Shown here piece after piece: positions 1-64,000 of a stretch of DNA of 64,000 bases. The stretch lies in the sequence record MT446415.1; one strand, written 5' to 3'. Below the pieces are notes generated by a model, which was given only the letters and a program-made list of their open reading frames with translations, made no database searches and was not told the DNA's origin. Each line of letters opens with the position of its first letter. The first letter of the stretch is position 1. This DNA is from Escherichia virus TH44. Both the position numbers and the translations under genes were made by a program.

Positions 1-1573
1 AACGAGTATCATCACGGCGAGACCAGTTAAAGAACGGTTCAGCGTAATATGACATACGTCCAGGTTTAAACTCTTCCCAACCTGAATCTTTATTTGACCT
101 AAAACTCATCATCAAATAATGCTTGTCATGTATCCATTGTTCATCATACACATATTTGACTGCTTCGTTAACTTCTTCAGGATACTTAGCAGGGAGTTCG
201 GTATCTGGCTCAACGGAATAACGGAAGTTACTTGAACTGATAAAAAGTTCAATTCCATCAGTTGACATGCTTGTGTAACCATGTTCAATACGGCGACGTT
301 CATCCTCTGTATTACCAAAAACTCGTGTCCATGTATCGGTATCGGTATTTAATTTATAAACACCCTTTGATAATGAATCGACAACGTTTTCAGGCTTAGT
401 CGGGTCTTGGCGTTCTTCCTTTACTTCACCCGTGATTAATGCAAACACTTCACCGTCAATTGAATCCATCTTGTAACAAACAGCTTTTGGGTTGCCGCTT
501 ATTGTGCTATATCCAGCTTCAAATAATTTTTCACCGAATGTTGGGGAGTTAGGGTCGTTATCAATTGGAGCATCAGAAGATTTAGCTTTATATACACGGT
601 CGCGGCCAGCAACGTAAATCATGGAATCGGTCGTGGTAATTGCTTCGGCAATTGTTGAGATATATGCCGGAAGTCTTGCGTATGTGCCAAATATTTCAAT
701 ATCAAATCCGAGATTGATATCCGAACCAATTTTTGCAAATGTTATATCCTGAGAACTGAATCGAACATCATCAGCAGACCATCTTATGTCACTTGATTTA
801 CGACCGTAAAAAATTCGGTCATATCCGAGTACATAAGTTGTCGTATCTGATTGATAATAAATTGTGCGCGATACTGGGTTACCGATACGGTCATTAAACA
901 ATTTTACATAATACCAGTTCTGCCCTTTATCATTGGAGACTTTGACAGTTGTCTGGAATCGTTCAAACAAATACAGTACACCACCAAGTTCAGCAATCAT
1001 CGTACGATTAACATCGTTACACACTGGCTGAATACTGCCCTGAATTTCGTGATATTGGTCTTCTTTTAATACATAGTTTGAAATTGAAGACAAATGAGAA
1101 TAAGCAGGAGTAAAGCTAAAATCTTCAGACATCAACGATGCCATAATTGCATCATTATTAAAGTTGATATAAGCCTGATTATTGTTTGTGAATTTTTCTT
1201 CGATGAATTTATTTGTTAATGTAAACTCACGCATGTGTTCAAATGTGTATGCGTTAGTTGCAAAGGTTTCAAATTCTTCGGTATAAACCCAATCAGATTG
1301 TTCAAAACCCATTGCTGCAACAGCAACACGCATTTTGTAAAATGACACTGGACGAATAAAATCTTGTTCGAACCATTCATTGTCTGGAGTATAACCTAAA
1401 TTCCTCCATAACAGATTTTCTTCTGGAATAGCAACACCATTTTCTTTTGTCGTAGCAATCTCAACAAAATAATAAAAGTTGGCGCCAACATTATCCCATT
1501 TTATGCTAACCTGGTTAGCAGATAGTTTATCAATCCGTAAGCTGGTTACATAAGGGGCTTTAACACTCATCAT
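1..1573 (-). CDS. 7: baseplate wedge protein gp7, N-terminal ~524 codons (gene runs past window start)
   Basis: Open minus-strand frame from ATG at 1573 to window edge; N-terminus MMSVKAPYVTSLRIDKLSANQ resembles T4 gp7; lies after gene 6 as in T4. Confidence 0.8.
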   Translation of the reverse strand, partial: MMSVKAPYVTSLRIDKLSANQVSIKWDNVGANFYYFVEIATTKENGVAIPEENLLWRNLGYTPDNEWFEQDFIRPVSFYKMRVAVAAMGFEQSDWVYTEEFETFATNAYTFEHMREFTLTNKFIEEKFTNNNQAYINFNNDAIMASLMSEDFSFTPAYSHLSSISNYVLKEDQYHEIQGSIQPVCNDVNRTMIAELGGVLYLFERFQTTVKVSNDKGQNWYYVKLFNDRIGNPVSRTIYYQSDTTTYVLGYDRIFYGRKSSDIRWSADDVRFSSQDITFAKIGSDINLGFDIEIFGTYARLPAYISTIAEAITTTDSMIYVAGRDRVYKAKSSDAPIDNDPNSPTFGEKLFEAGYSTISGNPKAVCYKMDSIDGEVFALITGEVKEERQDPTKPENVVDSLSKGVYKLNTDTDTWTRVFGNTEDERRRIEHGYTSMSTDGIELFISSSNFRYSVEPDTELPAKYPEEVNEAVKYVYDEQWIHDKHYLMMSFRSNKDSGWEEFKPGRMSYYAEPFFNWSRRDDTR

Positions 1574-1601
1574 GGTTTCCTTAAAAAGCCTCCGAAGAGG
1601 C

Positions 1602-3548
1602 TTATAGTGTAATTGGTTCAAGGTCAATCTTTGTATATTGCGGACGAAGGTCATTCTCAAATACAATCAGTGAACCATCTTGCGTGTATATATTATCTTG
1701 GTTAGGACTTGCATAAAGTTCGATTGATTGAACTTCAAAGCGCTCGGAGGTCAATCCAATCGCGGCGATATCCCAAAAAATATAATCAGAGTAATAGTCA
1801 ATTTCGCCAATTGCGTAATAAACTGTTTGGTCAGCCGGAGCTTCCATTTTATTAAAGTCATCTTGCAGGTAAGGCTGGATGTTTACATTTTCAATAACAT
1901 CGCCTGGACGGAATGGACCAATTACCATTTTACCATCGCCACGAGAATCTTTATCAGTTGCAACAATGCGAACGTTATAGGCTTCACCCGTGGTCGGAAC
2001 AAATTCAAATTCACTTGATTCGACTGAACGGTTGCCATACTGGTTATAGTATTTAATGCCGGATTCTGGAGTCTTAAAGAAGTTCAGGACTTCACGCACC
2101 ATCGAAATGGTTGCAGATGAACCAAGAATACTATGGTCAGTATTATCCACATACGTAAGCATTTTTGACTTAGCAAAACTTCTGTTAAAGATTTCAACTT
2201 CATCGATATAATAACGGTCAATCTGATTAATGATTTGTGCTTGCAGCCATTGTTCAGATTCTTGTAATTTGTTCAGCGCATAAGATACTTTGATATTATG
2301 TTTAAGGAACAAATAATCCGGAGAAATTACCGAGGGTGTAATTGTTGATACGTTGAACTCGCTAAGGTAGTTCTGGATGTCCTCACGCTGCACTGCAGTG
2401 AGATACAAGCCCGATTTAGGCTTAACTGATATAAACGCATACCCAGGCTTATTTGCGTCTGTAAACGTCTGTACGGCTTGCACGATTGAACCAAATCTTT
2501 CAGATACGAAGGTATCATAATCTGTTCCGGTGACAGCACGCATCTGCGCTTCACGTTTAACAACAGCCAGTTCACGGATACGTTCGATATCTTCTGGGTC
2601 ACCACCGCCATCGGCACCGACATAATCAGGGTCGTTGTTGTAGTTTTCAGTAATTTTATCCACTGTGATATAAGACAAAGTATCGGCATAACTGAAATCA
2701 ACAGCGCCGTTTGCATCTGCCCCTGAGGTACGAAGATATTCAATAACAATTGTCGAATCTTGCACCGGTTTGAGACCGCCAATATAGTTGGCTTCCATAA
2801 CGCCACCGGCTACGGATTTGGTGGATTCACCTTCACCGAAGAAAAATTCAGTATAGCCATCGATTGTTTCACGCATATAAAATATGGTGGAAGTCGAACC
2901 AGCATGGACCATTGATTTGTTCGTCCAGTCAACCCACTCAACACCGTTCACATATAACTTAACTTCTTTGCGGTCGATATCCGGGTCGCGAATAAGAATA
3001 GGTTGTTTCGGGTCATATAAAAGTTCTGTACGAATAATACGGCCCTGGGCCAGAGATACAATCGGAAGGTATTGGTTGTTAATATCTTTAACCGCAATAA
3101 CGTTTTCCGTGGTAACAAAAACATAAGGGTCAGCTGATGTATCACGAGCATATGCCAGGAATTTAGTTCCTCGTGGGATTTCAATATTCGATGGTTGCAG
3201 AGCATGAGAACATGTCAACATAACCGAAGTCTTTGCGGCCGAACGTGAAGATGGAAGATATCCATTATCCTGTGCCGCCTGAACAACCGAAGACCTTAAG
3301 TTTGCAGTTCCGATAAATGATTCATAAACTGCTGTATTAGCAAACTGCTGCATATAAAGTGTATTATACGCAAGCATGTCAATCAGGATATTCATTCGCG
3401 AACCTACGAAATCATAATCCTTAAATTCATCCTGGCTTGATAACCAGTCGATGATGTTCTTTTTAATTTCTTCAAACGTAGCTCCCACAAATACTTTTGG
3501 GATAGCGTTAACGGTTCTTGTTAATTGGTAATTCGTAGGAGTAGCCAT
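1602..3548 (-). CDS. 6: baseplate wedge protein gp6
   Basis: 648 aa; N-terminus MATPTNYQLTRTVNAIP...DYDFVGSRMNIL matches remembered T4 gp6; T4 gene order. Confidence 0.9.
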   Translation of the reverse strand: MATPTNYQLTRTVNAIPKVFVGATFEEIKKNIIDWLSSQDEFKDYDFVGSRMNILIDMLAYNTLYMQQFANTAVYESFIGTANLRSSVVQAAQDNGYLPSSRSAAKTSVMLTCSHALQPSNIEIPRGTKFLAYARDTSADPYVFVTTENVIAVKDINNQYLPIVSLAQGRIIRTELLYDPKQPILIRDPDIDRKEVKLYVNGVEWVDWTNKSMVHAGSTSTIFYMRETIDGYTEFFFGEGESTKSVAGGVMEANYIGGLKPVQDSTIVIEYLRTSGADANGAVDFSYADTLSYITVDKITENYNNDPDYVGADGGGDPEDIERIRELAVVKREAQMRAVTGTDYDTFVSERFGSIVQAVQTFTDANKPGYAFISVKPKSGLYLTAVQREDIQNYLSEFNVSTITPSVISPDYLFLKHNIKVSYALNKLQESEQWLQAQIINQIDRYYIDEVEIFNRSFAKSKMLTYVDNTDHSILGSSATISMVREVLNFFKTPESGIKYYNQYGNRSVESSEFEFVPTTGEAYNVRIVATDKDSRGDGKMVIGPFRPGDVIENVNIQPYLQDDFNKMEAPADQTVYYAIGEIDYYSDYIFWDIAAIGLTSERFEVQSIELYASPNQDNIYTQDGSLIVFENDLRPQYTKIDLEPITL

Positions 3549-3556
3549 TTTATTTC

Positions 3557-3850
3557 CTATTTTATAAAGACTTTTGATGAGGCTTGAGCCACAGTATCAC
3601 CACATGAAATCGGGTCTGCCATTTGAACAGCTTTCTTACCGGTAACAAATACTTTTGATGTGCGCGGTTGTGTTACTCCACCGTGAGTTTCATATGGTTT
3701 TTTAATTTCGGTATGCTCGGTAATAGGGTCCCCGGCAACTAACACCGGAATTCCCCCGGTGAATACTTTACCTTGAGTTGCATTAATTACAGTCGGTGGC
3801 CATGCTTCGTGGCCTGCTGTAACACATTGATTGAAACTTAATCCAGCCAT
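3557..3850 (-). CDS. 5.4: PAAR-repeat spike-tip protein gp5.4
   Basis: 97 aa, same length and position as T4 gp5.4; start overlaps 5.1 stop (TAATG). Confidence 0.8.
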
Positions 3851-4371
3851 TAATCCCTCGCATATACGTATGAACGCAATTTATCTGCCCATCTTGACCA
3901 GTTACCAACGATAGTTTTTGTGTAAACTTTTGTCATTGTTTTTCTTACTGGAGCAGGAGGTGGGTCGGTCTCATTACCCGCACGGCTATTACTGCCACCA
4001 GAGCTCCCTGTGTCTCCACCAGAGCTCTCTTCTTGAAAGTCATAGGTTAGGGTTACCGTGTATGAAAAGACTCTCTGGAGGCTCGCTGGGGCCCTCCAGA
4101 GATACAATTGAGTACTCTTATCGGTAGGAAGGTCTTCCCATGAACCAGCAGTTTTGAATTCATCATTAAGCCGATATTTAAGTGCATCATCTGCGAATCC
4201 GAACACGGATTCATAAACGCCATAAAGATGATTCTCCTCAACATTAACGCCAGGGGTGGCCTCATATTCAGTTATATTTATTTCGACTAATGTTTCGTTT
4301 GTTTCTAATTGAGCTGTAAACGTAACATCGATTGAGGCTCCTTCCATGGAGTCTCCTAAGTCAGTGCTCAT
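3850..4371 (-). CDS. 5.1: gp5.1-like protein
   Basis: ORF between genes 5 and 5.4; first ATG downstream of gene 5 stop chosen (track ORF begins at TTG 4431). Confidence 0.6.
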
Positions 4372-4381
4372 TGGAAGTATA

Positions 4382-6124
4382 TTAGCCAATGTCAATCCTC
4401 GAACCATCAATAGTATATTGACCAGATGCAATAGAACTCATTGTTGACATTGTTTCGGACCAATTGCCAGCCACGGTCATATCAACGTTTCCATTAACGG
4501 ACCATTTGACATTACCATTTACCGTATAATCATGGTTACCTTCGACAAGAGTTTTTGCGTCACCTTTAACAGTTATTTCAGCATTACCTTCGACCAAAAT
4601 ACTTACATTACCTTTGACAATAATTGTACCGTCACCTTCAATGGTTTTGGTTTCATTCCCACGAATATGAATGCTTTCGTTTCCATCGGTCTGACGACGA
4701 ACGTTAGCCATATTATAATAGGTTTCATCACCACCAACGTTGACTTTATTATTACCGCCAACGTAAGTACTCGAATCGCCCTGGGTCATATAATAACCAT
4801 CAGCCACTGTCTTCGAAGTCTTACGACCGTCTGGTGCAACTTCCTCATAGGAACCGGTTGGATGAATCAGTCGATAACGTTCTTGTCCAGGGGTGTTATC
4901 AAATTCCTGAATATGACCGCCTTCAGTTTGCATTGTCTGCACGTAAGGATATTCGCCCTTGTAACTGGATTCTGGCTCTTTAAACAGAATCCTCGTATCT
5001 TCTGGAGTCCATGGGTCGGCTGGGTCAGAATTTGCAGGGGCTGCAAAGGTTTGAATCATCCTATATGAACGCCCTTTAAATGACCTTTCTTTAGGGGCCA
5101 TAATACCATATGATTCCATGTTACCTGTAAGGATAATCATTGATACCCTTGATGCACGGCCTTTAGTTTGGTTAAACCATACAGAATCACGAGCGGCATC
5201 AAATGCTTTCTTATAATCTCCAGCTAACATTGCAGCGAGCATCGTTTTAAATTTAGCAAGCCCACCCAATCCCATTTGGAAAGCCATGTTTTCAAGAGCC
5301 ATTTGTCTCGAACGGTTTTCTTTATTGTAAACTGGACCCACGACACTATGTCGACCTATATCGTTTTGCACTTTTTTAAGGTCTTCTTGGAATAATTTAG
5401 AGGCCTCGTCCATTGATATTGCACCAGGGTTACCTTTAACTTCACGGCCTATTTGATTAGATAATATTTTGTTTATCTGATTCATATCTCTAATAGGTTG
5501 TGGTGCAATCAAGTGTCCTATACCTATAGTAGGATAACCTTCGGTGTCCCAATATACTTTCAAACGAAGACCTTCATCACGGTGAAGCATATTTTCAATT
5601 GTGAAATTAGGATTATCATCTGGCTTAACTTGACTCAAATCAAGGCCATCGGGGTTAATACCAAGGTCAAGGTTTGCATCCTGAATTACGTTCGAAGTTG
5701 CATCATAACCGACCTCACCGCCTCGGTTGAGCGCAGCAGCATCATTACCTACATAAAGTGGATATTGTCCTGTGGGGTCAGAGAAGCCTTCGTTGGGATT
5801 TGCTTTTTGTCTTGAGGCTGAACCATATGTACCAAGGACTAATCCGTTAAGTTTCCACTTGTCTAAAAAGTGACCATACACTTGAGTCCCTGGCACCATA
5901 CCGGTCATTGCAGTTTGAATACCCGAAACTGATGCAGATGATGTTGGCATCAATACAGACATCCATGGCAGGTCTTCAGTTCTGATACCTTTTACAGGCC
6001 CTTGCGATTTCTCATATGGATGCATACCCCATACACGGACACGGACTCGACCTTGTTGAAGTGGGTCCATTCGGTCTTCGACAACACCGACGAACCAACT
6101 TACACTATCTGACATATTAATCAT
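4382..6124 (-). CDS. 5: baseplate hub and tail lysozyme gp5
   Basis: 580 aa; internal lysozyme motif GYPTIGIGHLI; C-terminal VxGxxxxx beta-helix repeats; start overlaps gene 53 stop (ATGA). Confidence 0.93.
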   Translation of the reverse strand: MINMSDSVSWFVGVVEDRMDPLQQGRVRVRVWGMHPYEKSQGPVKGIRTEDLPWMSVLMPTSSASVSGIQTAMTGMVPGTQVYGHFLDKWKLNGLVLGTYGSASRQKANPNEGFSDPTGQYPLYVGNDAAALNRGGEVGYDATSNVIQDANLDLGINPDGLDLSQVKPDDNPNFTIENMLHRDEGLRLKVYWDTEGYPTIGIGHLIAPQPIRDMNQINKILSNQIGREVKGNPGAISMDEASKLFQEDLKKVQNDIGRHSVVGPVYNKENRSRQMALENMAFQMGLGGLAKFKTMLAAMLAGDYKKAFDAARDSVWFNQTKGRASRVSMIILTGNMESYGIMAPKERSFKGRSYRMIQTFAAPANSDPADPWTPEDTRILFKEPESSYKGEYPYVQTMQTEGGHIQEFDNTPGQERYRLIHPTGSYEEVAPDGRKTSKTVADGYYMTQGDSSTYVGGNNKVNVGGDETYYNMANVRRQTDGNESIHIRGNETKTIEGDGTIIVKGNVSILVEGNAEITVKGDAKTLVEGNHDYTVNGNVKWSVNGNVDMTVAGNWSETMSTMSSIASGQYTIDGSRIDIG

Positions 6125-6723
6125 AATGACTTCTCCATCTCACGGATTAATGCCGAAATAAATGATTCGATATCATTAGGGTCGATTATCTTTATTTCTC
6201 GTTTATATTCATTTTTGCGAATAGCATCTTCATAGATATCTACTGCAGCTAATGGACCTTCATATTGGGGGTACAATTTATTCTTATCACCTTTATCATA
6301 CCAGGTGTACGGATTATCAGGATAAGAAACAAGATTCCAGAATTTTTCACCATCTTCATTTACATGATAAAGAACCTGATTACCACCTATATTCGAATAG
6401 CGTTGAATTGATGCCTGATACGATGATTCTTGTGAACATATCCAACCATAATAAGGGTCATAGATATTATTAAGCATAAGGAGAACCCAATAGAGTTGCG
6501 TGTTCCCATAGAGCTGGTATGCAAGTTCTTCAGGTCTCGGAGCTCCGGCGATGTAATATGTTTTTGGTGTATAATTAACCGCAACCTTATCAAAATAGGC
6601 ACGATAGTTTCTGAAGATGTCAGTCATTGGGATGCTTAAGACGTCTTCTTTCGTTAATGATGCCGAGTTTTTTCTGATTGTTTTTGCATCATAATCAATT
6701 GGGTTAAAAAATGAAAAAAGCAT
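6121..6723 (-). CDS. 53: baseplate wedge protein gp53
   Basis: N-terminus MLFSFFNPIDYDAK resembles T4 gp53 (MLFTFF...); ATG at 6723 with GGAGG 5 nt upstream (track ORF starts at upstream TTG). Confidence 0.88.
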   Translation of the reverse strand: MLFSFFNPIDYDAKTIRKNSASLTKEDVLSIPMTDIFRNYRAYFDKVAVNYTPKTYYIAGAPRPEELAYQLYGNTQLYWVLLMLNNIYDPYYGWICSQESSYQASIQRYSNIGGNQVLYHVNEDGEKFWNLVSYPDNPYTWYDKGDKNKLYPQYEGPLAAVDIYEDAIRKNEYKREIKIIDPNDIESFISALIREMEKSL

Positions 6724-6735
6724 AAAGCCTCCATT

Positions 6736-6743
6736 TATAAATA
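6736..6743 (+). promoter_or_regulatory. T4-type late promoter TATAAATA for gene 4; divergent 7/8 late-like box on the other strand (6754-6761) for gene 53
   Basis: Exact TATAAATA about 28 nt before gene 4 ATG with SD taggagg in between. Confidence 0.6.
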
Positions 6744-6771
6744 AGTATATCAATATTTATTAGGAGGCTAT

Positions 6772-7221
6772 ATGGCATACTCCGGGAAATTTAAGCCCAC
6801 CAATATAGAAAAATATAAGGGCGACTGGAAGAAAATACAATACCGGTCAAGCTGGGAGGCTTGGTTGATGAGATGGCTCGACAATCATCCGAACGTTGTT
6901 CAATGGGGCTCTGAGACTGTGATTATTCCATACTTCTGCAATGCTGAAGGGAAAAAGCGCAGATATTATATGGATTTCTGGGTTAAGTTTGATACAGGGC
7001 AACAGTTCTTTTTTGAAGTTAAGCCGTTAAAAGAAACAAGACCCCCAACCAAACCGGCTAATAATACCACTGCGAGTAAAAAGAGATTTATTAACGAAAT
7101 GTACACCTGGAGCGTTAACTCTGACAAATGGAAAGCTGCACAAGCTACCGCGGATAAGATGGGTATAACTTTCAGGATAATCACTGAAAACTCACTGAAA
7201 AAATTAGGATGGAAAGGATGA
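6772..7221 (+). CDS. 4: head completion protein gp4
   Basis: 149 aa; MAYSGKF...[11 protein letters not shown] resembles T4 gp4. Confidence 0.92.
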
Positions 7222-8042
7222 GTATTTTTACATTTATCAATGAATCTGCAGATAAACCAGGTCCGAAACCCAGTAAATCAGAACAACAATGGGTTGAAAT
7301 AGGGGTTGAATTTTATACAGCAAAAGAAAAGGGAATGACCTCGAAGAAGTTTGCTGAAGAGAAAGGAATCAACTATTCGACCTTTACCAAAAGCATGTCA
7401 AGATATCATTCGAGAATTCAGACTGCTTATAAAGTATCCAAGCTCAAAAAGAAACCTGCTGGTAAACTTACGAAGGCTGAACGTCAGCTGATAATGGTGA
7501 ATAGCTTTAGAAAGAGCATAAGAGATAAGATTGCTAACGAAGGCGCTGCAAGCAACACCAAATCTGCCAGATGGTTCGCTGAGACAATTAAGAAATCAGT
7601 TCGTGGTCACGTAACGGCTAAACCCCAACCGGGTAAGATTTATGCTTATATCTATGATGCAAAGCATAAGGATACTCTTCCGTACTGGGACAAATATCCG
7701 TTAATCATTTATCTTGGGCTAGGTAAGCACAATTTGATGTATGGTTTGAACTTGCACTATATTCCACCGAAGGCACGTCAAGAGTTCCTTGAGGAACTTC
7801 TTAAGCAATATGCTAATACTCCTACGATTACGAACAAGACTCATCTGAAGATTGATTGGTCAAAGGTAAAGGGATTTAAAGGGGCTGACCAGATGATTAA
7901 AGCATATATACCTGGCAATATAAAAGGTACTATCACTGAAATCAAGCCCAGCGACTGGGCAAACGTGGTATTACTCCCCCTTCAGCAGTTCATGTCGAAA
8001 GGCAAAAGATATTCTTCCCAGAAAGTATGGAGAAATTCATAA
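7209..8042 (+). CDS. 2: DNA end protector protein gp2
   Basis: 277 aa ORF in T4 gene-2 position (T4 gp2 is 274 aa); called by synteny and size. Confidence 0.8.
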
Positions 8043-8053
8043 TCTATTATCGG

Positions 8054-8101
8054 TCAGTGTTATTGGTAAGGACAAAAGGTCTAGAACCATTATAACACTG
8101 A
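8054..8101 (+). repeat. 10-bp perfect inverted repeat (tcagtgttat / ataacactga) with 28-nt spacer between genes 2 and 3
   Basis: Read directly from sequence; possible RNA hairpin or protein-binding site. Confidence 0.5.
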
Positions 8102-8127
8102 TTGTTTTAAAGCAAACAAGGTGCACT

Positions 8128-8727
8128 ATGTCAGGTTTATATAATCAAACTAACACGACTAACTTTATATTAGAGGTGAGCGATTCAAACCTCACACAGA
8201 CCTTTAAACTAAACGTTCAAGACGTTACCCTCCCAGGGGTTCACATTCCTGTGACGGATGTTCCTGGCGGAACACAAGGTATAAATCGCTCCAGTCTTCC
8301 TGGTAGTACAATAGAATTCGACCCGCTGATTGTTAACTTTCTGTGTGACAAAGACCTAAGAGCGTGGCTTGACATCTATAAATGGATGCTCTCGCTCAAC
8401 AACTACATCACACACGAATCAAAAGCATGGCATCCGAAGGGTCGTCCCGAAGCGGTCACGCTTCATATCTTAGATAACAACAAGGACAAAATTGTCATGT
8501 CAATCCATTACTATGGAGCATGGCCGTCCGACCTGTCAGAGATTCAGTACTCATATAAAGAAGATTCTGACCCGGCTATCAATGCAACAGCAACTTTTAA
8601 CTTTAAGTCTTTTGCTGTAGAAATTGATGGTATAATAATAGAAGGTAGACCACAGATTGATAGTAATGCAGCAATGCAACAGGAAATCAGGTCTAAGTCA
8701 ATGCATCCATCTATGAGAAACGTATGA
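8128..8727 (+). CDS. 3: tail completion / sheath stabiliser gp3
   Basis: 199 aa ORF in T4 gene-3 position between 2 and 1; called by synteny. Confidence 0.7.
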   Translation: MSGLYNQTNTTNFILEVSDSNLTQTFKLNVQDVTLPGVHIPVTDVPGGTQGINRSSLPGSTIEFDPLIVNFLCDKDLRAWLDIYKWMLSLNNYITHESKAWHPKGRPEAVTLHILDNNKDKIVMSIHYYGAWPSDLSEIQYSYKEDSDPAINATATFNFKSFAVEIDGIIIEGRPQIDSNAAMQQEIRSKSMHPSMRNV

Positions 8728-9400
8728 AATTAATTGCGATTGTGGGTAAAAAACGCAGTGGTAAAGATACGACTGCTGATTATGTTATTAGTCAAAACGG
8801 AACAAAGTGGCAGCTTGCAGGTCCGATTAAAGAAGCGCTTTATAAAGCGTGGATTCGTCAAGACCTGCCACACAATTTGACCCTGGAAAATTTTGATGGA
8901 CAAGGTTATGACCGTGAAAAAACCTTGATAATGAACAACACCGAAGCTCATATTCTTCTGGCTGATGCTCTTGAATGGTTGAAACAACAATACAATCTCG
9001 ACCTTCCGAATCCGGATATGGTTCGTAAAATTATTGAATTTCACACACTAAATAATGTTGAGCCCTGGACAGTTAGACGTTTCATGCAGACCCTTGGAAC
9101 TGACATTGTTTGTACAGAGTTCGACAGCATGTTTTGGATTAAAACTTTTGCCTGCGACTATCTTGACAACCTCTATTCTGGATATAAATATTACGTTGTC
9201 CCAGATGTTCGCCAAAAGAACGAACTTGATTCGCTTCGGGCGATGGGTGCTACAATAATCTTTGTAGAACGCGATGAAGCAAATCATTCTACTGATACAC
9301 ACATTACGGAAGCTGGACTTCCACCACTAGCTAGTGACATTGTTATTAAAAACGATGGCACACTCGAAGAACTTTTTGATAAAATTAATAAGGTAATATA

Positions 9401-9401
<1 letters not shown>
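8724..9401 (+). CDS. 1: deoxynucleoside monophosphate kinase gp1
   Basis: MKLIAIVGKKRSGKDTTADYV P-loop start and ...THITEAGLP...NDGTLEELF resemble T4 gp1. Confidence 0.92.
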
Positions 9402-10092
<691 letters not shown>

Positions 10093-10152
10093 TGTACAAA
10101 TGAGTGTAGGTGCAGTATTATGCACCTACGTCAACGAACAAACGGAGTTAAA

Positions 10153-10485
10153 ATGAACATCAAAACTTACAACGAGTTTTTAGCCGAATCCGCCATCAAT
10201 GAGACCAAATCAATTGATGATAGTGAAGGCTCTCTGAAATTTGGTTTATCCAAAAATGCAGATGGTGTTTTCTTTCAGATTGGTAATGAACGTTTTCAAA
10301 CGTCCAAATATTCCAAAGCTGCAGTTGAAGCTGTCCTGAAATCTGGTGGCAAGTGGAAAGGCAAAGAAGGTACTAAAGAAATTGGTATCGCTGTTGACGG
10401 TGGTATGGCTTATTTTAAAATTGGCGATGAACAATTTATTATGTCTGCTCGCGGGCGTAAAGAACTGGCAAAACTTTATAAATAA
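10153..10485 (+). CDS. CTS-tagged internal-protein-like protein
   Basis: Starts MNIKTYNEFLAES (T4 internal-protein capsid-targeting motif); ATG after ggag; track ORF starts upstream at 10120. Confidence 0.65.
   Translation: MNIKTYNEFLAESAINETKSIDDSEGSLKFGLSKNADGVFFQIGNERFQTSKYSKAAVEAVLKSGGKWKGKEGTKEIGIAVDGGMAYFKIGDEQFIMSARGRKELAKLYK
10477..10484 (+). promoter_or_regulatory. T4-type late promoter TATAAATA
   Basis: Exact octamer overlapping stop of previous gene, 9 nt before the 10494 CTS gene. Confidence 0.5.
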
Positions 10486-10493
10486 GGTTTCTT

Positions 10494-10766
10494 ATGAAAA
10501 CTTTCAATGAATTTTTCAACGAGTCACAACTGAATGAAGAAGTAAAAATTAGTAAAGCAGTCAAATCTATGATTGACAATATCAATCACCTGTATAGCAT
10601 TGACTTGACTGACCATATAACAATTGGTAACAAACGCAACTTTTTCGCGTTTGACATTTCAGAACTTGACCAGAACCAAATTAATAACATTGAGCGTTTT
10701 GCCAATGACAAGGGTCTCCGTCATGAGACGGCTGGTTATAAAAAATATGCAATTTATCTAAAATAG
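10494..10766 (+). CDS. CTS-tagged internal-protein-like protein
   Basis: Starts MKTFNEFFNES. Confidence 0.65.
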   Translation: MKTFNEFFNESQLNEEVKISKAVKSMIDNINHLYSIDLTDHITIGNKRNFFAFDISELDQNQINNIERFANDKGLRHETAGYKKYAIYLK

Positions 10767-10774
10767 GATTTCAA

Positions 10775-11074
10775 ATGCAAACGCTCCATGAATTTTTAGT
10801 AGAAAACAATTACCTGGCAGAAGCAAAAACCTGGCCTCTGGGTCTTCAGAAGAAAAACACTTTCAAATGGGTTGACTTCAAAGGTAAAGGTGACGAAGAA
10901 GATTTTATGCAACTGCGTAAAAATGGTTATACCTTCCTTGACTCCAACTATAACAAAATTACCTCTTTTAGTCAGAAGTCAAGCATTGCCTTCATTGAAA
11001 CTGGTAAGAACTCTCCTAAAGATATTTCTGACGACTTCGCCGCTTATGGTGTAATTCGTGGCGGTAAGATGTAA
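10775..11074 (+). CDS. CTS-tagged internal-protein-like protein
   Basis: Starts MQTLHEFLVEN; C-terminal ...YGVIRGGKM tail shared with the 24785 gene. Confidence 0.6.
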   Translation: MQTLHEFLVENNYLAEAKTWPLGLQKKNTFKWVDFKGKGDEEDFMQLRKNGYTFLDSNYNKITSFSQKSSIAFIETGKNSPKDISDDFAAYGVIRGGKM

Positions 11075-11083
11075 ATAACACAA

Positions 11084-11104
11084 GGGGATAATTATCCCCT
11101 TTTT
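11084..11104 (+). terminator. rho-independent terminator
   Basis: ggggataattatcccc palindrome followed by TTTTT. Confidence 0.7.
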
Positions 11105-11120
11105 ATGGCTTGGAGACAAC

Positions 11121-11363
11121 ATGAAAACTTATCAAACATTTATAACAGAATCTTCTCATGGTATGGAAGTTAAACTTGGTCAAGCCCTTGCTGAAGCTGA
11201 GCGTTTGTTTGCACGCATCAAAGAACTTGCTGATTCCGTAGATGCATCATCTTTTAAAGGTGACCAAGGCAAAGTTAAAGCTCTCCTCGCTCTTTGTTCA
11301 GACGCGGGTGAAATTGCTAAGAATGGCACCAAGATGAAAAAACGTCTGGAAGACTTAAAATAA
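11121..11363 (+). CDS. CTS-tagged internal-protein-like protein
   Basis: Starts MKTYQTFITES. Confidence 0.65.
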   Translation: MKTYQTFITESSHGMEVKLGQALAEAERLFARIKELADSVDASSFKGDQGKVKALLALCSDAGEIAKNGTKMKKRLEDLK

Positions 11364-11393
11364 GTATACGCGATGGGATAACTGCATTATAAT
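11364..11393 (+). promoter_or_regulatory. early-promoter cassette (gtatac-N18-tataat) with gggataa/ttatccc inverted repeat around the -10
   Basis: Sigma70-like spacing; followed by conserved leader tatcccatcaactactggagacaacATG. Confidence 0.55.
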
Positions 11394-11418
11394 TATCCCA
11401 TCAACTACTGGAGACAAC

Positions 11419-11697
11419 ATGAAAACTTATCAAGAATTTATTAACGAATCAATTAGTCACCCGGATATGCTGGAAGACCTGAAAGGATATCTGATGGTTA
11501 AGGCCAAACCGGTTGATGGTGGCGCATTTGAGTTGTTTCTTGTTAAAGGCGAAAACGGTCCTGATAACAAGAAAGTTTCAGCAATGATGTTGACTAAAGG
11601 TTACAAAGTCAGTTCTTCCTGGAATGCTCCATTCACTTACGCGGTAAGCCCTCGTGAACTGAAAAAAGTTAAAGCTGGGCAATATACAAAAATTTAG
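11419..11697 (+). CDS. CTS-tagged internal-protein-like protein
   Basis: Starts MKTYQEFINES. Confidence 0.7.
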   Translation: MKTYQEFINESISHPDMLEDLKGYLMVKAKPVDGGAFELFLVKGENGPDNKKVSAMMLTKGYKVSSSWNAPFTYAVSPRELKKVKAGQYTKI

Positions 11698-11726
11698 TGT
11701 ACGTGATGGGATAACTGTAGTATGAT
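11697..11726 (+). promoter_or_regulatory. early-promoter cassette (gtgtac-N18-tatgat)
   Basis: Same architecture and leader as the 11364 cassette. Confidence 0.55.
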
Positions 11727-11751
11727 TATCCCATCAACTATTGGAGACCAC

Positions 11752-12006
11752 ATGAAAACTTATCAAGAATTTATTACTGAATCTGCAAATACAAAAGTTG
11801 AGTTTGCTTATGTTGGTTCGCCGCGTGGCAGTTTTTCCAATGAGGAATTCCGTCGTTCACTGGACAATTTCATGCAGTTAAGTGCTGAAGTATCGCATGA
11901 TGGTCGTTATGACATCGTTACTATTAGCGGTTCTGAAGACCTTATCAAAAAGTGGCACAAGCAGAAAGATGTTGAGATGCGTTACTATCGTATCCCTAAA
12001 AAATAA
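11752..12006 (+). CDS. CTS-tagged internal-protein-like protein
   Basis: Starts MKTYQEFITES at internal ATG of track ORF 11722. Confidence 0.7.
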   Translation: MKTYQEFITESANTKVEFAYVGSPRGSFSNEEFRRSLDNFMQLSAEVSHDGRYDIVTISGSEDLIKKWHKQKDVEMRYYRIPKK

Positions 12007-12035
12007 GTGTACTTTTAAATGGGATAGTGTATAAT
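12007..12035 (+). promoter_or_regulatory. early-promoter cassette (gtgtac-N17-tataat)
   Basis: Followed by leader tatcccatcaactactgaggagaataaaATG. Confidence 0.55.
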
Positions 12036-12063
12036 TATCCCATCAACTACTGAGGAGAATAAA

Positions 12064-12249
12064 ATGAAACGTTGCGAATTAATTAGAAATGTTACTGCCC
12101 TTGTTGCTGTTACCACTTTTGGTTTTAACATGTTTGCTGGCTTTATGTTGAATATGCTTTCAACTTCTGAGAATATAATCTCTTTAGTAGTTGCATTTTT
12201 AATTGGTTCAATCTCTTTCGTTATGGATAAAATCTCTAAAGGTGAGTAA
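12064..12249 (+). CDS. small hydrophobic protein
   Basis: 61 aa, predicted membrane helices; cassette-driven. Confidence 0.55.
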   Translation: MKRCELIRNVTALVAVTTFGFNMFAGFMLNMLSTSENIISLVVAFLIGSISFVMDKISKGE

Positions 12250-12250
12250 A

Positions 12251-12640
12251 ATGTATAAAGTGTATGCGGATTATCAGGCAAATCCATCTGAAAAACCAGA
12301 TTGTCAAATTGGGTGGGCGCATGACACCCTGCTTGAAGCGGTAGATGAAGCTCAAAAATTAGGGTATAGTTATGTAGATATTGTTCAACCAAATGGAACA
12401 GTTATTACTCTTGAAGAATTCAAGAATATCAAAACAAACTTTTTGCTCTTTGCTGGTGATAGCTATTATCCTCGTGGCGGTTATGCTGACTTAATTGCAA
12501 AAGCTGCGACTGAAGATGAACTGCGTGATATCATTAAAGAAAACGAGAAGAAGCCTTGTTATGGTTCCAACCGTTTTGACTGGTGGCAGATTGTTAATGC
12601 CAATACGCATACTATTGTTGATGAAGGAACATGCGAATGA
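12251..12640 (+). CDS. hypothetical protein
   Basis: ATG after ggtgagtaaa; track ORF starts at 12203. Confidence 0.55.
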   Translation: MYKVYADYQANPSEKPDCQIGWAHDTLLEAVDEAQKLGYSYVDIVQPNGTVITLEEFKNIKTNFLLFAGDSYYPRGGYADLIAKAATEDELRDIIKENEKKPCYGSNRFDWWQIVNANTHTIVDEGTCE

Positions 12641-13113
12641 ATATCAAATTTGGTCAGACCATCCCTAAAGGTTATGTGATTGAAATTGAAACCTGGGAAA
12701 ATGATGGTGACAACTATAAAACCCAAACGGTATTTGGCGTAGAAGAACAAGAAATCCAACAGTACAAATATATCCTGGAACTTTTCCATGGTTCGCATTG
12801 CAATAACCGCAATAAATGTGGTAATTCAGAATGGGATGTGGTTAAACACTTGGTTATCGCCCACATTGCATCTGGTGTAAAATCTGGCCAGTTGACTTAT
12901 GAATTTTTGGATAAAGTTCTTGGTATCCAAGACTTAGAAGCCTTGCTGAATGATGATGAAGAAGCATACTATTTGAATGAAGCCCTTACTGAGCTCCTTG
13001 GTATGGCTTGCGAATATGATGGCGATTTCATGCGTGTAATTTCTTATGTTAAGCTATATATAATCGAAGAAGAAATCCGAATCCCATCTGTTAAAGCGCT
13101 TGATATGCTTTAA
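12631..13113 (+). CDS. hypothetical protein
   Basis: 160 aa ORF, start overlaps previous stop. Confidence 0.6.
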   Translation: MRMNIKFGQTIPKGYVIEIETWENDGDNYKTQTVFGVEEQEIQQYKYILELFHGSHCNNRNKCGNSEWDVVKHLVIAHIASGVKSGQLTYEFLDKVLGIQDLEALLNDDEEAYYLNEALTELLGMACEYDGDFMRVISYVKLYIIEEEIRIPSVKALDML

Positions 13114-13234
13114 CAAAAACGCGTTATTATTAATAAGTACCCTCTATTACCAAAGGTTCTTCCCTCAAAGAACCTTTCATAATAGCATGTGCTATTAATC
13201 AAACTTACTTTACTTAATTTTACTTGAGGTGTTT

Positions 13235-13504
13235 ATGTTAGTATTAAAATTAGCTTTTTACGACCCTAAAACAAAGACAACCACTACCAAACGTTGCTCT
13301 ATCTCGTATGAGTGTCAATTTGGCGAAATTCAGCATCCAACAGGCGAAACCTTTATGTCAATTGGTTGTTCAACATTCAATAAAGTCAAATTAATCCCGT
13401 TGGTTAATACGGCGGCTTATCTGGTTGCACCAGAAGAAATGACTTATCATACAATTCAGCATATGGTTAAAGATGATAATGCTCCCGCTGGATTTGTAAT
13501 TTAA
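13235..13504 (+). CDS. hypothetical protein
   Basis: ATG 7 nt after gagg (track ORF begins at GTG 13229). Confidence 0.5.
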   Translation: MLVLKLAFYDPKTKTTTTKRCSISYECQFGEIQHPTGETFMSIGCSTFNKVKLIPLVNTAAYLVAPEEMTYHTIQHMVKDDNAPAGFVI

Positions 13505-13509
13505 TTTTA

Positions 13510-13583
13510 GGCCCTGTAGCTCAATTGGTTAGAGCATCCGGCTCATAACTGGCAGGTTTCCGGTTCAAGTCCGGATGGGGCCA
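13510..13583 (+). tRNA. tRNA with CAT anticodon (Met or lysidine-type Ile2)
   Basis: Manual cloverleaf: acceptor ggccctg/tggggcc, D arm gctc..gagc, anticodon loop ctCATaa, T arm tccgg-ttcaagt-ccgga; resembles E. coli tRNA-Ile2. Confidence 0.8.
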
Positions 13584-13585
13584 CC

Positions 13586-13662
13586 CGGGGTGTAGCTCAA
13601 TTGTATAGAGCAACGGTCTTCTAAACCGTAGGTTGTGGGTTAGAATCCCACCACCCCGACCA
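13586..13662 (+). tRNA. tRNA-Arg (anticodon TCT), CCA encoded
   Basis: Manual cloverleaf: acceptor cggggtg/caccccg, anticodon stem acggt/accgt, loop ctTCTaa, T arm gtggg-ttagaat-cccac, then A+CCA. Confidence 0.88.
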
Positions 13663-13677
13663 ATTACTGAGGATATT

Positions 13678-13917
13678 ATGGTTATTAGTGAATCATATGC
13701 AGTTATGGATATAACCAGCAACGAGCTGGTTTATAGCTTTGATGAGTTTGACGAAAATGATAAACAAGTCCCATGGTTTGCATTAACTGCTCCACCTGAA
13801 CATAATAAATATCTAAGTTTCCCGACTCGCAGACTAGCAACAAATTTTATGGAATTCAATGACCTTGATTCCAATTATAAGGTTGTTAAAGTCAAATTAG
13901 CTATTACAATTGAATGA
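13678..13917 (+). CDS. hypothetical protein
   Basis: ATG after gagga; track ORF 13633 would overlap the tRNA. Confidence 0.55.
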   Translation: MVISESYAVMDITSNELVYSFDEFDENDKQVPWFALTAPPEHNKYLSFPTRRLATNFMEFNDLDSNYKVVKVKLAITIE

Positions 13918-14110
13918 GAAACCGGGTCGCTACCGGTAAGTCGTCGGACTGATGTTCCCTGGAGTATAGTTCCTCCCACGGTTTTACTGTGTTCTGGTTC
14001 TTTACTATCACAGCTGAAACGGCGCACCCTTTTAACGGAGTTTTTCCAGAGCGGACGGTGCGTCCGGTAGTACGAGAAATCAGAGCGGGTGGTGCATCCG
14101 GTACTATGGA
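13918..14110 (+). ncRNA. candidate small stable RNA (ORF-free, stem-rich)
   Basis: About 190 nt with no ORF; repeated GC-rich stems (accgggtcgctaccggt, ggacggtgcgtccggtag, gggtggtgcatccggtac); T4 has small stable RNAs in its tRNA region. Confidence 0.3.
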
Positions 14111-14111
14111 A

Positions 14112-14119
14112 TATAAATA
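14112..14119 (+). promoter_or_regulatory. T4-type late promoter TATAAATA
   Basis: Exact octamer 32 nt before the 14151 CTS-like gene. Confidence 0.55.
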
Positions 14120-14150
14120 TTAACAACAACCCTAATAATGGAAAAACAAA

Positions 14151-14534
14151 ATGCTTACATATGCAGAATTTTTAAATCGCAATACCATCACTGAATCCGT
14201 ACTGACTGAAGCTGGCAAATTTTCTTTAGTGGCTCCAGAAAAAGCCGGTGTTTCAATTGGTGACCGTGTTATGTTCAAGAAACCAGTTAATGGCGTTTCT
14301 TGGGGTATCGTAACTGGGTTTGGCATCAAAGCTAAAGACGTTAAAAACGCCGCAGCACCTGGTGCTAAACTGGCTGGTTCCAAAGTTTCAACTTATATGG
14401 TTCGCCCTAAACAGTCTCCAGGTAATGGTGCTGCTGACTGGGTTGGTGCTCCAATCGAAATCGCTCGTGATAAATTCTTGAACATCACTGACCGTGCCAA
14501 CGAACGCGCTGCAATGGCATTCGCTCGCGGATAA
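14151..14534 (+). CDS. CTS-like small protein
   Basis: Starts MLTYAEFLNRN (variant of the MKTYQEF tag); late promoter upstream. Confidence 0.6.
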   Translation: MLTYAEFLNRNTITESVLTEAGKFSLVAPEKAGVSIGDRVMFKKPVNGVSWGIVTGFGIKAKDVKNAAAPGAKLAGSKVSTYMVRPKQSPGNGAADWVGAPIEIARDKFLNITDRANERAAMAFARG

Positions 14535-14571
14535 GAACACTTGCCTTGCAGGTGGAACCCCGACAAGGTAT

Positions 14572-14600
14572 AGCCCCTTCCGAAAGGTTGGGGCTTTTTT
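14572..14600 (+). terminator. rho-independent terminator
   Basis: agcccc-ttccgaaaggtt-ggggct hairpin followed by TTTTTT. Confidence 0.75.
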
Positions 14601-14623
14601 ATAAATCAACTAAAGAGAAACGT

Positions 14624-15178
14624 ATGAAACTGTTAAAATATTTGAGTTGGATTCTGTTAGTTCCGCTGGATTTTATCTCCATGATTCTGGCCGTTATCCT
14701 GGCTCCATTTGTAGTTCCGTTCCATAATAAAAAGACTGGTAAACTTCCGTTCGGGTTTGATTGGATGATGACTTATGATAATCCGATTGATGGTGACCGT
14801 GGCCATGTCAAACGTTGGTCAAAAATCCGAAAATGGCCATTAGGTGTTTACTTCCAACGAGTAGCCTGGCTCTGGCGAAACAAAGCATACAATTTTGCTT
14901 ACCACAAGCTCGGCCGTGATTGCAATTCAGAATTCCATTATAAAGGTAATCCGGATGTTGAATCGGGCTCCCCTGATAAAGCTCATCATGGTTGGCTCTT
15001 TATGTGGACTGATAATGCATGGGGTGTTTTTGCTTCTGTTCCTTATCTTAAGGTCGGTGGAATCACCTTTTATCTGCGTGTTTATTGTGGCTGGAAGCTC
15101 AAGAGTCTTCTGTCCCGACCTATCCCTAAGGCTATGCTCGCCTTCCATATAAATCCGTTCCGCTTTTATAAGAACTAA
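14624..15178 (+). CDS. membrane protein
   Basis: Starts MKLLKYLSWILLVPLDF... after the terminator; hydrophobic N-terminus. Confidence 0.6.
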   Translation: MKLLKYLSWILLVPLDFISMILAVILAPFVVPFHNKKTGKLPFGFDWMMTYDNPIDGDRGHVKRWSKIRKWPLGVYFQRVAWLWRNKAYNFAYHKLGRDCNSEFHYKGNPDVESGSPDKAHHGWLFMWTDNAWGVFASVPYLKVGGITFYLRVYCGWKLKSLLSRPIPKAMLAFHINPFRFYKN

Positions 15179-15179
15179 C

Positions 15180-15201
15180 AGCCCGCATTGCGGGCTTTTT
15201 T
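15180..15201 (+). terminator. rho-independent terminator
   Basis: agcccgc-attg-cgggct followed by TTTTT. Confidence 0.75.
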
Positions 15202-15238
15202 ATACCCCGAATAAATTTGAAATTTTCTTCAAAAAGTA

Positions 15239-15268
15239 GTGTACATCCGAATTGACCCGGCGCATAAT
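15239..15268 (+). promoter_or_regulatory. early-promoter cassette (gtgtac-N18-cataat)
   Basis: Followed by leader gattccatactgagttac...ggagaaataaaATG. Confidence 0.55.
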
Positions 15269-15319
15269 GATTCCATACTGAGTTACACACTGAATCAAAC
15301 AAAACTTTGGAGAAATAAA

Positions 15320-15745
15320 ATGAACTTTCTGACCCTGACCTCTGCATTCTCTGTTACCCGCATCACCAACAAAATGGTTGCTGACGAAGTATGTGAAATC
15401 TGCATTCGTGAAGATGCACTTATCCATCTGACTTCAACCCAGATTGTTGCCATTGCCAAGTCCCTTAATTCTGAACTGAAGGTAAACACCAAACAGTCAA
15501 AAGAATCTATCATTGAATTAATCCAAGCTGAAATGATTGAATTCCCAATTGAAGAAGTTAAAGAAGAAAAAATCCAGTCCAAATCTGGTAATGCTCGTGA
15601 CATTTGCTTCCAGGCATTTGCAGAAATTGATATGAATGATAATGCAGCTCGTCGCGCTCTGATTGATGTTCTGGTTACCACCCATGATATCAAAAAGACT
15701 GTTGTTCAGTCATATGCTTCCAACTTCCGCAAAGCTCAAAAATAA
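15320..15745 (+). CDS. hypothetical protein
   Basis: Starts MNFLTLTSAF after the cassette leader; C-terminal module shared with the 16198 gene. Confidence 0.6.
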   Translation: MNFLTLTSAFSVTRITNKMVADEVCEICIREDALIHLTSTQIVAIAKSLNSELKVNTKQSKESIIELIQAEMIEFPIEEVKEEKIQSKSGNARDICFQAFAEIDMNDNAARRALIDVLVTTHDIKKTVVQSYASNFRKAQK

Positions 15746-15756
15746 TTGAGAAAAGT

Positions 15757-15786
15757 GTTTTACTTCCAGATGGGATAATGTATAAT
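15757..15786 (+). promoter_or_regulatory. early-promoter cassette (gtttta-N18-tataat)
   Basis: gggataa/ttatccc repeat around the -10; same leader. Confidence 0.5.
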
Positions 15787-15827
15787 TATCCCATACTGAG
15801 TTACCAAATAAAACACTGGAGAATAAA

Positions 15828-16124
15828 ATGTTTAACGCACCTGCATGGCACGCTACCCAAGCTCAAGAAGAAAACAAAGCAATCGTTTCTGCTAAAATTG
15901 AAGCTCAACTGAATGAATTGTGTGAAACTGCTTCTGAAGAAGTTGTTGCAATCATCAAACAGTATCCTGCATCCAACTACTCCCTGGCATGCATCAAAAC
16001 AGAAATGGTTAACTTGTGGCGTAAGAACAAGAAAACTTTCTTGGGTATGCAGTACCAAGCAATCGCGTCTGCAGTAGTAAACATGTATGACTTTGAAGTT
16101 TATTTCCCAACTTCTGAAAATTAA
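15828..16124 (+). CDS. hypothetical protein
   Basis: 98 aa ORF after cassette leader. Confidence 0.6.
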   Translation: MFNAPAWHATQAQEENKAIVSAKIEAQLNELCETASEEVVAIIKQYPASNYSLACIKTEMVNLWRKNKKTFLGMQYQAIASAVVNMYDFEVYFPTSEN

Positions 16125-16125
16125 T

Positions 16126-16155
16126 GTGTACTTTGGAATTTAACTAAGACATAAT
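16126..16155 (+). promoter_or_regulatory. early-promoter cassette (gtgtac-N18-cataat)
   Basis: Same architecture. Confidence 0.55.
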
Positions 16156-16197
16156 GATTCCATACTGAGTTAACAAATAAACAAACGGGATAATAAA

Positions 16198-16641
16198 ATG
16201 AAAACTTCAAAACTGGTTAAGTATGTTAAACTGGCATTAAACAACTCTTCTGAAGCTGAAGCACAATCCGCAGCACGTATGTTCTTCAAACGTCTGACAG
16301 CTGAAGGTATTTCATTTAACCCGGCAGTATTTGGTATCACTCGTGGCGAAGCTGCTAAACTGGCAACTCTGGCAGGTAAAATTTTTAAAGGTCTGAATGA
16401 TGGACAGGTTAAACCAGAAGTTAAACCTACTCCTAAAGCTGAACCAAAAGCTGAACGTAAGGCACCTAAACGCTCCGGTATGAGCAACAAAGATTTATGC
16501 TATGATATGTTCAAAACTGTTAATATGTCTAATGGTGCCGCTCGCAGGGCTGTTATTGATATGATTGTGCGTGAGTTTGGATTCAACAAAGCATCAGTTC
16601 AGTCTTATGCTTCCAACTTCCGCAAAGAATTTGAAATTTAA
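16198..16641 (+). CDS. hypothetical protein
   Basis: 147 aa; C-terminus ARRAVIDMIV...VQSYASNFRK parallels the 15320 gene. Confidence 0.6.
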   Translation: MKTSKLVKYVKLALNNSSEAEAQSAARMFFKRLTAEGISFNPAVFGITRGEAAKLATLAGKIFKGLNDGQVKPEVKPTPKAEPKAERKAPKRSGMSNKDLCYDMFKTVNMSNGAARRAVIDMIVREFGFNKASVQSYASNFRKEFEI

Positions 16642-16652
16642 TTTAAAAGGGG

Positions 16653-16682
16653 GTATACAAGCCCCCTGCTTTAAGGCATAAT
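16653..16682 (+). promoter_or_regulatory. early-promoter cassette (gtatac-N18-cataat) inside hairpin gggggtatacaagccccc
   Basis: -35 sits in the loop of a 5-bp G/C stem directly after the upstream stop. Confidence 0.5.
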
Positions 16683-16723
16683 GATTCCATACTGAGTTAC
16701 ACAATAAAACACTGGAGAATAAA

Positions 16724-17029
16724 ATGAAATTCATCATCAACCTGGCGCTTGTTGACTTTGATAAAACTGGTAATTTCGCATCTGCTGAAAATATGATTCG
16801 TAACACCAAGTTCAAAGTGCAAGTCCAACAGGCGGTAGCAAAAGAGTTCTTTACTGATAAATTAACTAACGTTGTTAATCACCTGAATGTGCAAGTTAAA
16901 TTTACTCGTGAAGCGGAAACTACTGTTGCATTTGATTTTGACTGCCAATACCATGATGAATATGTTCGCCGCATCCTGGATATCGTGTCTGACGAACTTT
17001 ATTATGGTGTACAGGAAAACAAAATCTAA
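16724..17029 (+). CDS. hypothetical protein
   Basis: 101 aa ORF after cassette leader. Confidence 0.6.
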   Translation: MKFIINLALVDFDKTGNFASAENMIRNTKFKVQVQQAVAKEFFTDKLTNVVNHLNVQVKFTREAETTVAFDFDCQYHDEYVRRILDIVSDELYYGVQENKI

Positions 17030-17101
17030 ATTAGTGCTTTAATGGGAACATGATAGTATGTTCCCTGGATAATAAAACATTAACCAACTGAAGGAAATAC
17101 C

Positions 17102-17695
17102 ATGAATACTTTAAAGAAACTTGTTGAATTCATCCGCTCCAAACTGGGTACTGCAATGGCACAAAACCTGTCTATTGAAGACCAATATACTAAAGCTGCT
17201 TCTACCCTGATTGACAAGATTACTGAGCTCCAGACTGCCCATGTTAAGTCTGTTAATGAAGAAAAACGCATCCGCGAGTTAGCGAATGAAAAAGACCAGC
17301 TCGCCGCTTCAAAAGAGCGTGAAATCCGCAAACTGATTTCTGATGGTGCAGATGTTCAGGTCCATGCTAAACTGGGTCTTCTGTATCGTCGCACTGCTAA
17401 ACAACTTCGTAAGAAGGCAGATGATTATGTTGAAATGCGTAATGAAATTAAATTGAAAGTTAAAGAGCTGGATGACTCTCGTCAGGAACTAGCTGTTAAA
17501 CTGGAATACATCCGCGAAACCCGTAAGGTGTCTGCACTGGGTATTGCGACTGCAGATGATGTTGTTGAAATCGCTGCATTGACTAAGATTGATATTGAAG
17601 ACACCCTGATGCGTGTTGAAACCTTCAAAGGCCCACAGGTTGGTGTGGATACCACGTCCGCGGACATTGAAGAATACATCAATTCACTTAAGTAA
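17102..17695 (+). CDS. hypothetical coiled-coil protein
   Basis: 197 aa, charged heptad-rich sequence. Confidence 0.6.
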
Positions 17696-17737
17696 GATAA
17701 AGGGGGCTTTGCCCCCTAATTGGGAGAGGAGAATATT

Positions 17738-18292
17738 ATGAGCTTATATAATGACCTTATATCAAATGTAGAATGGTTTGGCGGTAGTGGTCTTGCTACT
17801 GAAACTAATACAGTTCTTTATAGAATCCGTGGTGACTTGGGTTATTCCAATGATTTCTTAAGAAGAACAACTAGCCGTGGACACACTACAAAATTGCCTT
17901 TTATTTTTGCTTTAGCTGAAGACCTTTCTTTCGCAGATGCCTTGGAAATTATTGATGTAAATCTGGGTATTCAACGAGTGGAATTCGGTGGGCTGAGTTA
18001 TTCCGTGTATGCGTTAAATGACCCAAGCGATTATAGGCAACTTATTAATGCGAACGATGATGACCATTTGGTGTGTTATTTGATGTTGGAAAATGGTGAC
18101 CACTTTGGAATGGTTGACCGCCGACCAGCTTATACTGATATTAAAAATTATGATAAAGATGAGCTTCTTGATTTGACGTCTGAGTACACATTAGAGAGTC
18201 GTAAACAAAAACGAAAGCTTAATCGTTTTATTGCTGAATGTCGTGAATATGCTAAAGAGGTTCAAAATGCGAACGTTATATCTGCCAAATAA
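17738..18292 (+). CDS. hypothetical protein
   Basis: ATG after gaggag (track ORF starts at TTG 17720). Confidence 0.55.
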   Translation: MSLYNDLISNVEWFGGSGLATETNTVLYRIRGDLGYSNDFLRRTTSRGHTTKLPFIFALAEDLSFADALEIIDVNLGIQRVEFGGLSYSVYALNDPSDYRQLINANDDDHLVCYLMLENGDHFGMVDRRPAYTDIKNYDKDELLDLTSEYTLESRKQKRKLNRFIAECREYAKEVQNANVISAK

Positions 18293-18626
18293 ACCAGAAA
18301 AATTTGTATACGCAAACAAGATTGATAAAGACTTGATGCCTCCATTTGGAGCTTTGTCCATGTGCATCGTTGGGGTTATAATGATGGTGCTTTGTGGGGA
18401 TATGGATATCATTAGTGTCGGAGTCGCCTGGGCACTAATAATCGCAGCTCCTTTTATTACAGTCCTGAGCATGATTTTGATAAATGTGTGGCATCAAAAT
18501 CATATGAATAAAGGATATCGTGGGCGAGTTAAAGAGTGGGAACAAAAATGTATTTCCCTACAAGAAGAGCACAAAATTAAATGTGCAGAAGAATTTATCA
18601 AGGAGGTTCGTAATGGAACGGCCTAG
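18267..18626 (+). CDS. membrane protein
   Basis: ATG after aaagagg; two predicted TM helices; overlaps upstream gene end. Confidence 0.5.
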   Translation: MRTLYLPNKPEKFVYANKIDKDLMPPFGALSMCIVGVIMMVLCGDMDIISVGVAWALIIAAPFITVLSMILINVWHQNHMNKGYRGRVKEWEQKCISLQEEHKIKCAEEFIKEVRNGTA

Positions 18627-18966
18627 TCTTGCATCACATGTTTATCAATTGGCTGAATATGATATTGGTGCCAGTTTATTATTAGGGATACCCACCGCCA
18701 TGCTTGGTGGTTTGGTTGGTCTGGTAATGACCACGGTTATGGCTGCAATCGAGGGAGTGATGCCCATTGAGATGGGTTTCTTTATGATAATCGCTCCGGC
18801 TGTTGTGTCTTATTTTATCCCTGTTGTGTATGATATCTGCCACACAAACGCCGTGAATGCTCCTAGTCGGAAGAGATATGCTTCAGCAATGGCTGAGTAT
18901 AATAAGTTCCTAGACAAAACAAAACGTAATGACCTTGAAACCTTTATTAAGGAATGTAAATCATGA
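18613..18966 (+). CDS. membrane protein
   Basis: ATG after aggagg; TM helices; C-terminus LETFIKECKS resembles end of the 22203 gene. Confidence 0.55.
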   Translation: MERPSLASHVYQLAEYDIGASLLLGIPTAMLGGLVGLVMTTVMAAIEGVMPIEMGFFMIIAPAVVSYFIPVVYDICHTNAVNAPSRKRYASAMAEYNKFLDKTKRNDLETFIKECKS

Positions 18967-19253
18967 ATAAAATTGAAATTGCTATCCCCAAGTATTATGA
19001 TGAGAAATCTGCAGAAAAAGCTATCTATTCTCTTCTAAATAAGACCTCTGAAATTGAAAAACACTGTGAAGAAATCGCAGATGAATATGGTATCGAATTC
19101 AGCACTGGCGATTACGGCACCGGCCGTACATATCACCCAGTCGGTTATGAATGTTCCGAATGGTTCGCTCACCATATTGAAAACAACGGCGGGCAAGTTG
19201 AAAACGGCATTGTTACTGTTGGTGCCTGGGTTTCCTCTTCTGAGGTGTGCTAA
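18963..19253 (+). CDS. W-SS-C tail family paralog 1
   Basis: 96 aa; ends ...GAWVSSSEVC. Confidence 0.6.
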   Translation: MNKIEIAIPKYYDEKSAEKAIYSLLNKTSEIEKHCEEIADEYGIEFSTGDYGTGRTYHPVGYECSEWFAHHIENNGGQVENGIVTVGAWVSSSEVC

Positions 19254-19254
19254 T

Positions 19255-19536
19255 ATGATGAATGATTACCGTAAAAATAAAGAACTGGCTAACGCAGTAA
19301 ATGATATCCATAAAGCTATTCGTCGTGCCGAGGAAATTGCAAACAAATATGAGACTCATTTTAATATATACCCTGCTCGCGGTATGGGCGGTGACTATTA
19401 TTCTCCTGGCGCCCTGAAAGCTGACCTTGCTCATTGGGAAGAACATGGTCATCCTGAATGGGCTATTGTTAATACTCATGACTATACAACTGACCTGGAA
19501 AAAGGCGGTTGGGTGTCCTCCTCTTCTGAATGTTAA
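19255..19536 (+). CDS. W-SS-C tail family paralog 2
   Basis: 93 aa from ATG after previous stop; ends ...GGWVSSSSEC. Confidence 0.6.
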   Translation: MMNDYRKNKELANAVNDIHKAIRRAEEIANKYETHFNIYPARGMGGDYYSPGALKADLAHWEEHGHPEWAIVNTHDYTTDLEKGGWVSSSSEC

Positions 19537-19544
19537 GGAATGTT

Positions 19545-19742
19545 ATGTCTCGTGAATTAGATTGTGCAATCCGTACTGCTGCGGCAGCTATTGAAAACGT
19601 TATCCAGATTTGTAAAGAAGAGCGTGAAGAAGCTGATATCTATATTGACGGTCAGCGTAATCTGGAACGTCATATCACGCTTTATAATGGTTGTATTACA
19701 ATTAGTGGTACCTCTTGGGTGTCCTCCTCTTACGAATGCTAA
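19545..19742 (+). CDS. W-SS-C tail family paralog 3
   Basis: 65 aa; ends ...TSWVSSSYEC; taaggaa SD. Confidence 0.6.
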   Translation: MSRELDCAIRTAAAAIENVIQICKEEREEADIYIDGQRNLERHITLYNGCITISGTSWVSSSYEC

Positions 19743-19751
19743 GGAAATAAA

Positions 19752-19970
19752 ATGACTACTAAAACTGTTAAAGAAATTGAAGACCAAATCCGTGCACTAA
19801 TCTGTGAAGGTGAACAACTGGCCGATAAAACCGGCGAACACTTCTGTAGCGGTGGCGAAGAATATATTCCAGCTTCTAGTCCGGAATATAACGATTACGA
19901 ATGGGTTCGTGATGAATATTGTATTCCAGAAGGTGAAGGTTTCTGGTTTAACTCCTCTATGTCTTGCTAA
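19752..19970 (+). CDS. W-SS-C tail family paralog 4
   Basis: 72 aa; ends ...GFWFNSSMSC. Confidence 0.55.
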   Translation: MTTKTVKEIEDQIRALICEGEQLADKTGEHFCSGGEEYIPASSPEYNDYEWVRDEYCIPEGEGFWFNSSMSC

Positions 19971-19979
19971 GGTGATAAA

Positions 19980-20213
19980 ATGACTACTGCTGTTGAACAT
20001 GCTGAATTAGAAAAAGCTGCCCTTGAACTGGCCGCGCTGTATAAGAAAGTAAAAGATATGGCTTTTGCTCAAGATTTCGGTGTCGAGCTTGATGATTATG
20101 ACGGCGAAGTTCGTCTTGAAGATTGGTTGAATAGCTCTTGTTACGGTGAAGAAGCTGGTCGTACCTTCGTTGCTCGTGCCGATGGTAAAATCTGGTATCC
20201 GAGTAGCTGCTAA
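19980..20213 (+). CDS. W-SS-C tail family paralog 5
   Basis: 77 aa; ends ...KIWYPSSC. Confidence 0.55.
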   Translation: MTTAVEHAELEKAALELAALYKKVKDMAFAQDFGVELDDYDGEVRLEDWLNSSCYGEEAGRTFVARADGKIWYPSSC

Positions 20214-20258
20214 AATTATCACAAGGATGTGATAGGAGGACTTATGTGCAGAAATTTA

Positions 20259-20288
20259 GTGTACAAGCCTAAAGAAACGTAGTATCAT
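20259..20288 (+). promoter_or_regulatory. early-promoter cassette (gtgtac-N18-tatcat)
   Basis: Preceded by perfect 7-bp palindrome tatcaca-agga-tgtgata (20217-20234). Confidence 0.5.
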
Positions 20289-20316
20289 TATCTCGTCAAC
20301 TAATGAGGAAAATATT

Positions 20317-20484
20317 ATGTATAATGTTCTTATTGTTTTTGTCACTCACCCGCAAGGTGGAGTAAGACAGAATACTTCTCAAGTGGTTCAATTTTCTTCA
20401 CTAGAGGCCGCCAATCTTGCTGCCTCACGAATTGAAGCGAAAAAATCGGCACTTGGAAAATATGAAGTAACTCGTCTTTACTAA
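20317..20484 (+). CDS. small hypothetical protein (55 aa)
   Basis: Below track cutoff; ATG after leader aatgaggaaaatattATG, which also precedes the 20498 and 21517 genes. Confidence 0.45.
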   Translation: MYNVLIVFVTHPQGGVRQNTSQVVQFSSLEAANLAASRIEAKKSALGKYEVTRLY

Positions 20485-20497
20485 TGAGGAAAATATT

Positions 20498-21457
20498 ATG
20501 ATGTTAGTTATTGGTTCTCGTGCATTACATAACGCTGGTCTGATTGAAAGTCAGAAAATTGAAAACTCTGATTGGGACTTTATCGCTGACCAGGGTTCTT
20601 GGAACCACTTTAAAGCACGTATGTTCGGGGCTCATGTTCCTGTGGATAACCCTAACGTCCAAGCTTTTAAATGTATGTACAATGGCAAAGAAACCTATTT
20701 TGAAGCTTATATTGTCCGTGCCCTGACCAATGTCAGAGAAATTACTGGTGAGCTTCAAGACGAAGATTTCACCTCAAGTTATCGTCTCTTGAAATACGCT
20801 GAAAATCATATTAAGAAAGACCGTCTTACAGGTTTCTATTGGGCGACGCCTGATATTTGCCTGGCGATTAAATTGTCTCATCGTTACCTGAAGAACAATC
20901 CATTCTTCCTGAAGACCATGAGTCATATTAATTACCTTCGCAATAAGGGTGTTGTTCTTAATGATGAACTGCAAAAAATCATGCTACAGCGTCAGGCAGA
21001 AACATTGTCATATAGTCACCCTAAACTAGACGTGGGCAAGAAAACTTTCTTTAATGATACAATCTATACCCTTGACCATGACTCCATCCACGAGGCCGTG
21101 GCGCTTGCTGATAAGCCTGCATATAAGTTCTATATGAAGGATGATTCAGAAGTCATGACCTCACGTGAAAAATTTGAAGCACTCCCTGATGTTATTAAAC
21201 TGGCAGGGGTTTATGAAGAAGCATGTGTGCTCGCTCTGGAGCGTTCGCAGGTTCCTAATGAGTTCAATATCTCTCCATCCGTGAGCTTCCATGTTGCGCT
21301 GGAAAAAGTCTGCACCTCCATTACTTCTGGATGGTTCCGTGAGTACGCCTGGGAACATTACCAGGAAGTGGTTAATATGTATAACACCCTGGGTCGCGAA
21401 GACTATGTTAAACGCTTCAAGGCTAACCAACATTTAATTCGCCCTTTCACAAAATAA
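20498..21457 (+). CDS. hypothetical protein (319 aa)
   Basis: N-terminus LVIGSRALH...ENSDWDF weakly resembles a nucleotidyltransferase G[S]...D.D motif. Confidence 0.6.
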   Translation: MMLVIGSRALHNAGLIESQKIENSDWDFIADQGSWNHFKARMFGAHVPVDNPNVQAFKCMYNGKETYFEAYIVRALTNVREITGELQDEDFTSSYRLLKYAENHIKKDRLTGFYWATPDICLAIKLSHRYLKNNPFFLKTMSHINYLRNKGVVLNDELQKIMLQRQAETLSYSHPKLDVGKKTFFNDTIYTLDHDSIHEAVALADKPAYKFYMKDDSEVMTSREKFEALPDVIKLAGVYEEACVLALERSQVPNEFNISPSVSFHVALEKVCTSITSGWFREYAWEHYQEVVNMYNTLGREDYVKRFKANQHLIRPFTK

Positions 21458-21516
21458 GTATGTACATCCAAGTGGGACCATGACACAATGGTCCCACAAT
21501 CAATGAGGAAAATATT

Positions 21517-22203
21517 ATGAACAGTCCAAAAACTTTTAATTCTCAAGCTCGTGCAGTAGGCGGATTTGCAGGTCATATTTCTAATGATGATATTAAAAAC
21601 GAGCCTATGTTCTTTAACTGTGATTTGAATTTTGCTGCACAAAATGGCGGTCCTATTACTCGTAGCTTTATTACTAATCTCCCTGATGAGTGGAAAGCCG
21701 CTGAATGTGTATTTGATTCTCGGGTTCATATGTTGATGCCTGGTTGGTATCCTGCTATCCCAGGGTATCATCATGACGATGTACCACGCCCAGATATTCC
21801 GGTTGGTCAACACTTTATTACTGCAGGGCAACCTGATTATGATAATCCTCGTTACCATTCTGAACATATTCTTGGTCTTGTTAACGCTGATGTGTGTCCT
21901 ACTTATTTTGCAACCGGAACTGCACAATTTAGTCAGATTCCTGAAGGCGAACTTATCTATCGCCAGTGGCATAAAGAAGTTCTGGAAAAAATTGAGTCCA
22001 ATGAATTAACCAAGTGGGATGCTCCTGACCGTACGTTGCTCCAGTTTGATTGGCAGACATGGCATACAGGTTCTCGCGCAGTAAGTAATGGTTGGCGCTG
22101 GTTTGGTCGCGTATCTCGTAAAACTGACCGCGTTAATAAAATCACCAATGAAATTCGCGTTAATGCTCAAGTATATCTGGAATTCCCTATGGAGGGCTGG
22201 TAA
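21517..22203 (+). CDS. hypothetical protein (228 aa)
   Basis: Preceded by hairpin gtgggaccat...atggtcccac and the shared leader. Confidence 0.6.
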   Translation: MNSPKTFNSQARAVGGFAGHISNDDIKNEPMFFNCDLNFAAQNGGPITRSFITNLPDEWKAAECVFDSRVHMLMPGWYPAIPGYHHDDVPRPDIPVGQHFITAGQPDYDNPRYHSEHILGLVNADVCPTYFATGTAQFSQIPEGELIYRQWHKEVLEKIESNELTKWDAPDRTLLQFDWQTWHTGSRAVSNGWRWFGRVSRKTDRVNKITNEIRVNAQVYLEFPMEGW

Positions 22204-22790
22204 TGGCCCTTTATGAACCTGGGTGTATGGGTGTTGATGTAAACTTCATCCGTCGCCCAGAAAATGCAGGAATTATTGTCTCAAGAGACGAATTTATGAT
22301 TACCAAAAGATATTGGGCGGACCTTGATGATGGTGATGAAGGAATCAAGGTTGAAAACGTTGATTGGTCGCGATGCAATCGTCATGTGAAAGAGCTTTTA
22401 ATTAAGGAATATAAAATGGGATATATTGTTAATGGGTATCAACCGGAACCACTCAAAGAACAGACACCCGACCCATTAATTTCTTATAGCAAGAAATATG
22501 GATTTCGTACCTGGAGTGATGAATTTGATAAGTTAATTTGTTCCAGGTTTTATGCCTGGTCTGGAATCTTATTTTTACCATTCCTGTGGTTTTTCCTGAC
22601 AGGTAAAAATGAAGCATCTGTAGCTGTAATGGGCGCGTGCTTTTCTACTGCTCTTGCTGGACTTATTGCATCATTTTTATGGACTATGGTTATTGAAGTA
22701 CCTTTTCGTATTTCTAAAGTTAAAAAGGTGTACGACGATATCACTAAGAAAAATACATTGAACTCTTTTATTGAGGAATGCCGTAAATGA
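22203..22790 (+). CDS. membrane protein
   Basis: 195 aa with predicted TM helices; ATGG overlap with upstream stop. Confidence 0.6.
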   Translation: MALYEPGCMGVDVNFIRRPENAGIIVSRDEFMITKRYWADLDDGDEGIKVENVDWSRCNRHVKELLIKEYKMGYIVNGYQPEPLKEQTPDPLISYSKKYGFRTWSDEFDKLICSRFYAWSGILFLPFLWFFLTGKNEASVAVMGACFSTALAGLIASFLWTMVIEVPFRISKVKKVYDDITKKNTLNSFIEECRK

Positions 22791-23023
22791 GTATTGCAAT
22801 TTATATTAAATCCGAGTCATGTGATTCTTATCTGTATTCCTATGACACCGGAACATCAGAAGAGAAAATCAAAGAAGATTTAGAAAGTGATTTGGATATG
22901 TTCTGCCCAATTTCCGATTATATGGTCCAAATATCTGATAGTGAAAGTCCGTCAACAGAAACACGCGTTGAAATTATTATGGCCGAAATCTTTAAAAAAT
23001 CTTGGGAACGTGATGATGAGTAA
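22787..23023 (+). CDS. acidic small protein
   Basis: 78 aa ORF overlapping nudE start. Confidence 0.5.
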   Translation: MSIAIYIKSESCDSYLYSYDTGTSEEKIKEDLESDLDMFCPISDYMVQISDSESPSTETRVEIIMAEIFKKSWERDDE

Positions 23024-23468
23024 GAAAGTGAAGGAATTATCTGCTGGCATTATTTTCATGACCGAAGATAAAGAGTTATTCATGGGTCGTGTGACTGGTT
23101 CTCGTAAACCAGGTATGCCTGCGCACAAATGGGACATCCCTAAGGGTCATGTTGAAGCTGGCGAATCACCGATTGAAGCTGCTATCCGTGAAACCGAAGA
23201 AGAAACTGGGTTTACCCAATACGACCCGGCATTCTTAAAAGACCTCGGTGAATTCCGTTATTCAGATAATAAAAACCTTCACCTGTTTTTATATACGGTT
23301 CCGGTTGAGCATGAACAATTCAGACATAGTAAATGCTCTGCATATCATACCTTCCCGGATGGTAGTACGGTCCCAGAGTTCGATGCATTTGCTCTGATTA
23401 AACCGAGCCAATGGCAGTATGTGATGGGCAAATCGATGTACAAGGTAATGACTCAAATTTTCGGATAA
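23013..23468 (+). CDS. nudE: Nudix hydrolase NudE
   Basis: 151 aa; Nudix box GHVEAGESPIEAAIRETEEETG; directly upstream of e as T4 e.1/nudE. Confidence 0.85.
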   Translation: MMSKKVKELSAGIIFMTEDKELFMGRVTGSRKPGMPAHKWDIPKGHVEAGESPIEAAIRETEEETGFTQYDPAFLKDLGEFRYSDNKNLHLFLYTVPVEHEQFRHSKCSAYHTFPDGSTVPEFDAFALIKPSQWQYVMGKSMYKVMTQIFG

Positions 23469-23493
23469 TAAATACCCCTATATAAGGGGGTAT
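23467..23493 (+). promoter_or_regulatory. late-promoter-like box (aataaata) plus RBS-sequestering hairpin of the lysozyme gene
   Basis: Hairpin atacccc-tatataag-ggggtat ends 1 nt before the e ATG and contains its SD; 7/8 late box overlaps the 5' arm. Confidence 0.55.
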
Positions 23494-23494
23494 T

Positions 23495-23986
23495 ATGAAT
23501 ATATTCGAAATGTTACGCATAGATGAAGGTTGTAAGTTGGATTTGTATAAAGATACCGAAGGCTATTGGACCATTGGTATCGGGCAATTGATAACTAAGA
23601 ACCCATCAAAAGATGTAGCTCGTGCTGAGCTCGACAAGCTTATGGGTCGCGTCTGTAATGGTCGCATAACCCAGCACGAAGCTGAAACATTGTTTAATCG
23701 TTCGGTCGAAAAAGCTAAAGCCGGAATCTTGAGGCATCCTGTCTTAAAACCTGTTTATGATGTACTGGATGAAGTTCGTCGTTGTGCGCTCATTAATATG
23801 GTATTCCAGATGGGTGTTGCCGGGGTAGCTGGTTTTCCTAAGGGTATGCGATTGCTGAAGGCTAAATCATGGGAAGCCGCTGCTAAGGAACTAGCTGACT
23901 CAAGATGGTATAAAGTCCAGACTCCGAATAGGGCAAAACGAGTTATCGAAACTTTCCGTACTGGAACTTTTGACGCATACAAATAA
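23495..23986 (+). CDS. e: endolysin (T4 lysozyme)
   Basis: 163 aa; [12 protein letters not shown]...[18 protein letters not shown]...[14 protein letters not shown], near-identical pattern to T4 gpe. Confidence 0.97.
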
Positions 23987-23994
23987 GGTAAAAT

Positions 23995-24264
23995 ATGAAA
24001 ACGTATCAAGAATTTTTGGCTGAATCTGTATTAAATGAATCAGATGAAAGTCGCATGGCATTTTTAGCTAAGAAAGAAGGCTTTGAGTTTACTTCTATTA
24101 AAAAAGTTAATGGAACTTCATTTAAAGTTGGTGATTGGACCTTTGGTAACAAAGGAAATGGCCAGTGGCAAATTGTAGATAAATCTGGCAAAGAAGTGGA
24201 TTATTTGTTTAATCAGAAATTGGGTGATATCGCTAAACTTATGGGTCAATACTCTAAGAAATGA
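23995..24264 (+). CDS. CTS-tagged internal-protein-like protein
   Basis: Starts MKTYQEFLAES. Confidence 0.7.
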   Translation: MKTYQEFLAESVLNESDESRMAFLAKKEGFEFTSIKKVNGTSFKVGDWTFGNKGNGQWQIVDKSGKEVDYLFNQKLGDIAKLMGQYSKK

Positions 24265-24293
24265 TGTACATCTCCAAACGATAGGGTTATAAT
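24264..24293 (+). promoter_or_regulatory. early-promoter cassette (atgtac-N18-tataat)
   Basis: Leader ccctatcaactacggagaataaacATG before denV. Confidence 0.5.
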
Positions 24294-24319
24294 GACCCTA
24301 TCAACTACGGAGAATAAAC

Positions 24320-24736
24320 ATGACTCGTATTAATTTAACCCTGGTATCTGAACTTGCCGACCAACATCTTATGGCTGAATACCGTGAACTTCCTCGCGTG
24401 TTTGGTGCGGTTCGTAAGCATGTGCAAAATGGTAAAAAGGTTTCTGACTTTAAAATCCCATCATCTTTTCTTTTAGGGACTGGTCATGTCACCTTCTTTT
24501 ATGATAAACTTTTGTTCCTTAAAAACCGCCATCAAGAACTTATTGCGGAATGTTTAAAGCGAGGGTTTAACATAAAAGATATTTCTACCCAGGATTTAAA
24601 TGATATTCCTGATGAATGGAAGAATGATTATCAACCATCAATCTGGTCAATTGAAATCAGTCAAGCCAGACTGAATGAGAAAATTTCTCAAAAGCCTACC
24701 TGGTACAAATACTATGGGAAAGCTGTGTACGCTTAA
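24320..24736 (+). CDS. denV: endonuclease V (pyrimidine-dimer DNA glycosylase)
   Basis: 138 aa; [35 protein letters not shown]...[13 protein letters not shown], near-identical to T4 DenV. Confidence 0.96.
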
Positions 24737-24754
24737 TTAAAAAGGTTGTATAAT
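24725..24754 (+). promoter_or_regulatory. early promoter (gtgtac-N18-tataat)
   Basis: Overlaps denV 3' end; TG immediately before the -10. Confidence 0.5.
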
Positions 24755-24784
24755 GATTTTATCAACCAAACAATGGAATATAAA

Positions 24785-25048
24785 ATGAAAACTTATCAAG
24801 AATTTATTACTGAATCTGCCAAAGCTCCTGCTGGTTCTTTTAAAGTTCGCGCCTTCGCGGGTGATGCTGAAGACTTTGGCACCATGAAGCGTAACGGTTA
24901 TTCTTTCTTTGGCGGAGATGGTAAAGAAATTGTAACCTATGCAAAACGTCGCGAAATCGCATTTGTGGTTGCTGGTAAGAAAGTTGATGTTGACGATATT
25001 GAATGGGACTTTGAGACCTTTGGTATTGTTTCTGGCGGTAAAGCATAA
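24785..25048 (+). CDS. CTS-tagged internal-protein-like protein
   Basis: Starts MKTYQEFITES at internal ATG of track ORF 24746; C-terminal ...FGIVSGGKA tail shared with the 10775 gene. Confidence 0.7.
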   Translation: MKTYQEFITESAKAPAGSFKVRAFAGDAEDFGTMKRNGYSFFGGDGKEIVTYAKRREIAFVVAGKKVDVDDIEWDFETFGIVSGGKA

Positions 25049-25050
25049 CT

Positions 25051-25079
25051 GTTTACTTTATGATGGGATAGTGTATAAT
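25051..25079 (+). promoter_or_regulatory. early-promoter cassette (GTTTAC-N17-TATAAT)
   Basis: Best match to a T4 early promoter in the window; gggata/ttatccc repeat; conserved leader. Confidence 0.6.
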
Positions 25080-25107
25080 TATCCCATCAACTACTGAGGA
25101 GAATAAA

Positions 25108-25305
25108 ATGTTAACTTATAAAGAATTTATGAAAGAAGTTAAAAAACTTAAAAAGACTTCTGGTGATGTTAAAATTGAAATCCATGGCCAAACCGTAAAT
25201 GCGGTAGCGGATGGTCAGGCATTAGTTCTTTATAGTGATAAAGACCAAGAATTTCGCGAAGCACAAAAGAAAAAATTTACCGTGTGGCTCAAAAAAGCTG
25301 TTTAA
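25108..25305 (+). CDS. CTS-like small basic protein
   Basis: Starts MLTYKEFMKEV. Confidence 0.6.
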   Translation: MLTYKEFMKEVKKLKKTSGDVKIEIHGQTVNAVADGQALVLYSDKDQEFREAQKKKFTVWLKKAV

Positions 25306-25313
25306 GGACCAAT

Positions 25314-25613
25314 ATGAAAACTTATCAAGAATTTATCACAGAAGCCAAAGCCCCTAAAGCATTCCAAATTGGAGTCCAAGGCAATTTAGACCAACAATAT
25401 GTTGATGCTATTGTAGCAAGCCTCGGTAAACAGGGTGTACAAGTGGATTTGGTTGATTTTACTAAAGGCAATACTTTTAATATTGTCACATCTAAAGGTT
25501 CTTTAGCTAAAGTTAAAAAGGCCTTTGGTGTAGCACAAGCATATGAAATCGACCACTCTGAATTGGAAAATAAAGGTCGCCAGAACACAATTAAAGGTTC
25601 TGGTTCTTTCTAA
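25314..25613 (+). CDS. CTS-tagged internal-protein-like protein
   Basis: Starts MKTYQEFITEA at internal ATG of track ORF 25284. Confidence 0.7.
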   Translation: MKTYQEFITEAKAPKAFQIGVQGNLDQQYVDAIVASLGKQGVQVDLVDFTKGNTFNIVTSKGSLAKVKKAFGVAQAYEIDHSELENKGRQNTIKGSGSF

Positions 25614-25777
25614 TAAAGGCAAGCCGACCCTCTCCTCATGAACTTCGTGTCCTCTGAGTGATGGACCTTTCCCTACCTGTAATAAGGTCGAGCCCAAGTG
25701 CGGTAAAGGGTTTACATACGGATACATGGACGAATTATGTGCCAAGGAATGGCCCCACAACTTAAAAAGAGACAATT

Positions 25778-26323
25778 ATGAAAACGTTTTTAACCGGTAG
25801 TTATCTATCCCTGATGAATGCTTTTGCAAACCATTCTGATGCTAGAGTAGAACACATTTGTAATAGTGGGTTTTATGTACCCGATTCGCAAACCTTGTTT
25901 AAAGAATGTTGCACCTTAAAACTTGATGGTGGGCGCCAATCTGGTAAAACTAAAGCAGTATCCATTTTTGCTACGGAATGGTTAGCTGATGGCGGCTCTA
26001 TTGTTATTTTGTCTAATAACACGGCATATGCTAATGTTTCGGCTACTGCAATCCGAAAGGAATATTTTAATAACCATACAGAAAGTATTAAGCACCGCTT
26101 GTACACTGATTCTGTTCGTAGTTTTATTGGTAACACTGCATGTAAATTCCGTGGATTATCACTTTCACGGGTTCTGTATATAATTGATGAGCCTGTTAAA
26201 ACACCTGATATGGATAAGATTTATGATGCCCACATAAAGGTTGTGCATTATTGCTGCCGTGCATCATGTGAAGAAACCAATCAAACCACACGCCCTCTGT
26301 TCTTTGTGATAGGAATGCAATGA
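25778..26323 (+). CDS. small P-loop NTPase-like protein
   Basis: Walker A-like GGRQSGKT and Walker B-like LYIIDEP. Confidence 0.55.
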   Translation: MKTFLTGSYLSLMNAFANHSDARVEHICNSGFYVPDSQTLFKECCTLKLDGGRQSGKTKAVSIFATEWLADGGSIVILSNNTAYANVSATAIRKEYFNNHTESIKHRLYTDSVRSFIGNTACKFRGLSLSRVLYIIDEPVKTPDMDKIYDAHIKVVHYCCRASCEETNQTTRPLFFVIGMQ

Positions 26324-26619
26324 TGACCCATGAAGAGCTTTTTGACCAAATCTATTTTATTCCAAAGGTTAGGTCAGAAGATTTCGTAAAGAATTTTGAA
26401 ATCTTTAATAAAGCAAATTTCTTTGAGTATGTGTTTTTGTCTGGGCCTTTTAATGGGTCCAGATTTCGTTGCACTGCTCCGAGTATTCGCTTGATGAAGT
26501 TGGTTCCTTACTTTACTCTGGAATTTATTTCTGGACCGTGTAAGGGTATTATCACTCGTAGCCTCCTGACCTATGACCAGGATGTGCGATTAATTAGTGA
26601 CTGGAAAAAATATGTCTAA
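26320..26619 (+). CDS. hypothetical protein
   Basis: 99 aa, overlapping start/stop with neighbours. Confidence 0.55.
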   Translation: MMTHEELFDQIYFIPKVRSEDFVKNFEIFNKANFFEYVFLSGPFNGSRFRCTAPSIRLMKLVPYFTLEFISGPCKGIITRSLLTYDQDVRLISDWKKYV

Positions 26620-26826
26620 ATTGACTATTGAAGGTTCTGATGCAGCCCTGAAAAGATTTGTTGAATGGTTTAATGGCCCAGGTGAACAAGACTTTCTGGA
26701 AGTCTGGAACGGTGGACAGTGGAATGGTAAAGAAATAGTTTACCCAACTACCTATATCTCCGTGCAAGGTTGGACTGAAGGCCTTCGTTTGGTAGAATAT
26801 GATATCGCAACTGGCGAGGAAGTGAA

Positions 26827-26830
<4 letters not shown>
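26612..26830 (+). CDS. hypothetical protein
   Basis: Internal ATG of track ORF 26597. Confidence 0.5.
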
Positions 26831-27409
<579 letters not shown>

Positions 27410-27410
<1 letters not shown>

Positions 27411-27439
27411 TGTACAAGCAGGTTGAAATGAGTTATGAT
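27410..27439 (+). promoter_or_regulatory. early-promoter cassette (gtgtac-N18-tatgat)
   Basis: Leader tatcccatcaaacaaaaggagataatcATG. Confidence 0.5.
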
Positions 27440-27466
27440 TATCCCATCAAACAAAAGGAGATAATC

Positions 27467-27925
27467 ATGACTACTATCGATTCAAGTGTTTACATTCGCC
27501 GCAATAAACTTCGTCGCATTTTTGAAACGGAGTTCCTCAAAATTAATAATGCTATCAACAAGGCTTGTAAAGAAGCAGGCCTTGAAGCATTCTTCATTAA
27601 GTACAGTCCACACCTGTTGGACCGTGCAATCCAACGTGAAATTGATGAACAATATGTTTTTGACTTGTTTGGAAAAATCACACCACATGTAAAAGAAATC
27701 GTTGAATTCCTGGAGATGAAACCACTCCCGGAAGTTGAAGCACAAATTGACCCGAATGTGAACTATCGTCCACTTCGTCTGGAAATCACAGACAAGAACC
27801 TGTGGTTAGGAATGACAGTTAACCCAGCTCTTCCTGGGAAGTCTCCGACCATGTGTTGTCGTATGGCGTTTGTTAACTCTAATCGTCTGGAAGGAAAAAT
27901 TAGCACAAAAGTGATTTATATCTAA
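27467..27925 (+). CDS. hypothetical protein
   Basis: 152 aa from ATG after aaggag. Confidence 0.6.
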   Translation: MTTIDSSVYIRRNKLRRIFETEFLKINNAINKACKEAGLEAFFIKYSPHLLDRAIQREIDEQYVFDLFGKITPHVKEIVEFLEMKPLPEVEAQIDPNVNYRPLRLEITDKNLWLGMTVNPALPGKSPTMCCRMAFVNSNRLEGKISTKVIYI

Positions 27926-27935
27926 TGGGGAATTC

Positions 27936-28478
27936 ATGAAAAAAGTAATCGCCACCTTACTATTGACAGTTAGTATGTCTGCCCATAGCGTAGAGCCTAC
28001 TTTCAGTAATGAACAAATGGGGAACCTCCAATATGCTTATGCGTTTGGAGAACAGTTCCAGAAAAATGGTAAGTACAAAGAAAATCCGCACCAACATAAT
28101 GGTTTGGGATATATCATGGCTGGTTTAGCCTGGCAGGAAAGTTCTGCTGGGATTAATACTGGATTAAATAAAGATAAGCATCATGCATATGGTATATTCC
28201 AAAATTATCTTCCAACCGTGCGCGAACGCGTGAAACAGGTTGGGTGGACAATGACAGATAAAGAAATAATCAAGATGATAAGCAAGAGAGAGAACAGTGC
28301 ACGCTGGGCTTATATTGAGCTTTCATACTGGTTGAATATTCATAAGGGGGATATAAGGAAAACACTATCATCATATAACGCAGGGTGGAATGTGAAAGCT
28401 GGTAATACGTATGCTTCACAGGTCCTAGAAAAAGCTAACTACTTAAAATCACGAGGCCTATTAAAAACGGTGGATTAA
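27936..28478 (+). CDS. secreted lytic-transglycosylase-like (SLT-domain) protein
   Basis: N-terminal signal peptide MKKVIATLLLTVSMSAHS; motifs AWQESSAG, GIFQ and SSYNAGWN resemble SLT-domain motifs. Confidence 0.6.
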   Translation: MKKVIATLLLTVSMSAHSVEPTFSNEQMGNLQYAYAFGEQFQKNGKYKENPHQHNGLGYIMAGLAWQESSAGINTGLNKDKHHAYGIFQNYLPTVRERVKQVGWTMTDKEIIKMISKRENSARWAYIELSYWLNIHKGDIRKTLSSYNAGWNVKAGNTYASQVLEKANYLKSRGLLKTVD

Positions 28479-28480
28479 AA

Positions 28481-28840
28481 ATGGTAAGAGTTATCACTTT
28501 AGCCATAGGGTTAGTATTCAGCACGGGAGGAATAGCTTCAGTACAGAGCGACGACAACAACAGCATCATAGAATATGCAACGAGGACGGCTAAAGATTAT
28601 TGCGCAGCAAGCAATGTGGATTGTGTAATCCAGTTCAGTGCCAAGCTCACCGCAGCCTATAAAGATGGCCAAAATGATGTTGAACATACGCTTTTGAAAA
28701 AGAATGTATTATCCAACAAATATGAAAAGAAACTATTTGAAATGGATTGCATTCTGTCAAGTGCAAAATATAAGGCGGCCTGCACCAGTATGGTTGACAG
28801 GTTAGTGGATTCATATAATAGAGGATTGAACTCTAAATGA
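28481..28840 (+). CDS. secreted small Cys-containing protein
   Basis: Signal-peptide-like N-terminus MVRVITLAIGLVFSTGGIASVQS; four Cys. Confidence 0.55.
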   Translation: MVRVITLAIGLVFSTGGIASVQSDDNNSIIEYATRTAKDYCAASNVDCVIQFSAKLTAAYKDGQNDVEHTLLKKNVLSNKYEKKLFEMDCILSSAKYKAACTSMVDRLVDSYNRGLNSK

Positions 28841-29310
28841 TTACCCAGTATATTAAGGGCGATATCGTCGCCCTCTTTCTTCAAGGCAATATTATTGCAC
28901 ATGGTTGTAACTGCTTTCACACAATGGGTTCTGGCGTAGCTGGGCAGCTGGCGAAGGCTTATCCAAAAGTTTTAGAAATAGATAAAACCACTACTGAATA
29001 CGGTTCTCGTGATAAATTAGGCGATATGTCTATTGTTTTTAAACATAAGACTACAGGTTTTGGCATGTGCTATAACTTGTATACGCAATACGAACCAGGC
29101 CCTAATCTTGATTATGGTGCTTTAGTAAATTGTATGATAGAATTAAATCTACAAGCAGAAACCCTTTTGTTTAAACCGGTAATTTATATTCCTCGTATTG
29201 GTTGCGGTATTGCAGGCGGAGATTGGGATAAGGTTTCTAAATTAATCGACATGTTTACTCCTGACATTGATTTAATAGTGGTGGATTATGAGCCAAGCCC
29301 GAATTCTTAA
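28837..29310 (+). CDS. macro-domain-like protein (putative ADP-ribose binding/hydrolase)
   Basis: Motifs HGCNCFHTMGSGVAGQ and PRIGCGIAGGDW resemble the two glycine-rich signatures of macrodomains. Confidence 0.6.
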   Translation: MITQYIKGDIVALFLQGNIIAHGCNCFHTMGSGVAGQLAKAYPKVLEIDKTTTEYGSRDKLGDMSIVFKHKTTGFGMCYNLYTQYEPGPNLDYGALVNCMIELNLQAETLLFKPVIYIPRIGCGIAGGDWDKVSKLIDMFTPDIDLIVVDYEPSPNS

Positions 29311-29494
29311 AACGGCCAAATGTGAAAAATGTGAATGGCCAGTAATCGCAGCTTTGTGCAACGATGAAATGAATTGCGAATATGATTACTGGTGGTACTG
29401 TTCTAATAAAGGATGTTCTAATCATAAGGGTGAAGGTTTTCATTCTGGTTATTGCGAACATCCTAAATTTGTGCGATATGGGGAACCGAAATGA
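29288..29494 (+). CDS. Cys-rich small protein (zinc-binding-like)
   Basis: 68 aa with 9 Cys incl. CEKCEW, CSNKGC. Confidence 0.5.
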   Translation: MSQARILKTAKCEKCEWPVIAALCNDEMNCEYDYWWYCSNKGCSNHKGEGFHSGYCEHPKFVRYGEPK

Positions 29495-29676
29495 GTTTAA
29501 GCATTAGTCAGAAAAGTAGATTATTTGAGCTTATCCATGAGCTTTTGGATGAGCATACGGAAGCAAACGCCTTTTATGATGAATACGGTCCAATAGATGC
29601 CGAACATCAGGAAGAATTTGCCAATCGATTTGATGCGAAAGAAAACGAATTAATAGCTTATGTGAATACGCTTTAA
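29491..29676 (+). CDS. acidic small protein
   Basis: 61 aa. Confidence 0.5.
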   Translation: MSLSISQKSRLFELIHELLDEHTEANAFYDEYGPIDAEHQEEFANRFDAKENELIAYVNTL

Positions 29677-29685
29677 GAAGGTGAT

Positions 29686-30258
29686 ATGGCGAGTTTAATT
29701 TATCATTACGCAGCAATGAATGCAGGCAAAACAGCTTCATTGCTGACTGCAGCTTATTCCTATAAAGAGCGTGGAATGAGTGTGCTTTTGCTAAAACCTG
29801 TTATTGATAATCGGGACTCGGAAGGCGAAATTAAATCACGCATCGGTATTAGCCAGGAAGCAAACCTGGTGACGGCCGACATGAACCTGTTTGAATTCTA
29901 TAAATGGGCCGAGTCTCAAAAGGATATCCATTGTGTCCTGGTCGATGAAGCTCAATTTTTGTTACCAGAGCAAATTGACCAGTTAGCTCAAGTGGTTGAT
30001 AATTACAATATCCCCGTTATGTGTTACGGGTTAAGAACAGATTTTCGGGGCCAATTATTTCCCGGTTCGGCTAGACTTCTGGCTATTTCGGATAAACTGG
30101 TTGAATTAAAGGGCGTCTGTCATTGCGGTCGGAAAGCAACCATGACCGCTCGAGTAATCGACGGTGCTGCTGTAAAGGACGGCGAGCAAGTATTGGTCGG
30201 TGGGAATGAATCGTACGTATCTTTATGCAGAAAACATTGGCTCGAATTGACAAGCTGA
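29686..30258 (+). CDS. tk: thymidine kinase
   Basis: 190 aa; MASLIYHYAAMNAGKTASLL...VDEAQF...CHCGRKATMTAR...LCRKHW, very close to T4 Tk. Confidence 0.95.
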   Translation: MASLIYHYAAMNAGKTASLLTAAYSYKERGMSVLLLKPVIDNRDSEGEIKSRIGISQEANLVTADMNLFEFYKWAESQKDIHCVLVDEAQFLLPEQIDQLAQVVDNYNIPVMCYGLRTDFRGQLFPGSARLLAISDKLVELKGVCHCGRKATMTARVIDGAAVKDGEQVLVGGNESYVSLCRKHWLELTS

Positions 30259-30265
30259 GGTTCGC

Positions 30266-30541
30266 ATGGTATACAAGGTTTGGACGTATATCTCTATTTT
30301 GATATTCCTGGTTTTGGTTTTTGTTCCGATGCAACAAGACCAGGAAAGGTATGAGCGCGAAGTTGAAATTGTTGCAAGTACCTATCACTCGTTCAACAAA
30401 GAGTGCCCCAATAAAAACGGAATAAGCCTGCAACAAGCATACTATTTGTCAACGGTCACCAGCCCAAAACAACGGGTCTGGGTTGAACGTAATTTTGCAA
30501 GTTTATTTTCAGAGTACTGCTTTAATTTTAAACGTCTATAA
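30266..30541 (+). CDS. membrane-anchored small protein
   Basis: N-terminal TM helix. Confidence 0.55.
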   Translation: MVYKVWTYISILIFLVLVFVPMQQDQERYEREVEIVASTYHSFNKECPNKNGISLQQAYYLSTVTSPKQRVWVERNFASLFSEYCFNFKRL

Positions 30542-30613
30542 ATACAGTTACTAACTAGTATTCCGCTATGTTAAGGCTGCAAAGCGTAATCATGACCAAC
30601 AATAGGAGTCCTT

Positions 30614-30907
30614 ATGGACCTTATTCGAGGACTTTCATTAAGTCTAATAATCCTGGGCTGTTTAGGCCCAAATCTGTCCTCTGCAACAGAGGGGAAGTTT
30701 ACCCAATATGCAGATAGTGCGATGAAGATTTATTCGCAATTCAAAGAACCAAGCGTGCACCAATCCGAACAGTTCTGGGCGTTTATCAAGACTGAATGGA
30801 ACAACAAAAGCCAATGCGAAACAGAAATCACCTGCAAAAGCGATGGTAAAGCTGCGGCGAGAGAGTACGCTAAATTAATGAAGGTAAAATTGGAAGATGA
30901 AATTTGA
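30614..30907 (+). CDS. rI: lysis-inhibition regulator RI-like protein
   Basis: 97 aa with signal-anchor-like N-terminus; ...SEQFWAFIKTEW...YAKLMKVKLEDEI resembles remembered T4 RI; next to tk. Confidence 0.6.
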   Translation: MDLIRGLSLSLIILGCLGPNLSSATEGKFTQYADSAMKIYSQFKEPSVHQSEQFWAFIKTEWNNKSQCETEITCKSDGKAAAREYAKLMKVKLEDEI

Positions 30908-31280
30908 TGATTTCGTAACGGGTCGTGGGTCTGAGGTGGATTCATATATTGGGTGGCTATTAGTCTCTTTGGCTTATTTTAAGTCTGCTCATCTTGAAAC
31001 CAAAAGTTATGCCCGCCATAAAGCTTATGATTTCTACTTCACAGAAATCCAGGGTCCACTCGACCAGTTCAGTGAGCAATGGTTAGGTTACAGCGGGAAA
31101 CAATACAAAGCTGCATTACCGTCCGCCTCGGACTTGCCGAAAGATACAATTTTGTTTTTAGATGAAATGATTAAAAGCTCGGAAAGAGTCTATAAAGTTG
31201 TACCCAAGGCTATTCAATCGACTCTGGACGATATCGTTGGAGTTTTCTTTCAGACTAAGTATCTGTTAACACTAGAGTAA
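30897..31280 (+). CDS. hypothetical protein
   Basis: 127 aa. Confidence 0.55.
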   Translation: MKFDDFVTGRGSEVDSYIGWLLVSLAYFKSAHLETKSYARHKAYDFYFTEIQGPLDQFSEQWLGYSGKQYKAALPSASDLPKDTILFLDEMIKSSERVYKVVPKAIQSTLDDIVGVFFQTKYLLTLE

Positions 31281-31286
31281 TTCAAA

Positions 31287-31313
31287 AGGTCTGCCTTCGG
31301 GTGGACCTTTTTT
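31287..31313 (+). terminator. rho-independent terminator with UUCG tetraloop
   Basis: aaggtctgcc-ttcg-ggtggacctt then TTTTT; ~90-bp block repeated at 60581-60670. Confidence 0.75.
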
Positions 31314-31381
31314 CATTTAGGGGGTTTACAACACCATAAAAAGGGTGTACTATTATCCCATCAACTACTGAGGAGAACACA

Positions 31382-31585
31382 ATGAGAATTAAAAATATCA
31401 AGATTGATGCAGTTAATACTGGTGATGAGGTTGTTATCTATCTTAATGATTATGCAATCTTTATGGACAGTGCCACTGATGAAGAAGTGGTTGAACTCTT
31501 ACAGAAAGCTCCATTTGAACTGTGTGAAGAAGATGCTACCCATCTTTCATCAGCAATTTTCTCATTATCATATGTGGTGGAATAA
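31382..31585 (+). CDS. hypothetical protein
   Basis: 67 aa after conserved leader. Confidence 0.55.
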   Translation: MRIKNIKIDAVNTGDEVVIYLNDYAIFMDSATDEEVVELLQKAPFELCEEDATHLSSAIFSLSYVVE

Positions 31586-31821
31586 TGAAACTTACAAATA
31601 CCATGGTTTCATTGGAATATGAAACCAATAATCATATTCTTGAAATTAAGATATTTGATGACGGAAGCATATTTGCTGATTACCGCGGATATAGAATCCG
31701 CCTGGAAAAGGATGAGCTCAATGAACCATGGCTCCTTAAAGACACCTTAAAGGGTTGTGGGTGTAAACTGAAGACCACTCAAGTCCAAGAATTAATTTCT
31801 ACCATCAAAAAATACTGGTGA
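31585..31821 (+). CDS. hypothetical protein
   Basis: 78 aa. Confidence 0.55.
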   Translation: MKLTNTMVSLEYETNNHILEIKIFDDGSIFADYRGYRIRLEKDELNEPWLLKDTLKGCGCKLKTTQVQELISTIKKYW

Positions 31822-31825
31822 TATT

Positions 31826-32008
31826 ATGTTAACTACTGAACAGATTGAACAAATCCTTAAACTTGCTACTGCTGTTGAACGCGATTCTTATGATATGGCA
31901 GTAGAACATTGTGAAGGCTATTCATATTCCGGAATAGAGCAGTGTAAACGAGATTTAGCGAATTCTAAAGCAGCATTGGTTGGGTATCTGAATGAGTTGA
32001 AAGAATAA
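31826..32008 (+). CDS. hypothetical protein
   Basis: 60 aa. Confidence 0.5.
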   Translation: MLTTEQIEQILKLATAVERDSYDMAVEHCEGYSYSGIEQCKRDLANSKAALVGYLNELKE

Positions 32009-32265
32009 TGGCTGTTGGATTTGCAAAAGATGGTGCTGAACAGTTAGAGATGGAAGCGGTTGTCCAAGCCGCTATCACCCACGCTCGTAAGCAAGTTGCA
32101 GTTGAAAGGGAGTCTGCTGAATTCTGTTTTGACTGCGACGAAAAAATTCCTGAAGCGCGGAGACAAGCGATTAAAGGCGTGATATATTGTGTTGGTTGTC
32201 AATCAATGCATGATGAAATTTTTAAACGTGAGCCACGAAATTGTTGGCACAGGAGCATGAGATGA
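32008..32265 (+). CDS. TraR/DksA-family C4 zinc-finger protein
   Basis: CFDCDEKIP...CVGCQ (CxxC-N17-CxxC). Confidence 0.65.
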   Translation: MAVGFAKDGAEQLEMEAVVQAAITHARKQVAVERESAEFCFDCDEKIPEARRQAIKGVIYCVGCQSMHDEIFKREPRNCWHRSMR

Positions 32266-32356
32266 TTTACTATCTTGAATCTTGGGCTTGGTTAACAATG
32301 ACCGTAGGACCTGTTTTAATTGGTTTATTCTTTTCATGGTTAGCGAGGAAACTGTA

Positions 32357-32554
32357 ATGTTATATGACCCGAGTGGTAATTCTGAAGATGGTATTATTGT
32401 CCTCTTGGCAGATGTTGAAGAATCCGACGATGACATCTTTGTTAAAGATTGGGAAGAAAAAGGTGGAATCACAATCCAGCAAGAAAATGATATGATTTGT
32501 CTGAATGCAGACCAAGTCGAAGAGCTTTATAGTATTTTAAAACATAACCGTTGA
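32357..32554 (+). CDS. acidic small protein
   Basis: ATG after gcgaggaaactgtaATG; track ORF 32282. Confidence 0.5.
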   Translation: MLYDPSGNSEDGIIVLLADVEESDDDIFVKDWEEKGGITIQQENDMICLNADQVEELYSILKHNR

Positions 32555-32564
32555 GGAACAGAAA

Positions 32565-33125
32565 ATGATTATTGAAACAACTGAATTGTTTGGCGAACTG
32601 ACCGCTGAAGTAGTTAATAATGCAATTGAGCTTTGTCAAGAAGACGATAAAATCGTACTGACTATCCAAGATATTAAACCACTTTATGATTTAATGGTTT
32701 TGGATAGACACGATTATCTTAATGGTCGTGCTAGTGCTCCTATTGATATCAATGATGATATGTATGCCTATATCTATAAAAATGAAGCTGGGTTTAATCT
32801 GGAAAATGGTATTGAATGTCTGAGCATCAGCGATTCTGATAAATTCTTTGATTGTATCTTCAAACTCTTCCAGGAAGAATGCAAGCCAGAAGTTGAATGG
32901 AAAGTACCAGGTCAAGATGCGCTGATTCGCTCCAGTGAAACCTTTGATGGCGACGAAGAAGAATTGAATTATAATACTGAACTGTCTGTTGTTCAACATG
33001 GCGGCCGTGACCAACTATGTATTACCCAAGTACACGATGGTTTTAATGAAGTGGTATTTACTAAAGACGAGCTAAAAGTTTTAGTCTCTTATCTGAACTC
33101 TGTTATCCCAACTATGAACGCTTAA
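32565..33125 (+). CDS. acidic hypothetical protein
   Basis: 186 aa. Confidence 0.6.
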   Translation: MIIETTELFGELTAEVVNNAIELCQEDDKIVLTIQDIKPLYDLMVLDRHDYLNGRASAPIDINDDMYAYIYKNEAGFNLENGIECLSISDSDKFFDCIFKLFQEECKPEVEWKVPGQDALIRSSETFDGDEEELNYNTELSVVQHGGRDQLCITQVHDGFNEVVFTKDELKVLVSYLNSVIPTMNA

Positions 33126-33135
33126 GGAAAATATT

Positions 33136-33588
33136 ATGATTATCAATGCAAACTCTTGGCACGTTAAATTACACGACCGTTTTTACGACCGTAATTCTCG
33201 ACCACACTCTCTGTGTGCTTATTTCTGGAAAATGGTTTGGGCTTGTTTTGCTTGTGCTGTTGTTGCAGGTAGTACGCTTTTTGGATTAACTGTTGCAGGG
33301 GCTGGGGTATTAGAGCATTTCTTTGTATTAAGTACTCCTGTTCTGTTGAGTCTCGGGTTTGTTTTAGGGTTGGCTACGATAGCTCTTATTATTGCGCTAT
33401 CCATTGGTTTGGCATTAGGTGCGATGAATTTACACGCATGGTATGATGCACGTATAGAAGAAAAGGAATGGCAACGTATTCTAGCCAAACGTGAAGGAAA
33501 GGAAATTAAAGAAAATATCGTCATTCAATATATCAAAGCTCGTAAATCTAAGATGTGTCCGGTAATCCATTTTGAGGCGAAGAAATGA
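33136..33588 (+). CDS. membrane protein
   Basis: 150 aa, several TM helices. Confidence 0.6.
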   Translation: MIINANSWHVKLHDRFYDRNSRPHSLCAYFWKMVWACFACAVVAGSTLFGLTVAGAGVLEHFFVLSTPVLLSLGFVLGLATIALIIALSIGLALGAMNLHAWYDARIEEKEWQRILAKREGKEIKENIVIQYIKARKSKMCPVIHFEAKK

Positions 33589-34595
33589 GAACAGTTATGA
33601 AAGGCTACTTCGGTAGCCATCTTTATGGAACAAGTACCCCGGAATCTGATGTCGATTTTAAAGAAATCTTTGTTCCGCATCCTCGTGATATTCTACTTGG
33701 GACGGCGATGAACCATACCAACCTGAATACGAATAACACGGCCACCAAAAATACAAAAGATGATGTTGACCATGAGCTTTACAGCCTGAAATATTTCTTT
33801 AAACTGGCGGCCGAAGGCGAAACCGTTGCTCTGGATATGATTCACACCCCGGCTGACCTGGTTGTCAAATCCGATTTACCGGATGTATGGAAGTTTATTC
33901 AAGACAACCGTTCGCGGTTTTATACAACTAACATGAAAGCCTATTTGGGGTATGTCCGTAAGCAAGCTTCCAAATATGGTGTTAAAGGTTCTCGTCTGGC
34001 TGCTCTGCGTGGTGTACTGGCAATCGTTAACCAGATTCCTGAACAGTGGGTCGACTATCAAGAAGGAATCCCTGATAGACTTCGTCGTACTAAGGTAGAA
34101 GATATCAAACACAGACTCCCTGAAAACGAGTTCTGTGAATGGGTATTCCATAACCATGAGAAAACAGGTCCACAAACGTTCTATACTGTTCTCGGACGTA
34201 AGTACCAAACAACGTTATCAATTACAGAGCTTAAGCAATCTCTGAATAAACTTGATGCTGAATATGGTGAACGTGCTCGTAAGGCAGAAGCCAATGAAGG
34301 TATTGACTGGAAAGCTCTGAGTCACGCTTATCGCGCAGGGTATCAATTGATGGAAATCTACCAAACAGGTGACTTGGTGTTCCCATTGCGCGAAGCCTCT
34401 ATCATTAAGCTGATTAAAGCCGGTGAATTACCATTTAAAGAAGTTCAAGAACTTCTTGAAGATACTGTTGATTTGGTTGAAGTTCTGGCTATCCAGGCTC
34501 ATAAGAACGGTATGCCTGAGAAGGTAGACATGAAGTTCTGGGACAAGTTCGTTGAAGAGGTATATCTTGACAACCACAACTCTTATTATCGATAA
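33585..34595 (+). CDS. Pol-beta-superfamily nucleotidyltransferase-like protein
   Basis: N-terminal GSHLYGTSTPESDVDF fits G[S]x9D.D nucleotidyltransferase motif; 336 aa. Confidence 0.6.
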   Translation: MRTVMKGYFGSHLYGTSTPESDVDFKEIFVPHPRDILLGTAMNHTNLNTNNTATKNTKDDVDHELYSLKYFFKLAAEGETVALDMIHTPADLVVKSDLPDVWKFIQDNRSRFYTTNMKAYLGYVRKQASKYGVKGSRLAALRGVLAIVNQIPEQWVDYQEGIPDRLRRTKVEDIKHRLPENEFCEWVFHNHEKTGPQTFYTVLGRKYQTTLSITELKQSLNKLDAEYGERARKAEANEGIDWKALSHAYRAGYQLMEIYQTGDLVFPLREASIIKLIKAGELPFKEVQELLEDTVDLVEVLAIQAHKNGMPEKVDMKFWDKFVEEVYLDNHNSYYR

Positions 34596-34791
34596 CCAGG
34601 AAATCAAGGTCTTCTTATCATATGGAAGACCTCATAAAGGTCGCCGCTGGTATCTCGAAGCAGTCTGTCGGGAAACTGGTCGTCGAGTCAATATTAAGTA
34701 CACATGCAAACCAACTCCCAAGCAAACTCGCAGGTTTGTCAACTGGGCTATCAATACTATAAGATTCCATAATTTTTGGAGTGCAATCTAA
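34552..34791 (+). CDS. small basic protein (uncertain)
   Basis: 79 aa ORF overlapping previous gene by 44 nt; terminator directly after its stop. Confidence 0.35.
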   Translation: MKRYILTTTTLIIDNQEIKVFLSYGRPHKGRRWYLEAVCRETGRRVNIKYTCKPTPKQTRRFVNWAINTIRFHNFWSAI

Positions 34792-34814
34792 GGACCCTTC
34801 GGGGTCCTTTTTTA
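34792..34814 (+). terminator. rho-independent terminator
   Basis: ggaccc-ttcg-gggtcc followed by TTTTTT. Confidence 0.75.
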
Positions 34815-34826
34815 TTTTAAAAAGTA

Positions 34827-34856
34827 GTGTACAACCAGATGGTCATGAGGCATAAT
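34827..34856 (+). promoter_or_regulatory. early-promoter cassette (gtgtac-N18-cataat)
   Basis: Leader gattccatactgagttaccaaataaacaaacggagaataaaATG. Confidence 0.55.
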
Positions 34857-34897
34857 GATTCCATACTGAGTTACCAAATAAACAAACGGAGAATAAA

Positions 34898-35104
34898 ATG
34901 TTAGAATTAATCAAAGCTGCTGGTGAAAAAGGTCTGATGGTTAACACTCGTGACCCAGAACAACGTCAAGCATTTGGTGAGTTAAAAGCCAAAGGGCTGG
35001 TTAAAGCATCCCTTGGTATTGGTAATGCTTTGCGTGTGACTTTGACCCCTGCAGGTAAAGCAATGTTCTTCCCTAAACCATTACCAAAACGTCGTCGCAA
35101 GTGA
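34898..35104 (+). CDS. small basic protein
   Basis: 68 aa, C-terminal KRRRK. Confidence 0.55.
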   Translation: MLELIKAAGEKGLMVNTRDPEQRQAFGELKAKGLVKASLGIGNALRVTLTPAGKAMFFPKPLPKRRRK

Positions 35105-35110
35105 GGAATT

Positions 35111-35413
35111 ATGAAGAAGTATGAACTTGACATGATTGATGCATGTCTGAAATCTGCTGACCATTTTAAGTTGAAAATGCACAAGTTAAGAGGAATGATC
35201 AAAACTCCAGAAGAGAAGAAGCGATATGCTCTGAAGGAGAAATGTAAAGCTCTTATCATGATGGATAAGCTGCAAATGGTCGCCGCAGAAGCCCACAGGA
35301 CACGTAAAGCTGAGGCCCTTGGTGTTTATATGGCAGAGCAGCTTCATCGCGCCCAGCAAGCTGTTAAGAGCGTCTGGTTCAGCGGTGAAAATACTGAAAG
35401 AACTTTTAATTAA
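35111..35413 (+). CDS. hypothetical protein
   Basis: 100 aa. Confidence 0.55.
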   Translation: MKKYELDMIDACLKSADHFKLKMHKLRGMIKTPEEKKRYALKEKCKALIMMDKLQMVAAEAHRTRKAEALGVYMAEQLHRAQQAVKSVWFSGENTERTFN

Positions 35414-35415
35414 AT

Positions 35416-35445
35416 GTGTACATAGTATGGGGATAGACGTATAAT
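35416..35445 (+). promoter_or_regulatory. early-promoter cassette (gtgtac-N18-tataat)
   Basis: Leader gttcccatactgagttaccaaatactggagaataaaATG. Confidence 0.55.
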
Positions 35446-35481
35446 GTTCCCATACTGAGTTACCAAATACTGGAGAATAAA

Positions 35482-36006
35482 ATGGAAGCCAAATCAATCT
35501 TTAATCTGATTAATTACAATAATGGTAATTTTAAATCAGAAGCACAAAGTAAGTTCTTTAATGATGTTGCTTGTGCAGGCGAGATTACAGTATCAGGTGG
35601 TCAGACTTATAAAAACGCCTGGAACTGGATTGTGACTGTTGATTCAGTTGGTATTGTTGATGTGTATAAAAACACCAACAAAAACCGCTCTTTGTTCTGG
35701 TCAAGAGAGACTAATGCAGAATATCAAGCGGCAAGAGCAAAGAAAAATATGCCTACTGAATCTGATGTACAAAACATCAAATCAGATATTCAATATTATG
35801 ATGGTCTGATTGCTGAACAACAAGCGGTGCTTGATAAGTTCAATGAAATCAAGGCGTGTAAAGAGATTCCTGAATTCATGAGGGAATCAGTTAATGAACA
35901 ATACAATCTCACTTCAGAGCGTATTGAAACCTATACCAAACAAAGAGCAGAGCGCCAGGTACTCCTTCAGAAGTTTGAAGAGCGTTTAAAGACGGTTCTC
36001 GCATAA
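35482..36006 (+). CDS. hypothetical protein
   Basis: 174 aa. Confidence 0.6.
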   Translation: MEAKSIFNLINYNNGNFKSEAQSKFFNDVACAGEITVSGGQTYKNAWNWIVTVDSVGIVDVYKNTNKNRSLFWSRETNAEYQAARAKKNMPTESDVQNIKSDIQYYDGLIAEQQAVLDKFNEIKACKEIPEFMRESVNEQYNLTSERIETYTKQRAERQVLLQKFEERLKTVLA

Positions 36007-36069
36007 ACGCTTTATACCAAGGATGGTATAATGGTTCTGACCTTTGATTAATCTATTGAGGAAATTATT

Positions 36070-36918
36070 ATGTCACAAGCAATTAATGAAATTCGTTCTG
36101 AAGTTAAAAACGCTGTTAAATTCACAGGACGTATTCCAAGCACTAAAGATGTGGTTTTAAATGTTCTGTATATGATGTGGAATAAGTTCAATGTTTGTAC
36201 TAATTCTGCTGAATTCACTAAAATCTTTGAAAAGACCAAAGGTCTTCTTACATTAGAAGACCGAGTCATGAAATCTCTTCATCGTTCAGGTATGTTGTCT
36301 CGTGCTAATGCCAAAATTATTCTTAAAAAATATAACAAAGGCTATGACCTTTATGGTCGTGCGATTAGCACCATGACGTTTGATGAAGTGGTTAAAGACC
36401 TTTGGAAGAACCAACGTCGTTTACTGGCGCTTGGTGCGCGTCTTGCGAGTGGTCAAGATAAACAAATGACCTTTAAAACCAATAATTCTTTAGATTATAA
36501 ACTATTTAATGTTATTAAAGGTCAAAATGAAGGCGAATACAGTATTTCTTCTTTTAGTGGATGTCAATACGAAAACTGGAAATTCCATCTTCGTTTGGCG
36601 TTGTCTGTACTGGAATGCCACGGTGTTCTTACCTTTTATGATGTTCAAACTGGAGGCGTCCAGCGTATTAAATTATGTCAAATTAAAGACCAAGTTGAAG
36701 CCAGCCCTTCAGAACAAGCTCCTAAAATGGAACCTGTTCCAGTGCGAAGCAATGAAAAATATTCAGAGCAAATTGAGCTTTTCACTAAACAGATTGAAGA
36801 ACTTAACATCACCATCCAGCAACAAGATGATGAAATTTTCCGCCTGACAGGGTTGAACAGCGCAGCGAAAGCTGAACGTCAGAAACTGATGAACGTTATT
36901 GAATTGCTTAAGGATTAA
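36070..36918 (+). CDS. hypothetical protein
   Basis: 282 aa, C-terminal coiled-coil-like. Confidence 0.6.
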   Translation: MSQAINEIRSEVKNAVKFTGRIPSTKDVVLNVLYMMWNKFNVCTNSAEFTKIFEKTKGLLTLEDRVMKSLHRSGMLSRANAKIILKKYNKGYDLYGRAISTMTFDEVVKDLWKNQRRLLALGARLASGQDKQMTFKTNNSLDYKLFNVIKGQNEGEYSISSFSGCQYENWKFHLRLALSVLECHGVLTFYDVQTGGVQRIKLCQIKDQVEASPSEQAPKMEPVPVRSNEKYSEQIELFTKQIEELNITIQQQDDEIFRLTGLNSAAKAERQKLMNVIELLKD

Positions 36919-37002
36919 TAATGGAATGGCTTGCTGTTCTTGGTTATGTAATCATCGCCACAGGTATTCTGTGGCTGATATTCTCAAATATTGTAGGTTA
37001 AT

Positions 37003-37218
37003 ATGGAAATAGTAGGTTTTATTCTCCTTTACTTTGTGCTAGGATTCATAACGACCATTATCATTCATAAATCGGGTGATTGGAATCCAATCGAAATTGA
37101 ATCAAGCTATGACGCAGTATTCATTACACTAGTATGGCCTCTGCTTTGGTTTGTTTGGGCAATTATGATGGTGTTTTGGCCTATTGCTAAATTCTATGAA
37201 AAATTATTTGGACTATGA
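37003..37218 (+). CDS. small membrane protein
   Basis: 71 aa, two TM helices. Confidence 0.55.
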   Translation: MEIVGFILLYFVLGFITTIIIHKSGDWNPIEIESSYDAVFITLVWPLLWFVWAIMMVFWPIAKFYEKLFGL

Positions 37219-37219
37219 T

Positions 37220-38104
37220 ATGAAAATTAAAACTCGCGCTGAATATGCTAGTAGTTATGGACCATATGACGGTCGTGTGACTCGTCTTATCGCAATGAAT
37301 TCTTTGGTTAACTTTGGCAAAATCAAATCAGGTTCTGCTACCCAGGGGTATGGTCAACGTATTGTAAGAATTAACTCTCTGAATGATTACTGCCGTCGCC
37401 CGGCGTTTTTGTTTGGTGCCACGGTTCGTAAGAGTATCAAGGAAATCCTGGCTGCTGGATTTCGTATTCGCAAAGCTCCGGTTAACATCAAGAACTATAA
37501 TTTTAACTCTGACAACTTGATTATCAATATCAATTATGATGGTGTACAGATTAAGTTCAAACCAACCACTAAGGGTGATGTTGCTCTTTGTGATACCTTT
37601 AAAGAGGTTATGGGTATTGCTCTGTTTTATATGCGTCATGCCGTTGAAGCATACACGTTTGAAGAAGATACAAATTATATCCATCAAACAGAAAAATTCC
37701 TTAAAACCGTAACTATCGATATTAAACTGACAAAGGAATATCTTTTGTCTTATGCACCTTATCAAGAGAAAAAGGAACCAGAAATGGCGGAACGTATCCC
37801 TACTGCGACATATAACCCATCAGTTACAGGTCAGTTTAAATCTTACGACCAGGCTAAAATTTCACCGCTGGACGTTAAAAATATGTATCAATGGAAAATC
37901 CAGCCAAACAGCTCTCTTGAAATCTTTAACCCACCAATGAAGCCTATTGAGAGCTATCATGCTGATGCTATCCAGGAATCAGTCAACCGCTTAAATGGTC
38001 TGATTGAAGATGAGAAAAAGGGTATCCAGGATGTTCTGAATCGCATCAAGAACATGGAAAAACAACGCAATAAATTGCAAGCTGCAATCAAAGCATTAAA
38101 ATAA
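37220..38104 (+). CDS. hypothetical protein
   Basis: Start at ATG 2 nt after previous stop (alternatives 37184, 37196). Confidence 0.55.
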   Translation: MKIKTRAEYASSYGPYDGRVTRLIAMNSLVNFGKIKSGSATQGYGQRIVRINSLNDYCRRPAFLFGATVRKSIKEILAAGFRIRKAPVNIKNYNFNSDNLIININYDGVQIKFKPTTKGDVALCDTFKEVMGIALFYMRHAVEAYTFEEDTNYIHQTEKFLKTVTIDIKLTKEYLLSYAPYQEKKEPEMAERIPTATYNPSVTGQFKSYDQAKISPLDVKNMYQWKIQPNSSLEIFNPPMKPIESYHADAIQESVNRLNGLIEDEKKGIQDVLNRIKNMEKQRNKLQAAIKALK

Positions 38105-38162
38105 TGTTTACTTCCAAGGATGGAGGGAGTATAATGAATTCCTACTTTATGAGGAGAACACT

Positions 38163-39152
38163 ATGACACGTAACGAATATATCCAGGCCTTTAACTCAAC
38201 TATCGACACAAAAGTAAAACCATTAATAGGTGAATCGGCTATCCTTTTAATTATCAATTACTGGTTAAATCAGATTGACTCGACGATTGTTGCATCTGGT
38301 CGCTTCAAGAAAGACATTGCAACTATTGCGAGTCGTGCTGGTAACGATGATATCAAGAAAACTTTTAAAAGTTCCCGAGTCCTGGCATACCTGGTTAATA
38401 AAGACCTTCTTAATAAGTTTGGTGTTGAATCCAGACGTGGTAAAGGTACAATTGGATATCATTGGTTTGGTGATGTTGAAAAATACTACCTTGATAAACA
38501 AGGCTATACTGTTTCTGAATTCGCACATTGCTGGGCTCGTGAATTCAGAGATAACAAAATGTCTATCATAAAATCAGCGACAAAATTGATGGATGGCGAT
38601 TATCGCACTATCTGTCATTTGGCAGAGCACATGGTCAAGGTTAAAGAGTCTGGTAAAAACCAGGTAATTATTACAGTTAATCATGAGTTCTTTACTCCAG
38701 TGGCTACTCCAGAAAATGTCAAAAAGTATTTTGATGCTGCGAGCACGCTTACTTCACAGATGCAGTGTGCCCTTAACTATATGCGCACTGTTGAAAAAAT
38801 TAAAGTAGACCCTATCACCAGTACTCGTGGTTGGAAAGGTTGGAAAATTGTGGTGACATTGCGTGAAGTTAAATGCGCAAAACAACCAACTGATGCAGAA
38901 ATTTATAAAAAGAAAAGTGAGGAAATTATGAATGCACCGCAAGAAACCACCCTTGAAGACCTGATTGATAATCTGAACAATGAGCCAGTGAAACAAAAAG
39001 CGCCTGAAATTATTGCTCTGGAAATGGCGTATAATAAAGCTCTTGCTGTTAATAAAAAGGCAACTGAAGATTATACAAAAGCCAAGCGACTTTGGGAAGA
39101 ATCAACTAATCGTCTGGATAAACTGGAACAGGCTCTGGAGCTGCTGAAATGA
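38163..39152 (+). CDS. hypothetical protein
   Basis: 329 aa. Confidence 0.6.
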   Translation: MTRNEYIQAFNSTIDTKVKPLIGESAILLIINYWLNQIDSTIVASGRFKKDIATIASRAGNDDIKKTFKSSRVLAYLVNKDLLNKFGVESRRGKGTIGYHWFGDVEKYYLDKQGYTVSEFAHCWAREFRDNKMSIIKSATKLMDGDYRTICHLAEHMVKVKESGKNQVIITVNHEFFTPVATPENVKKYFDAASTLTSQMQCALNYMRTVEKIKVDPITSTRGWKGWKIVVTLREVKCAKQPTDAEIYKKKSEEIMNAPQETTLEDLIDNLNNEPVKQKAPEIIALEMAYNKALAVNKKATEDYTKAKRLWEESTNRLDKLEQALELLK

Positions 39153-39463
39153 AACAACGTTTAGCTGAAGATATTGCTTCATCATCTAATACCGGTTTAT
39201 TGGAATTTATTAAAGCCGAGGATGTTGAAGCTGAATTGGTTGGTAAGATTCATGGCTGTGATGATTATAGCCAAGATATTCCCGATTGGAATGCTATTAT
39301 TAAAATTGTCGAACGTCGTGAAAAAGCTTCTAAGAACGTTCCGAACTGTCCTATGTGTGGAACTGAACAGGTCCAGTTGGTTCAATGGCGGCATAATCCG
39401 CTTCAGTATAAATGTCGCATGTGTAAACACAAATTTGAGCGAGACGAAAATGGCAAAGCGTAA
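39149..39463 (+). CDS. zinc-ribbon small protein
   Basis: CPMCG...CRMCKHKF. Confidence 0.55.
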
Positions 39464-39695
39464 AGAATATGTTGAGACCGCCGAAAGGGTGGTCCGCGAA
39501 CTTGCTCTGGCTTATTATAAAGAACATGGTAAATTCCCGGATAGTTATTCGGTATTGAAATCTGCTTTAACTCGTTCGTATAATAATATCCTTACTGAAG
39601 TGCATGATATCAGAAATGCACACCTTAAAGAAACTGGAACAGAGCTTGACCGCTCTGAAGTATTCAAACAAGTATTAGGAATTCAAGATGTTTAA
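39450..39695 (+). CDS. hypothetical protein
   Basis: Internal ATG of track ORF 39174. Confidence 0.5.
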
Positions 39696-39951
39696 AATTT
39701 ATGGTTACGATTCAAACATTCATCGTTGCGTTTTCTGCGATAATGCAAAACGTTTACTTGACGTTAAAAAACAACCTTATGAGTTCATCAATGTTATGCC
39801 GGAAAAAGGTGTGTTTGATGATGAGAAGATTGCTCAACTCCTGTCTGCACTTGGTCGTGAATCTCAAATTGGTTTGACCATGCCACAGGTATTTGCCCCT
39901 GATGGAAGTCATATTGGCGGCTTTGACCAACTGCGAGCATATTTCAAATGA
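39688..39951 (+). CDS. nrdC: glutaredoxin/thioredoxin NrdC
   Basis: 87 aa; [24 protein letters not shown]...[24 protein letters not shown], near-identical to T4 NrdC. Confidence 0.95.
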
Positions 39952-40115
39952 TTGAATTAATGTTGGGTGTTTTGTATCTTATCATCGGTATTGGTTATGC
40001 TAAGACCCTAGCTAAATTAGATGATTTCGGTGCAGGTGACTTTTGCTGGTGGCTGACGTCTATGATTTGTTGGCCTTTATTTCTGGTTGGTGCTTCATTC
40101 TGGAACTTTAAATGA
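39948..40115 (+). CDS. small membrane protein (55 aa)
   Basis: Below track cutoff; ATGA overlap with nrdC stop; hydrophobic. Confidence 0.4.
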   Translation: MIELMLGVLYLIIGIGYAKTLAKLDDFGAGDFCWWLTSMICWPLFLVGASFWNFK

Positions 40116-40300
40116 CCGAATTTGATATGGCCTATGAAACCTGCGCAAGAGAGTTTGCAAGAGAGTTTGATACTCCTGCGCCTAGTAAAGAAACCGTATT
40201 GGCAAATCTCCCGGATTGGTTAAAAGAAGAAGCCAACAAATGGGGTTGGACTGATACTTGTGTACGTGACCAGCTATTTGAATTTATGGTGGAATTATGA
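40112..40300 (+). CDS. hypothetical protein
   Basis: 62 aa. Confidence 0.5.
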   Translation: MTEFDMAYETCAREFAREFDTPAPSKETVLANLPDWLKEEANKWGWTDTCVRDQLFEFMVEL

Positions 40301-40605
40301 GTGAATTAGACGGACAAACAATTTATCTGGGTGACGGTAAAGAAGACGACCTGGAATATAAACTCTATGAATACATGGTAGCCCTGGCGAAAGAAGAAGG
40401 TATCGATTTTGCTGTGGCTAACCCGTATGGTGAGAACACTGTTGTAATTGGTGGCACTGCTTATGAAGTCCAATGGCAATATGTTGGACTTGAATCTGAA
40501 ATATACGAAGAAGATAAGCATGGCGATTGGCATCCGGTTGGTCCTTGGTACTGGGACGACGGCGAGCCTGATTTTGAAGTAAGCAGTTATTGGTGTGACC
40601 GTTAA
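40297..40605 (+). CDS. acidic hypothetical protein
   Basis: 102 aa. Confidence 0.55.
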   Translation: MSELDGQTIYLGDGKEDDLEYKLYEYMVALAKEEGIDFAVANPYGENTVVIGGTAYEVQWQYVGLESEIYEEDKHGDWHPVGPWYWDDGEPDFEVSSYWCDR

Positions 40606-40721
40606 GCCATGGTATACCGCTCGATGGGAAACTGTCGAGCCAGAGGAACCTGTTTACAACGATTCCGAAATAGATTATAATGAACCTTCAAACAATGATT
40701 TAATCGATATGAGGTTTGGAT

Positions 40722-40895
40722 ATGAGTACCAAAATTGAAGTTGGCCGTCACAAAGGCCGTCTGATTGAACATTCACTTTACGAATTGTCGGATTCTCGTA
40801 AGTTACCCGATGAAGAATCTGCTTTAATTTTTGCTGCAGCTGACTACATTCATTGGCTTGAAGCACAACTCCGCTTTTCTGATGAGGCCTTTTAA
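40722..40895 (+). CDS. small hypothetical protein (57 aa)
   Basis: Below track cutoff; ATG after gagg; stop overlaps next start. Confidence 0.4.
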   Translation: MSTKIEVGRHKGRLIEHSLYELSDSRKLPDEESALIFAAADYIHWLEAQLRFSDEAF

Positions 40896-41167
40896 TGTTT
40901 TTAGAAATTGTTAATATTCATGCTGCTGCTCAATCAGGTTTTATGAAAGAGCTTCAAGACGCAGGATTTAAAAATGGCGATGTTATCCAGGCATTAAGAC
41001 AACGTTTTGACCCTGATGTTGAATGTAATGTTTGGGACGTTGTTGAAACAGATGAATACCTTTTTGATACCATAGAAATTGAAGGGTCATGGGCCTGTAT
41101 CACTGAGTATATGATAATTGATAATGGTAACGTTGAATGTCATTATCCTTGTTTTAGGATTGTTTAA
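40895..41167 (+). CDS. hypothetical protein
   Basis: 90 aa. Confidence 0.55.
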   Translation: MFLEIVNIHAAAQSGFMKELQDAGFKNGDVIQALRQRFDPDVECNVWDVVETDEYLFDTIEIEGSWACITEYMIIDNGNVECHYPCFRIV

Positions 41168-41343
41168 TGAAAACTGCATTAGTCTATACCGAAAAGTTAA
41201 ACGGTGACAAGGTCTGGAAACTTCTTATTAAAGGAAGTCCTACTGACCAGTTTATGGCCACCTGTGTGGGATTGTATACTCGTCCTACCAAAAAGATGAT
41301 TCGACAATTTAAACGGTTACATCGCTCGTTCTATGGGGTCTGA
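41167..41343 (+). CDS. small hypothetical protein (58 aa)
   Basis: Below track cutoff; start overlaps previous stop. Confidence 0.4.
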   Translation: MKTALVYTEKLNGDKVWKLLIKGSPTDQFMATCVGLYTRPTKKMIRQFKRLHRSFYGV

Positions 41344-41472
41344 TATGGATGCTCTTATTACGGTATTTTGGGCCGGAGTTGCTTTATTCGGATTGTTGTT
41401 AGTGCTAAGTTGCACTGCTAAACTATTAGGATATTAATAAATACCCTTATCTAATAATGGTAAGGGTTGATT

Positions 41473-41946
41473 ATGTTGTTGACTGGCAAATTATACAAAG
41501 AAGAAAAACAAAAACTTTATGATGCACAAGCTGGTAAGTGTCCAATTTGCCACCGTGATTTGGACTCCGATGTTCAGGCCAACCATCTTGACCATGACCA
41601 CGAATTGAACGGGCCAAAAGCTGGTAAGGTTCGCGGGTTACTATGCAATCTGTGCAATGGAACAGAAGGACAAATGAAGCATAAGTTCAGCCGTTCGGGT
41701 CTAAAAGGTCGCAATGTTGACTACCTGGAATGGTTAGAGAGTTTGCTTGTCTATCTGAAATCTGATTATACCGAAAATAATATTCACCCTAATTTTGTGG
41801 CAGACAAAGCCAAAGAGTTCGGTCGCCTAGGGAAAGAAGAAATGATTCAGGAAATGCTTTTGAACGGCATGACTTATAATGAATCTGATACGAAGCCTAA
41901 ACTACAAGCTTCATTTAAAAAACAACTGAGGAAATCACTTAAATGA
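41473..41946 (+). CDS. 49: endonuclease VII (Holliday junction resolvase)
   Basis: MLLTGKLYKEEKQKLYDAQAGKCPIC...HLDHDHELNGPKAGKVRGLLCNLCN...FKKQLRKSLK, near-identical to T4 gp49. Confidence 0.95.
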   Translation: MLLTGKLYKEEKQKLYDAQAGKCPICHRDLDSDVQANHLDHDHELNGPKAGKVRGLLCNLCNGTEGQMKHKFSRSGLKGRNVDYLEWLESLLVYLKSDYTENNIHPNFVADKAKEFGRLGKEEMIQEMLLNGMTYNESDTKPKLQASFKKQLRKSLK

Positions 41947-42031
41947 TTAATTTTTATGGAATTATTGTTTATTGTATTGGCGAAGCTATAAACAATTTAA
42001 TACGAGTGATGGGTGACGAGTATCCTTCTCA

Positions 42032-42283
42032 ATGGCTATTCCTCGTAACCAATACAGGACCTTTCTAATGAACAAATTTCGTAATGCTGTTTCTGATATC
42101 CTGGCCAATATTACATTTGTCCTGTTTATTGTATGCCTTTTAATCTTGGTCATCCCATTTGGATTGCTGTTTGTGATGATTGGCGCCCTGAGTACTGAAA
42201 AGGGCCTTGAAGGGTCTGAGTTCGACAAACGAATCCAGGCTGTCCATAGTGTTATTACTAAAATGATGAAGGTGAAAGAATGA
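42032..42283 (+). CDS. small membrane protein
   Basis: 83 aa with TM helix; start uncertain. Confidence 0.45.
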   Translation: MAIPRNQYRTFLMNKFRNAVSDILANITFVLFIVCLLILVIPFGLLFVMIGALSTEKGLEGSEFDKRIQAVHSVITKMMKVKE

Positions 42284-42579
42284 AACGTTTTGAAGAATAT
42301 GTAGCTACTAATTGGACCGCGTGGGACAAGTTCGGTGATGAATGGTACTTCCACGACTGTGACTTGGACCCGGAATTCTTTGTCGGTAAGGAAGAAGACC
42401 TTAAAGACATCTATGCATTGTCTGAGATTCATGGAATCAAACCGACGGTTTATTTCTCTTTCGACGATACCGGATTTCTTATTCAGATTTATGTTCCATA
42501 CAAAACCGTTGATGATGAAGAAGTTATTAAAACCTGGAACTACCAAGGAGTGATTTCCTGTGGGCCAAAACTCGACTAA
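42280..42579 (+). CDS. hypothetical protein
   Basis: 99 aa. Confidence 0.55.
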   Translation: MKRFEEYVATNWTAWDKFGDEWYFHDCDLDPEFFVGKEEDLKDIYALSEIHGIKPTVYFSFDDTGFLIQIYVPYKTVDDEEVIKTWNYQGVISCGPKLD

Positions 42580-42877
42580 GATTGAAATCTATGGTATCCC
42601 CGAAGAAGTCGGTCGATGCCCTGGTTGTATGCACGTCAGGAGCCTTCTGGGCTCCTTAAACCTTCCTTATACATTCTATTCAGTCCTTAACAAACAAGGC
42701 TCTGAAATCGCTTATGACAGGCCTTTAATCGTGTCTCTGGCTAAGCGTGCTGGATATCCTACCCTTAACATTCGTTACCCGGTGATTTTTGTCAATGATG
42801 AAAAAATGACCAATATTCCTGCCTTTAAAACAAAACTGATATCCCTGGGGTATGACCAGGACTTAATTGAAGATTAA
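42560..42877 (+). CDS. glutaredoxin-like protein (CPGC active-site motif)
   Basis: GTG start after aaggag; KIEIYGIPEEVGRCPGCMHV thioredoxin-fold signature. Confidence 0.55.
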   Translation: MGQNSTKIEIYGIPEEVGRCPGCMHVRSLLGSLNLPYTFYSVLNKQGSEIAYDRPLIVSLAKRAGYPTLNIRYPVIFVNDEKMTNIPAFKTKLISLGYDQDLIED

Positions 42878-42883
42878 AAAGGG

Positions 42884-42913
42884 GTGTACAAGCCCCTTTG
42901 AATGATGTATCAT
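42884..42913 (+). promoter_or_regulatory. early-promoter cassette (gtgtac-N18-tatcat) in hairpin ggggtgtacaagcccc
   Basis: Leader tatcccatcaactactgatgaggaaaacataATG. Confidence 0.5.
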
Positions 42914-42944
42914 TATCCCATCAACTACTGATGAGGAAAACATA

Positions 42945-43121
42945 ATGACTATCCAAGATAAAGAAATTAAAGTCAACCAGTATTATTCAATCAACGGCAA
43001 AGCTGTTCTAGTGACTGGAATATCTAGCCTGGATGTGTGGTATACCATAATTGACCTTAATATTAAAATGATTTGTGACCGTGGTGTATTTTGTTCGATA
43101 GCTAAGGAAATCAAATTATGA
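42945..43121 (+). CDS. small hypothetical protein (58 aa)
   Basis: Below track cutoff; ATG after cassette leader. Confidence 0.45.
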   Translation: MTIQDKEIKVNQYYSINGKAVLVTGISSLDVWYTIIDLNIKMICDRGVFCSIAKEIKL

Positions 43122-43372
43122 GCCTGAAATTACATTCAATGAAAAATGTCGCCACCCTTAATCTTGATGATGAACGTTTGATTTTTATCACCGTCACTGA
43201 TAAGAATATTGAAATTGCAAATGGTCCTAAGACTTATTGTTGCCCAGTGAAGAATTGGAAACATGTAACCTTTTTGACCCTGGGCGAACGTCTGAAAGAC
43301 CTTAAGTTGGATTTGGATGTCAAAGATATCCAGTACATTAAAAATCTTATTGGATACAAACTGCTGAGGTAA
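43118..43372 (+). CDS. hypothetical protein
   Basis: 84 aa. Confidence 0.55.
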   Translation: MSLKLHSMKNVATLNLDDERLIFITVTDKNIEIANGPKTYCCPVKNWKHVTFLTLGERLKDLKLDLDVKDIQYIKNLIGYKLLR

Positions 43373-43400
43373 CTATGGGTAAACTATTCGTCGCAAAGAA

Positions 43401-43667
43401 TTGTCTGTAAAAGATTTTTATTATTCAGGGCGTCGTCAGGCACCTGATGGTGTAAGTCAGGAACAAGTTGAAGAAAATATCTTCCGTTCAGACAAATGGA
43501 AGCGTATGCGTGGCGTTGATTCAGAAGTCAAGAATGAGATGAATCGTCAACTGCGTAAAGAAGTTCGTCAGTTGAAAAAAGATGTATACGTTGAGGATGA
43601 TTTGGATTATAATACTTCTCATCGTGTTGCAAAACGTAAATCAAACGAGTGTTATCGTTACAGCTGA
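43401..43667 (+). CDS. hypothetical basic protein (uncertain start)
   Basis: Track ORF begins at TTG; no in-frame ATG near the 5' end. Confidence 0.3.
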   Translation: MSVKDFYYSGRRQAPDGVSQEQVEENIFRSDKWKRMRGVDSEVKNEMNRQLRKEVRQLKKDVYVEDDLDYNTSHRVAKRKSNECYRYS

Positions 43668-43674
43668 GGAAAAT

Positions 43675-43872
43675 ATGAATCCTGAATCTAAATTATCACA
43701 GCGAATTGCTGAATCTCGTCGTCAGTTCTTTGAAAATATGATAGCTCAAGGTATTGATGATGAAGTTTTTCTGAACTGGTTTTGGAATCTCTATTATTCA
43801 AAATGTGCAGGAGCAATATTAATTTCCGCCGCAATGATGTATGAAGGTTGGAAAGGCGCTAAAGCGCAGTAA
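43675..43872 (+). CDS. small hypothetical protein
   Basis: ATG after gaggaaaat; track ORF 43582. Confidence 0.5.
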   Translation: MNPESKLSQRIAESRRQFFENMIAQGIDDEVFLNWFWNLYYSKCAGAILISAAMMYEGWKGAKAQ

Positions 43873-43944
43873 AAACCAACGGGGTCATGGTATAATGACC
43901 CCAGGATAATAAAATTTTAATTGAATGAGACTGAGGAATATATC

Positions 43945-44271
43945 ATGACTGCATCTATCACTAACACCATCGCTAATTTCGCATTTGCTAAAGTTAACAC
44001 TCTGATGAAATCTGGTTTCGTTACCCCTGAGATTCTGGACCAGTGGGAAGGCGATGTACAGAAGTTGATTATTGCAGAAGGTCAGACAATGGGTAAAGCT
44101 CGCATTCGTGAAAGCCTTGTCCAGTATATCCTGAATGAATTTGATGTAGTAGCGTTTGGTCTGCCGCTTCCACGTGAAAACAAAGAAGTTTCTGACAAAG
44201 CCATCAAGCGTATGAACTCCCAGCGTAAGAAAGGTTTTGTTGACCTGAAAATTATTAAGGGTGCGAAATGA
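43945..44271 (+). CDS. hypothetical protein
   Basis: ATG after gagga; track ORF 43921. Confidence 0.55.
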   Translation: MTASITNTIANFAFAKVNTLMKSGFVTPEILDQWEGDVQKLIIAEGQTMGKARIRESLVQYILNEFDVVAFGLPLPRENKEVSDKAIKRMNSQRKKGFVDLKIIKGAK

Positions 44272-44516
44272 ATAATTTACCAGAAGGTGTATCAGCCATA
44301 ATCGTCCTTAAAGCTTTGTCTAGCTTCCAACGTACATCTATGATGGTTAATAGTGAAACTATTATAAAAGAGGCTAAGATGCTAAGTGGAAGTCATCGTG
44401 ATTTCAGGATACTTCCTATAAGCTCTAAGACCACTTATATGCAAATGCCTGACCCTAAAATAGCCTGGGACGAAGGCATGACATTAGACGAATTCCTGGA
44501 CTACTTAAATGATTAA
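44268..44516 (+). CDS. hypothetical protein
   Basis: 82 aa. Confidence 0.55.
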   Translation: MNNLPEGVSAIIVLKALSSFQRTSMMVNSETIIKEAKMLSGSHRDFRILPISSKTTYMQMPDPKIAWDEGMTLDEFLDYLND

Positions 44517-44775
44517 AATAAAACTCTCTAATTACGATAAAAACCTGGAAATGATTACTATGAAAGAAGAACTCCTGAATGATGTCCGCTTTACGGGTTA
44601 TGCAGTTCAATTTAATAATGCTGGCGTTCTCCAGATTGAAGGTGACCACTTTATTATTGAATACGAATTCCACCAGTATTGGTTGTATGCTAAAGATGAA
44701 GTTGGTGGGATTGATTATATTGACCAGTTTGATAAGCTTGATGATGTTTTAGAAGCTGCTCAATTGGTGTACTGA
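44509..44775 (+). CDS. hypothetical protein
   Basis: 88 aa; start ambiguous (44509, 44551, 44560). Confidence 0.45.
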   Translation: MIKIKLSNYDKNLEMITMKEELLNDVRFTGYAVQFNNAGVLQIEGDHFIIEYEFHQYWLYAKDEVGGIDYIDQFDKLDDVLEAAQLVY

Positions 44776-45041
44776 TGCACATCAATCATACAATGATATC
44801 CATCCAGGACCTGGGAACGTTTTGGGTGGATGAATTCATGAAAATAACATTCTTCCCACACGTAGAAGGGTATGGCTCTTGGGAGTCTCATATCGGCATG
44901 TTGAATGAAGGACAATACCGCAACGAGCATGACCGTCTGATGGAATTCATTAGTGATGCCGAGGTTATCCCTTATATTGACATCCATGAATTTAAGGCAA
45001 TTATGGAGAAGGTCTTCCAGGCTTACTGTTTACTTCGCTAA
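44775..45041 (+). CDS. hypothetical protein
   Basis: 88 aa. Confidence 0.55.
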   Translation: MHINHTMISIQDLGTFWVDEFMKITFFPHVEGYGSWESHIGMLNEGQYRNEHDRLMEFISDAEVIPYIDIHEFKAIMEKVFQAYCLLR

Positions 45042-45089
45042 TGCTTTGTATCAAGGATGATATAATATTCATATACTAAGTGAGGCGAT

Positions 45090-45647
45090 ATGAACGAAAT
45101 TAAATTAACCAAGAATAACTATGTAAATAATAAAGAGCTTTTGAAAGCTATTTCGGAGTGGAAACAGAAGCTGAATGCGAACACTGACCCGAACAAAATT
45201 ATTCGCCAGAACGATGTTATTGGTCTGGCGATTATGCTTATAGCCGAAGGTCTTAGCAAACGTTTTAACTTCTCCGGATATACCCAATCCTGGAAGCAAG
45301 AAATGATAGCGGACGGAATTGAGGCCGCAATAAAAGGTCTTCACAACTTCGACGAAACAAAATACGATAATCCACATGCTTACATAACAATGGCTTGCTT
45401 CAATGCTTTCGTTCAGCGTATCAAAAAAGAACGTAAAGAAATGGCAAAGAAATATAGCTACTTCGTCCATAACGTATATGATTCACGTGACGACGATATG
45501 GTGGCTCTGGCTGATGAAACATTTATCCAGGACATCTATGACAAAATGACACAGTACGAATCCTCCTTAGTTAAAGTGCCAGGGTCTGATAAGAGCACCA
45601 AAGATAAAGAGGGTGATTTGGATTTTTTATATGGAACATCAATTTGA
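45090..45647 (+). CDS. 55: late-transcription sigma factor gp55
   Basis: 185 aa; [12 protein letters not shown]...[41 protein letters not shown]..., near-identical to T4 gp55. Confidence 0.96.
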
Positions 45648-45864
45648 TATTACCGATTTTTTAGATAAAATCGAGGAAGACTTTACGGCTCTCCCATATT
45701 TCATTAAACTTTATCTGCGAGACATAAAAGGTCTTCCAATTGATATCGACCCTTTAAACGTCCGGAATCTGGAATTTACTTCACCGGATAATAACGTTGA
45801 TTATCGTTATCATGTGGATAATGCTAATCTATATTTTACAATTGAGTTAACTCCCAAGGATTAA
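45631..45864 (+). CDS. hypothetical protein
   Basis: Internal ATG of track ORF 45613; overlaps gene 55 end. Confidence 0.45.
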
Positions 45865-45865
45865 T

Positions 45866-46177
45866 ATGCAAGCTCCAGATATTTCTCAACTGACCGATAA
45901 GCAGATTGAAGAAGCACAGGAACGTCTCGAAGAAGCGAACGCACTCGAAGCAACCAGTCAAGCAGCGAAGATTCTGAAAAAGAATGCTCGCGAAATTGCA
46001 CGACTGAATAAGCATGCTCAAGGGGCAGTGCTGGAAAACAATTTTGAAGCATACAAATACGCTTTAGTTAAACTGCGTGGGATTTACCGCCAACCCGTTA
46101 CGGAAGACCTGATTAAGTTGATGTGGGATTCTACTCGCAAACAAATTTGGGAAATCGTAAATGGCATTAGTAAATAA
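45866..46177 (+). CDS. hypothetical coiled-coil protein
   Basis: 103 aa. Confidence 0.55.
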   Translation: MQAPDISQLTDKQIEEAQERLEEANALEATSQAAKILKKNAREIARLNKHAQGAVLENNFEAYKYALVKLRGIYRQPVTEDLIKLMWDSTRKQIWEIVNGISK

Positions 46178-46361
46178 ACCCTTTAAACGGCTTCTTATTG
46201 GAGCCGCTTTCAGACTTCGCTCATATGGTAATATCTGTATCAAGCAGACCGAAACCGAATACAAAATGATGGGCCAATATTCTGATGGTATTTTTAAGAT
46301 TGAGCCTGTAGCCAAGGTTTGGGTCGATTCTCATCAACTTAAGAAATGGTGGCAACGATGA
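46161..46361 (+). CDS. small basic protein
   Basis: 66 aa ORF. Confidence 0.45.
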   Translation: MALVNKPFKRLLIGAAFRLRSYGNICIKQTETEYKMMGQYSDGIFKIEPVAKVWVDSHQLKKWWQR

Positions 46362-46379
46362 TAACATGGACAGGTGGCT

Positions 46380-46480
46380 AATGAAAGACGAACATCCTGA
46401 TTTTTAAAAGCTTATGAATGACGAATATGAAAAAGTTTAAGAGGCTGTATGAATGACGAATTCGACGGATTTTGATAAGA
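46380..46480 (+). repeat. three tandem ~34-bp units, each starting tATGAA(A/T)GACGAA and encoding an 8-codon mini-ORF
   Basis: Mini-ORFs MKDEHPDF (46381), MNDEYEKV (46414), MNDEFDGF (46449). Confidence 0.6.
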
Positions 46481-46626
46481 TTAAATCTGACAAAAATGAG
46501 ATGATACTTCAATTTGAAGCCGCTCGCATTAAAGCAGAAAATGAAGGTACTATTACCTATAAGCCTATCAAGTTCAGGTCTTCTCATGAACCTCTGTACG
46601 GTGTATTAATTGGAAAGGAAGCCTAG
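46453..46626 (+). CDS. small hypothetical protein (57 aa)
   Basis: Below track cutoff; ATG nested in third repeat unit, 8 nt after aagagg; stop inside terminator loop. Confidence 0.4.
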   Translation: MTNSTDFDKIKSDKNEMILQFEAARIKAENEGTITYKPIKFRSSHEPLYGVLIGKEA

Positions 46627-46639
46627 CGCTTCCTTTTTT
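46616..46639 (+). terminator. rho-independent terminator
   Basis: aggaagc-ctagc-gcttcct followed by TTTTT. Confidence 0.7.
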
Positions 46640-46683
46640 GCTTTATATTCGAGATGATAAAATGAACCAACTGAGGAGAACAT

Positions 46684-46827
46684 ATGGAATTATTTTTAGG
46701 ATATGTCGTGTTATTCATGGCATTCTACACATTCACACGAGCTTGTTGGATAGGATTCTTTTCCACTCCTGACGGGTTCATTTCAATAATTTTATTTTGC
46801 ACTGCGATAACGGCGCTTGGCTTATGA
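46684..46827 (+). CDS. small membrane protein (47 aa)
   Basis: ATG after ctgaggagaacat; hydrophobic; stop overlaps gene 47 start. Confidence 0.45.
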   Translation: MELFLGYVVLFMAFYTFTRACWIGFFSTPDGFISIILFCTAITALGL

Positions 46828-47843
46828 AAATTTTAAATTTAGGTGATTGGCACTTAGGTGTCAAAGCTGACGACCCATGGGCTCAAAACATTCAACGCGA
46901 TGGTATTTTACAGGCGATTGCATATTCCAAAGCGAATGGGATTAAAGTCTGGATTCAATATGGTGATATTTTTGACGTCCGTAAGGCCGTAACGCATAAG
47001 ACGATGGAATTCAGCCGTGAGATTATGGAACTCCTTCGTGAAGCAGGAATTACTATGCACACGATAGTCGGGAACCATGACATGAATCTGAAGAATAAGA
47101 TTCATCCTAATGCTATCACTGAACTCCTGAATAAGTATGACCATGTTAAAATCTACGATAAGCCAACGACTGTTGATTTTGACGGTTGTCAGATTGATAT
47201 GATTCCATGGATGTGTGACGAGAACGCAACTGACATTCACCAACATATCAAAACTTCTGGGGCTGAATATTGCATCGGTCACTGGGAATTAACCGGGTTT
47301 TATTTCTATAAAGGATTGAAATCCCACGGTCTTGAGCCTGATTTCCTTAAGAAGTACAAGCAAGTTTGGTCTGGTCACTTTCACACAATTTCAGAAGCTG
47401 CAAACGTTAAGTACATCGGGACACCATGGACATTAACAGCAGGTGATGAGAACGACCCGCGCGGGTTCTGGGAATTTGATACCGAAACCGAAGAGATGAA
47501 ATTTATTCCGAATGAAACCACCTGGCATCGGAAGATTTTCTATCCAAACGAAACTATTAACTACGACGACTTCAAAGACTTATCAGTCCGTGTTATTGTA
47601 GAAAAAGTCGATAAAGACCTGACCAAGTTCGAATCCGAATTAGAAAAGCGTGTACATGAATTACGTGTTGTCAATAAGGTTGATAACAGTGTTGATACGA
47701 CTGACTCCGAAGAAGAGTTAGATATAAAACGCTTAACTGATATGATGGCAGAATATATCGATGCATTACCTGACGCCAATGAGAAAGAATCAAAAGCTCT
47801 CAAAGCATTGGCCAACAAATTATATCTTGAGGTGCAACCATGA
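46824..47843 (+). CDS. 47: recombination endonuclease subunit gp47 (Mre11/SbcD-like)
   Basis: MKILNLGDWHLGVKADDPWAQNIQ...IQYGDIFDVRKA...VGNHD, near-identical to T4 gp47. Confidence 0.96.
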   Translation: MKILNLGDWHLGVKADDPWAQNIQRDGILQAIAYSKANGIKVWIQYGDIFDVRKAVTHKTMEFSREIMELLREAGITMHTIVGNHDMNLKNKIHPNAITELLNKYDHVKIYDKPTTVDFDGCQIDMIPWMCDENATDIHQHIKTSGAEYCIGHWELTGFYFYKGLKSHGLEPDFLKKYKQVWSGHFHTISEAANVKYIGTPWTLTAGDENDPRGFWEFDTETEEMKFIPNETTWHRKIFYPNETINYDDFKDLSVRVIVEKVDKDLTKFESELEKRVHELRVVNKVDNSVDTTDSEEELDIKRLTDMMAEYIDALPDANEKESKALKALANKLYLEVQP

Positions 47844-48103
47844 GACTTTATGATTTTAATGAAGCGGGACTTGAGCATATCCGTGAATGTGATGTGGTTG
47901 ACGACGATAATCAACCGAATATTATTAAGTATTGGTTTGAAGCTATCACTGACCGGGAAACCGGTCAACTTATCAAAGTCTATGTAGTCACCGATTGGGC
48001 CGTAGAATTTAGTTTTAATGTAATGGAAAGTGATACTCCAGAAACATTAATCCATATGGCTGAATCATGCATTAAGGATGCTTATAATGATGAAAATGTA
48101 TAA
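47840..48103 (+). CDS. hypothetical protein
   Basis: 87 aa between 47 and 46. Confidence 0.55.
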   Translation: MRLYDFNEAGLEHIRECDVVDDDNQPNIIKYWFEAITDRETGQLIKVYVVTDWAVEFSFNVMESDTPETLIHMAESCIKDAYNDENV

Positions 48104-48302
48104 ACATGATTTTCATATTGGCGATGGCTGGTTCGGTAATGTAGAATGGGACGTGGATGGTTCTTGGTATACCGGAACTATGTATGTCACTTCTGAATAT
48201 TCTGAAGGTGTTTCATGGGCCATGGAACTTGACGACGTGTTTGCTTCTTCCGAAGAAATGCTAGAATATGCTGAACAAACAATTCGTGGGAACAATACAT
48301 GA
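48096..48302 (+). CDS. hypothetical protein
   Basis: Start ambiguous (48078-48096). Confidence 0.45.
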   Translation: MYKHDFHIGDGWFGNVEWDVDGSWYTGTMYVTSEYSEGVSWAMELDDVFASSEEMLEYAEQTIRGNNT

Positions 48303-49981
48303 AAACGTTTAAGCTAAAGAAAGTCATCTACAAAAATATTATGTCGGTAGGCCAGCAACCTATTACAATCCAACTTGACAAGGTCCAAAAAACTCTGGTC
48401 ACCGGTAAGAATGGCGCTGGTAAATCTACGTTCCTTGAAGCCGTTACATTTGCTCTGTTTGGAAAGCCTTTTCGTGATGTTAAGAAAGGGCAGTTGATTA
48501 ACTCAAGTAATAAGAAAGACCTTTTGGTCGAACTGTGGATGGAATATGATGGAAAAGAATACTATATCAAACGCGGGCAAAAACCCAATGTTTTTGAAAT
48601 CACTTGTGGCGGTAAACGTCTTGATGAATCTGCCAGCAGTAAAGACTTCCAAGCGGAATTTGAACAGCTCATCGGAATGTCCTATGCGAGCTTCAAACAA
48701 ATTGTCGTACTCGGCACAGCTGGATATACCCCTTTTATGGGCCTATCCACTCCTGCAAGAAGAAAACTTGTCGAAGACCTTTTAGAGGTTTCTGTACTGG
48801 CCGATATGGATAAGCTGAACAAATCTCTTATCCGCGAAGTCAATAGTCAAATCCAGGTGATGGATGTGCAGCATGACGGGATTGTTCAACAGATTAAAAT
48901 CTATCAGGACAACGAAGACCGTCAAAGAAAATTATCAGGTGATAATCTGTTGCGGCTGCAAACGATGTATGATGAACTTGCCACAGAAGCACGTGGAATC
49001 AAAACGACTATCGAAGAAGCAACGACAAGACTGACCGAGATAATCTTGGGAGAAGACCCTGAGCATGAACTCACGAAGTTAAAGCAGGAATCATTCCTGA
49101 TTAAATCGAAGATTGACGATTACCGAAAGGTGGTTGGTCTGTACGAGAAAGGTGGTTGTTGTCAGACTTGTGCCAGTCAGTTGCATCCAGGAGACCCTAT
49201 TGTCGCCAGGATTGAGTCAAAGATTGAAGAATGTAATGTATCAGCTGATAACCATAAAGCTCGCCAGAATGCTGTTCAGGAGCAATTTGATGAGTATTCT
49301 GCTGCAAGACAAAAGCAACGTACAATAGCTCAAGACATTCAAACTAAGAAACAAACCTTAGTCCAGACTGTCGAAAAAGCTAAAAAGGTTAAAGCATTAA
49401 TCGAGCAAGCTAAGTCAGAATTCATTGACCATGCAGCAGACATTAAAATGCTTCAAGACCAGCTTGATAAAATAGTCAAACAGAAATCTGACCTTGTGAT
49501 GGAAAAATATCAACGTGGCATCTTAACGGATATGTTGAAAGATTCTGGTATTAAGGGCGCGATTATTAAGAAATATATTCCTATCTTTAATAAGCAGATA
49601 AACGCTTACCTTAAAGTTATGGAAGCTGATTATAGTTTTACGTTAGATGAAGAGTTCAACGAAACGATTAAATCTCGTGGACGTGAAGACTTCAGCTATG
49701 CATCATTTAGCCAGGGTGAAAAAGCTCGTATCGATATTGCATTGCTGTTTACATGGCGTGATATTGCTGCGAAAGTATCTGGTGTTAATATTAACACATT
49801 GATTCTGGACGAAGTTTTCGATTCAGCTACTGATGTAGAGGGTGTTAAAGCAATTGCTACCATCCTGAACAAATTGGAAGACACCAACATCTTTATTATC
49901 AGTCACCGAGACCATGACCCGGAAGCATACGGGCAACATCTCCAGATGAAAAAAGTTGGTCGATTCACTGTTATGGAATAA
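48299..49981 (+). CDS. 46: recombination endonuclease subunit gp46 (Rad50/SbcC-like ATPase)
   Basis: 560 aa; Walker A TGKNGAGKST, central coiled coil with CQTC zinc hook, C-terminal LILDEVFDS. Confidence 0.96.
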   Translation: MKTFKLKKVIYKNIMSVGQQPITIQLDKVQKTLVTGKNGAGKSTFLEAVTFALFGKPFRDVKKGQLINSSNKKDLLVELWMEYDGKEYYIKRGQKPNVFEITCGGKRLDESASSKDFQAEFEQLIGMSYASFKQIVVLGTAGYTPFMGLSTPARRKLVEDLLEVSVLADMDKLNKSLIREVNSQIQVMDVQHDGIVQQIKIYQDNEDRQRKLSGDNLLRLQTMYDELATEARGIKTTIEEATTRLTEIILGEDPEHELTKLKQESFLIKSKIDDYRKVVGLYEKGGCCQTCASQLHPGDPIVARIESKIEECNVSADNHKARQNAVQEQFDEYSAARQKQRTIAQDIQTKKQTLVQTVEKAKKVKALIEQAKSEFIDHAADIKMLQDQLDKIVKQKSDLVMEKYQRGILTDMLKDSGIKGAIIKKYIPIFNKQINAYLKVMEADYSFTLDEEFNETIKSRGREDFSYASFSQGEKARIDIALLFTWRDIAAKVSGVNINTLILDEVFDSATDVEGVKAIATILNKLEDTNIFIISHRDHDPEAYGQHLQMKKVGRFTVME

Positions 49982-50016
49982 TGTTTTAAAACAAGGATGT
50001 TATAATAGAGGCTATT

Positions 50017-50208
50017 ATGGCTGACTTCTTAACCGGGCAGCATTTATTGGCTGTCCCTGAAATTAAACGGTATGTGTTAGTTAATACCTTTTCGAAAGAT
50101 GAACACCTTGTTACTGAACGTGACTTACAAAACGCTTTCGGTGAAGAATATGTTAAAATAATCGCGAACAGACATAATGCCTGGTTTGCATATGAATACT
50201 TTGATTAA
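50017..50208 (+). CDS. gp45.2-like small protein
   Basis: 63 aa in the T4 45.2 position. Confidence 0.55.
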   Translation: MADFLTGQHLLAVPEIKRYVLVNTFSKDEHLVTERDLQNAFGEEYVKIIANRHNAWFAYEYFD

Positions 50209-50232
50209 TTGATAATGAATAGAGAGAATATT

Positions 50233-50640
50233 ATGAACAACGTAACTGCTAAAGATATCCAAGTTAAAACCATTCGCACCGACGCTAACCCACATAACCA
50301 AAACCGCGTCCGCAAATCCTGGGTCCTGGCATGTGATGAAGCATCTGCTACCCGTCTGCAGTCTCTGCCGCAAGAAATTAAATTCATGCTGTATGGTGTG
50401 ATTGATACTGATGTATCTGATAAGTGGATTGAACTGATGCGCAATCACTACAACGATTCACTGGCTGCTGGTGCTAAACTGGTTATCGACCGTGACGGTT
50501 CCGAACGTCTTGAAGATGATTATTGTGTTAACTCTGACGACCATCTGGTGCAAGCTGGTTCTATTATTGCTGCACAACTTCCAGAGTATATTGAATCTCT
50601 TCCGGAAGCTATCCGCAAACAAATGGCAGTTGTTGCTTAA
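50233..50640 (+). CDS. rpbA: RNA-polymerase-binding protein RpbA-like
   Basis: 135 aa from MNNVTAKD...; between 46 and 45 as T4 rpbA. Confidence 0.6.
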   Translation: MNNVTAKDIQVKTIRTDANPHNQNRVRKSWVLACDEASATRLQSLPQEIKFMLYGVIDTDVSDKWIELMRNHYNDSLAAGAKLVIDRDGSERLEDDYCVNSDDHLVQAGSIIAAQLPEYIESLPEAIRKQMAVVA

Positions 50641-50670
50641 TTAATTTTGATTTGAATAAAAGGTAATTAA

Positions 50671-51366
50671 ATGAAATTCTCTAAAGACACCATCGCAGTT
50701 TTGAAAAACTTCACCTCCATCTACTCTGGCATTATGCTTAAACCAGGTAATACCATCCTGACTCGTTCCGTAACTGGAGCGTCATATGGCGAATCCGAAA
50801 TCAATGATACAATTGACTTTGAAGCTGCGATTTATGACCTGAACGGCTTCTTAAGTATTCTGGGCCTGGTAACTGACCAAGCTGAAGTATCTCTGGCTGA
50901 AGATGCATCGAATATCATTATCAAAGACCAACGTTCAACGATTCACTGGCCTGCGGCAGACCCGAGCACTATCGTGTTCCCTGCTAAGAAGATTCCTTTC
51001 CCGGTAGCTAAGGTTATCTTCGACCTGAAAGGCAGTGACCTGCAGCAGCTTCTGCGTGTGGCTGGCGGTTTGTCTCTGGATACTTTTGCAATCACCAACA
51101 AAGACGGTAAGATTGTTATCCATGGTTATAACCAGCTCGAAGATAAAGAATTAGCGCGTCCATTGTATTCCCTGGTGTGTGGCGATTACGAAGGCGATGC
51201 AGCGTTTAAATTTATCATTAACAAACTGAACATGAAAATGATTCCGGCTGATTACCGTGTTATGCTTTGGGCGAAAGATGATAAATTTGCTACGAAGTTT
51301 GAAGGCACACAAGCAAGCTATGTGATTGCAATGGAACAAGGCTCTAGCCACGAATTCCAAGATTAA
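50671..51366 (+). CDS. 45: sliding clamp gp45
   Basis: MKFSKDTIAVLKNF...FWPAADPSTIVFP...LQQLLRV, near-identical to T4 gp45. Confidence 0.96.
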   Translation: MKFSKDTIAVLKNFTSIYSGIMLKPGNTILTRSVTGASYGESEINDTIDFEAAIYDLNGFLSILGLVTDQAEVSLAEDASNIIIKDQRSTIHWPAADPSTIVFPAKKIPFPVAKVIFDLKGSDLQQLLRVAGGLSLDTFAITNKDGKIVIHGYNQLEDKELARPLYSLVCGDYEGDAAFKFIINKLNMKMIPADYRVMLWAKDDKFATKFEGTQASYVIAMEQGSSHEFQD

Positions 51367-51422
51367 TAAATGGGGCTTCGGCCCCATGGAGTACAAAGTA
51401 GAAACTAATATGAGGAAAATAT

Positions 51423-52382
51423 ATGTTAACGGTTAATGACAAAGAATTCATGTGGGAACAAAAATACCGCCCAGGTACATTATCAGAGTGTATTCTCCCG
51501 GCTCATGATAAAGAAACATTAGAGGCGATTGTTAAAAAAGGTTTGATTCCTAACTTGATTCTGGTCAGTAGTTCTCCTGGCACTGGTAAGACAACAGTTG
51601 CAAAAGCTATGTGCGCAGATACGAATTCTGATATGCTGTTTGTTAACGGCTCCGATTGTCGAATTGACTTTGTGCGTAATGAATTGACTCGCTTTGCATC
51701 ATCCAAATCAATCGAAGGTCGCCGCAAGGTAATCGTTATCGATGAGTTTGACCGTGCAGGTCTGGCTGAATCACAACGACACCTCCGTAGCTTTATGGAA
51801 GCTTATTCAAGCAACTGTTCAATCATTATGACCGCGAACAATATTGATGGTATCATCACTCCGTTGCAGTCTCGTTGTCGCGTCATTAAGTTCGGTGAAG
51901 CAACTCCGGCTGACCAGACTACCATGATGAAAGAGATGATTCATCGTGCAGTTGCGGTATGTAAAAACGAAGGCGTTGAAATCGAAGACCTGAAAGTTGT
52001 TGCTGCTCTGGTTAAGCATAACTTCCCGGACCTGCGTAAGACAATTAACGAGCTTGACCGTTACTCTGCAAAGGGTGTTATCGATTCTGGTATTCTGAGT
52101 ATCGTGACAAACAATCGCACACCAATTGATGATGTGATTGATGCCCTTAAGGACCGTAACTTTAAAGTTCTCCGTGGCCTGGCTCCTAAGCATGCAAATG
52201 ATTATTCAAGCTTCATTGCAAAGCTGGCTGATGAAATGTATGGTAAACTGACTGGTGCAAGTATCATCCGCATGTATGAGATTGTAGGTGAGAATAATCA
52301 GTACCATGGCATTGCGGCCAATACCGAAGTACACTTGACTTATCTGTTTGCTCAACTGGCTGGGGAAATGAAATGGCTGTAA
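51423..52382 (+). CDS. 44: clamp loader large subunit gp44
   Basis: 319 aa; SPGTGKTTVAKA, VIVIDEFDR, IIMTANNIDGII, near-identical to T4 gp44. Confidence 0.97.
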   Translation: MLTVNDKEFMWEQKYRPGTLSECILPAHDKETLEAIVKKGLIPNLILVSSSPGTGKTTVAKAMCADTNSDMLFVNGSDCRIDFVRNELTRFASSKSIEGRRKVIVIDEFDRAGLAESQRHLRSFMEAYSSNCSIIMTANNIDGIITPLQSRCRVIKFGEATPADQTTMMKEMIHRAVAVCKNEGVEIEDLKVVAALVKHNFPDLRKTINELDRYSAKGVIDSGILSIVTNNRTPIDDVIDALKDRNFKVLRGLAPKHANDYSSFIAKLADEMYGKLTGASIIRMYEIVGENNQYHGIAANTEVHLTYLFAQLAGEMKWL

Positions 52383-52951
52383 GTCTCTTTGATGATGACG
52401 TTCAATTAAACGAACATGAGGTTGCGTGGAAATCACGCGACTTTAACAAAATTCAGGAATTGTCCGATTCATACAAAGAGAAAGCAGAAAATGAATTGTT
52501 CGCGATTCTTAACGACATAACCGTTAGCAAAAAACCACGGAACCTGATTCAATCAGAAAACTACAATAAATTCTGGCTGGATAACGCATTGAGTCAACAT
52601 GTTGATTGCATCATGCAGGTGAACGTGATGAACTTAATCGGTTCCGGGTTAACAGACCAGCAGCATTATAATTATTTGCTGCATGCAGTTCCACAAGGCA
52701 AGCGTTATGGCAAATGGGCCAAGGCTGAACCGGATGTAGTCAACGTCCAGCTTGTGCTCAAGCTTTTAATGAAATATTATACAATTAATGCAGATGATGC
52801 TTTGATGTATATGGAAACATTGAAAGTCAAAGGTAGTCTTAAAGATGTTTTGAAAAAGACAAAAGGTCTGGTGACGGATGAATTCTTAAAGACCGTTACC
52901 AGTAATGTGAAAGAACAAAAAGAAATTAAAAAACAAATATTGGAATGGTAA
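52373..52951 (+). CDS. 62: clamp loader small subunit gp62
   Basis: 192 aa ORF overlapping gene 44 end as in T4. Confidence 0.88.
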   Translation: MAVSLFDDDVQLNEHEVAWKSRDFNKIQELSDSYKEKAENELFAILNDITVSKKPRNLIQSENYNKFWLDNALSQHVDCIMQVNVMNLIGSGLTDQQHYNYLLHAVPQGKRYGKWAKAEPDVVNVQLVLKLLMKYYTINADDALMYMETLKVKGSLKDVLKKTKGLVTDEFLKTVTSNVKEQKEIKKQILEW

Positions 52952-52952
52952 A

Positions 52953-53321
52953 ATGATTGAAATTACATTAAAGCAACCTGAAGACTTCCTGAAAGTTAAA
53001 GAAACTCTGACCCGTATGGGCATCGCAAATAATAAAGACCGTGTGCTGTACCAGAGCTGCCACATCCTCCAGAAGCAAGGTCGTTATTATATTGTTCACT
53101 TCAAAGAAATGCTGCGCATGGATGGTCGTCAGGTTGATATTGACGGCGAAGACTACCAGCGCCGTGATTCCATTGCTCAACTGCTCGAAGACTGGGGCTT
53201 AATCGCTATTAAAGAAGAAGAGCATAATGAATTGTTCGCAGTAACAAATAACTTCCGTGTTATCTCATTCAAACAAAAAGACGACTGGAAGCTCGTAGCC
53301 AAATATACAATTGGTAATTGA
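52953..53321 (+). CDS. regA: translational repressor RegA
   Basis: 122 aa; MIEITLKQPEDFLKVKETLTRMGIANNKD...FKEMLRMDGRQV, near-identical to T4 RegA. Confidence 0.96.
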   Translation: MIEITLKQPEDFLKVKETLTRMGIANNKDRVLYQSCHILQKQGRYYIVHFKEMLRMDGRQVDIDGEDYQRRDSIAQLLEDWGLIAIKEEEHNELFAVTNNFRVISFKQKDDWKLVAKYTIGN

Positions 53322-53322
53322 T

Positions 53323-53538
53323 ATGAAGCATGAAATTGAAACATGTGAACGCCTTAAAGAAGTATACGGACTTTCCCCAACTCAAACTATTTTTGACCTT
53401 TCCGAAGAACTTCAAATAGAATTTCAAAAGGAACTCAATAAATTATTGCATCCTGGTCAGAGAGTCTTCCAGGCTATGGTTAGAACTAAAGATGAAACTG
53501 GTAATCCGACTATCGAACGTCGTACAATAGAAATTTAA
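53323..53538 (+). CDS. hypothetical protein
   Basis: ATG 1 nt after regA stop (track ORF starts at TTG 53311). Confidence 0.5.
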   Translation: MKHEIETCERLKEVYGLSPTQTIFDLSEELQIEFQKELNKLLHPGQRVFQAMVRTKDETGNPTIERRTIEI

Positions 53539-53544
53539 AGCAAA

Positions 53545-53562
53545 GGGACTTCGGTCCCTTTT
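53545..53562 (+). terminator. rho-independent terminator with UUCG tetraloop
   Basis: gggac-ttcg-gtccc followed by TTTT. Confidence 0.7.
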
Positions 53563-53623
53563 GTAGTATAATAGCGTCAAGTCATAAAACAAAAGTCAAT
53601 CACTCGACTATAAAGGAAACCAA

Positions 53624-56338
53624 ATGCAAGAATTTTATTTAACTATCGAACAAATTGGTGACAATCTGCTCGAACGATACATTGACAAGAACGGTCATGA
53701 ACGTGTTCGTGAAATCCCTTATGCTCCATGCTTGTTTATGCACGCCCGGGAAGGTCAGGCTGCAAAGTATACAGACATCTATAATAAAGGTTGTGTGAAA
53801 AAAGAATTCGATTCCATGCGTGATGCGTCCCAGTGGATGAAGCGAATGAATGACATGGGTCTCGAAGCTATGGGTATGGATGACTTTAAACTCGCATACT
53901 TGTCCGACCGTTACCCGCACGAAATCAAATATGATTCAAGTAAAATCCGTGTTGCTAACTTCGATATCGAGGTGACATCTCCCGATGGGTTCCCTGAACC
54001 GTCTGAAGCACGTCACCCTATTGATGCCCTGACGCACTATGATTCGGTAGACGATAAATTCTATGTCTTTGACCTTTTGGGCTCACCATACGCCACTGTG
54101 GAGCAATGGTCTATTGATATTGCTGCTAAGCTACAGGAAGACGGCGGTGATGAAGTCCCTGAAGAAATCCTGGAAAAAATTGTTTATATGGCTTTCGATT
54201 CAGAAGAAGAAATGCTCCAGCAGTATTTGGTATTCTGGAACGAGAAAACTCCGGTTATGCTAACTGGTTGGAACATCGAGAAGTTTGATATTCCATATAT
54301 CTACAACCGCCTTAAAAATATATTTGGTGAAGCTACAGCAAAACGTCTGAGCCCACATCGTCGTACAAAAGTTAAGGTCATTAACAACGGCTTTGGTGAA
54401 GAACAAGAAATCATTCAGATTCTGGGTATCTCTGTTCTGGATTATCTGGACCTGTATAAAAAGTTCAGCTTCACAAACCAACCGTCTTATTCGTTGGATT
54501 ATGTTGCGGAATCTGAACTTGGTGTTGGTAAACTCCCGTATGATGGCCCGATTTCTAAACTGCGTGAATCAAATCACCAGCGGTATATTTCTTATAACAT
54601 CATCGACGTTTATCGTGTTGTGCAGATTGACCGTAAGCGGCAGTTTATTAACCTGAGCCAGTCAATGGGTTATTATGCAAAAATGCAGATTCAGTCTGTA
54701 TTCAGCCCAATCAAAACTTGGGATGCGATTATCTTTAACAGCCTGAAGACTCAAAACAAAGTCATTCCGGAAACCAAATCGCATGTTCGTCAATCGTTCC
54801 CTGGTGCATTTGTTAAGGAACCGATTCCGAACGCATACAAATATGTAATGAGCTGTGACTTAACATCTCTGTATCCGAGCATTATCCGACAGATTAACAT
54901 CAGTCCAGAAACGATTGCCGGTTCATTTGCACCAGCCCAGATGTATGAATACATCGCAGGAACTGCTGACCGTCCATCTGATACATTTAGTTGTGCTCCA
55001 AATGGTATGATGTATTTTAAAGATGTTGCGGGTATTATTCCGACAGAAGTCACCAAGGTGTTTAATCAGCGTAAAGAACACAAAGGCTATATGCTTGCGG
55101 CTCAACGTAATGGTGAACTGATTAAGGAAGCTCTGCGTAATCCAGGAACGGGTACAACCGAGCCTGAAGTTGATTATCGTTATGACTTTGATGACAATAT
55201 GAAAACGGCCCTGCATGGTCTGAATCAAACAGTCCTGAATGGTATGCTGTACAAAGCGCAGATGGAAGAAGTTGCAGGCATGACCGCACAGATTAACCGT
55301 AAACTGCTTATCAACAGTTGTTATGGCGCTCTGGGCAATATCTGGTTCCGTTACTTTGACCTGCGAAATGCGACCGCGATTACATCTTTCGGACAACTTG
55401 CATTGCAGTGGATTGAGCGTAAAGTTAACGAATACTTCGATAGTGTTTGTGGGACAAGCGGCGAAACTTATGTGTTCTATGGCGATACTGACTCCATTTA
55501 TATCCAGTGCGATAACCTTATTAAAAAGGTTGGTGGTGAATCTAAATTCCGTGATACAAACCACCTGGTTGACTTCATGGACAAGTTTGCGAAAGACCGC
55601 CTGGAACCGGCAATCGATAAAGCTTTCCGTGAGCTGGCTGAATACATGAACAACAAACAGCATCTTATGTTTATGGACCGTGAAGCGATTGCATGTCCTC
55701 CGCTGGGTTCTAAAGGTGTGGGTGGATTCTGGACGGCGAAGAAACGTTATGCGCTGAACGTGTACGATATGGAAGGCACACGTTATGCTGTTCCGAAATT
55801 GAAAATCATGGGTCTGGAAACTCAAAAGTCGAGTACTCCAAAGGCATGTCAGAAAGCTCTGAAAGAATGTATCCGCCGTATGCTGCAAGAAGGTGAAGAA
55901 TCCCTGCAGACATACTTCAAGGAATTCAATAAGGAATTTAATGAGCTTAACTATATGACCATCGCGGGTGTATCATCGGTTAACAACATCCAGAAATATA
56001 ATGAAGGTGGTTTCCCTGGATTTAAGTGCCCGGCTCATATCAAAGGTGTGCTTGCATATATGCGTGCAACTAAAGGTCTGAAGACTGTTCCGCAAATCAT
56101 GGAAGGGGAAAAGGTGTATGTACTTCCTCTTAAAGTCGGCAACCCGTTTGGTGAAACCGTGATTGCATGGCCATCTGGGATTGAACTCCCGATTGAAATC
56201 CGTGACCAGGTTCTGCAGTGGATGGATTACAGTGCTTTGTTCCAGAAGACTTTTGTTAAGCCGTTATCAGGTTTCTCTGAAGCTGCAAAGGTTGATTACG
56301 AAAAGAAAGCAACTCTTTTTGACATGTTCGACTTTTAA
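53624..56338 (+). CDS. 43: DNA polymerase gp43
   Basis: 904 aa; exo motifs FDIEV and YNIIDV, pol motifs DLTSLYPSII, KILINSCYGALG, YGDTDS. Confidence 0.98.
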   Translation: MQEFYLTIEQIGDNLLERYIDKNGHERVREIPYAPCLFMHAREGQAAKYTDIYNKGCVKKEFDSMRDASQWMKRMNDMGLEAMGMDDFKLAYLSDRYPHEIKYDSSKIRVANFDIEVTSPDGFPEPSEARHPIDALTHYDSVDDKFYVFDLLGSPYATVEQWSIDIAAKLQEDGGDEVPEEILEKIVYMAFDSEEEMLQQYLVFWNEKTPVMLTGWNIEKFDIPYIYNRLKNIFGEATAKRLSPHRRTKVKVINNGFGEEQEIIQILGISVLDYLDLYKKFSFTNQPSYSLDYVAESELGVGKLPYDGPISKLRESNHQRYISYNIIDVYRVVQIDRKRQFINLSQSMGYYAKMQIQSVFSPIKTWDAIIFNSLKTQNKVIPETKSHVRQSFPGAFVKEPIPNAYKYVMSCDLTSLYPSIIRQINISPETIAGSFAPAQMYEYIAGTADRPSDTFSCAPNGMMYFKDVAGIIPTEVTKVFNQRKEHKGYMLAAQRNGELIKEALRNPGTGTTEPEVDYRYDFDDNMKTALHGLNQTVLNGMLYKAQMEEVAGMTAQINRKLLINSCYGALGNIWFRYFDLRNATAITSFGQLALQWIERKVNEYFDSVCGTSGETYVFYGDTDSIYIQCDNLIKKVGGESKFRDTNHLVDFMDKFAKDRLEPAIDKAFRELAEYMNNKQHLMFMDREAIACPPLGSKGVGGFWTAKKRYALNVYDMEGTRYAVPKLKIMGLETQKSSTPKACQKALKECIRRMLQEGEESLQTYFKEFNKEFNELNYMTIAGVSSVNNIQKYNEGGFPGFKCPAHIKGVLAYMRATKGLKTVPQIMEGEKVYVLPLKVGNPFGETVIAWPSGIELPIEIRDQVLQWMDYSALFQKTFVKPLSGFSEAAKVDYEKKATLFDMFDF

Positions 56339-56340
56339 GT

Positions 56341-56370
56341 GTTTACAACGGCAATGGATTGCCGTATTAT
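56341..56370 (+). promoter_or_regulatory. early promoter (GTTTAC-N18-TATTAT) with palindromic spacer
   Basis: Directly after gene 43 stop; spacer contains cggcaat-gg-attgccg. Confidence 0.5.
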
Positions 56371-56407
56371 TACCTCATCAACTGATGAATAACTTAAGGA
56401 TATTAAA

Positions 56408-56650
56408 ATGGAAACATTAATTGCGGGTACTGTTGTTCTTGGTGCAGGTTCTTTCTTCCTGGCTGCACTGGCATATTTTCTGCCGTGGATTATCGCGCTG
56501 CTGCGTGGTACCAAAAGTAATTGTGGAATCTTCTTTGTTAACCTCCTGATAGGTTGGACAATGGTCGGATGGTTTATTGCATTTATCTGGGCACTCGTTG
56601 CTGAACGTAAATCAAACGCACAAGTAATTATCATCAAGGAAGCAAAATGA
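56408..56650 (+). CDS. small inner-membrane protein (Imm-like position)
   Basis: 80 aa, two TM helices; lies where T4 has imm. Confidence 0.55.
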   Translation: METLIAGTVVLGAGSFFLAALAYFLPWIIALLRGTKSNCGIFFVNLLIGWTMVGWFIAFIWALVAERKSNAQVIIIKEAK

Positions 56651-56790
56651 AGATAATTACAATTATTGTACTGATTGCATTTTTTAGTATGTCAATCTAT
56701 TGGGCAATAATGACTCCACATATGATTCCAACTTTAATTTTGGGTTGGGTATTTTTGGGGCTCCAAGCCCGCTATGAATGTTTTAATTAG
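56647..56790 (+). CDS. small membrane protein (47 aa)
   Basis: Below track cutoff; hydrophobic; ATGA overlap. Confidence 0.4.
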   Translation: MKIITIIVLIAFFSMSIYWAIMTPHMIPTLILGWVFLGLQARYECFN

Positions 56791-56798
56791 GAAGCAAA

Positions 56799-57302
56799 AT
56801 GAAAAAGTTAGCTATCGCAGCTGTTATGCTGCTATCTGGTTGTGCTTACCAGGGTGATGTTGTTAATGCCAACGAGATTGGTAAAGCGCGAATTGCTGCA
56901 GACCGTCAGGTGCATAATGGTTCCTTTGATTTCAAAGGTGGTACTGGACTTATCTACAAACGCGACAACAATCAATGTGGAAACAACTGCGCGAAATATG
57001 CTCAACAAGAAATTGAGTACAAACGCGAGCAAGCTGCGAAGCATGACGAAATCATTGCCAAGCTGGAAGCAGAAACCAAGCGACAAAATGACCTGGATAC
57101 TGTTAACCAGATTTCACAGGTCTGCATGTCATATATCAATATGCAGATAAACATCATGCGCGCAGAAGCTTATCAGGCAGCGGAGACGGGTTCTCCAAAA
57201 GCTAATGAGTACCGCGATATGTATCAGCGTTCTGCTCAAAACCGTCTGAGCTATATTAATAAATGTGTAGCTAAAGAGAAAGCACGCCAAGGTATTAACT
57301 GA
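56799..57302 (+). CDS. lipoprotein
   Basis: Signal peptide with lipobox MKKLAIAAVMLLSGC. Confidence 0.65.
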   Translation: MKKLAIAAVMLLSGCAYQGDVVNANEIGKARIAADRQVHNGSFDFKGGTGLIYKRDNNQCGNNCAKYAQQEIEYKREQAAKHDEIIAKLEAETKRQNDLDTVNQISQVCMSYINMQINIMRAEAYQAAETGSPKANEYRDMYQRSAQNRLSYINKCVAKEKARQGIN

Positions 57303-57644
57303 TGTTATTATTACTTCTGATTGTTGTAACAGTAATTGGTTTGTTGCTATTAGAAAAGCGTAATAAGCATTTGGCTGAAGAAAACTGGAAACGTGGTAAC
57401 GTTTACTAAATTACTCTGAACTGCGAGAAAAATATTATGATTGGTGCGCTATTGATTAGTCTGTGGCTGTTGTCTGCATTTGGTATTGGTTTTATGTACT
57501 GGTGGGACAAACGTCAGACCCGGAAGATTGTTGAACGTGCAATTAATCGTGGTTTCAATCGTTAATTGCTCTAAAAATACAGTGATATAATTATCCTATC
57601 TTAAACCTGTGAGAAAAATATAATGGTGCCTATGGAAAAAATGA

Positions 57645-58823
57645 ATGTCTATTGCAGATTTGAAATCCCGTTTGATTAAAGCTTCTACATCCAAAATGAC
57701 CGCGACTCTTACCAAGTCCAAGTTTTTTAATGATAAAGATGTAGTTCGTACAAAAATCCCGATGCTGAACATTGCAATCAGCGGTGCACTAGATGGTGGT
57801 ATGCAGTCAGGTTTGACTATTTTTGCTGGTCCGTCAAAACACTTTAAATCCAATATGGGTTTAACGATGGTCTCTGCATATATGAACAAATACCCCGATG
57901 CAATCTGTTTGTTCTATGATTCAGAATTTGGTATCACAGAAGCATATCTTCGTGCAATGAAAGTTGACCCGGAACGTGTTATCCATACACCAATCCAGTC
58001 GGTTGAACAATTGAAAGTTGATATGGTTAACCAGCTTGAAGCAATTGAGCGTGGTGAAAAAGTCATTATCTTTATTGACTCAATCGGTAACATGGCGTCG
58101 AAAAAAGAAACAGAAGATGCGATGAACGAAAAAGTCGTTGGCGATATGACCCGTGCTAAATCCTTGAAATCTCTATTCCGTATTGTTACTCCGTATTTTA
58201 GTATCAAGGATATTCCTTGTGTCGCGGTTAACCATACAATCGAGACGATTGAGATGTACAGCAAAACCGTTATGACTGGTGGTACTGGTGTTATGTATTC
58301 TGCTGATACCGTATTCATTATCGGTAAACGCCAGATTAAAGAAACCGGTAAAGAACTTGAAGGTTTCCAATTTGTTCTGAACGCCGAAAAATCTCGTATG
58401 GTCAAAGAGAAAAGTAAATTCTTCATTGATGTAAAATTCGATGGTGGGATTGACCCGTATTCTGGCCTGCTTGATATGGCAATGGAAATCGGATTTGTGG
58501 TGAAACCGAAAGTTGGTTGGTATAACCGTGAATATCTTGATGTTGAGACCGGTGAAATGGTCCGCGAAGAAAAATCATGGCGTGCAAAAGATACCAACTG
58601 TACTGAATTCTGGGGCCCGTTGTTCAAGCACGAACCTTTCCGTGACGCAATCAAACGTCATTACCAGCTGGGTGCAATCGATAGCAATGCTGTTGTTGAT
58701 GCCGAAGTTGATGCGCTTATTGCCTCCAAGGTTGAAAAATACTCCGCTCCTGAAGGTAAGACAAAACCGTCCGCGGCAGATATCGAAAACGATTTAGATA
58801 TGATGGAAGACCTTGATGAATGA
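57645..58823 (+). CDS. uvsX: RecA-like recombinase UvsX
   Basis: 392 aa; LKSRLIKASTSK, GPSKHFKSN (Walker A), VIIFIDSIGN, near-identical to T4 UvsX. Confidence 0.97.
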   Translation: MSIADLKSRLIKASTSKMTATLTKSKFFNDKDVVRTKIPMLNIAISGALDGGMQSGLTIFAGPSKHFKSNMGLTMVSAYMNKYPDAICLFYDSEFGITEAYLRAMKVDPERVIHTPIQSVEQLKVDMVNQLEAIERGEKVIIFIDSIGNMASKKETEDAMNEKVVGDMTRAKSLKSLFRIVTPYFSIKDIPCVAVNHTIETIEMYSKTVMTGGTGVMYSADTVFIIGKRQIKETGKELEGFQFVLNAEKSRMVKEKSKFFIDVKFDGGIDPYSGLLDMAMEIGFVVKPKVGWYNREYLDVETGEMVREEKSWRAKDTNCTEFWGPLFKHEPFRDAIKRHYQLGAIDSNAVVDAEVDALIASKVEKYSAPEGKTKPSAADIENDLDMMEDLDE

Positions 58824-59157
58824 TATCGATTTATCTGATTTAGATAATTTCGAGAAAGATGCGGAGGGAGCTAAGGCTCCTTCTGTACCTTACTACGAAA
58901 AAAGTTTGGAGATTATCCGGCAATCCATGGGAACCGTACGACAGGAAATTCTGTTATCACTCCCTGATGGGTCCAGTCACATTGTGTACGTAACCGGAAT
59001 TAAAATTGAACCATCTGGAAAAGTTTCAGTTGATTTCGGCACCCCTTCTGAAGACCGCAAAGCGGAGCTTGCAGTGCATGTAGAAAAGTGTGTTACAATG
59101 CAAATACAAGATGAAATTGATAAGATTAAAATGAAAAAGAGGTGGTGGAAGTGGTAG
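58813..59157 (+). CDS. 40: gp40-like protein
   Basis: 114 aa ORF between uvsX and 41 as T4 gene 40; called by synteny only. Confidence 0.55.
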   Translation: MMNDIDLSDLDNFEKDAEGAKAPSVPYYEKSLEIIRQSMGTVRQEILLSLPDGSSHIVYVTGIKIEPSGKVSVDFGTPSEDRKAELAVHVEKCVTMQIQDEIDKIKMKKRWWKW

Positions 59158-60581
59158 AAACTATTTTATCCCAGCTACTCTTTAACAAGGAATATTTTGT
59201 TAAAGTCTGGCCATATCTGAATAACACATATTTTGAAAAGGGTCCTGCAAAGACCCTTTTTAATACGATTAACGAACACGTAAAAGAATATCAAGCGGTA
59301 CCAACTAAGACTGCACTTGATATCGCGCTCGACAGTTCTGACCTTTCTGAAGTCGAATATGAAGGCACAAAGAAACTCTTAGGAGTCCTGGCCGATACTC
59401 CAGAAGACCAGGAATGGTTGGTTAAAGAAACCGAGAAGTATGTGCAGAAGTCTGCGATGTTCAATGCCACATCCAGGATTATCGAAATCCAGAGTAATGC
59501 CGAACTTCCGAAAGACAAACGTGATAAACGAATCCCGGATATTGGCGCTATCCCCGACATCATGCGCGATGCATTGTCTATCTGTTTTGACTCTGCTCTG
59601 GGTCATGACTGGTTAAACGATTACGAAGCTCGATTCCAGACTTATCTGAACAAATCGAAGAAGGTTCCGTTCCGTATTAACATCCTGAATAAAATCACAA
59701 AGGGTGGGGTTGAGTACGGTACAGAGAACGTTTTACTGGCCGGGACAAACGTCGGGAAATCCCTTGGACTTTGTTCGTTAGCGGCTGACTATCTTCAGAC
59801 TGGCCATAATGTGCTTTATATAAGCATGGAAATGGCAGAAGAAGTATGTGCCAAGCGTATTGACGCCAACTTGCTGGATGTATCTCTGGATGATATTGAT
59901 GAAGGTCATATATCGTGGGCAGAATACAAAGCTAAGATGGAAAAATGGCGTGCAGCAGGGACTCTTGGGACTCTGAAGATAAAACAATATCCAACTGGCG
60001 GTGCTCATGCGGATACCTTTCGTGCATTGCTGAATGAATACAAACTGAAGCAAGGGTTTGTGCCGGATGTGATTATTGTTGACTACCTAGCAATCTGTGC
60101 AAGCTCAAGACTGAAAACGTTTACCGAAAACAGTTACGGTCTGATTAAGATGGTTGCAGAAGAACTTCGTGGTCTGGCGGTCGAGAAAAATGTGGTCCTG
60201 TGGACTGCAGCACAGACAACCAGGGGTGCGAACGTTGCAGCTGAGATTGATATGGCTGACATCGCAGAATCATTTGGTATTGCTCACACGGCCGACTTTA
60301 TGTTGGGTGTTGTTGAGACCGAAGAATTCGCTCAAATGGGACTACAGTTAATCAAACAGCTTAAGTCTCGTTATGGCGATAAGAACTACTATAATAAATT
60401 CAAGATGGGTGTTAAGAAAGGTAATCAGCGCTGGTATGAGGTTGATGATGATTCAGCTCCTAAACAAGGCCCTACGGTTAAAGAAGCCACTGGTGAGATG
60501 AATCGCCAGGCTGAAATGAATAGACAAACCAGGGTCAACAGGAGCGACCTGGACGACCTTGCTGCTCAAATGAAATTCTAA
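59151..60581 (+). CDS. 41: replicative DNA helicase gp41 (DnaB family)
   Basis: MVETILSQLLFNKEYFVKVWPY...GTNVGKSLGLCSLAADYL...VLYISMEMAEE resembles T4 gp41; GTG start 5 nt after gaggtgg. Confidence 0.95.
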   Translation: MVETILSQLLFNKEYFVKVWPYLNNTYFEKGPAKTLFNTINEHVKEYQAVPTKTALDIALDSSDLSEVEYEGTKKLLGVLADTPEDQEWLVKETEKYVQKSAMFNATSRIIEIQSNAELPKDKRDKRIPDIGAIPDIMRDALSICFDSALGHDWLNDYEARFQTYLNKSKKVPFRINILNKITKGGVEYGTENVLLAGTNVGKSLGLCSLAADYLQTGHNVLYISMEMAEEVCAKRIDANLLDVSLDDIDEGHISWAEYKAKMEKWRAAGTLGTLKIKQYPTGGAHADTFRALLNEYKLKQGFVPDVIIVDYLAICASSRLKTFTENSYGLIKMVAEELRGLAVEKNVVLWTAAQTTRGANVAAEIDMADIAESFGIAHTADFMLGVVETEEFAQMGLQLIKQLKSRYGDKNYYNKFKMGVKKGNQRWYEVDDDSAPKQGPTVKEATGEMNRQAEMNRQTRVNRSDLDDLAAQMKF

Positions 60582-60600
60582 AGACCTTCGGGTCTTTTTC
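60581..60600 (+). terminator. rho-independent terminator with UUCG tetraloop
   Basis: aagacc-ttcg-ggtctt then TTT; start of ~90-bp block also at 31283-31381. Confidence 0.7.
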
Positions 60601-60670
60601 ATTTAGGGGGTTTACATCCTCATAAAAGGGGTGTACTATTATCCCATCAACTACTGATGAGGATAATAAA

Positions 60671-60919
60671 ATGTTATTAGTTAATGTGCATTACCAGTTC
60701 AAATCTGAAGAAGCTCTCCAAAAGTATGCTGACATTTGTGAGCATAATAAAAGAACAGCTGCCATTGTTGGTCTGAAGCCTTTTAAAATTTTGGATTGCT
60801 CCTTGAACAGAGCAAGGCGCTGGTGTAGTGTTGCCTGTCATGCTTCAGTTGAAGGGAATGATTATTTTTTCATTACTTTCAATGCACAAGATTTTCATTT
60901 AATTAATGAATTAAAATAG
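60671..60919 (+). CDS. hypothetical protein
   Basis: 82 aa after conserved leader. Confidence 0.55.
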   Translation: MLLVNVHYQFKSEEALQKYADICEHNKRTAAIVGLKPFKILDCSLNRARRWCSVACHASVEGNDYFFITFNAQDFHLINELK

Positions 60920-60948
60920 TGTACAAACCCCTTGTCTTAGGACATAAT
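60919..60948 (+). promoter_or_regulatory. early-promoter cassette (gtgtac-N18-cataat)
   Basis: Leader gattccatactgagttacacaataaacc... Confidence 0.55.
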
Positions 60949-60998
60949 GATTCCATACTGAGTTACACAATAAACCAACTGTTAAAAAGGAAAACCAT

Positions 60999-61301
60999 AT
61001 GTTTAATCAAACCGATATGAACCGTTACTATTTTGGTCAGTTCGCTCGCCGTGATGAAAACTGTGCTGCTCTTATCGCATCAGGCATTCAAACTGGTAAA
61101 TTAATAAAGCTCAAAAGCGATGTTCAACCTTCATCTGTTCGCAGCTCTCTTCGTGAGTATCTGCTTGCAGGCGGTGAAGTGTACGTCATCGCTGAACCTT
61201 TTGTTAACGTGTGTGATGATTACACAATTAGTGTGACTGTTATGCACCCAACTACTGGGAAAATTCGTTGTCTGACTATGCACAACTATGAGTTGGCGTA
61301 A
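60999..61301 (+). CDS. hypothetical protein
   Basis: 100 aa. Confidence 0.55.
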   Translation: MFNQTDMNRYYFGQFARRDENCAALIASGIQTGKLIKLKSDVQPSSVRSSLREYLLAGGEVYVIAEPFVNVCDDYTISVTVMHPTTGKIRCLTMHNYELA

Positions 61302-61311
61302 GTGAACAAAA

Positions 61312-61331
61312 GGGGCTTACAGCCCCTTTTT
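61312..61331 (+). terminator. rho-independent terminator carrying the -35 of the next promoter
   Basis: ggggc-ttaca-gcccc then TTTTT; followed by TGtTATAAT (61336-61344). Confidence 0.65.
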
Positions 61332-61370
61332 CTTATGTTATAATGACTCTATCAACTACTGGAGAATAAA

Positions 61371-61688
61371 ATGAAAACCATTGATTGCAAGGCAGAATAC
61401 AAAGTTTATTATCATGGGTCAAGCTCTAATGCTGGAATCCAAAATATGCTTTGTCCTCCTGATGCAACTGGTGTTCTGTCAGAAGTTGGACGTAAGAAAA
61501 ATTTAGGGCGTGTGTTTTTTACTGAAGATATTGGTTTGGCGCGTATCTATGCAGGAAGAGCAGCTCGCTCATATGGAGGAGAACCCCGTCTTTATCGTGT
61601 GATTGCACCTGTTGACGTGGTTTGTTTAAATGACACTAAAGGCGCAACAGTTTATCACGCCGCATGGGCGTTTTGTGAGGAAATCTAA
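61371..61688 (+). CDS. hypothetical protein
   Basis: 105 aa after leader ctatcaactactggagaataaaATG. Confidence 0.55.
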   Translation: MKTIDCKAEYKVYYHGSSSNAGIQNMLCPPDATGVLSEVGRKKNLGRVFFTEDIGLARIYAGRAARSYGGEPRLYRVIAPVDVVCLNDTKGATVYHAAWAFCEEI

Positions 61689-61892
61689 ATGTATAAATTA
61701 GAGAACGTAGTGTTTATTGGTTGGTTTGAAAATGGTAATATGTTTACCAAAGAAACCGCGCTGGATGTCAGTGACAAAAATATGATTGAATGGGTTACAG
61801 TGCAGTATGCAGAAGTGAATAATGCGCTGGTTAAAGCCTTTGTTAATGACAATAAAGTTTTTGAATATGATGCCCGCATTGAGGAAATCTAA
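61689..61892 (+). CDS. hypothetical protein
   Basis: 67 aa; ends ...ARIEEI; weak paralog of next gene. Confidence 0.5.
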   Translation: MYKLENVVFIGWFENGNMFTKETALDVSDKNMIEWVTVQYAEVNNALVKAFVNDNKVFEYDARIEEI

Positions 61893-62234
61893 ATGACTTT
61901 TAATCCAGAAGACCGCGTAAAAGTAACAATCAAAGTGAGTGCCGTTGGCGTTCCATCTTTTGAGCGCTCAAGTATGTTCCATCCCGCAGGTATTCACTGG
62001 TATGTCCAGAAGACTGCTGATAACTATAATGCACTGGTTGAAGCTTTTGTTGATGACAAGCTAATTCATAAAGTAGACATGCGTAAGGGTACTGCATTGC
62101 GTAATCTGATTTTGACCGTTGAAGCTCAACTGGTAAATGAAGAAATCTGCCTTACTGATATTGAAGCGGCTCTTCATATTGCGCGTGCTGAATATTACAA
62201 CTTGACTGGTTTTTCAGTTGAAGGTGAAAAATAA
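61893..62234 (+). CDS. hypothetical protein
   Basis: 113 aa. Confidence 0.55.
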   Translation: MTFNPEDRVKVTIKVSAVGVPSFERSSMFHPAGIHWYVQKTADNYNALVEAFVDDKLIHKVDMRKGTALRNLILTVEAQLVNEEICLTDIEAALHIARAEYYNLTGFSVEGEK

Positions 62235-62264
62235 GTGTACATCAAAGGGATAATGCAGTATATT
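62235..62264 (+). promoter_or_regulatory. early-promoter cassette (gtgtac-N18-tatatt)
   Basis: agggataa/ttatccct repeat; leader atcaactactgaggagattgaaATG. Confidence 0.5.
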
Positions 62265-62292
62265 ATCCCTATCAACTACTGAGGAGATTGAA

Positions 62293-62586
62293 ATGAAAAA
62301 GTTATTAATCGCAGCAATTCTTACCGTAGCATCATGTGGTACAGCTCCAGTTACTGCTGGACTTGATAAAGACCTTTGTGAGTGGTCTATGACTGCGGAC
62401 CAGACTGATGTTGAACACCAGATTTATGCTGACATCATGAACATTACTAAACGTGACCGCCCAGATATGGTTAAAGAAGTATCTGACCAACTGGCTTCTG
62501 GTGACGTTATGCAGTATAACTATGTTCTGTATTGCGATGCTTCATTTGACAACAGCAAGATTGTTCAATGGGTTACAGGTGAATAA
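62293..62586 (+). CDS. lipoprotein
   Basis: Signal peptide with lipobox MKKLLIAAILTVASC. Confidence 0.6.
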   Translation: MKKLLIAAILTVASCGTAPVTAGLDKDLCEWSMTADQTDVEHQIYADIMNITKRDRPDMVKEVSDQLASGDVMQYNYVLYCDASFDNSKIVQWVTGE

Positions 62587-62587
62587 A

Positions 62588-63028
62588 ATGATTAACAGAA
62601 ATTTAGTTATCAAAAAACTTCGTTGTAAAAATCAAAATGCACAAGCATACAGGATGTTTTGGAGCGACGAGCCCATTCAATACCTGGGTTATTTTCTTGT
62701 TGATAGTGATAATAGAATTACGTTTGCTCATAAACTTCTTAACAAAGAATTAAACCATTGGCAAGAACTTATTGCGGTCAAGTCTAAATTATTTTCGCGC
62801 AATACAATACACCAATTGGTTTATTTTTTCGCTGATGGTATTCCTGACAAGGTTGAGTTTGACGGGTTTGAATTTAAAGACATCAACCCTGATAATGAAT
62901 TGAATGACAGTATTGTTAATATGGGTATCCCGGGTAAGTACATCAAAAACAGTCTTTTGAAACTTCTGGAAACCCCTGTATATTCAGTTGACGACCAGAT
63001 TTTTAATGCCTTCATGAAGCGAGATTAA
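62588..63028 (+). CDS. hypothetical protein
   Basis: ATG 1 nt after previous stop (track ORF 62453 is another gene's region); ends DDQIFNAFMKRD. Confidence 0.55.
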   Translation: MINRNLVIKKLRCKNQNAQAYRMFWSDEPIQYLGYFLVDSDNRITFAHKLLNKELNHWQELIAVKSKLFSRNTIHQLVYFFADGIPDKVEFDGFEFKDINPDNELNDSIVNMGIPGKYIKNSLLKLLETPVYSVDDQIFNAFMKRD

Positions 63029-63032
63029 TATG
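62990..63032 (+). repeat. 43-bp direct repeat, copy 1 (3' end of gene plus next ATG)
   Basis: gacgaccagatttttaatgccttcatgaagcgagattaatATG vs copy at 63362. Confidence 0.7.
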
Positions 63033-63184
63033 CATATTCAAAGTGATTTATCTTATCTGAATTTTGAATTAGTTAAAAATAATGATGGTAATGCTCATTA
63101 TGAATTCCGTGAACCCAGGTTTAATCAGGCGCGATTGGTTATATTATCGTTAAAGATGATGTTATCATAAAGGCTCGCTCATTT

Positions 63185-63400
63185 ATGGTAATGAATGGAC
63201 CGTATGAAGATACTCGTGGCTACCCATTTGATAAAAAGAATGTGCGCGATTGTGCAGTCTGGATAACTGGAAACCCTGAAATTGGGGTCATGTTATCTAC
63301 TGAAGCAAATGACATTCTGGAAGCGGGCTGGGTCAAAGCTCAAGAACCGCCTACTGATATTGATGACCAGATTTTTAATGCTTTCATGAAGCGAGGTTAA
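63185..63400 (+). CDS. hypothetical protein
   Basis: 71 aa; ends DDQIFNAFMKRG. Confidence 0.55.
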   Translation: MVMNGPYEDTRGYPFDKKNVRDCAVWITGNPEIGVMLSTEANDILEAGWVKAQEPPTDIDDQIFNAFMKRG

Positions 63401-63404
63401 TATG
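63362..63404 (+). repeat. 43-bp direct repeat, copy 2
   Basis: tgatgaccagatttttaatgctttcatgaagcgaggttaatATG; 40/43 identical to copy 1. Confidence 0.7.
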
Positions 63405-63623
63405 TTTGTTTTGACACAATTCTCTAAAGCAATATATAGTTACACTTGTCAGTGGGAAGTCTTTATTGATACTCCATCTCCCAAGTATGGAGTTTTTGGA
63501 CGAGTAACTACTCAAGCCTACGTTGCACGACCGACTAAACGTCAGATTCGTAAACTTAAAAAGGCGCATCGTCAACTGATTAAAAGAAGGGAACAATATG
63601 AGTGCAATGTGTACGGGCTCTAA
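63402..63623 (+). CDS. small basic protein
   Basis: 73 aa, Lys/Arg-rich C-terminus. Confidence 0.5.
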   Translation: MFVLTQFSKAIYSYTCQWEVFIDTPSPKYGVFGRVTTQAYVARPTKRQIRKLKKAHRQLIKRREQYECNVYGL

Positions 63624-63789
63624 GATTTCTGTCTTCCAGATTTTTGAAGAATATGAAATCGTGTCGCAAGACCAAGAAGCAATCCATGTTATCGCTGATG
63701 ATGGTGTTACCTGGATTATTCCGTTGTATCATGAAGACACTTATGAAGTGACTGATGCAAATGGTGATAAAGCTATCTTCGTTGTATAA
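63598..63789 (+). CDS. hypothetical protein
   Basis: 63 aa ORF overlapping previous gene end. Confidence 0.4.
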   Translation: MSAMCTGSKISVFQIFEEYEIVSQDQEAIHVIADDGVTWIIPLYHEDTYEVTDANGDKAIFVV

Positions 63790-63792
63790 ATA
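63785..63792 (+). promoter_or_regulatory. T4-type late promoter TATAAATA
   Basis: Exact octamer 17 nt before the 63809 CTS-like ORF. Confidence 0.55.
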
Positions 63793-63808
63793 GCGGAAAG
63801 GGGGTGTT

Positions 63809-63976
63809 ATGAAAACATTCAAAGATTTTATCAACGAAGATATGGTTGCTGGTGACGCAGGTGGAAACCCAACTAATATCGCAACAGGTACCACTTCCGG
63901 GGCAGTTGTCAATAAAGGCCCTGAACAAATCCCATCAAAAAAGCGTAAGAACAAAGACGATAAACCTACAGTATAA
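63809..63976 (+). CDS. CTS-like small protein (55 aa)
   Basis: Below track cutoff; starts MKTFKDFINED; ATG after aaagggggtg. Confidence 0.5.
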   Translation: MKTFKDFINEDMVAGDAGGNPTNIATGTTSGAVVNKGPEQIPSKKRKNKDDKPTV

Positions 63977-64000
63977 TGGTCCTCCGGGACCATTGAAATG

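Follow-up and report, generated by a model that had tools for sequence, protein, structure and literature searches.

The segment between positions 13918 and 14110 of the window, which is the whole 64,000-nt stretch of Escherichia virus TH44 analysed here (MT446415.1), consists of a known T4-type small RNA, which takes up its 5′ 60%, and a lineage-restricted cis-element represented by two near-repeat hairpins. The plus-strand interval 13914–14028 is almost certainly the rnaD gene of TH44, whereas 14029–14110 is probably the separate leader of an inserted cassette and not a part of rnaD; in the two-part explanation taken as a whole we likewise have good confidence. The initial annotation had regarded all of these about 190 nt as one structured RNA, possibly analogous to the small stable RNAs of T4. 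For 13914–14028 the analogy proved to be direct homology to T4 rnaD, but it does not extend to the near-repeat hairpins, which lie outside rnaD. One RNA spanning the 190 nt is not supported, as there are two units, with the hairpins tied to the downstream cassette, which has its own late promoter and an internal-protein-like gene. The features discussed below are listed in Table 1.

Table 1 Features of the rnaD locus and of the adjoining cassette; positions are those of the window.
Feature	Position	Strand	Remarks
tRNA-Met	13510–13585	+	ARAGORN; Rfam tRNA (with tRNA-Arg, a pair at 62 and 74 bits)
tRNA-Arg(UCU)	13586–13662	+	ARAGORN; Rfam tRNA (with tRNA-Met, a pair at 62 and 74 bits)
82-aa ORF	13669–13917	+	ATG start; phrog_33509, function unknown; between tRNA-Arg and rnaD
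Homolog of T4 rnaD (species 2 small stable RNA)	13914–14028	+	Ends set by alignment to the T4 annotation
rnaD, P1 hairpin	13921–13937	+	ACCGG/CCGGU, loop GUCGCUA; first palindrome of the initial annotation
rnaD, P2	13940–13946 with 14020–14024 and 14026–14027	+	C14025 bulged
rnaD, P3	13953–13956 / 14012–14015	+	Enclosed by P2
rnaD, P4a	13960–13962 / 14008–14010	+	Enclosed by P2
rnaD, distal-domain hairpin	13977–13991	+	Exchangeable domain
Proposed masking strand, GUUUUUCCA	14040–14048	+	Perfect complement of 14139–14147
H1	14049–14069	+	Stem 14052–14057 / 14061–14066, loop GUG
H2	14083–14103	+	Stem 14086–14091 / 14095–14100, loop GUG; one G·U pair in TH44
Presumed T4-type late promoter, TATAAATA	14112–14119	+	32 nt 5′ of the start codon
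SD strand, UGGAAAAAC	14139–14147	+	With the likely Shine-Dalgarno (SD) GGA of gene 14151, 8 nt before the ATG
127-aa gene	14151–14534	+	No family match; N-terminus IPI-like
Terminator module	14536–14600	+	By alignment, homologous to the module after T4 rnaC

The rnaD homolog and its locus

The window belongs to a T4-like phage, the nearest relatives of which are labelled Straboviridae, Tevenvirinae, Gaprivervirus. A megablast search with 13400–14300 matched 555 phage records, with ECML-359 and pEC-M719-6WT.2 (98% identical) at the top. The initial annotation had placed an ORF at 13678, upstream of the segment; this ORF is present, although with an ATG start it already begins at 13669, and its TGA stop codon overlaps the 5′ bases of rnaD. 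An ORF is likewise located between tRNA-Arg and rnaD in some other T4-likes, whereas in T4 itself rnaD comes directly after tRNA-Arg.

Knowledge of rnaD and rnaC dates back to the early work on the tRNAs of T4. That the tRNA region of this phage contains two small stable RNAs, as stated in the initial annotation, agrees with RefSeq, where rnaD is annotated as species 2 and rnaC as species 1; in NC_000866, rnaD occupies positions 71053–71171 of the minus strand, adjoins tRNA-Arg and is followed by rnaC and then by a terminator. The functions of the two RNAs, also given as unknown in the initial annotation, are still stated to be so in a review (PMC3014915) and in an omics study of 2022, in which rnaD and rnaC were classed as late RNAs of unknown function and which included northern-blot validation with an RNAC probe (PMC9697503). 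In T4, rnaD is known to accumulate as a distinct stable species of ~120 nt, which is released from the tRNA precursor by processing (PMC3014915, PMC9697503).

Upon alignment to T4 rnaD, the first ~50 and the last ~25 nt of the TH44 sequence are nearly identical to their counterparts and the middle is diverged, with a local alignment score of 97 versus 14.3 ± 2.1 for shuffles. A sensitive BLAST search with 13900–14125 as the query returned 741 phage records, most of which match only positions ~18–129 of the query, and one match lies under a feature annotated as rnaD. The covariance model R1, which was built from a 17-sequence alignment, matched 13917–14028 with 113 bits (E 4e-25) as the sole copy in the 64 kb; it also matched phi92-like and Certrevirus-type phages and several IMG/VR contigs with a length of 140–153 kb, and some of the rnaD homologs sit in tRNA clusters of non-T4 myoviruses. 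Rfam searched at E ≤ 10 gave no family for the window region, nor for T4's own rnaC/rnaD locus.

Apart from the homologous sequence, TH44 rnaD shares with that of T4 the location at the distal end of the tRNA cluster, downstream of tRNA-Arg and on the same strand as the tRNAs, the succession of helices P1-P2-P3-P4 and the terminator module downstream, which in TH44 comes after an insertion. It differs in being separated from tRNA-Arg by the 82-aa ORF, in having no rnaC next to it and in its 3′ end, where the CCA encoded in T4 as a part of CACCA is replaced by CACCC; this CCA is also not conserved in several homologs. The stability, the ends and the processing assigned to TH44 rnaD are putative.

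Two ORFs called mechanically cross the segment, namely an 84-aa ORF on the minus strand (13875–14129) and a 44-aa ORF on the plus strand (13989–14123), so its description as ORF-free in the initial annotation holds for conserved ORFs but not for mechanical ones. The former is annotated as a CDS in one relative, pEC-M719-6WT.2, and this would speak for the segment being protein-coding if the ORF were not split into 41- and 33-aa pieces in VR20 and had a counterpart in T4, where none exists. The 44-aa ORF has a 1-nt indel inside it among relatives. The antisense “hypothetical protein” of the related GenBank record is spurious, and its annotation is hereby corrected. The other alternative of this kind, a degenerate tRNA, would suit a segment sitting in a tRNA cluster, and a divergent tRNA-like element had been suggested in the initial annotation as well; however, ARAGORN detected only the two tRNAs located upstream, Rfam (E ≤ 10) gave nothing in 13918–14110, and the similarity of the 3′ part to rnaC, rnaD and the two tRNAs does not exceed that of shuffles. 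As the region is, in addition, homologous to an experimentally known RNA gene, which counts against both alternatives, a coding or tRNA-derived segment is hardly credible.

Fold and covariation of rnaD

Homologs of rnaD were collected from IMG/VR and GenBank, and each of them, when folded alone, gave the same architecture, in which the 5′-terminal hairpin P1 is succeeded by a long bent arm; this arm is closed by helix P2 close to the 3′ end and includes a short P3, the base of P4 and a distal domain. P1 corresponds to the first of the three palindromes listed in the initial annotation, accgggtcgctaccggt, which was found exactly there; its C-G pairs become A-U, U-A and G-C in other phages, and its pairing probability is 0.92–0.99. 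The strands of P2 across homologs are GUCGUCG and CGGCG(C)AC, with the innermost pair being G-C in 10 sequences and C-G in 10, and double changes were observed in all four of the four pairs of P3.

The four helices of rnaD are supported by compensatory changes seen on comparison of 21 distinct homologous sequences. In the MAFFT alignment of 17 sequences, 92.9% of the cells in P1–P4a are paired versus 32–47% in slid controls, and 6 pairs have double changes versus 2.1 in shuffles (a number as high was obtained in 0 of 500), while in the set of 21 distinct model matches 10 of the 20 pairs are doubly changed and 90.9% of the cells are paired versus 32–40% in slid controls; in reading these counts it should be kept in mind that the structure was derived from the same sequences as were counted and that the second alignment (A5) was fitted to the model. 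Covariation among related phages, which had been named in the initial annotation as a check, was thus found both for the rnaD helices and for the stems of the hairpins described in the next section.

In TH41, both strands of the internal loop between P2 and P3 are replaced by the complementary sequences GCCUG and CAGGC, which supports a side-by-side position of the strands of this loop. The apparent A/U covariation between CUGA[W]G and CAGC[W]G is that of the first P3 pair, and it is at this pair that the rnaD of the window, unlike that of T4, has a U-U mismatch. For the window sequence, the family fold has an energy of −29.0 kcal/mol versus −31.2 kcal/mol for the MFE structure, the gap being 2.2 kcal/mol.

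The distal domain is represented by at least three unrelated versions across the homologs. In T4 and VR20 it is a long AU-rich hairpin, whereas the window, T2-type phages and several non-T4 phages, including myoviruses, possess a module with the core UUCCUCCCACAGUUUNACUGUGUUCUGG, referred to as type B.

Folding of the segment, the other computational check named in the initial annotation, gave an energy not beyond that of shuffles, although the fold itself is conserved among homologs. The z-scores for 13918–14110 are −1.28 on the plus strand and 0.01 on the minus strand, and those of the separate parts are −0.32 for rnaD alone and −1.14 for the hairpin part. Since the energies are not better than those of shuffles for any piece, thermodynamics is uninformative either way, and the stems are taken as real on the grounds of homology and covariation instead. 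Global MFE folds joining rnaD to the hairpins were rejected, as they break the covarying rnaD helices and are no better than shuffles.

The tandem hairpins and the inserted cassette

The other two palindromes of the initial annotation, ggacggtgcgtccggtag and gggtggtgcatccggtac, were located inside H1 and H2, respectively, and are indeed near-repeats of each other: the 21-nt motif GAGCGGRYGGTGCRYCCGGTA occurs exactly twice in the 64 kb versus 0.00 times expected (100 shuffles). Both hairpins have the form C-NNNN-G/GUG/C-NNNN-G, each with a GAG 5′ flank. In Gaprivervirus relatives, GGAC/GTCC of H1 alternates with GGGC/GCCC, and GGAT/ATCC of H2 with GGGT/ATCC. The same tandem pair is present in Kanagawavirus (Kosakonia 305, IME523, CIP9 and Q7622), where it is situated just 5′ of a late-promoter-like box and a gene, with H1 being AAGC/GCTT and the outer pair of H2 being U-A in three of the four phages (IME523, CIP9 and Q7622). 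Over 8 distinct instances, all of the 48 cells are paired (48/48, 100%) versus 15–56% in slid controls, and double changes affect five of the six pairs, with these counts using structures derived from the same sequences. As the G·U pairs would be C·A on the opposite strand, an RNA of the plus strand is favoured.

The hairpins H1 and H2 are found in 15 phage records and in Kanagawavirus phages, that is, in two genera, where they always immediately precede a late promoter and a gene of the internal-protein-like type; in EcS1 and CHI14, they stand in a degenerate form 5′ of the homologous gene. The hairpin covariance model R2 detected no further copy either in the 64-kb window or in 31 loci. A scan of IMG/VR for the frame CNGAGCNNNNGGTGCNNNNGGTA, with complementary stems required, gave only VR20 among the matches listed, and the other listed matches to the frame are collagen-like or Ser/Gly-rich coding repeats.

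The region 14028–14150 has a full match in only 15 phage records, along with a 26-nt match in Kosakonia phage 305. The terminator module found downstream in TH44 follows rnaC in T4 and directly follows rnaD in other T4-likes, e.g. L004, and this shared placing makes 14029–14534 a cassette between rnaD and the terminator, at the place of T4 rnaC. The cassette is ~500 bp long and includes the leader, the late promoter and the internal-protein-like gene. It fills the same rnaD-terminator interval as rnaC does in T4, but rnaC itself is absent from the TH44 locus, and 14029–14111 shows no sequence similarity to it (score 15; shuffles 13.9 ± 2.1). The late promoter reported at 14112 in the initial annotation is there in the form of TATAAATA, which we take to be T4-type on the basis of the consensus established for T4; six copies of this sequence are present in the 64-kb window, all of them on the plus strand.

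The 127-aa product of the gene starting at 14151 was assigned to no family by PHROGs or Pfam. At the N-terminus, its sequence MLTYAEFLNRNTITE/S is similar to that of T4 internal protein I (IPI), MKTFKEF...STITE/A. Such an N-terminus comprises the capsid-targeting sequence and the prohead-protease site of injected internal proteins, and on this short motif the product may be regarded as putatively internal-protein-like. With the protein encoded by the Kosakonia phage gene after the same hairpins, it has only the first ~25 aa in common. The whole region is mosaic, with the rnaD middle domain, rnaC and internal-protein-like genes being swapped among close relatives.

One could also suppose that 13914–14110 is one longer stable RNA, in which H1 and H2 extend rnaD and stand in for rnaC. 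The region is devoid of conserved ORFs, the distance from rnaD to the hairpins on their common strand is only 20 nt, rnaD and the hairpin region pair with each other in global folds, and GGUGCGYC, which comprises the hairpin loop and 3′ arm, is a complement of GGCGCACC at the 3′ end of rnaD, all of which would agree with a single molecule. The phylogenetic distributions of the two parts differ, however, with 741 records for rnaD versus 15 for the 3′ part; in Kanagawavirus, over 1 kb of sequence and a terminator-like hairpin intervene between the rnaD-like RNA and the hairpins; and the long-range pairing breaks the covariation-supported rnaD fold, with a z-score of only −1.28. A single RNA is therefore quite improbable, and the hairpins are treated below as belonging to the separate leader of the cassette.

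The terminator scan does not call H1 and H2, and they were rejected as intrinsic terminators because they are followed by GUAGUAC and GUACUAU, respectively, with no U-run. Their arrangement is similar to that of PeSL elements (PMC4122927) in that a conserved stem-loop and a promoter border a swappable gene in a mosaic region. PeSLs, however, combine an early sigma-70 promoter with a stem-loop resembling a terminator and are dispersed in the genome, whereas TH44 has two hairpins without U-tracts, then a late promoter, at a single locus. The assignment of H1/H2 to PeSL was rejected, since the scan gave no sigma-70-like site downstream, TATAAATA follows and the motif is not dispersed.

In a broader sense, H1 and H2 might act as DNA, being either palindromic protein-binding sites or PeSL-like recombination or cassette-boundary sequences, as in the hyperplastic regions of T4-like phages. 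They are perfect DNA palindromes with a 3-bp spacer, they lie in a mosaic region where modules are swapped among close relatives, and promoter/stem-loop motifs have been proposed to mediate module shuffling (PMC4122927). Nevertheless, the stems change with complementarity kept (GGAC to AAGC), which is hard to fit to sequence-specific dimer binding, and the G·T pairs are C·A mismatches on the opposite strand. PeSLs, furthermore, differ in stem consensus and precede early sigma-70 promoters rather than a late one as here, and R2 gave no other copy in the window or in the 31 loci. On balance, an action at the DNA level is very unlikely.

Possible roles of the hairpins and of rnaD

The frame GAGC...G-GUG-C...G shared by H1 and H2, with its freely covarying stems, could be read by a phage or host protein or by an RNase at the junction between the stable-RNA operon and the injected-protein cassette, as a signal shared by at least two genera of T4-like phages. 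Within this clade, the leader around the hairpins may also mask the Shine-Dalgarno sequence of gene 14151. On read-through transcripts of the tRNA operon, GUUUUUCCA would pair with UGGAAAAAC around H1/H2, and the ribosome-binding site would be hidden, while late transcripts, starting at ~14125, after TATAAATA, would be without the masking strand and would be translated. When the leader is folded alone, the 9-bp stem 14040–14048/14139–14147 forms with a probability of 0.95 and closes a junction holding H1 and an extended H2; this stem is kept in the RNAalifold consensus of six relatives, and the predicted accessibility of the SD is higher in the late-start transcript. A complement of at least 9 nt within 130 nt upstream is found for only 0.5% of the ATG sites in the window, and among such sites only that of gene 14151 has TATAAATA between the strands.

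The same masking layout is described for the T4 genes e, soc, 49 and I-TevI (PMC3014915), where, as predicted here, the SD is paired with an upstream strand that occurs only in long transcripts, be they early or read-through ones, the two strands flank the late promoter and the late mRNA is open. Unlike in these genes, the two strands in TH44 have a spacing of 99 nt, with two hairpins that are conserved independently lying between them, and the arrangement is a predicted one, with no covariation support and no conservation in Kanagawavirus. No covariation is seen in the masking stem because the stem is invariant within the clade. In MN01 and TH55, one A of the SD strand is lost and the loss is uncompensated; if unprocessed rnaD is included in the fold, the masking stem is gone from the prediction; and in Kanagawavirus, which has the same hairpins, the SD is predicted to be free. 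Owing to these four observations, the masking by GUUUUUCCA predicted from the folds is considered possible but tentative. As the Kanagawavirus folds leave the SD free, masking cannot be the conserved job of H1/H2; in that capacity it was rejected, and it is kept as a clade-specific possibility alone.

The main rival explanation for H1/H2 is that they are signals of RNA processing or stability. They would either direct the endonucleolytic cleavage that frees the 3′ end of rnaD, for which T4 relies on a cut at the neighbouring rnaC, or shield the processed downstream mRNA by a structure at its 5′ end, which would allow read-through transcripts with the internal-protein-like gene to survive. Covariation of the stems combined with an invariant G-GUG-C loop and GAG flank is typical of a recognised RNA hairpin, and the G·U pairs make sense only in the plus strand, but no known RNase recognition motif was identified in H1 or H2. 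The absence of rnaC, which leaves rnaD without its T4 downstream partner, would fit the cut version; however, other T4-likes have rnaD and then the terminator with no hairpins, which means that the hairpins are not needed for rnaD maturation. The location of the hairpins, which in two genera are always at the junction of a stable-RNA unit (or a terminator) and the next gene, and the fact that SD masking is not conserved in Kanagawavirus are also in line with a processing or stability signal. Against it, a strong terminator-like hairpin stands before H1/H2 in Kanagawavirus, so that there they would be transcribed only by read-through, and H1/H2 are degenerate in EcS1 and CHI14. Such a signal is thus a doubtful explanation of the hairpins.

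As for rnaD itself, it would be co-transcribed with tRNA-Met, tRNA-Arg and the 82-aa ORF, and host RNases would then excise a stable RNA of ~115 nt, which may act in trans; its contact surface would likely be formed by the P1 loop, which is invariant, and by the internal loop between P2 and P3. The search of the literature revealed no paper giving rnaD a mechanism, and in the SegB paper no mention of rnaC or rnaD was found. In an evolution experiment of 2025, all lines of the T4-like phage BW1 that were adapted to a semi-permissive host were reported to have one convergent SNP, located in the rnaD homolog, although the orientation and numbering of rnaD are ambiguous in that paper (PMC12685909); host-specific fitness is the sole phenotype reported for an rnaD homolog. 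It is unlikely that H1/H2 are a previously undescribed recognition signal and that rnaD is at the same time a host-range or anti-defence RNA and not a processing by-product.

The locus adds no function for rnaD or rnaC. Its value lies, firstly, in a comparative, covariation-backed fold of rnaD, in which the core is invariant and the distal module can be exchanged, and, secondly, in the wider distribution of the rnaD family, which reaches the tRNA clusters of unrelated large myoviruses and for which Rfam has no model. Thirdly, TH44 provides a natural example of a cassette with an internal-protein-like gene in place of rnaC, and the tandem hairpins, a small covarying cis-element without an assigned role, make a clean and testable hairpin element. 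Judging by the homologs compared, T4-likes and Vequintavirinae-type myoviruses appear to share a conserved structural core of rnaD, the distal domain of which seems to have been swapped in a cassette-like manner.

Variation of the rnaD homologue

The distal domain of the rnaD homologue (the T4 species 2 small stable RNA), which lies within positions 13953-14015 in the window, is exchanged in modular fashion between phages with otherwise 95-98% identity in this region. Its versions fall into types A/A', B and C, with type B present in the window and in pEC-M719 and type A' in VR20, MN01 and DK-13. In TH41, both strands of the P2/P3 internal loop have undergone coordinated replacements, GGACUGAWG being changed to GGGGC-CUG and CAGCWGAAAC to CAUCAGGCAC, and the two combined form a new GCCUG/CAGGC helix. 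Three comparison loci (L009, L010 and L011) also harbor a "mini rnaD" paralog of about 65 nt, AATGAAGACTATTATATAGTCAAGCCGTCG...CACCGGCGCAAC, located between tRNA-Arg and rnaD. The paralog has a P1-like hairpin of its own and is closed by a P2-like helix, P3 and P4 both being absent.

Signals and genes flanking rnaD in the window

The sequence TTGTTA-N16-TACAAT, a sigma-70-like site whose end lies 7 nt upstream of the conserved rnaD start (13917), could provide the window rnaD with its own start, an ORF intervening between the tRNAs and rnaD; the scan for such sites was overall not above chance (4 found vs 6.8 expected). All six matches to the late-promoter box TATAAATA in the window lie on the plus strand, their total equaling the chance expectation for both strands combined. 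Besides the internal-protein-like gene downstream of the tandem hairpins H1 and H2, a second ORF (11752-12006, plus strand) includes the internal-protein-type N-terminus MKTYQEFITES..., so the region contains several internal-protein-like genes.

In the window, the 3' flank of H1 (UAGUAC, 14067-14072) is complementary to that of H2 (GUACUA, 14101-14106), and in the predicted folds this pairing lengthens the H2 stem; the relatives carry UAGUAU instead of UAGUAC, which retains a U.G pair. In GenBank record OQ845958, a "hypothetical protein" is annotated antisense to rnaD and the hairpins (L002 3476-3730, minus strand, corresponding to window 13875-14129, minus strand), and since this ORF proved not to be conserved, the CDS is probably a mis-annotation.

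The tRNA/stable-RNA unit is bounded on its 3' side by a conserved two-hairpin terminator module, AACACTTGCC...GGGGCTTTTT, irrespective of the preceding element, which is rnaC (species 1 RNA) in T4, rnaD in L004 and the internal-protein-like gene in the window.

Coordinates of the features in the window and the comparison loci (L numbers)
Feature	Locus	Position	Strand
TATAAATA matches	window	6736, 9183, 10477, 14112, 30537, 63785	+
Sigma-70-like site	window	13883-13910	+
Terminator module	window	14536-14600	
Terminator module	L001 (T4)	4826-4912	-
Terminator module	L004	7400-7500	
rnaD	L029 (TH41)	492-601	
rnaD-like RNA	L016	1501-1612	
rnaD-like RNA	L022/L023	384-490	
rnaD-like RNA	L153, L154, L158, L168, L185		

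Related RNAs in other phages

Kosakonia phage 305 (L015) has an rnaD-like match at 188-281 (26 bits), and in its region 1000-1440 the interval from the tRNAs to the hairpin pair contains a sequence whose 3' end is rnaC-like (around 1090-1160), together with further GC-rich structured stretches that are unannotated.

Rfam holds no family for rnaD-like RNA. Such RNAs with the same P1-P4 core are found in the tRNA clusters of non-T4 myoviruses, including PsgM04F/phiWec188 (about 150 kb), the Certrevirus phages PBES02 and POP18, where an insert of about 50 nt expands P1, and several IMG/VR contigs of 140-153 kb.

Follow-up and report, generated by a model that had tools for sequence, protein, structure and literature searches.

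A 31-nt direct repeat lies within a rare C-terminal domain shared by two otherwise unrelated phage proteins

Genes A, X and B lie side by side on the plus strand of the window, the whole 64-kb stretch of DNA that was analysed, and each is preceded by a copy of the same promoter/leader cassette. The cassette is laid out as GTGTACA, N17, CATAAT, GATTCCATACTGAGTTA and GGAG; of the 7 copies in the window, four lie by A, X, B and the next gene. Stem-loops are located at 15180-15196 and 16648-16667. The genes and cassettes are:

15239-15319, + strand: promoter/leader cassette before A, with -35-like GTGTACA, -10 CATAAT, leader GATTCCATACTGAGTTA and GGAG Shine-Dalgarno sequence (from repeat families D1/D2, a promoter scan and a motif search)
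15320-15745, + strand: gene A, 141 aa (VR20_143; phrog_9997, E 1.5e-71), acidic N-domain and shared module
15757-15827, + strand: promoter/leader cassette before X, same as before A
15828-16124, + strand: gene X, 98 aa (VR20_142; phrog_27242), variable filler between A and B
16126-16197, + strand: promoter/leader cassette before B, same as before A
16198-16641, + strand: gene B, 147 aa (VR20_141; phrog_18416), basic helical N-domain, K/P/A-rich linker and shared module
16648-16725, + strand: G5/C5 stem-loop (16648-16667), then the same cassette, before the next gene
16724-17029, + strand: next gene after B, with its own promoter/leader cassette

With Escherichia phage vB_EcoM_VR20 the region shares 98.6% identity, and with 33 further records 94-99%; nearly all of these come from Escherichia and Shigella phages. 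The records of VR20, VR7 and SP18 are classified as Gaprivervirus (Tevenvirinae), and by sequence identity the window is assigned to this genus of T4-like coliphages. The VR20 counterparts of A, X and B are each annotated as 'hypothetical protein' and are located in the variable stretch from the tRNA genes to gene e; at the DNA level, gene A is 98.6% identical to its VR20 counterpart. VR7 carries a B truncated to a 68-aa ORF that corresponds to the N-domain alone. The PHROGs list all three families as of unknown function, and scans of A, B, X and the module against Pfam, NCBIfam and PADLOC gave only sub-threshold noise. One GenBank record names the B orthologue 'H15 domain-containing protein', a label probably due to the K/P/A-rich linker.

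A 31-bp direct repeat with 30/31 identical positions had been described at the ends of A and B in the initial annotation, and its positions, reading frame and encoded peptide VQSYASNFRK were all confirmed. The repeat reads GTTCAGTC(A/T)TATGCTTCCAACTTCCGCAAAG; no further copy was found in the window with up to 3 mismatches allowed, and 100 dinucleotide shuffles gave 0 matches. Each copy is read in frame, as VQSYASNFRK, close to the C-terminus of its protein. The upstream motif reported as ARRA(L/V)ID was also found in both genes, as AARRA(L/V)ID. The repeat copies and the domains in which they lie are:

15320-15547, + strand: A-type N-domain, residues 1-76; strands 3-6, 12-16 and 27-30; helices 31-36, 39-49 and 61-74
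15593-15742, + strand: shared module in A, residues 92-141; helices 92-100, 108-122 and 126-140; pI 9.7
15704-15734, + strand: repeat copy 1, the VQSYASNFRK codons (A residues 129-138, core of helix 3) and the first base of the next codon
16198-16371, + strand: B-type N-domain, residues 1-58; helices 3-15, 19-36 and 49-58
16372-16485, + strand: disordered linker of B, residues 59-96, with the K/P/A-rich stretch VKPEVKPTPKAEPKAERKAPKR
16486-16638, + strand: shared module in B, residues 97-147; helices 97-105, 113-127 and 131-145; block pLDDT 86-90 over 101-140
16597-16627, + strand: repeat copy 2, the VQSYASNFRK codons (B residues 134-143) and one further base

BLASTP aligned A and B over their last 73 residues only, with 31 identities (42%) and an E value of 2e-17. 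Each protein matched the PHROG of the other via its C-terminus, and both matched a 71-aa PHROG. In AlphaFold2 models (pLDDT 81 for A and 75.6 for B), the C-terminal ~50 residues were predicted to form three helices in both proteins, with block pLDDT values of 79-90. The proposal of a shared end module holds in a refined form: the shared part is an entire ~50-residue domain that extends beyond the repeat-encoded tail. The N-terminal halves, which had been noted to differ, showed no detectable homology when their family profiles were compared (hhalign probability 0.06%), and their predicted structures are unlike. The A N-domain is modelled as three short beta-strands and three helices and is acidic (pI 4.7), with the invariant signature Q..V..AKS.N.E..VN.KQ; the B N-domain is modelled as all-helical and is basic, with the invariant pattern KY..LALNNSS..E...A..FF..L......FN. 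Each N-terminal type has 16-20 invariant columns across distant phages. The linker of B has pLDDT values below 50 at residues 71-93 and a charge of +4.8 in its K/P/A stretch, and the whole B protein has a pI of 10.0 and a charge of +12.5. Four of nine members of the B-type N-domain gave sub-threshold matches to DUF2786 (PF10979; best E 0.047); the gathering score of 23.9 bits was not reached, with B of the window scoring 13.6 bits over profile positions 12-34 of 40, and DUF2786 may serve as a lead for this domain and not as an assignment.

The module was sought in related phages and was found in MP1, RF1, and T4-like and RF1-like relatives. Morganella phage MP1 (gp117 and gp119), Erwinia phage RF1, L011 (a T4-like contig from metagenomes) and several RF1-like contigs of ~45 kb carry both the A and the B type; terminase and portal of these RF1-like contigs (Pfam Terminase_6 and Phage_portal_3) are unlike those of the T4-likes. 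A/B pairs occur in contigs L014-L016, L020, L023 and L032; Acinetobacter phages 133 and ZZ1 carry A only. In every genome with both genes, A and B are adjacent or one gene apart. A conserved three-gene A-X-B cassette was considered and rejected, the middle gene being unrelated from phage to phage or absent. Alignments with homologues of either type cover 97-100% of the query, and each architecture is old and stable.

Among 1.84 billion representative proteins, an exhaustive HMMER scan yielded only 13 true clusters (50% identity), in which the module is always C-terminal. In keeping with a shared module on divergent bodies, it was found both alone, in proteins of 69-74 aa, and on variant bodies: one B-type protein carries an insert of ~60 aa, another variant has a B-like but divergent N-domain, and a 74-aa variant joins residues 1-12 of A to the module. 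A word-indexed large-database search with the module profile returned two 69-72-aa proteins only, the family being recovered by full-length searches and the exhaustive scan instead, and a metagenome scan added only 5 further loci. The 185,579 species genomes of bacteria and archaea that were searched contain no member, which gives no sign of a prophage or host origin. In the long repeat proteins P0037-P0041, helices 1-2 of the profile were matched in 5-12 stretches; these were treated as repeat-driven partial matches and not as family members. The module family is rare, unnamed and restricted to phages.

A third paralogue, VR20_272 (71 aa, ...VVQSYASNYMKSIKG), is a stand-alone copy of the module and lies outside the window, 2 nt upstream of motA. 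It is apparently co-transcribed with motA. T4 motA.1 was considered as its homologue and rejected, as the T4 gene encodes an unrelated 49-aa protein at the equivalent position; tblastn of all 50,697 phage records matched only 45, with T4 not among them and hence no T4 copy of the family.

The repeat had also been read as pointing to domain-level shuffling, and this part of the interpretation was not borne out. It sits within the domain, at the invariant last helix; it is not a shuffling junction and, because both architectures are old and stable, not the scar of recent shuffling either. The recombination that is visibly active here runs through the promoter cassettes and not through the 31-bp repeat. 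SP18 and about ten further Gapriverviruses among the matches listed lack gene X, and in other phages unrelated genes stand in its place. The B promoter of SP18 is a chimera of the left half of the X cassette and the right half of the B cassette, joined within CCATA(C/T)TGAGTTA..AAATAAA. The 893-bp deletion expected from recombination between the two repeat copies is absent among the matches listed (4 of the 34 records lie outside them). Repeated sigma70-like early promoters, G/C stem-loops, ORFans in a hyperplastic region and a single-ORFan indel (X) with the crossover inside the cassette together correspond to the promoter-early stem-loop (PeSL) mechanism. Gain and loss of ORFans by cassette crossover has been described under this name for RB49/phi1 (Arbiol et al. 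2010, PMC2839356), and the mechanism has been reported in other T4-likes (Comeau et al. 2014, PMC4122927).

The leader CCATACTGAGTTA precedes all three family genes and about ten early genes per genome, and is multi-copy only in Gaprivervirus and MP1. It was considered as an operator for the module and set aside as speculative, the association being one of co-occurrence only; RF1-like and Acinetobacter phages have the family without the leader.

Nine of the ten repeat codons are identical between A and B, with P(>=9) = 0.0011 under the codon usage of the window and P = 0.006 under the more biased usage of A and B themselves. At identical residues elsewhere in the module the codon is the same in 5 of 12 cases, and comparison of the repeat with the remainder of the global protein alignment (same codon at 17/31) gave a Fisher p of 0.047. 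The excess over amino-acid conservation is marginal, because the repeat was picked post hoc. The tail of B in the window carries GCT/TCC/CGC, as do the A genes of the window and L011, and the B orthologues of L011, L012 and MP1 carry GCA/TCT/CGT at those three sites. Over the tail, codons of the window B equal those of A from L011 at 9/9 positions and those of B from L011 at only 6/10. Such incongruence is the pattern expected from short-patch A-to-B gene conversion, which probably occurred in the Gaprivervirus lineage, as judged from three sites with a Fisher p of about 0.05 in a repeat chosen post hoc. Lineage-specific as it is, the near-perfect match of the DNA is probably the outcome of an invariant peptide, codon bias and short-patch conversion.

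In the family alignment, a Cys and a Phe of helix 1 are invariant. VQSY and the following Ser in helix 3 are invariant as well, the Asn is nearly so, and VQSYASN(F/Y)RK as a whole barely varies. The modules are basic, with pI values of 9.0-9.7. A profile search against PDB sequences gave one marginal match, ATBF1 homeodomain 3 (2da3), with E values of 0.007-0.011. The alignment spans helix 2, the turn and helix 3, and places Tyr, Asn and Arg of the module on homeodomain W48, N51 and R53. N51 and R53 of the homeodomain contact DNA. Positions W48, F49, N51 and R53 are thus Y, A, N and R in this marginal alignment: the Asn and Arg match, the Tyr is a conservative replacement of W48 and the Ala is not one of F49. 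Comparison by hhalign with a hand-typed 10-sequence homeodomain alignment gave the same register, weakly (P 0.011, probability 3.7%).

The predicted fold has the three helices, the helix 2-turn-helix 3 arrangement and the long helix 3 of the homeodomain type. With E values up to 10 admitted, the homeodomain profile PF00046 still matched neither A nor B nor any of the 9 module sequences. For the BEN domain (PF10523), neither the profile nor a ~90-residue helical fold was found. The turn and helix-3 sequence G-x-x-K-x-V-Q-S-Y-x-S resembles Xre-type motifs; no HTH family was present among Pfam matches at E <= 10, including those of the Xre/Cro type (HTH_3 and relatives). DNA-bound BEN domains and homeodomains were the best small-domain fold matches for A. 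A Foldseek search of the PDB with the whole B model returned nothing below E 0.5, and designed miniproteins scored equal to homeodomains as fold matches for B. The reading best supported by the models is a homeodomain/BEN-like helix-turn-helix (HTH) domain with VQSYASN(F/Y)RK as its putative recognition helix, the fold match being non-specific; we do not claim membership of the homeodomain, BEN or Xre family. We infer nucleic-acid binding by the module and a recognition-helix role for helix 3.

Three other explanations were weighed against this reading. Full-length paralogy, with A and B derived from a tandem duplication and their N-terminal halves diverged past recognition, would fit the similar lengths (141 and 147 aa), the neighbouring positions on one strand, the common promoter cassette and the equal position of the module. 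It is nevertheless improbable. The hhalign comparison of N-terminal profiles opposes it, as do the unlike predicted folds (strands and helices versus all-helical with a disordered linker) and the occurrence of the module alone and with other N-terminal variants; the invariant columns retained by each N-terminal type make fast divergence unlikely. Similarity is confined to the C-terminal module, and A and B are mosaics in the domain-architecture sense and not full-length paralogues, because they share this module only and have non-homologous N-terminal halves of different predicted folds. Highly improbable, and largely refuted, is a reading of the 31-nt stretch as a functional DNA or RNA element (a recombination hotspot, a nuclease or RegB-type site, or an RNA structure) with protein conservation secondary. 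Codon identity above the codon-usage expectation, the sharing of non-preferred codons (TCC, CGC) and the fact that short repeats of the region do recombine would be in keeping with such an element, but the coding sequence of this peptide in the third paralogue of the VR20 genome differs at 9 of 30 bases. Within the genus, four synonymous sites of the repeat vary, among them a TCA/TCT polymorphism seen in A as well as in B; other phages encode the peptide with other codons, and the A and B tails of RF1-like phages are at background codon identity (4/9 to 5/10, ~50%). The predicted RNA folds of the two copies are different and non-significant (z -1.6 and -1.5) with none in common, no Rfam family covers the repeat, and the deletion between the copies is missing among the matches listed.

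The main rival is that the module is a protein-protein interaction domain, serving dimerisation (of A with B or with the third paralogue) or docking on a host or phage protein such as RNA polymerase, with the invariant helix as a contact surface and not a DNA-reading helix. We regard this as possible but unlikely. Ten consecutive near-invariant residues occupy every face of helix 3, at most one gene separates A from B in unrelated phage groups, the stand-alone copy lies directly next to motA, and three-helix bundles are generic binders, in line with the scores of designed miniproteins for B. Tail residue 8 is concordant between A and B of each genome: Phe in both for the window, L011, L014 and L030, and Tyr in both for RF1, MP1, L015, L016, L020, L023 and L032. 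By sequence comparison this concordance would imply at least two independent switches, one in a T4-like clade and one in an RF1-like clade; recent conversion is not its cause in L014, because the surrounding codons differ. Together with the lasting A-B linkage, it keeps the protein-interaction or heterodimer reading as the main rival. The concordance, however, amounts to perhaps 2-3 independent switches, and the VR20 third paralogue has Y where A and B have F. Nucleic-acid binding is better suited by the basic modules and the histone-tail-like linker of B; DNA-bound BEN domains and homeodomains rank best among the small-domain matches for A, and the turn and helix-3 alignment puts Asn and Arg on DNA-contacting positions. 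A more specific proposal, which we consider rather improbable, is that A, B and the stand-alone paralogue are early factors with one recognition helix and one common target, concretely the leader CCATACTGAGTTA, or, as a variant, that A and B form an obligate heterodimer. The leader-target version, if true, would describe a phage-encoded switch on the early regulon in which the N-terminal domains give differing outcomes, and the obligate heterodimer would account for the concordant F/Y change and the persistent linkage across unrelated phages.

We therefore favour a shared HTH-like domain on unrelated bodies, with the DNA identity as a side effect, and assign this explanation as a whole, including the HTH reading of the module, a probability of about 0.6. 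According to this model, A and B are separately promoted early genes in the hyperplastic region of a T4-like Gaprivervirus genome, each encoding an unrelated N-terminal domain, a flexible linker and the same ~50-residue C-terminal domain with three predicted helices, and the third genomic copy just upstream of motA encodes the domain alone. The repeat, the limits of the domain, the lack of homology between the N-terminal halves and the age and spread of both architectures are shown; the fold is that of a confident AlphaFold2 model. Helix 3 would act as an HTH recognition helix whose core is encoded by the repeat, and the common helix would send the paralogues to the same nucleic-acid target or target class, at which the differing N-terminal domains would act differently. 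The near-perfect DNA identity would follow from the invariant peptide, biased codons and A-to-B short-patch conversion in the Gaprivervirus lineage.

The feature described in the initial annotation is real and its interpretation is partly correct: it marks a rare phage domain in a hyperplastic region that is typical of the PeSL type. Early ORFans without known function number in the hundreds in T4-like phages, and three ORFans per Gaprivervirus genome, with relatives in Morganella, Acinetobacter and Erwinia phages, now fall into one small unannotated domain family. Annotation gains from this grouping, since the family comprises three PHROGs of unknown function and has no Pfam entry. The family thereby gains a testable role as an HTH-like, probably nucleic-acid-binding module with an invariant helix, and a defined module construct for binding assays. 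The locus also illustrates recombination on two scales: cassettes are exchanged between genes in the PeSL manner, and short-patch conversion may act inside genes. In phage genomes, both a domain shared by different bodies and the homogenisation of paralogues are expected, and nothing is overturned by these findings.

Among known systems, homeodomains (engrailed 1du0, MATalpha2 1k61 and ATBF1 HD3 2da3) resemble the module at the fold level only. The module is without the basic N-terminal arm signature, has Ser in place of Q50 and Ala in place of F49, contains an invariant Cys in helix 1 and belongs to a phage-only family. BEN domains (Bsg25A 4x0g, BEND6 7yul, NACC1 8yzs and BANP 7yuk) are larger, with ~90-100 residues and 4-5 helices, so that only a partial match is possible; they share no sequence similarity with the module (4-13% identity, no Pfam match). 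The T4 proteins MotB, Ndd, Alc, Arn and MotA have no sequence relationship to the module family and offer a functional analogy only: A, B and the stand-alone paralogue would likewise be small, early and non-core, and B would likewise be of basic DNA-binding character. The locus also resembles the PeSL cassettes. A, X, B and the next gene likewise lie behind repeated sigma70-like cassettes, some with G/C stem-loops, in the tRNA-to-e region, and X is gained or lost by crossover in the shared leader, as for RB49/phi1. PeSLs account for whole-gene shuffling and not for the shared domain or the intragenic 31-nt repeat, and the leader here (CCATACTGAGTTA) reaches further downstream of the -10 box than the published PeSL core.

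The seven promoter/leader copies in the window share the 22-nt motif ATAATGATYCCATACTGAGTTA, against none expected. Each is preceded by a GTGTACA -35-like box and followed, about 45-55 nt downstream, by the ATG of a small ORF. The copies, all on the plus strand, lie at:

15264, +, ATAATGATYCCATACTGAGTTA copy
15782, +, ATAATGATYCCATACTGAGTTA copy
16151, +, ATAATGATYCCATACTGAGTTA copy
16678, +, ATAATGATYCCATACTGAGTTA copy
34852, +, ATAATGATYCCATACTGAGTTA copy
35441, +, ATAATGATYCCATACTGAGTTA copy
60944, +, ATAATGATYCCATACTGAGTTA copy

The A, X and B genes of the retrieved loci L011 and L012 and of Morganella phage MP1 are preceded by the same leader, despite encoding proteins that are only ~45-55% identical. 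Within IMG/VR, Gaprivervirus genomes, with about 9-11 copies each, and MP1 are the only ones to carry the motif more than once.

The variable gene X together with its own promoter cassette (window 15757-16197) constitutes an indel among Gapriverviruses. SP18 lacks X, and its B promoter (L035 1346-1430) is a chimera with the crossover located within the common leader. The gain or loss of X, with the chimeric SP18 B promoter, is a textbook exchange of the type described for PeSL, the promoter-early stem-loop cassettes of T4-type phages. In VR7 (L034 1799-2005), B is cut to a 68-aa ORF that retains only the B-type N-terminal domain and ends in ...LAGKICICRQD*; a deletion has removed the linker and the module as well as several downstream genes, and e.4 directly follows the shortened gene.

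Variation within the shared C-terminal tail VQSYASNFRK was followed at its eighth codon:

15725-15727, tail codon 8 of A
16618-16620, tail codon 8 of B

Comparison of the window with L002, L003, L011, L014-L016, L020, L023, L030 and L032 revealed that A and B are concordant for Phe or Tyr at this position in every genome (four F/F and seven Y/Y loci), with at least two independent switches. Wherever a retrieved locus has Phe at this position, the codon is TTC. In VR20 the third paralogue, a stand-alone module protein, carries Tyr and is discordant with A and B.

The arrangement of A, a variable gene and B is also shared by another type of phage, ~45 kb in size (L002, L014, L015, L016, L020, L023 and L032), which is Erwinia phage RF1-like and encodes Pfam Terminase_6 and Phage_portal_3 proteins. 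There it forms a small rightward unit flanked by leftward gene blocks. Its occurrence in these phages implies that the A/B pair has been transferred between unrelated phage groups.

Directly after the B tail lie 32 nt, AATTTGAAATTTAATTTAAAAGGGGGTATACA, containing the last codons and stop of B. This segment (window 16628-16659) is 78% identical to 15214-15245, just upstream of the A promoter (repeat family D4); the likeness of the two sequences suggests a common cassette boundary or a remnant of an older tandem arrangement. A sub-threshold Rfam match and two tRNA genes were also recorded in the window:

15170-15237, -, match to the enterobacterial sRNA STnc370
13510-13583, +, tRNA gene (Rfam, 62 bits)
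13586-13659, +, tRNA gene (Rfam, 74 bits)

The STnc370 match scores 36.7 bits (E 0.016), below the gathering score of 54; it overlaps a GC-rich terminator hairpin at 15180-15196 and is probably driven by that hairpin alone. The tRNA genes have counterparts in the tRNA-Met and tRNA-Arg of VR20; SP18 has three tRNAs at the matching place.

In a representative search, 5-12 repeated stretches in each of five long proteins (P0037-P0041, 769-3212 aa) matched helices 1-2 of the module profile, as exemplified by the TLYSYFEKIK..EEDKKVIDTLYS repeats of P0038; these matches may reflect distant homology or repeat-driven noise. The stand-alone copy of the module in VR20 is encoded here:

L009 13570-13785 (VR20 163570-163785), -, 71-aa module protein

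Like A and B, it sits behind this promoter/leader cassette, ATAATGATYCCATACTGAGTTA leader included, and motA, encoding the middle-transcription activator, begins 2 nt downstream. The site that it occupies in VR20 is held in T4 by the unrelated motA.1.

Follow-up and report, generated by a model that had tools for sequence, protein, structure and literature searches.

The window examined here (i.e., the whole 64-kb stretch of DNA that was analyzed) is part of the genome of a T4-like Gaprivervirus. An array of five tightly packed plus-strand genes, which encode proteins of 96, 93, 65, 72, and 77 amino acids (aa), lies in it between e.3 and e.2. The fifth gene is followed by a 103-nt spacer, a 55-aa open reading frame (ORF), and a longer gene, referred to below as the partner gene. 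The features of this locus are as follows:

18520..18966, + strand: e.3, a predicted membrane protein, translationally coupled to paralog 1
18963..19253, + strand: paralog 1, 96 aa; tail GAWVSSSEVC, with W89-C96 at nt 19227-19250
19255..19536, + strand: paralog 2, 93 aa; tail GGWVSSSSEC, with WVSSSSEC at nt 19510-19533
19545..19742, + strand: paralog 3, 65 aa; tail TSWVSSSYEC, with WVSSSYEC at nt 19716-19739
19752..19970, + strand: paralog 4, 72 aa; tail GFWFNSSMSC, with WFNSSMSC at nt 19944-19967
19980..20213, + strand: paralog 5, 77 aa; tail KIWYPSSC, with the short-class WYPSSC at nt 20193-20210
20317..20484, + strand: 55-aa ORF (phrog_20278), between the array and the partner gene
20498..21457, + strand: partner gene, 319 aa; PHROG 2141
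20501-20800, + strand: DUF7277 (aa 2-101 of the partner), a Pol-beta-type nucleotidyltransferase domain with G6 S7 / D25 x D27 / E69
20855-21412, + strand: DUF7275 (aa 120-305 of the partner), a helical domain

The five consecutive ORFs with W-SS-C tails at 18963-20213, described in an earlier note made from the letters of this DNA, were confirmed on the plus strand. All five tails read W-x-S-S-S-x-x-C or W-x-x-S-S-C and are followed by the stop codon; apart from the W, the S-S pair, and the terminal C, the only invariant columns in the five-paralog alignment are the initiator Met and one Gly. Because the dN/dS values obtained against the VR7 and SP18 orthologs range from 0.03 to 0.52 (0.135 for paralog 1), the five genes are real, and all of them are under purifying selection. 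The "rapidly diverging" character ascribed to the array was borne out for paralog 4 only, its fastest-evolving member (dN/dS 0.49-0.52), whereas the paralogs themselves are old and have stable orthologs that persist across genera for each paralog type. RB69ORF137c, for example, is the ortholog of paralog 2 and ends in GGWVASSHTC, and RB69ORF136c is the ortholog of paralog 3. A chance origin of the shared tail is excluded: among the 352 ORFs of at least 60 aa in the six frames of the 64-kb window, 8 end in Cys and 5 of these 8 are the array genes, and no further W..S..C-terminated ORF of gene length was found anywhere in the 64 kb. Antisense ORFs inside the array were rejected, as they are not conserved as proteins.

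The array genes are translationally coupled, co-oriented early-region genes of a T4-like phage. The start of paralog 1 overlaps the stop codon of e.3 (ATGA). For paralog 2, a mechanical ORF list gives a TTG start at 19054; the start common to its orthologs is the ATG at 19255, 2 bases past the previous stop. A TAAGG-type Shine-Dalgarno sequence, which had been claimed to follow every stop, does so at junctions 2>3, 3>4, and 4>5, but not at junction 1>2 (TAATATG) or after gene 5, with its 103-nt spacer. Similarly, the DNA-level conservation of the tail proposed for three genes is strong only between genes 2 and 3, where an exact word of 17 nt (ttgggtgtcctcctctt) recurs, whereas genes 1 and 2 have just 11 nt in common. 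This shared word, together with the overlap between the Cys codon plus stop and the Shine-Dalgarno sequence of the next gene, would fit a reading in which a repeated DNA element or signals for translational coupling (TG[TC]TAAGG) gave rise to the ORFs and their tail as by-products. We consider that reading effectively refuted, given that dN/dS is well under 1 in all five genes, the tail is kept with different serine codons (AGT AGC in gene 5 vs TCC TCT in the others), single-copy members in which the enzyme gene rather than a paralog comes next retain it as well, and the fold is predicted with confidence. As a side observation, the array is located in a hyperplastic early region with indels.

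The earlier note did not recognize this protein family, and our searches agree: these are real paralogs that carry no functional annotation. The small proteins have no match in Pfam, NCBIfam, or PADLOC, and the PHROGs that contain them (899 and 4882) are labelled "unknown function". Paralogs 1, 2, 4, and 5 match phrog_899 (E = 1.3e-21, 8.9e-20, 3.4e-11, and 6.5e-9, respectively), and paralog 2 shows the family motif ARGMGGDYYSP. Paralog 3 is a shortened member without the YGMGG loop that falls in PHROG 4882 (phrog_4882, E = 1.8e-36) and not in PHROG 899; its N-terminal helix aligns with the main family at an hhalign probability of 90.5%. The corresponding hhalign probability for the paralog 5 group is 2.9%, which is not significant, and the family membership of paralog 5 rests on PHROG 899 and the tail. 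Inside this protein the motif occurs once more (W-L-N-S-S-C, nt 20124-20141), and this additional copy is kept in its orthologs and enriched across the family. In addition, tblastn with paralog 4 extends to the jumbo phages Kaldavass and XbC2.

A word-indexed protein search found close relatives only, whereas the wider family became visible with an exhaustive HMMER search. This profile search established that the W-SS-C tail and its terminal Cys are conserved outside this genome, in relatives from very different phages (T4-likes, phages of 90-185 kb, and jumbo phages of ~370 kb). Indeed, 247 of the 258 distinct relatives end in Cys; Trp is found at position -7 in 183 and at -5 in 57 of them, and Ser at -3 in 196 and at -4 in 193. 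The profile matches extend to the last residue in nearly all of the 80-odd representatives. An 80-sequence family alignment contains no conserved stretch of 7-10 columns, and related loci were sought with a 12-sequence subset carrying YGMGGTY. The terminal Cys is the sole Cys in 123 of the 258 members, and metal binding or a disulfide within one molecule, both suggested by the earlier note, is unlikely as a general explanation of the tail; a zinc ribbon and an intramolecular disulfide were rejected for this reason, single-Cys proteins making up about half of the family. The charged helices at the N-termini also led us to reject a signal peptide or a lipoprotein. The family is strongly acidic (median pI 4.4). 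Collectively, the five proteins are members of a single family of small acidic proteins that is old and restricted to phages.

Members of this family are conserved at their N-terminal and C-terminal ends and variable in the middle. They begin with a long amphipathic helix (consensus AE.IADE.G..F.F), continue into a small beta-sheet that usually bears an (A/D)YG.GGTYYP loop, and finish with a last strand ending in the invariant Trp, after which the short tail S-S-(S)-x-x-Cys closes the protein. The AF2 model of paralog 1 (pLDDT 92.5) places the Trp in the last beta-strand and S-S-S-E-V-C after it in a less confident terminal turn, and the C-terminal tail is thus predicted to be exposed. The fold is a novel alpha/beta fold with no known relative, resembling neither MenA1 nor AbiEi in fold or sequence. 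Searches of the PDB with single sequences yielded no meaningful match, and those with the profile matched designed helical bundles only, on the N-terminal helix.

The partner gene encodes a protein with the Pol-beta nucleotidyltransferase fold and the motif I/II metal-binding residues. Across 49 sequences, the most divergent at 44% identity, G6, S7, D25, D27, and E69 do not vary, and the gene itself has a dN/dS of 0.10-0.14. The large DUF7275 domain is conserved as well and contains invariant H, D, and C residues. The best structural matches of the partner are the MenT1, MenT3, and MenT4 toxins and the ANT and Lnu O-nucleotidyltransferases, with MenT1 as the single best match. In Pfam, DUF7277 and DUF7275 were the only families matched at E up to 10, and there was neither a PADLOC match to AbiE nor a sequence match in the PDB. 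The modelled structure indicates that the partner is a Pol-beta-fold nucleotidyltransferase of the MenT/AbiEii structural type that has intact catalytic residues and looks active. Its pI of ~6.5 is atypical of an RNA-binding protein. We also considered the RlaP RNA-repair nucleotidyltransferases (PMC7824862) and rejected this identity, there being no such Pfam match at E up to 10. No RNA ligase occurs among the conserved neighbors, and a PNK-like gene lies upstream in 9 related loci only.

The main new result of this analysis, and the most informative feature of the locus, is the linkage between the genes for the tail proteins and the DUF7277+DUF7275 gene, which lies outside the interval described in the earlier note (18963-20213). 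Starting from the small proteins, the partner was found downstream on the same strand in all 40 loci for which downstream sequence was available, often separated from the last small gene by 4-60 nt. Starting from the enzyme, ~74 of 80 independent loci have one to five tail proteins upstream and almost never one downstream, and ~6 of the 80 lack a recognizable tail protein within 4 kb. Each locus carries from one to six tail-protein genes upstream of the partner on the same strand, and the window fits this pattern, with the array (18963-20213) preceding the gene at 20498-21457. The same arrangement appears in 5/5 matches among genome and MAG contigs; bacterial or defense-island homologs were therefore rejected, since the only candidates were these 5 MAG contigs, all with the phage-type arrangement.

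The linkage outlasts the full turnover of all other neighbors, from ~60 kb contigs to 370 kb jumbo genomes. Upstream genes vary across loci (e.3, a DnaB-like helicase, a primase-helicase, NAMPT, or PNK), downstream genes form lineage-specific clusters only, and no third conserved gene was found among the neighbors. More specifically, e.3 adjoins the array in T4-like phages only, other lineages having different upstream neighbors, and it is not part of the conserved module; the 55-aa ORF at 20317..20484 is missing from most other loci and is lineage-specific filler outside this module. The phages that carry the module are virulent. It sits in the tRNA-gene region in T4-likes, and a PNK-like RNA-repair gene adjoins it in some jumbo phages. 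The entries for PHROG 899/4882 and for DUF7277/DUF7275 (PHROG 2141) record neither a function, nor the terminal motif, nor the gene linkage, and the literature contained nothing relevant on phrog_899, DUF7275, DUF7277, or a C-terminal cysteine together with a nucleotidyltransferase in phage. This near-obligate linkage suggests a two-part phage system, and the small proteins and the partner very probably form a functional partnership.

The MenT/AbiEii fold has so far been known as that of a bacterial tRNA-poisoning toxin. The phage module resembles MenAT/AbiE systems (DUF1814; MenT1-MenA1, MenT3/TglT-MenA3, AbiEii-AbiEi) in having small partner gene(s) upstream and a bilobed Pol-beta-fold nucleotidyltransferase downstream, and in the conservation of the metal-binding acidic residues. 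It differs from them in several respects. By sequence, the phage enzyme belongs to DUF7277 and DUF7275 only and not to DUF1814/AbiEii, and its helical domain is much larger and has its own invariant H, D, and C. Unlike MenA1 or AbiEi, the phage small partner combines a new fold with the W-SS-C tail, and it occurs as one to six paralogs instead of one. Finally, the phage module is restricted to large virulent phages, whereas MenAT/AbiE systems lie on bacterial chromosomes.

Given the linkage to a nucleotidyltransferase-like gene, the tail is best read as a recognition or modification signal for a dedicated enzyme, which among the options raised in the earlier note is closest to the "processing signal". 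In our best reading, the exposed tail would be the acceptor of the partner enzyme, most likely for nucleotidylylation of Ser, or else a plug in its acceptor site. The tail would dock into the acceptor site of the DUF7277-DUF7275 enzyme, where a serine hydroxyl may occupy the place that the tRNA 3'-OH takes in MenT enzymes, and the small proteins would become nucleotidylylated on Ser. The invariant terminal Cys with its free carboxylate could act as a recognition element or as a second reactive group. A single enzyme would then serve from one to six different tail-bearing proteins, whose divergent bodies would carry the downstream function; from the genomic setting, this is presumably host takeover or counter-defense, and a role of the small proteins of that kind, as proposed by the earlier note, is possible. 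We put this explanation forward as a whole only tentatively, and covalent modification of the tail, as one part of it, is likewise somewhat doubtful.

There is precedent for such chemistry: hydroxyl groups of operon partners or carrier proteins are known targets of Pol-beta-fold enzymes. The residue modified is a Tyr in the case of GlnE and GlnD, and a Ser of acyl carrier proteins in the case of CitX and MdcG, which both belong to the nucleotidyltransferase superfamily. In the type VII (HEPN-MNT) toxin-antitoxin systems, MntA AMPylates HepT, nucleotidylylating a side-chain hydroxyl near the C-terminal part of this neighbor-encoded protein. With a minimal Pol-beta nucleotidyltransferase encoded beside its partner, HEPN-MNT thus offers a mechanistic precedent for the proposed acceptor role. 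However, the phage small proteins have neither the HEPN fold nor the Rx4-6H motif (no HEPN match in Pfam/PADLOC), the gene order is reversed, with the phage nucleotidyltransferase downstream, the candidate acceptor is a Ser in a terminal tail and not a Tyr, and there are several partners per enzyme. Tail-based carriers such as LysW (C-terminal EDWGE), ThiS/MoaD (C-terminal GG), and the acyl carrier proteins primed on Ser by CitX/MdcG are also small acidic proteins in which a conserved terminal tail or Ser is loaded by a dedicated enzyme. Yet they share no sequence or fold similarity with the phage small proteins, which have no linked biosynthetic enzymes and occur as multiple divergent paralogs, atypical of carriers.

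A more specific form of tail modification, which we consider improbable, would have the MenT-like enzyme nucleotidylylate the tail Ser on folded carrier or effector proteins. The conjugate might itself be active (e.g., as a decoy or inhibitor directed at the tRNA machinery or at nucleotide-based immunity of the host); alternatively, elimination of the O-nucleotidyl Ser, followed by capture by the terminal Cys, might produce a C-terminal thioether ring. The latter route would amount to lanthionine-like chemistry begun by a nucleotidyltransferase on a folded protein, and the invariant His, Asp, and Cys of DUF7275 might supply its second activity. Known RiPP systems include the prochlorosins, in which an array of precursors is served by one tailoring enzyme, ProcM, and epidermin, with its C-terminal S-x-x-C AviCys/lanthionine motif. 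The phage locus likewise has tandem small genes with a common recognition element followed by a single enzyme gene, and the S-x-x-C at its free C-terminus (S at -3, C at 0 in the main tail class) is spaced as in a lanthionine/AviCys ring, although this resemblance is one of sequence only. In contrast to leader-core peptides, the phage small proteins are confidently predicted to be folded domains of 65-100 aa up to the tail (pLDDT 92.5). Moreover, Pfam analysis of the neighbors found no LanB, LanC, LanM, LanKC, LanL, LanD, or radical-SAM gene near the module, no protease, exporter, or transporter is linked to it, and the enzyme is a nucleotidyltransferase.

Several observations count against the acceptor reading. 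Simple Ser nucleotidylylation leaves the role of the invariant Cys unexplained, the MenT enzymes (i.e., the closest structural relatives) act on tRNA and not on proteins, ~6 of 80 enzyme loci have no recognizable tail protein within 4 kb, and the acceptor reading assigns no role to the large conserved DUF7275. Since MenT enzymes are curbed by a small upstream partner, the same gene order suits an inhibitor or antitoxin-like role equally well. The acidic proteins would then neutralize or time the MenT-like enzyme, with the tail entering the active site as a pseudo-substrate or in imitation of the tRNA acceptor end; what the enzyme really acts on would be the 3' ends of tRNAs or some other molecule of the host. 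A small gene upstream of a nucleotidyltransferase, often overlapping it or a few nt away, is the order of MenA-MenT and AbiEi-AbiEii (PMC10435456), and MenT1, the best structural match, has a 68-aa antitoxin that blocks it (PMC10435456). The strong acidity of the small proteins, as in nucleic-acid mimics, and the position of the module among tRNA genes in T4-likes and beside the PNK-like gene in some jumbo phages would agree with such a role. We nevertheless judge it rather unlikely: one enzyme has no need of up to six divergent inhibitors that are each under purifying selection, an addiction module has no obvious use in virulent phages, the internal W-x-S-S unit repeats are left unexplained, and the pI of the enzyme is near neutral. 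Many substrates with a common recognition tail and one enzyme explain the array better than many inhibitors.

Two further explanations were weighed, both of them improbable. Each paralog could be a specificity subunit (adaptor) docked via its tail and N-terminal helix, with the variable body recruiting its own putative target to the enzyme, be it a protein, a tRNA species, or a small molecule. Conserved ends around a variable middle, the varying number of paralogs per single enzyme, and the persistence of orthologs of every paralog type across genera all speak for this, but a docking element needs neither an exact C-terminus nor an invariant Cys. We know of no precedent for such adaptors among minimal nucleotidyltransferases. 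Alternatively, and with slightly less plausibility still, the small proteins could be stand-alone host-takeover or anti-defense factors in which the Cys binds metal, forms a disulfide, or receives a host modification, the nucleotidyltransferase being a syntenic passenger; this comes near the view taken in the earlier note. The proteins are small, acidic, and multi-copy, as many anti-defense proteins are, and their surroundings, a T4-like early region that is hyperplastic and contains indels, would suit such a role. Independent action is difficult to reconcile with a linkage that survives the complete replacement of every other neighbor, and an intramolecular metal site or disulfide cannot be general when about half of the members have a sole Cys.

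Large virulent phages carry hundreds of small early genes without an assigned function, and very few of these come with a built-in chemical clue. This family offers three, namely the almost invariant Ser-Ser...Cys tail at the exact C-terminus, an unprecedented fold, and a near-obligate link to a single toxin-like nucleotidyltransferase with intact catalytic residues. With this linkage, five "hypothetical proteins" become part of a defined two-component system. Should the tail prove to be modified, the system would represent a new kind of phage protein modification or tailoring and a new use of the MenT/AbiEii fold. If instead the small proteins inhibit the enzyme, the phage would be carrying a toxin under the control of multiple regulators, with implications for host shut-off and for counter-defense against tRNA-targeting immunity. 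With either outcome, two Pfam DUFs and three PHROGs, which together comprise thousands of phage proteins, would acquire a function.

Five small open reading frames lie one after another on the + strand, and they carry the shared W..SS..C tails as the earlier note had read them:

18963-19253, +, gene 1 (96 aa)
19255-19536, +, gene 2 (93 aa)
19545-19742, +, gene 3 (65 aa)
19752-19970, +, gene 4 (72 aa)
19980-20213, +, gene 5 (77 aa)

An alignment of the five proteins leaves only Met1, one Gly, W, S, S, and the terminal C invariant. The window holds 352 six-frame ORFs of ≥60 aa, 8 of which end in Cys, and 5 of these 8 are genes 1-5. The e.3 stop and the gene 1 start overlap (ATGA), gene 2 begins two bases after the gene 1 stop, and the junctions 2>3, 3>4, and 4>5 read TAAGGxx...ATG with gaps of 8-9 nt. 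The taaggaa-type SD proposed to follow each stop is thus found at these three junctions and not at 1>2, and DNA-level conservation of the tail, proposed for three genes, holds for genes 2 and 3 (a shared 17-nt word) and is marked nowhere else. Comparison with the VR7 and SP18 orthologs gave dN/dS values of 0.03-0.22 for genes 1, 2, 3, and 5 and ~0.5 for gene 4, and therefore all five are coding genes under purifying selection. The description of the array as rapidly diverging suits gene 4 only, and each of the paralogs has stable orthologs in other genera.

Megablast of 18500-20700 matched Gaprivervirus (T4-like Straboviridae), where VR20, VR26, VR7, and SP18 align from end to end at 92-94% and TH41 reaches 97%; T4 was absent among the records listed by this search and by tblastn. 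The annotations of VR7 and SP18 put the region between e.4/e.3 and e.2, within a long leftward early-gene block with tRNA genes, internal-protein genes, nudE, and e, and all five ORFs are labeled "hypothetical protein." The overlapping e.4 (18231-18626, phrog_2604) and e.3 (18520-18966, phrog_2330) encode predicted, mutually related membrane proteins with a weak cross-match between the two families; e.3 is translationally coupled to gene 1, and its association with the array was seen in T4-like phages only.

Downstream of the array lie a 55-aa ORF (20317-20484, +) and a gene for a 319-aa protein (20498-21457, +), hereafter the partner. The 103-nt spacer after gene 5 (20214-20316) contains a perfect hairpin (ATCACA-AGGA-TGTGAT, ~20219-20234); beyond it come AGGAGG and a mini-ORF of 12 codons (ATG at ~20244, MCRNLVYKPKET). 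The 55-aa ORF is preceded by a promoter-like site (TGTACA-17-TATCAT, 20260-20288), so that in TH44 the partner gene may be served by a promoter of its own. The interval between gene 5 and the 55-aa ORF is an indel hot spot within the module: SP18 (3226-4078 of its locus, L002), TH41, and JS98-type records carry a ~750-870 bp insert with three unrelated ORFs (75, ~110, and 66 aa), which accounts for the two-piece megablast matches.

In PHROGs, genes 1, 2, 4, and 5 are members of phrog_899 while gene 3 belongs to phrog_4882, each a family of "unknown function," and none of the five matched Pfam, NCBIfam, or PADLOC. By tblastn, relatives of gene 1 were found in 395 phage records, including Mosigvirus (RB69), Klebsiella, Enterobacter, Aeromonas, Edwardsiella, and Erwinia phages and ~150 kb coliphages, and matches of gene 4 extend to Kaldavass and XbC2, jumbo phages of 366-368 kb. 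When 1.84 billion cluster representatives were searched exhaustively in HMMER with a 34-sequence profile, 85 matched, ~80 of them proteins of 70-145 aa aligned to their final residue. Their common architecture starts with a charged amphipathic helix (...AE.IADE.G..F.F), continues with a loop (AYGMGGTYYP or GDYGSGRTYYP) and a variable acidic stretch, and closes with EG.W[VI]SSS..C. The W-SS-C tail is therefore kept well beyond this genome. The AlphaFold2 model of the gene 1 product, built with the 34-sequence alignment (pLDDT 92.5), predicts helix 14-42, a small sheet, helix 66-74, and three short strands, with the invariant Trp in the last strand and S-S-S-E-V-C after it as a less confident terminal turn.

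We analyzed the tail in 258 distinct members from 120-odd loci (median pI, 4.4). The terminal Cys is present in 247, Trp stands at -7 (W-x-S-S-S-x-x-C) in 183 and at -5 (W-x-x-S-S-C) in 57, and Ser occupies -3 in 196 and -4 in 193. Metal binding or disulfide chemistry had been suggested for this Cys, but it is the sole Cys of 123 members, which makes an intramolecular disulfide or a single-molecule metal site unlikely as its general role. Of 247 members, 37 have a further W-x-S-S unit inside the protein, compared with 1.4 expected from shuffling. Gene 5 and its orthologs combine an internal W-L-N-S-S-C-Y-G-E-E (window 20124-20141) with the terminal W-Y-P-S-S-C, both copies of W-x-x-S-S-C being kept in several genera; this double motif may be a relic of a two-member fusion or the mark of several functional sites. 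Distant members have up to three W-E-S-S-S-E-G repeats (P0085). The paralogs are old: orthologs of genes 1, 2, and 3 follow e.3 in the same order in RB69, and Karamvirus- and Slopekvirus-type loci each have five members of recognizable types. In the RB69 record AY303349 (3001-3307 of locus L003), a frameshift breaks the gene 1 ortholog in two, RB69ORF139c (71 aa) and ORF138c (tail ...GAWVSSPALC). Either the reference has a sequencing error here or its copy is a pseudogene; the 101-aa ortholog is intact at other Mosigvirus-type loci (L011, L015).

We gathered 39 IMG/VR loci by the small-protein motif YGMGGTY and clustered all ORFs within 5 kb. Counting the window and the VR7, SP18, and RB69 loci, a partner homolog lies downstream on the same strand in 40/40 loci that extend far enough, on contigs including ~370 kb jumbo phages and 90-185 kb phages, with one to six tail proteins per locus. 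In the reverse test, ~74 of 80 loci gathered by the partner have one to five same-strand upstream tail proteins and almost never downstream ones, and one further case was recognized by eye. At four loci (L068, L070, L088, L090), the 4 kb upstream of the enzyme contain no tail protein; the other exceptions are L100, with a frameshifted enzyme gene, and L114, with too little upstream sequence. At L100 (4004-4930), the partner is broken into a 55-aa N-terminal fragment and a 209-aa remainder with no upstream tail protein, and since the related L088 and L090 likewise have none, this lineage may be losing the module. A scan of 185,579 bacterial and archaeal species (one genome each) returned five matches only, all MAG contigs with this same gene arrangement.

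No third conserved gene was found among the clustered neighbors. Upstream genes vary (e.3, DnaB-like helicase, primase-helicase, nicotinamide phosphoribosyltransferase, PNK-like protein), downstream ones form lineage-specific clusters only, and the linkage has thus outlasted complete turnover of its surroundings, the signature of a functional pair. A 228-aa ORF (21517-22203, phrog_1843, RB69ORF132c ortholog), without family annotation, follows the partner in Gaprivervirus and some relatives and is not kept beside the module elsewhere. On a group of jumbo-phage-type contigs (L004-L008, L013, L018, L024, L027), a PseT-like polynucleotide kinase/phosphatase, named from motifs read by eye (P-loop GLPGCGKTT and HAD-type DIDGT), lies ≤~4 kb upstream and hints at an RNA-repair context.

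The partner comprises DUF7277 (aa 2-101) and DUF7275 (aa 120-305) in Pfam and belongs to PHROG 2141, none with a function; the family is large, a word-limited search giving 1,990 clusters. Among 49 sequences, down to 44% identity, G6, S7, D25, D27, and E69 are invariant and fit the G-S / D-x-D / acidic pattern of Pol-beta-type nucleotidyltransferases, and the invariant residues of the helical domain include K125, H128, R165, H174, D193, H194, D195, H198, C243, and C272. The best structural matches (score in parentheses) were MenT1 (8.0), TglT/MenT3 (7.2), ANT(2'') (6.9), MenT4 (6.4), LnuA (6.2), and an H. pylori JHP933-type nucleotidyltransferase (6.1). Toxins of the MenT type extend tRNA 3' ends by nucleotides and are controlled by an upstream partner, the 68-aa MenA1 by blocking two active sites of MenT1 and MenA3 by phosphorylating MenT3 (PMC10435456). 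The phage module resembles these systems in enzyme fold and small upstream partner but differs in that its enzyme has no sequence membership of DUF1814 in Pfam. The median pI of the partner, ~6.5, is atypical of an RNA-binding enzyme.

Collectively, this is a phage-restricted module in which 1-6 small, acidic proteins, each with an exposed S-S-(S)-x-x-Cys tail at its very C-terminus, are followed directly by one MenT-like nucleotidyltransferase that is catalytically intact by its residues. We infer that the tail is what the enzyme sees. The main rival to a substrate role makes the tail proteins an antitoxin-like plug or an acceptor-stem mimic, a reading supported by the order of the genes, by the precedent of MenA1 and MenT1, and by the acidic nature of the small proteins. 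We favor the tail as an acceptor, on which the enzyme would O-nucleotidylylate a Ser, because one enzyme serving several divergent proteins with the same tail follows the logic of a substrate rather than an inhibitor, repeated W-x-S-S units resemble repeated sites, the enzyme is not basic, and enzymes of this fold pass NMP to hydroxyls, some on side chains of an operon partner or carrier. Pol-beta-fold precedents for such side-chain modification are MntA on HepT, GlnE, GlnD, CitX, and MdcG. The invariant terminal Cys may act jointly with the free carboxylate as a recognition element. Alternatively, it may be a ligand, either for the metal of the enzyme or for the enzyme's invariant Cys/His residues, or a second reactive group.

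We found no paper naming these families or the motif, and databases carry them solely as DUFs or "unknown function." The enzyme fold and small-partner nucleotidyltransferase modules are already known kinds; new are the fold of the small protein and the motif that ends it, the arrangement as several paralogs, and the confinement to phages, while we consider it improbable that the chemistry itself is new. The early, dispensable, indel-rich setting suggests a role in host takeover or counter-defense, and the MenT fold, together with a tRNA or PNK neighborhood in some lineages, suggests a link to tRNA biology.
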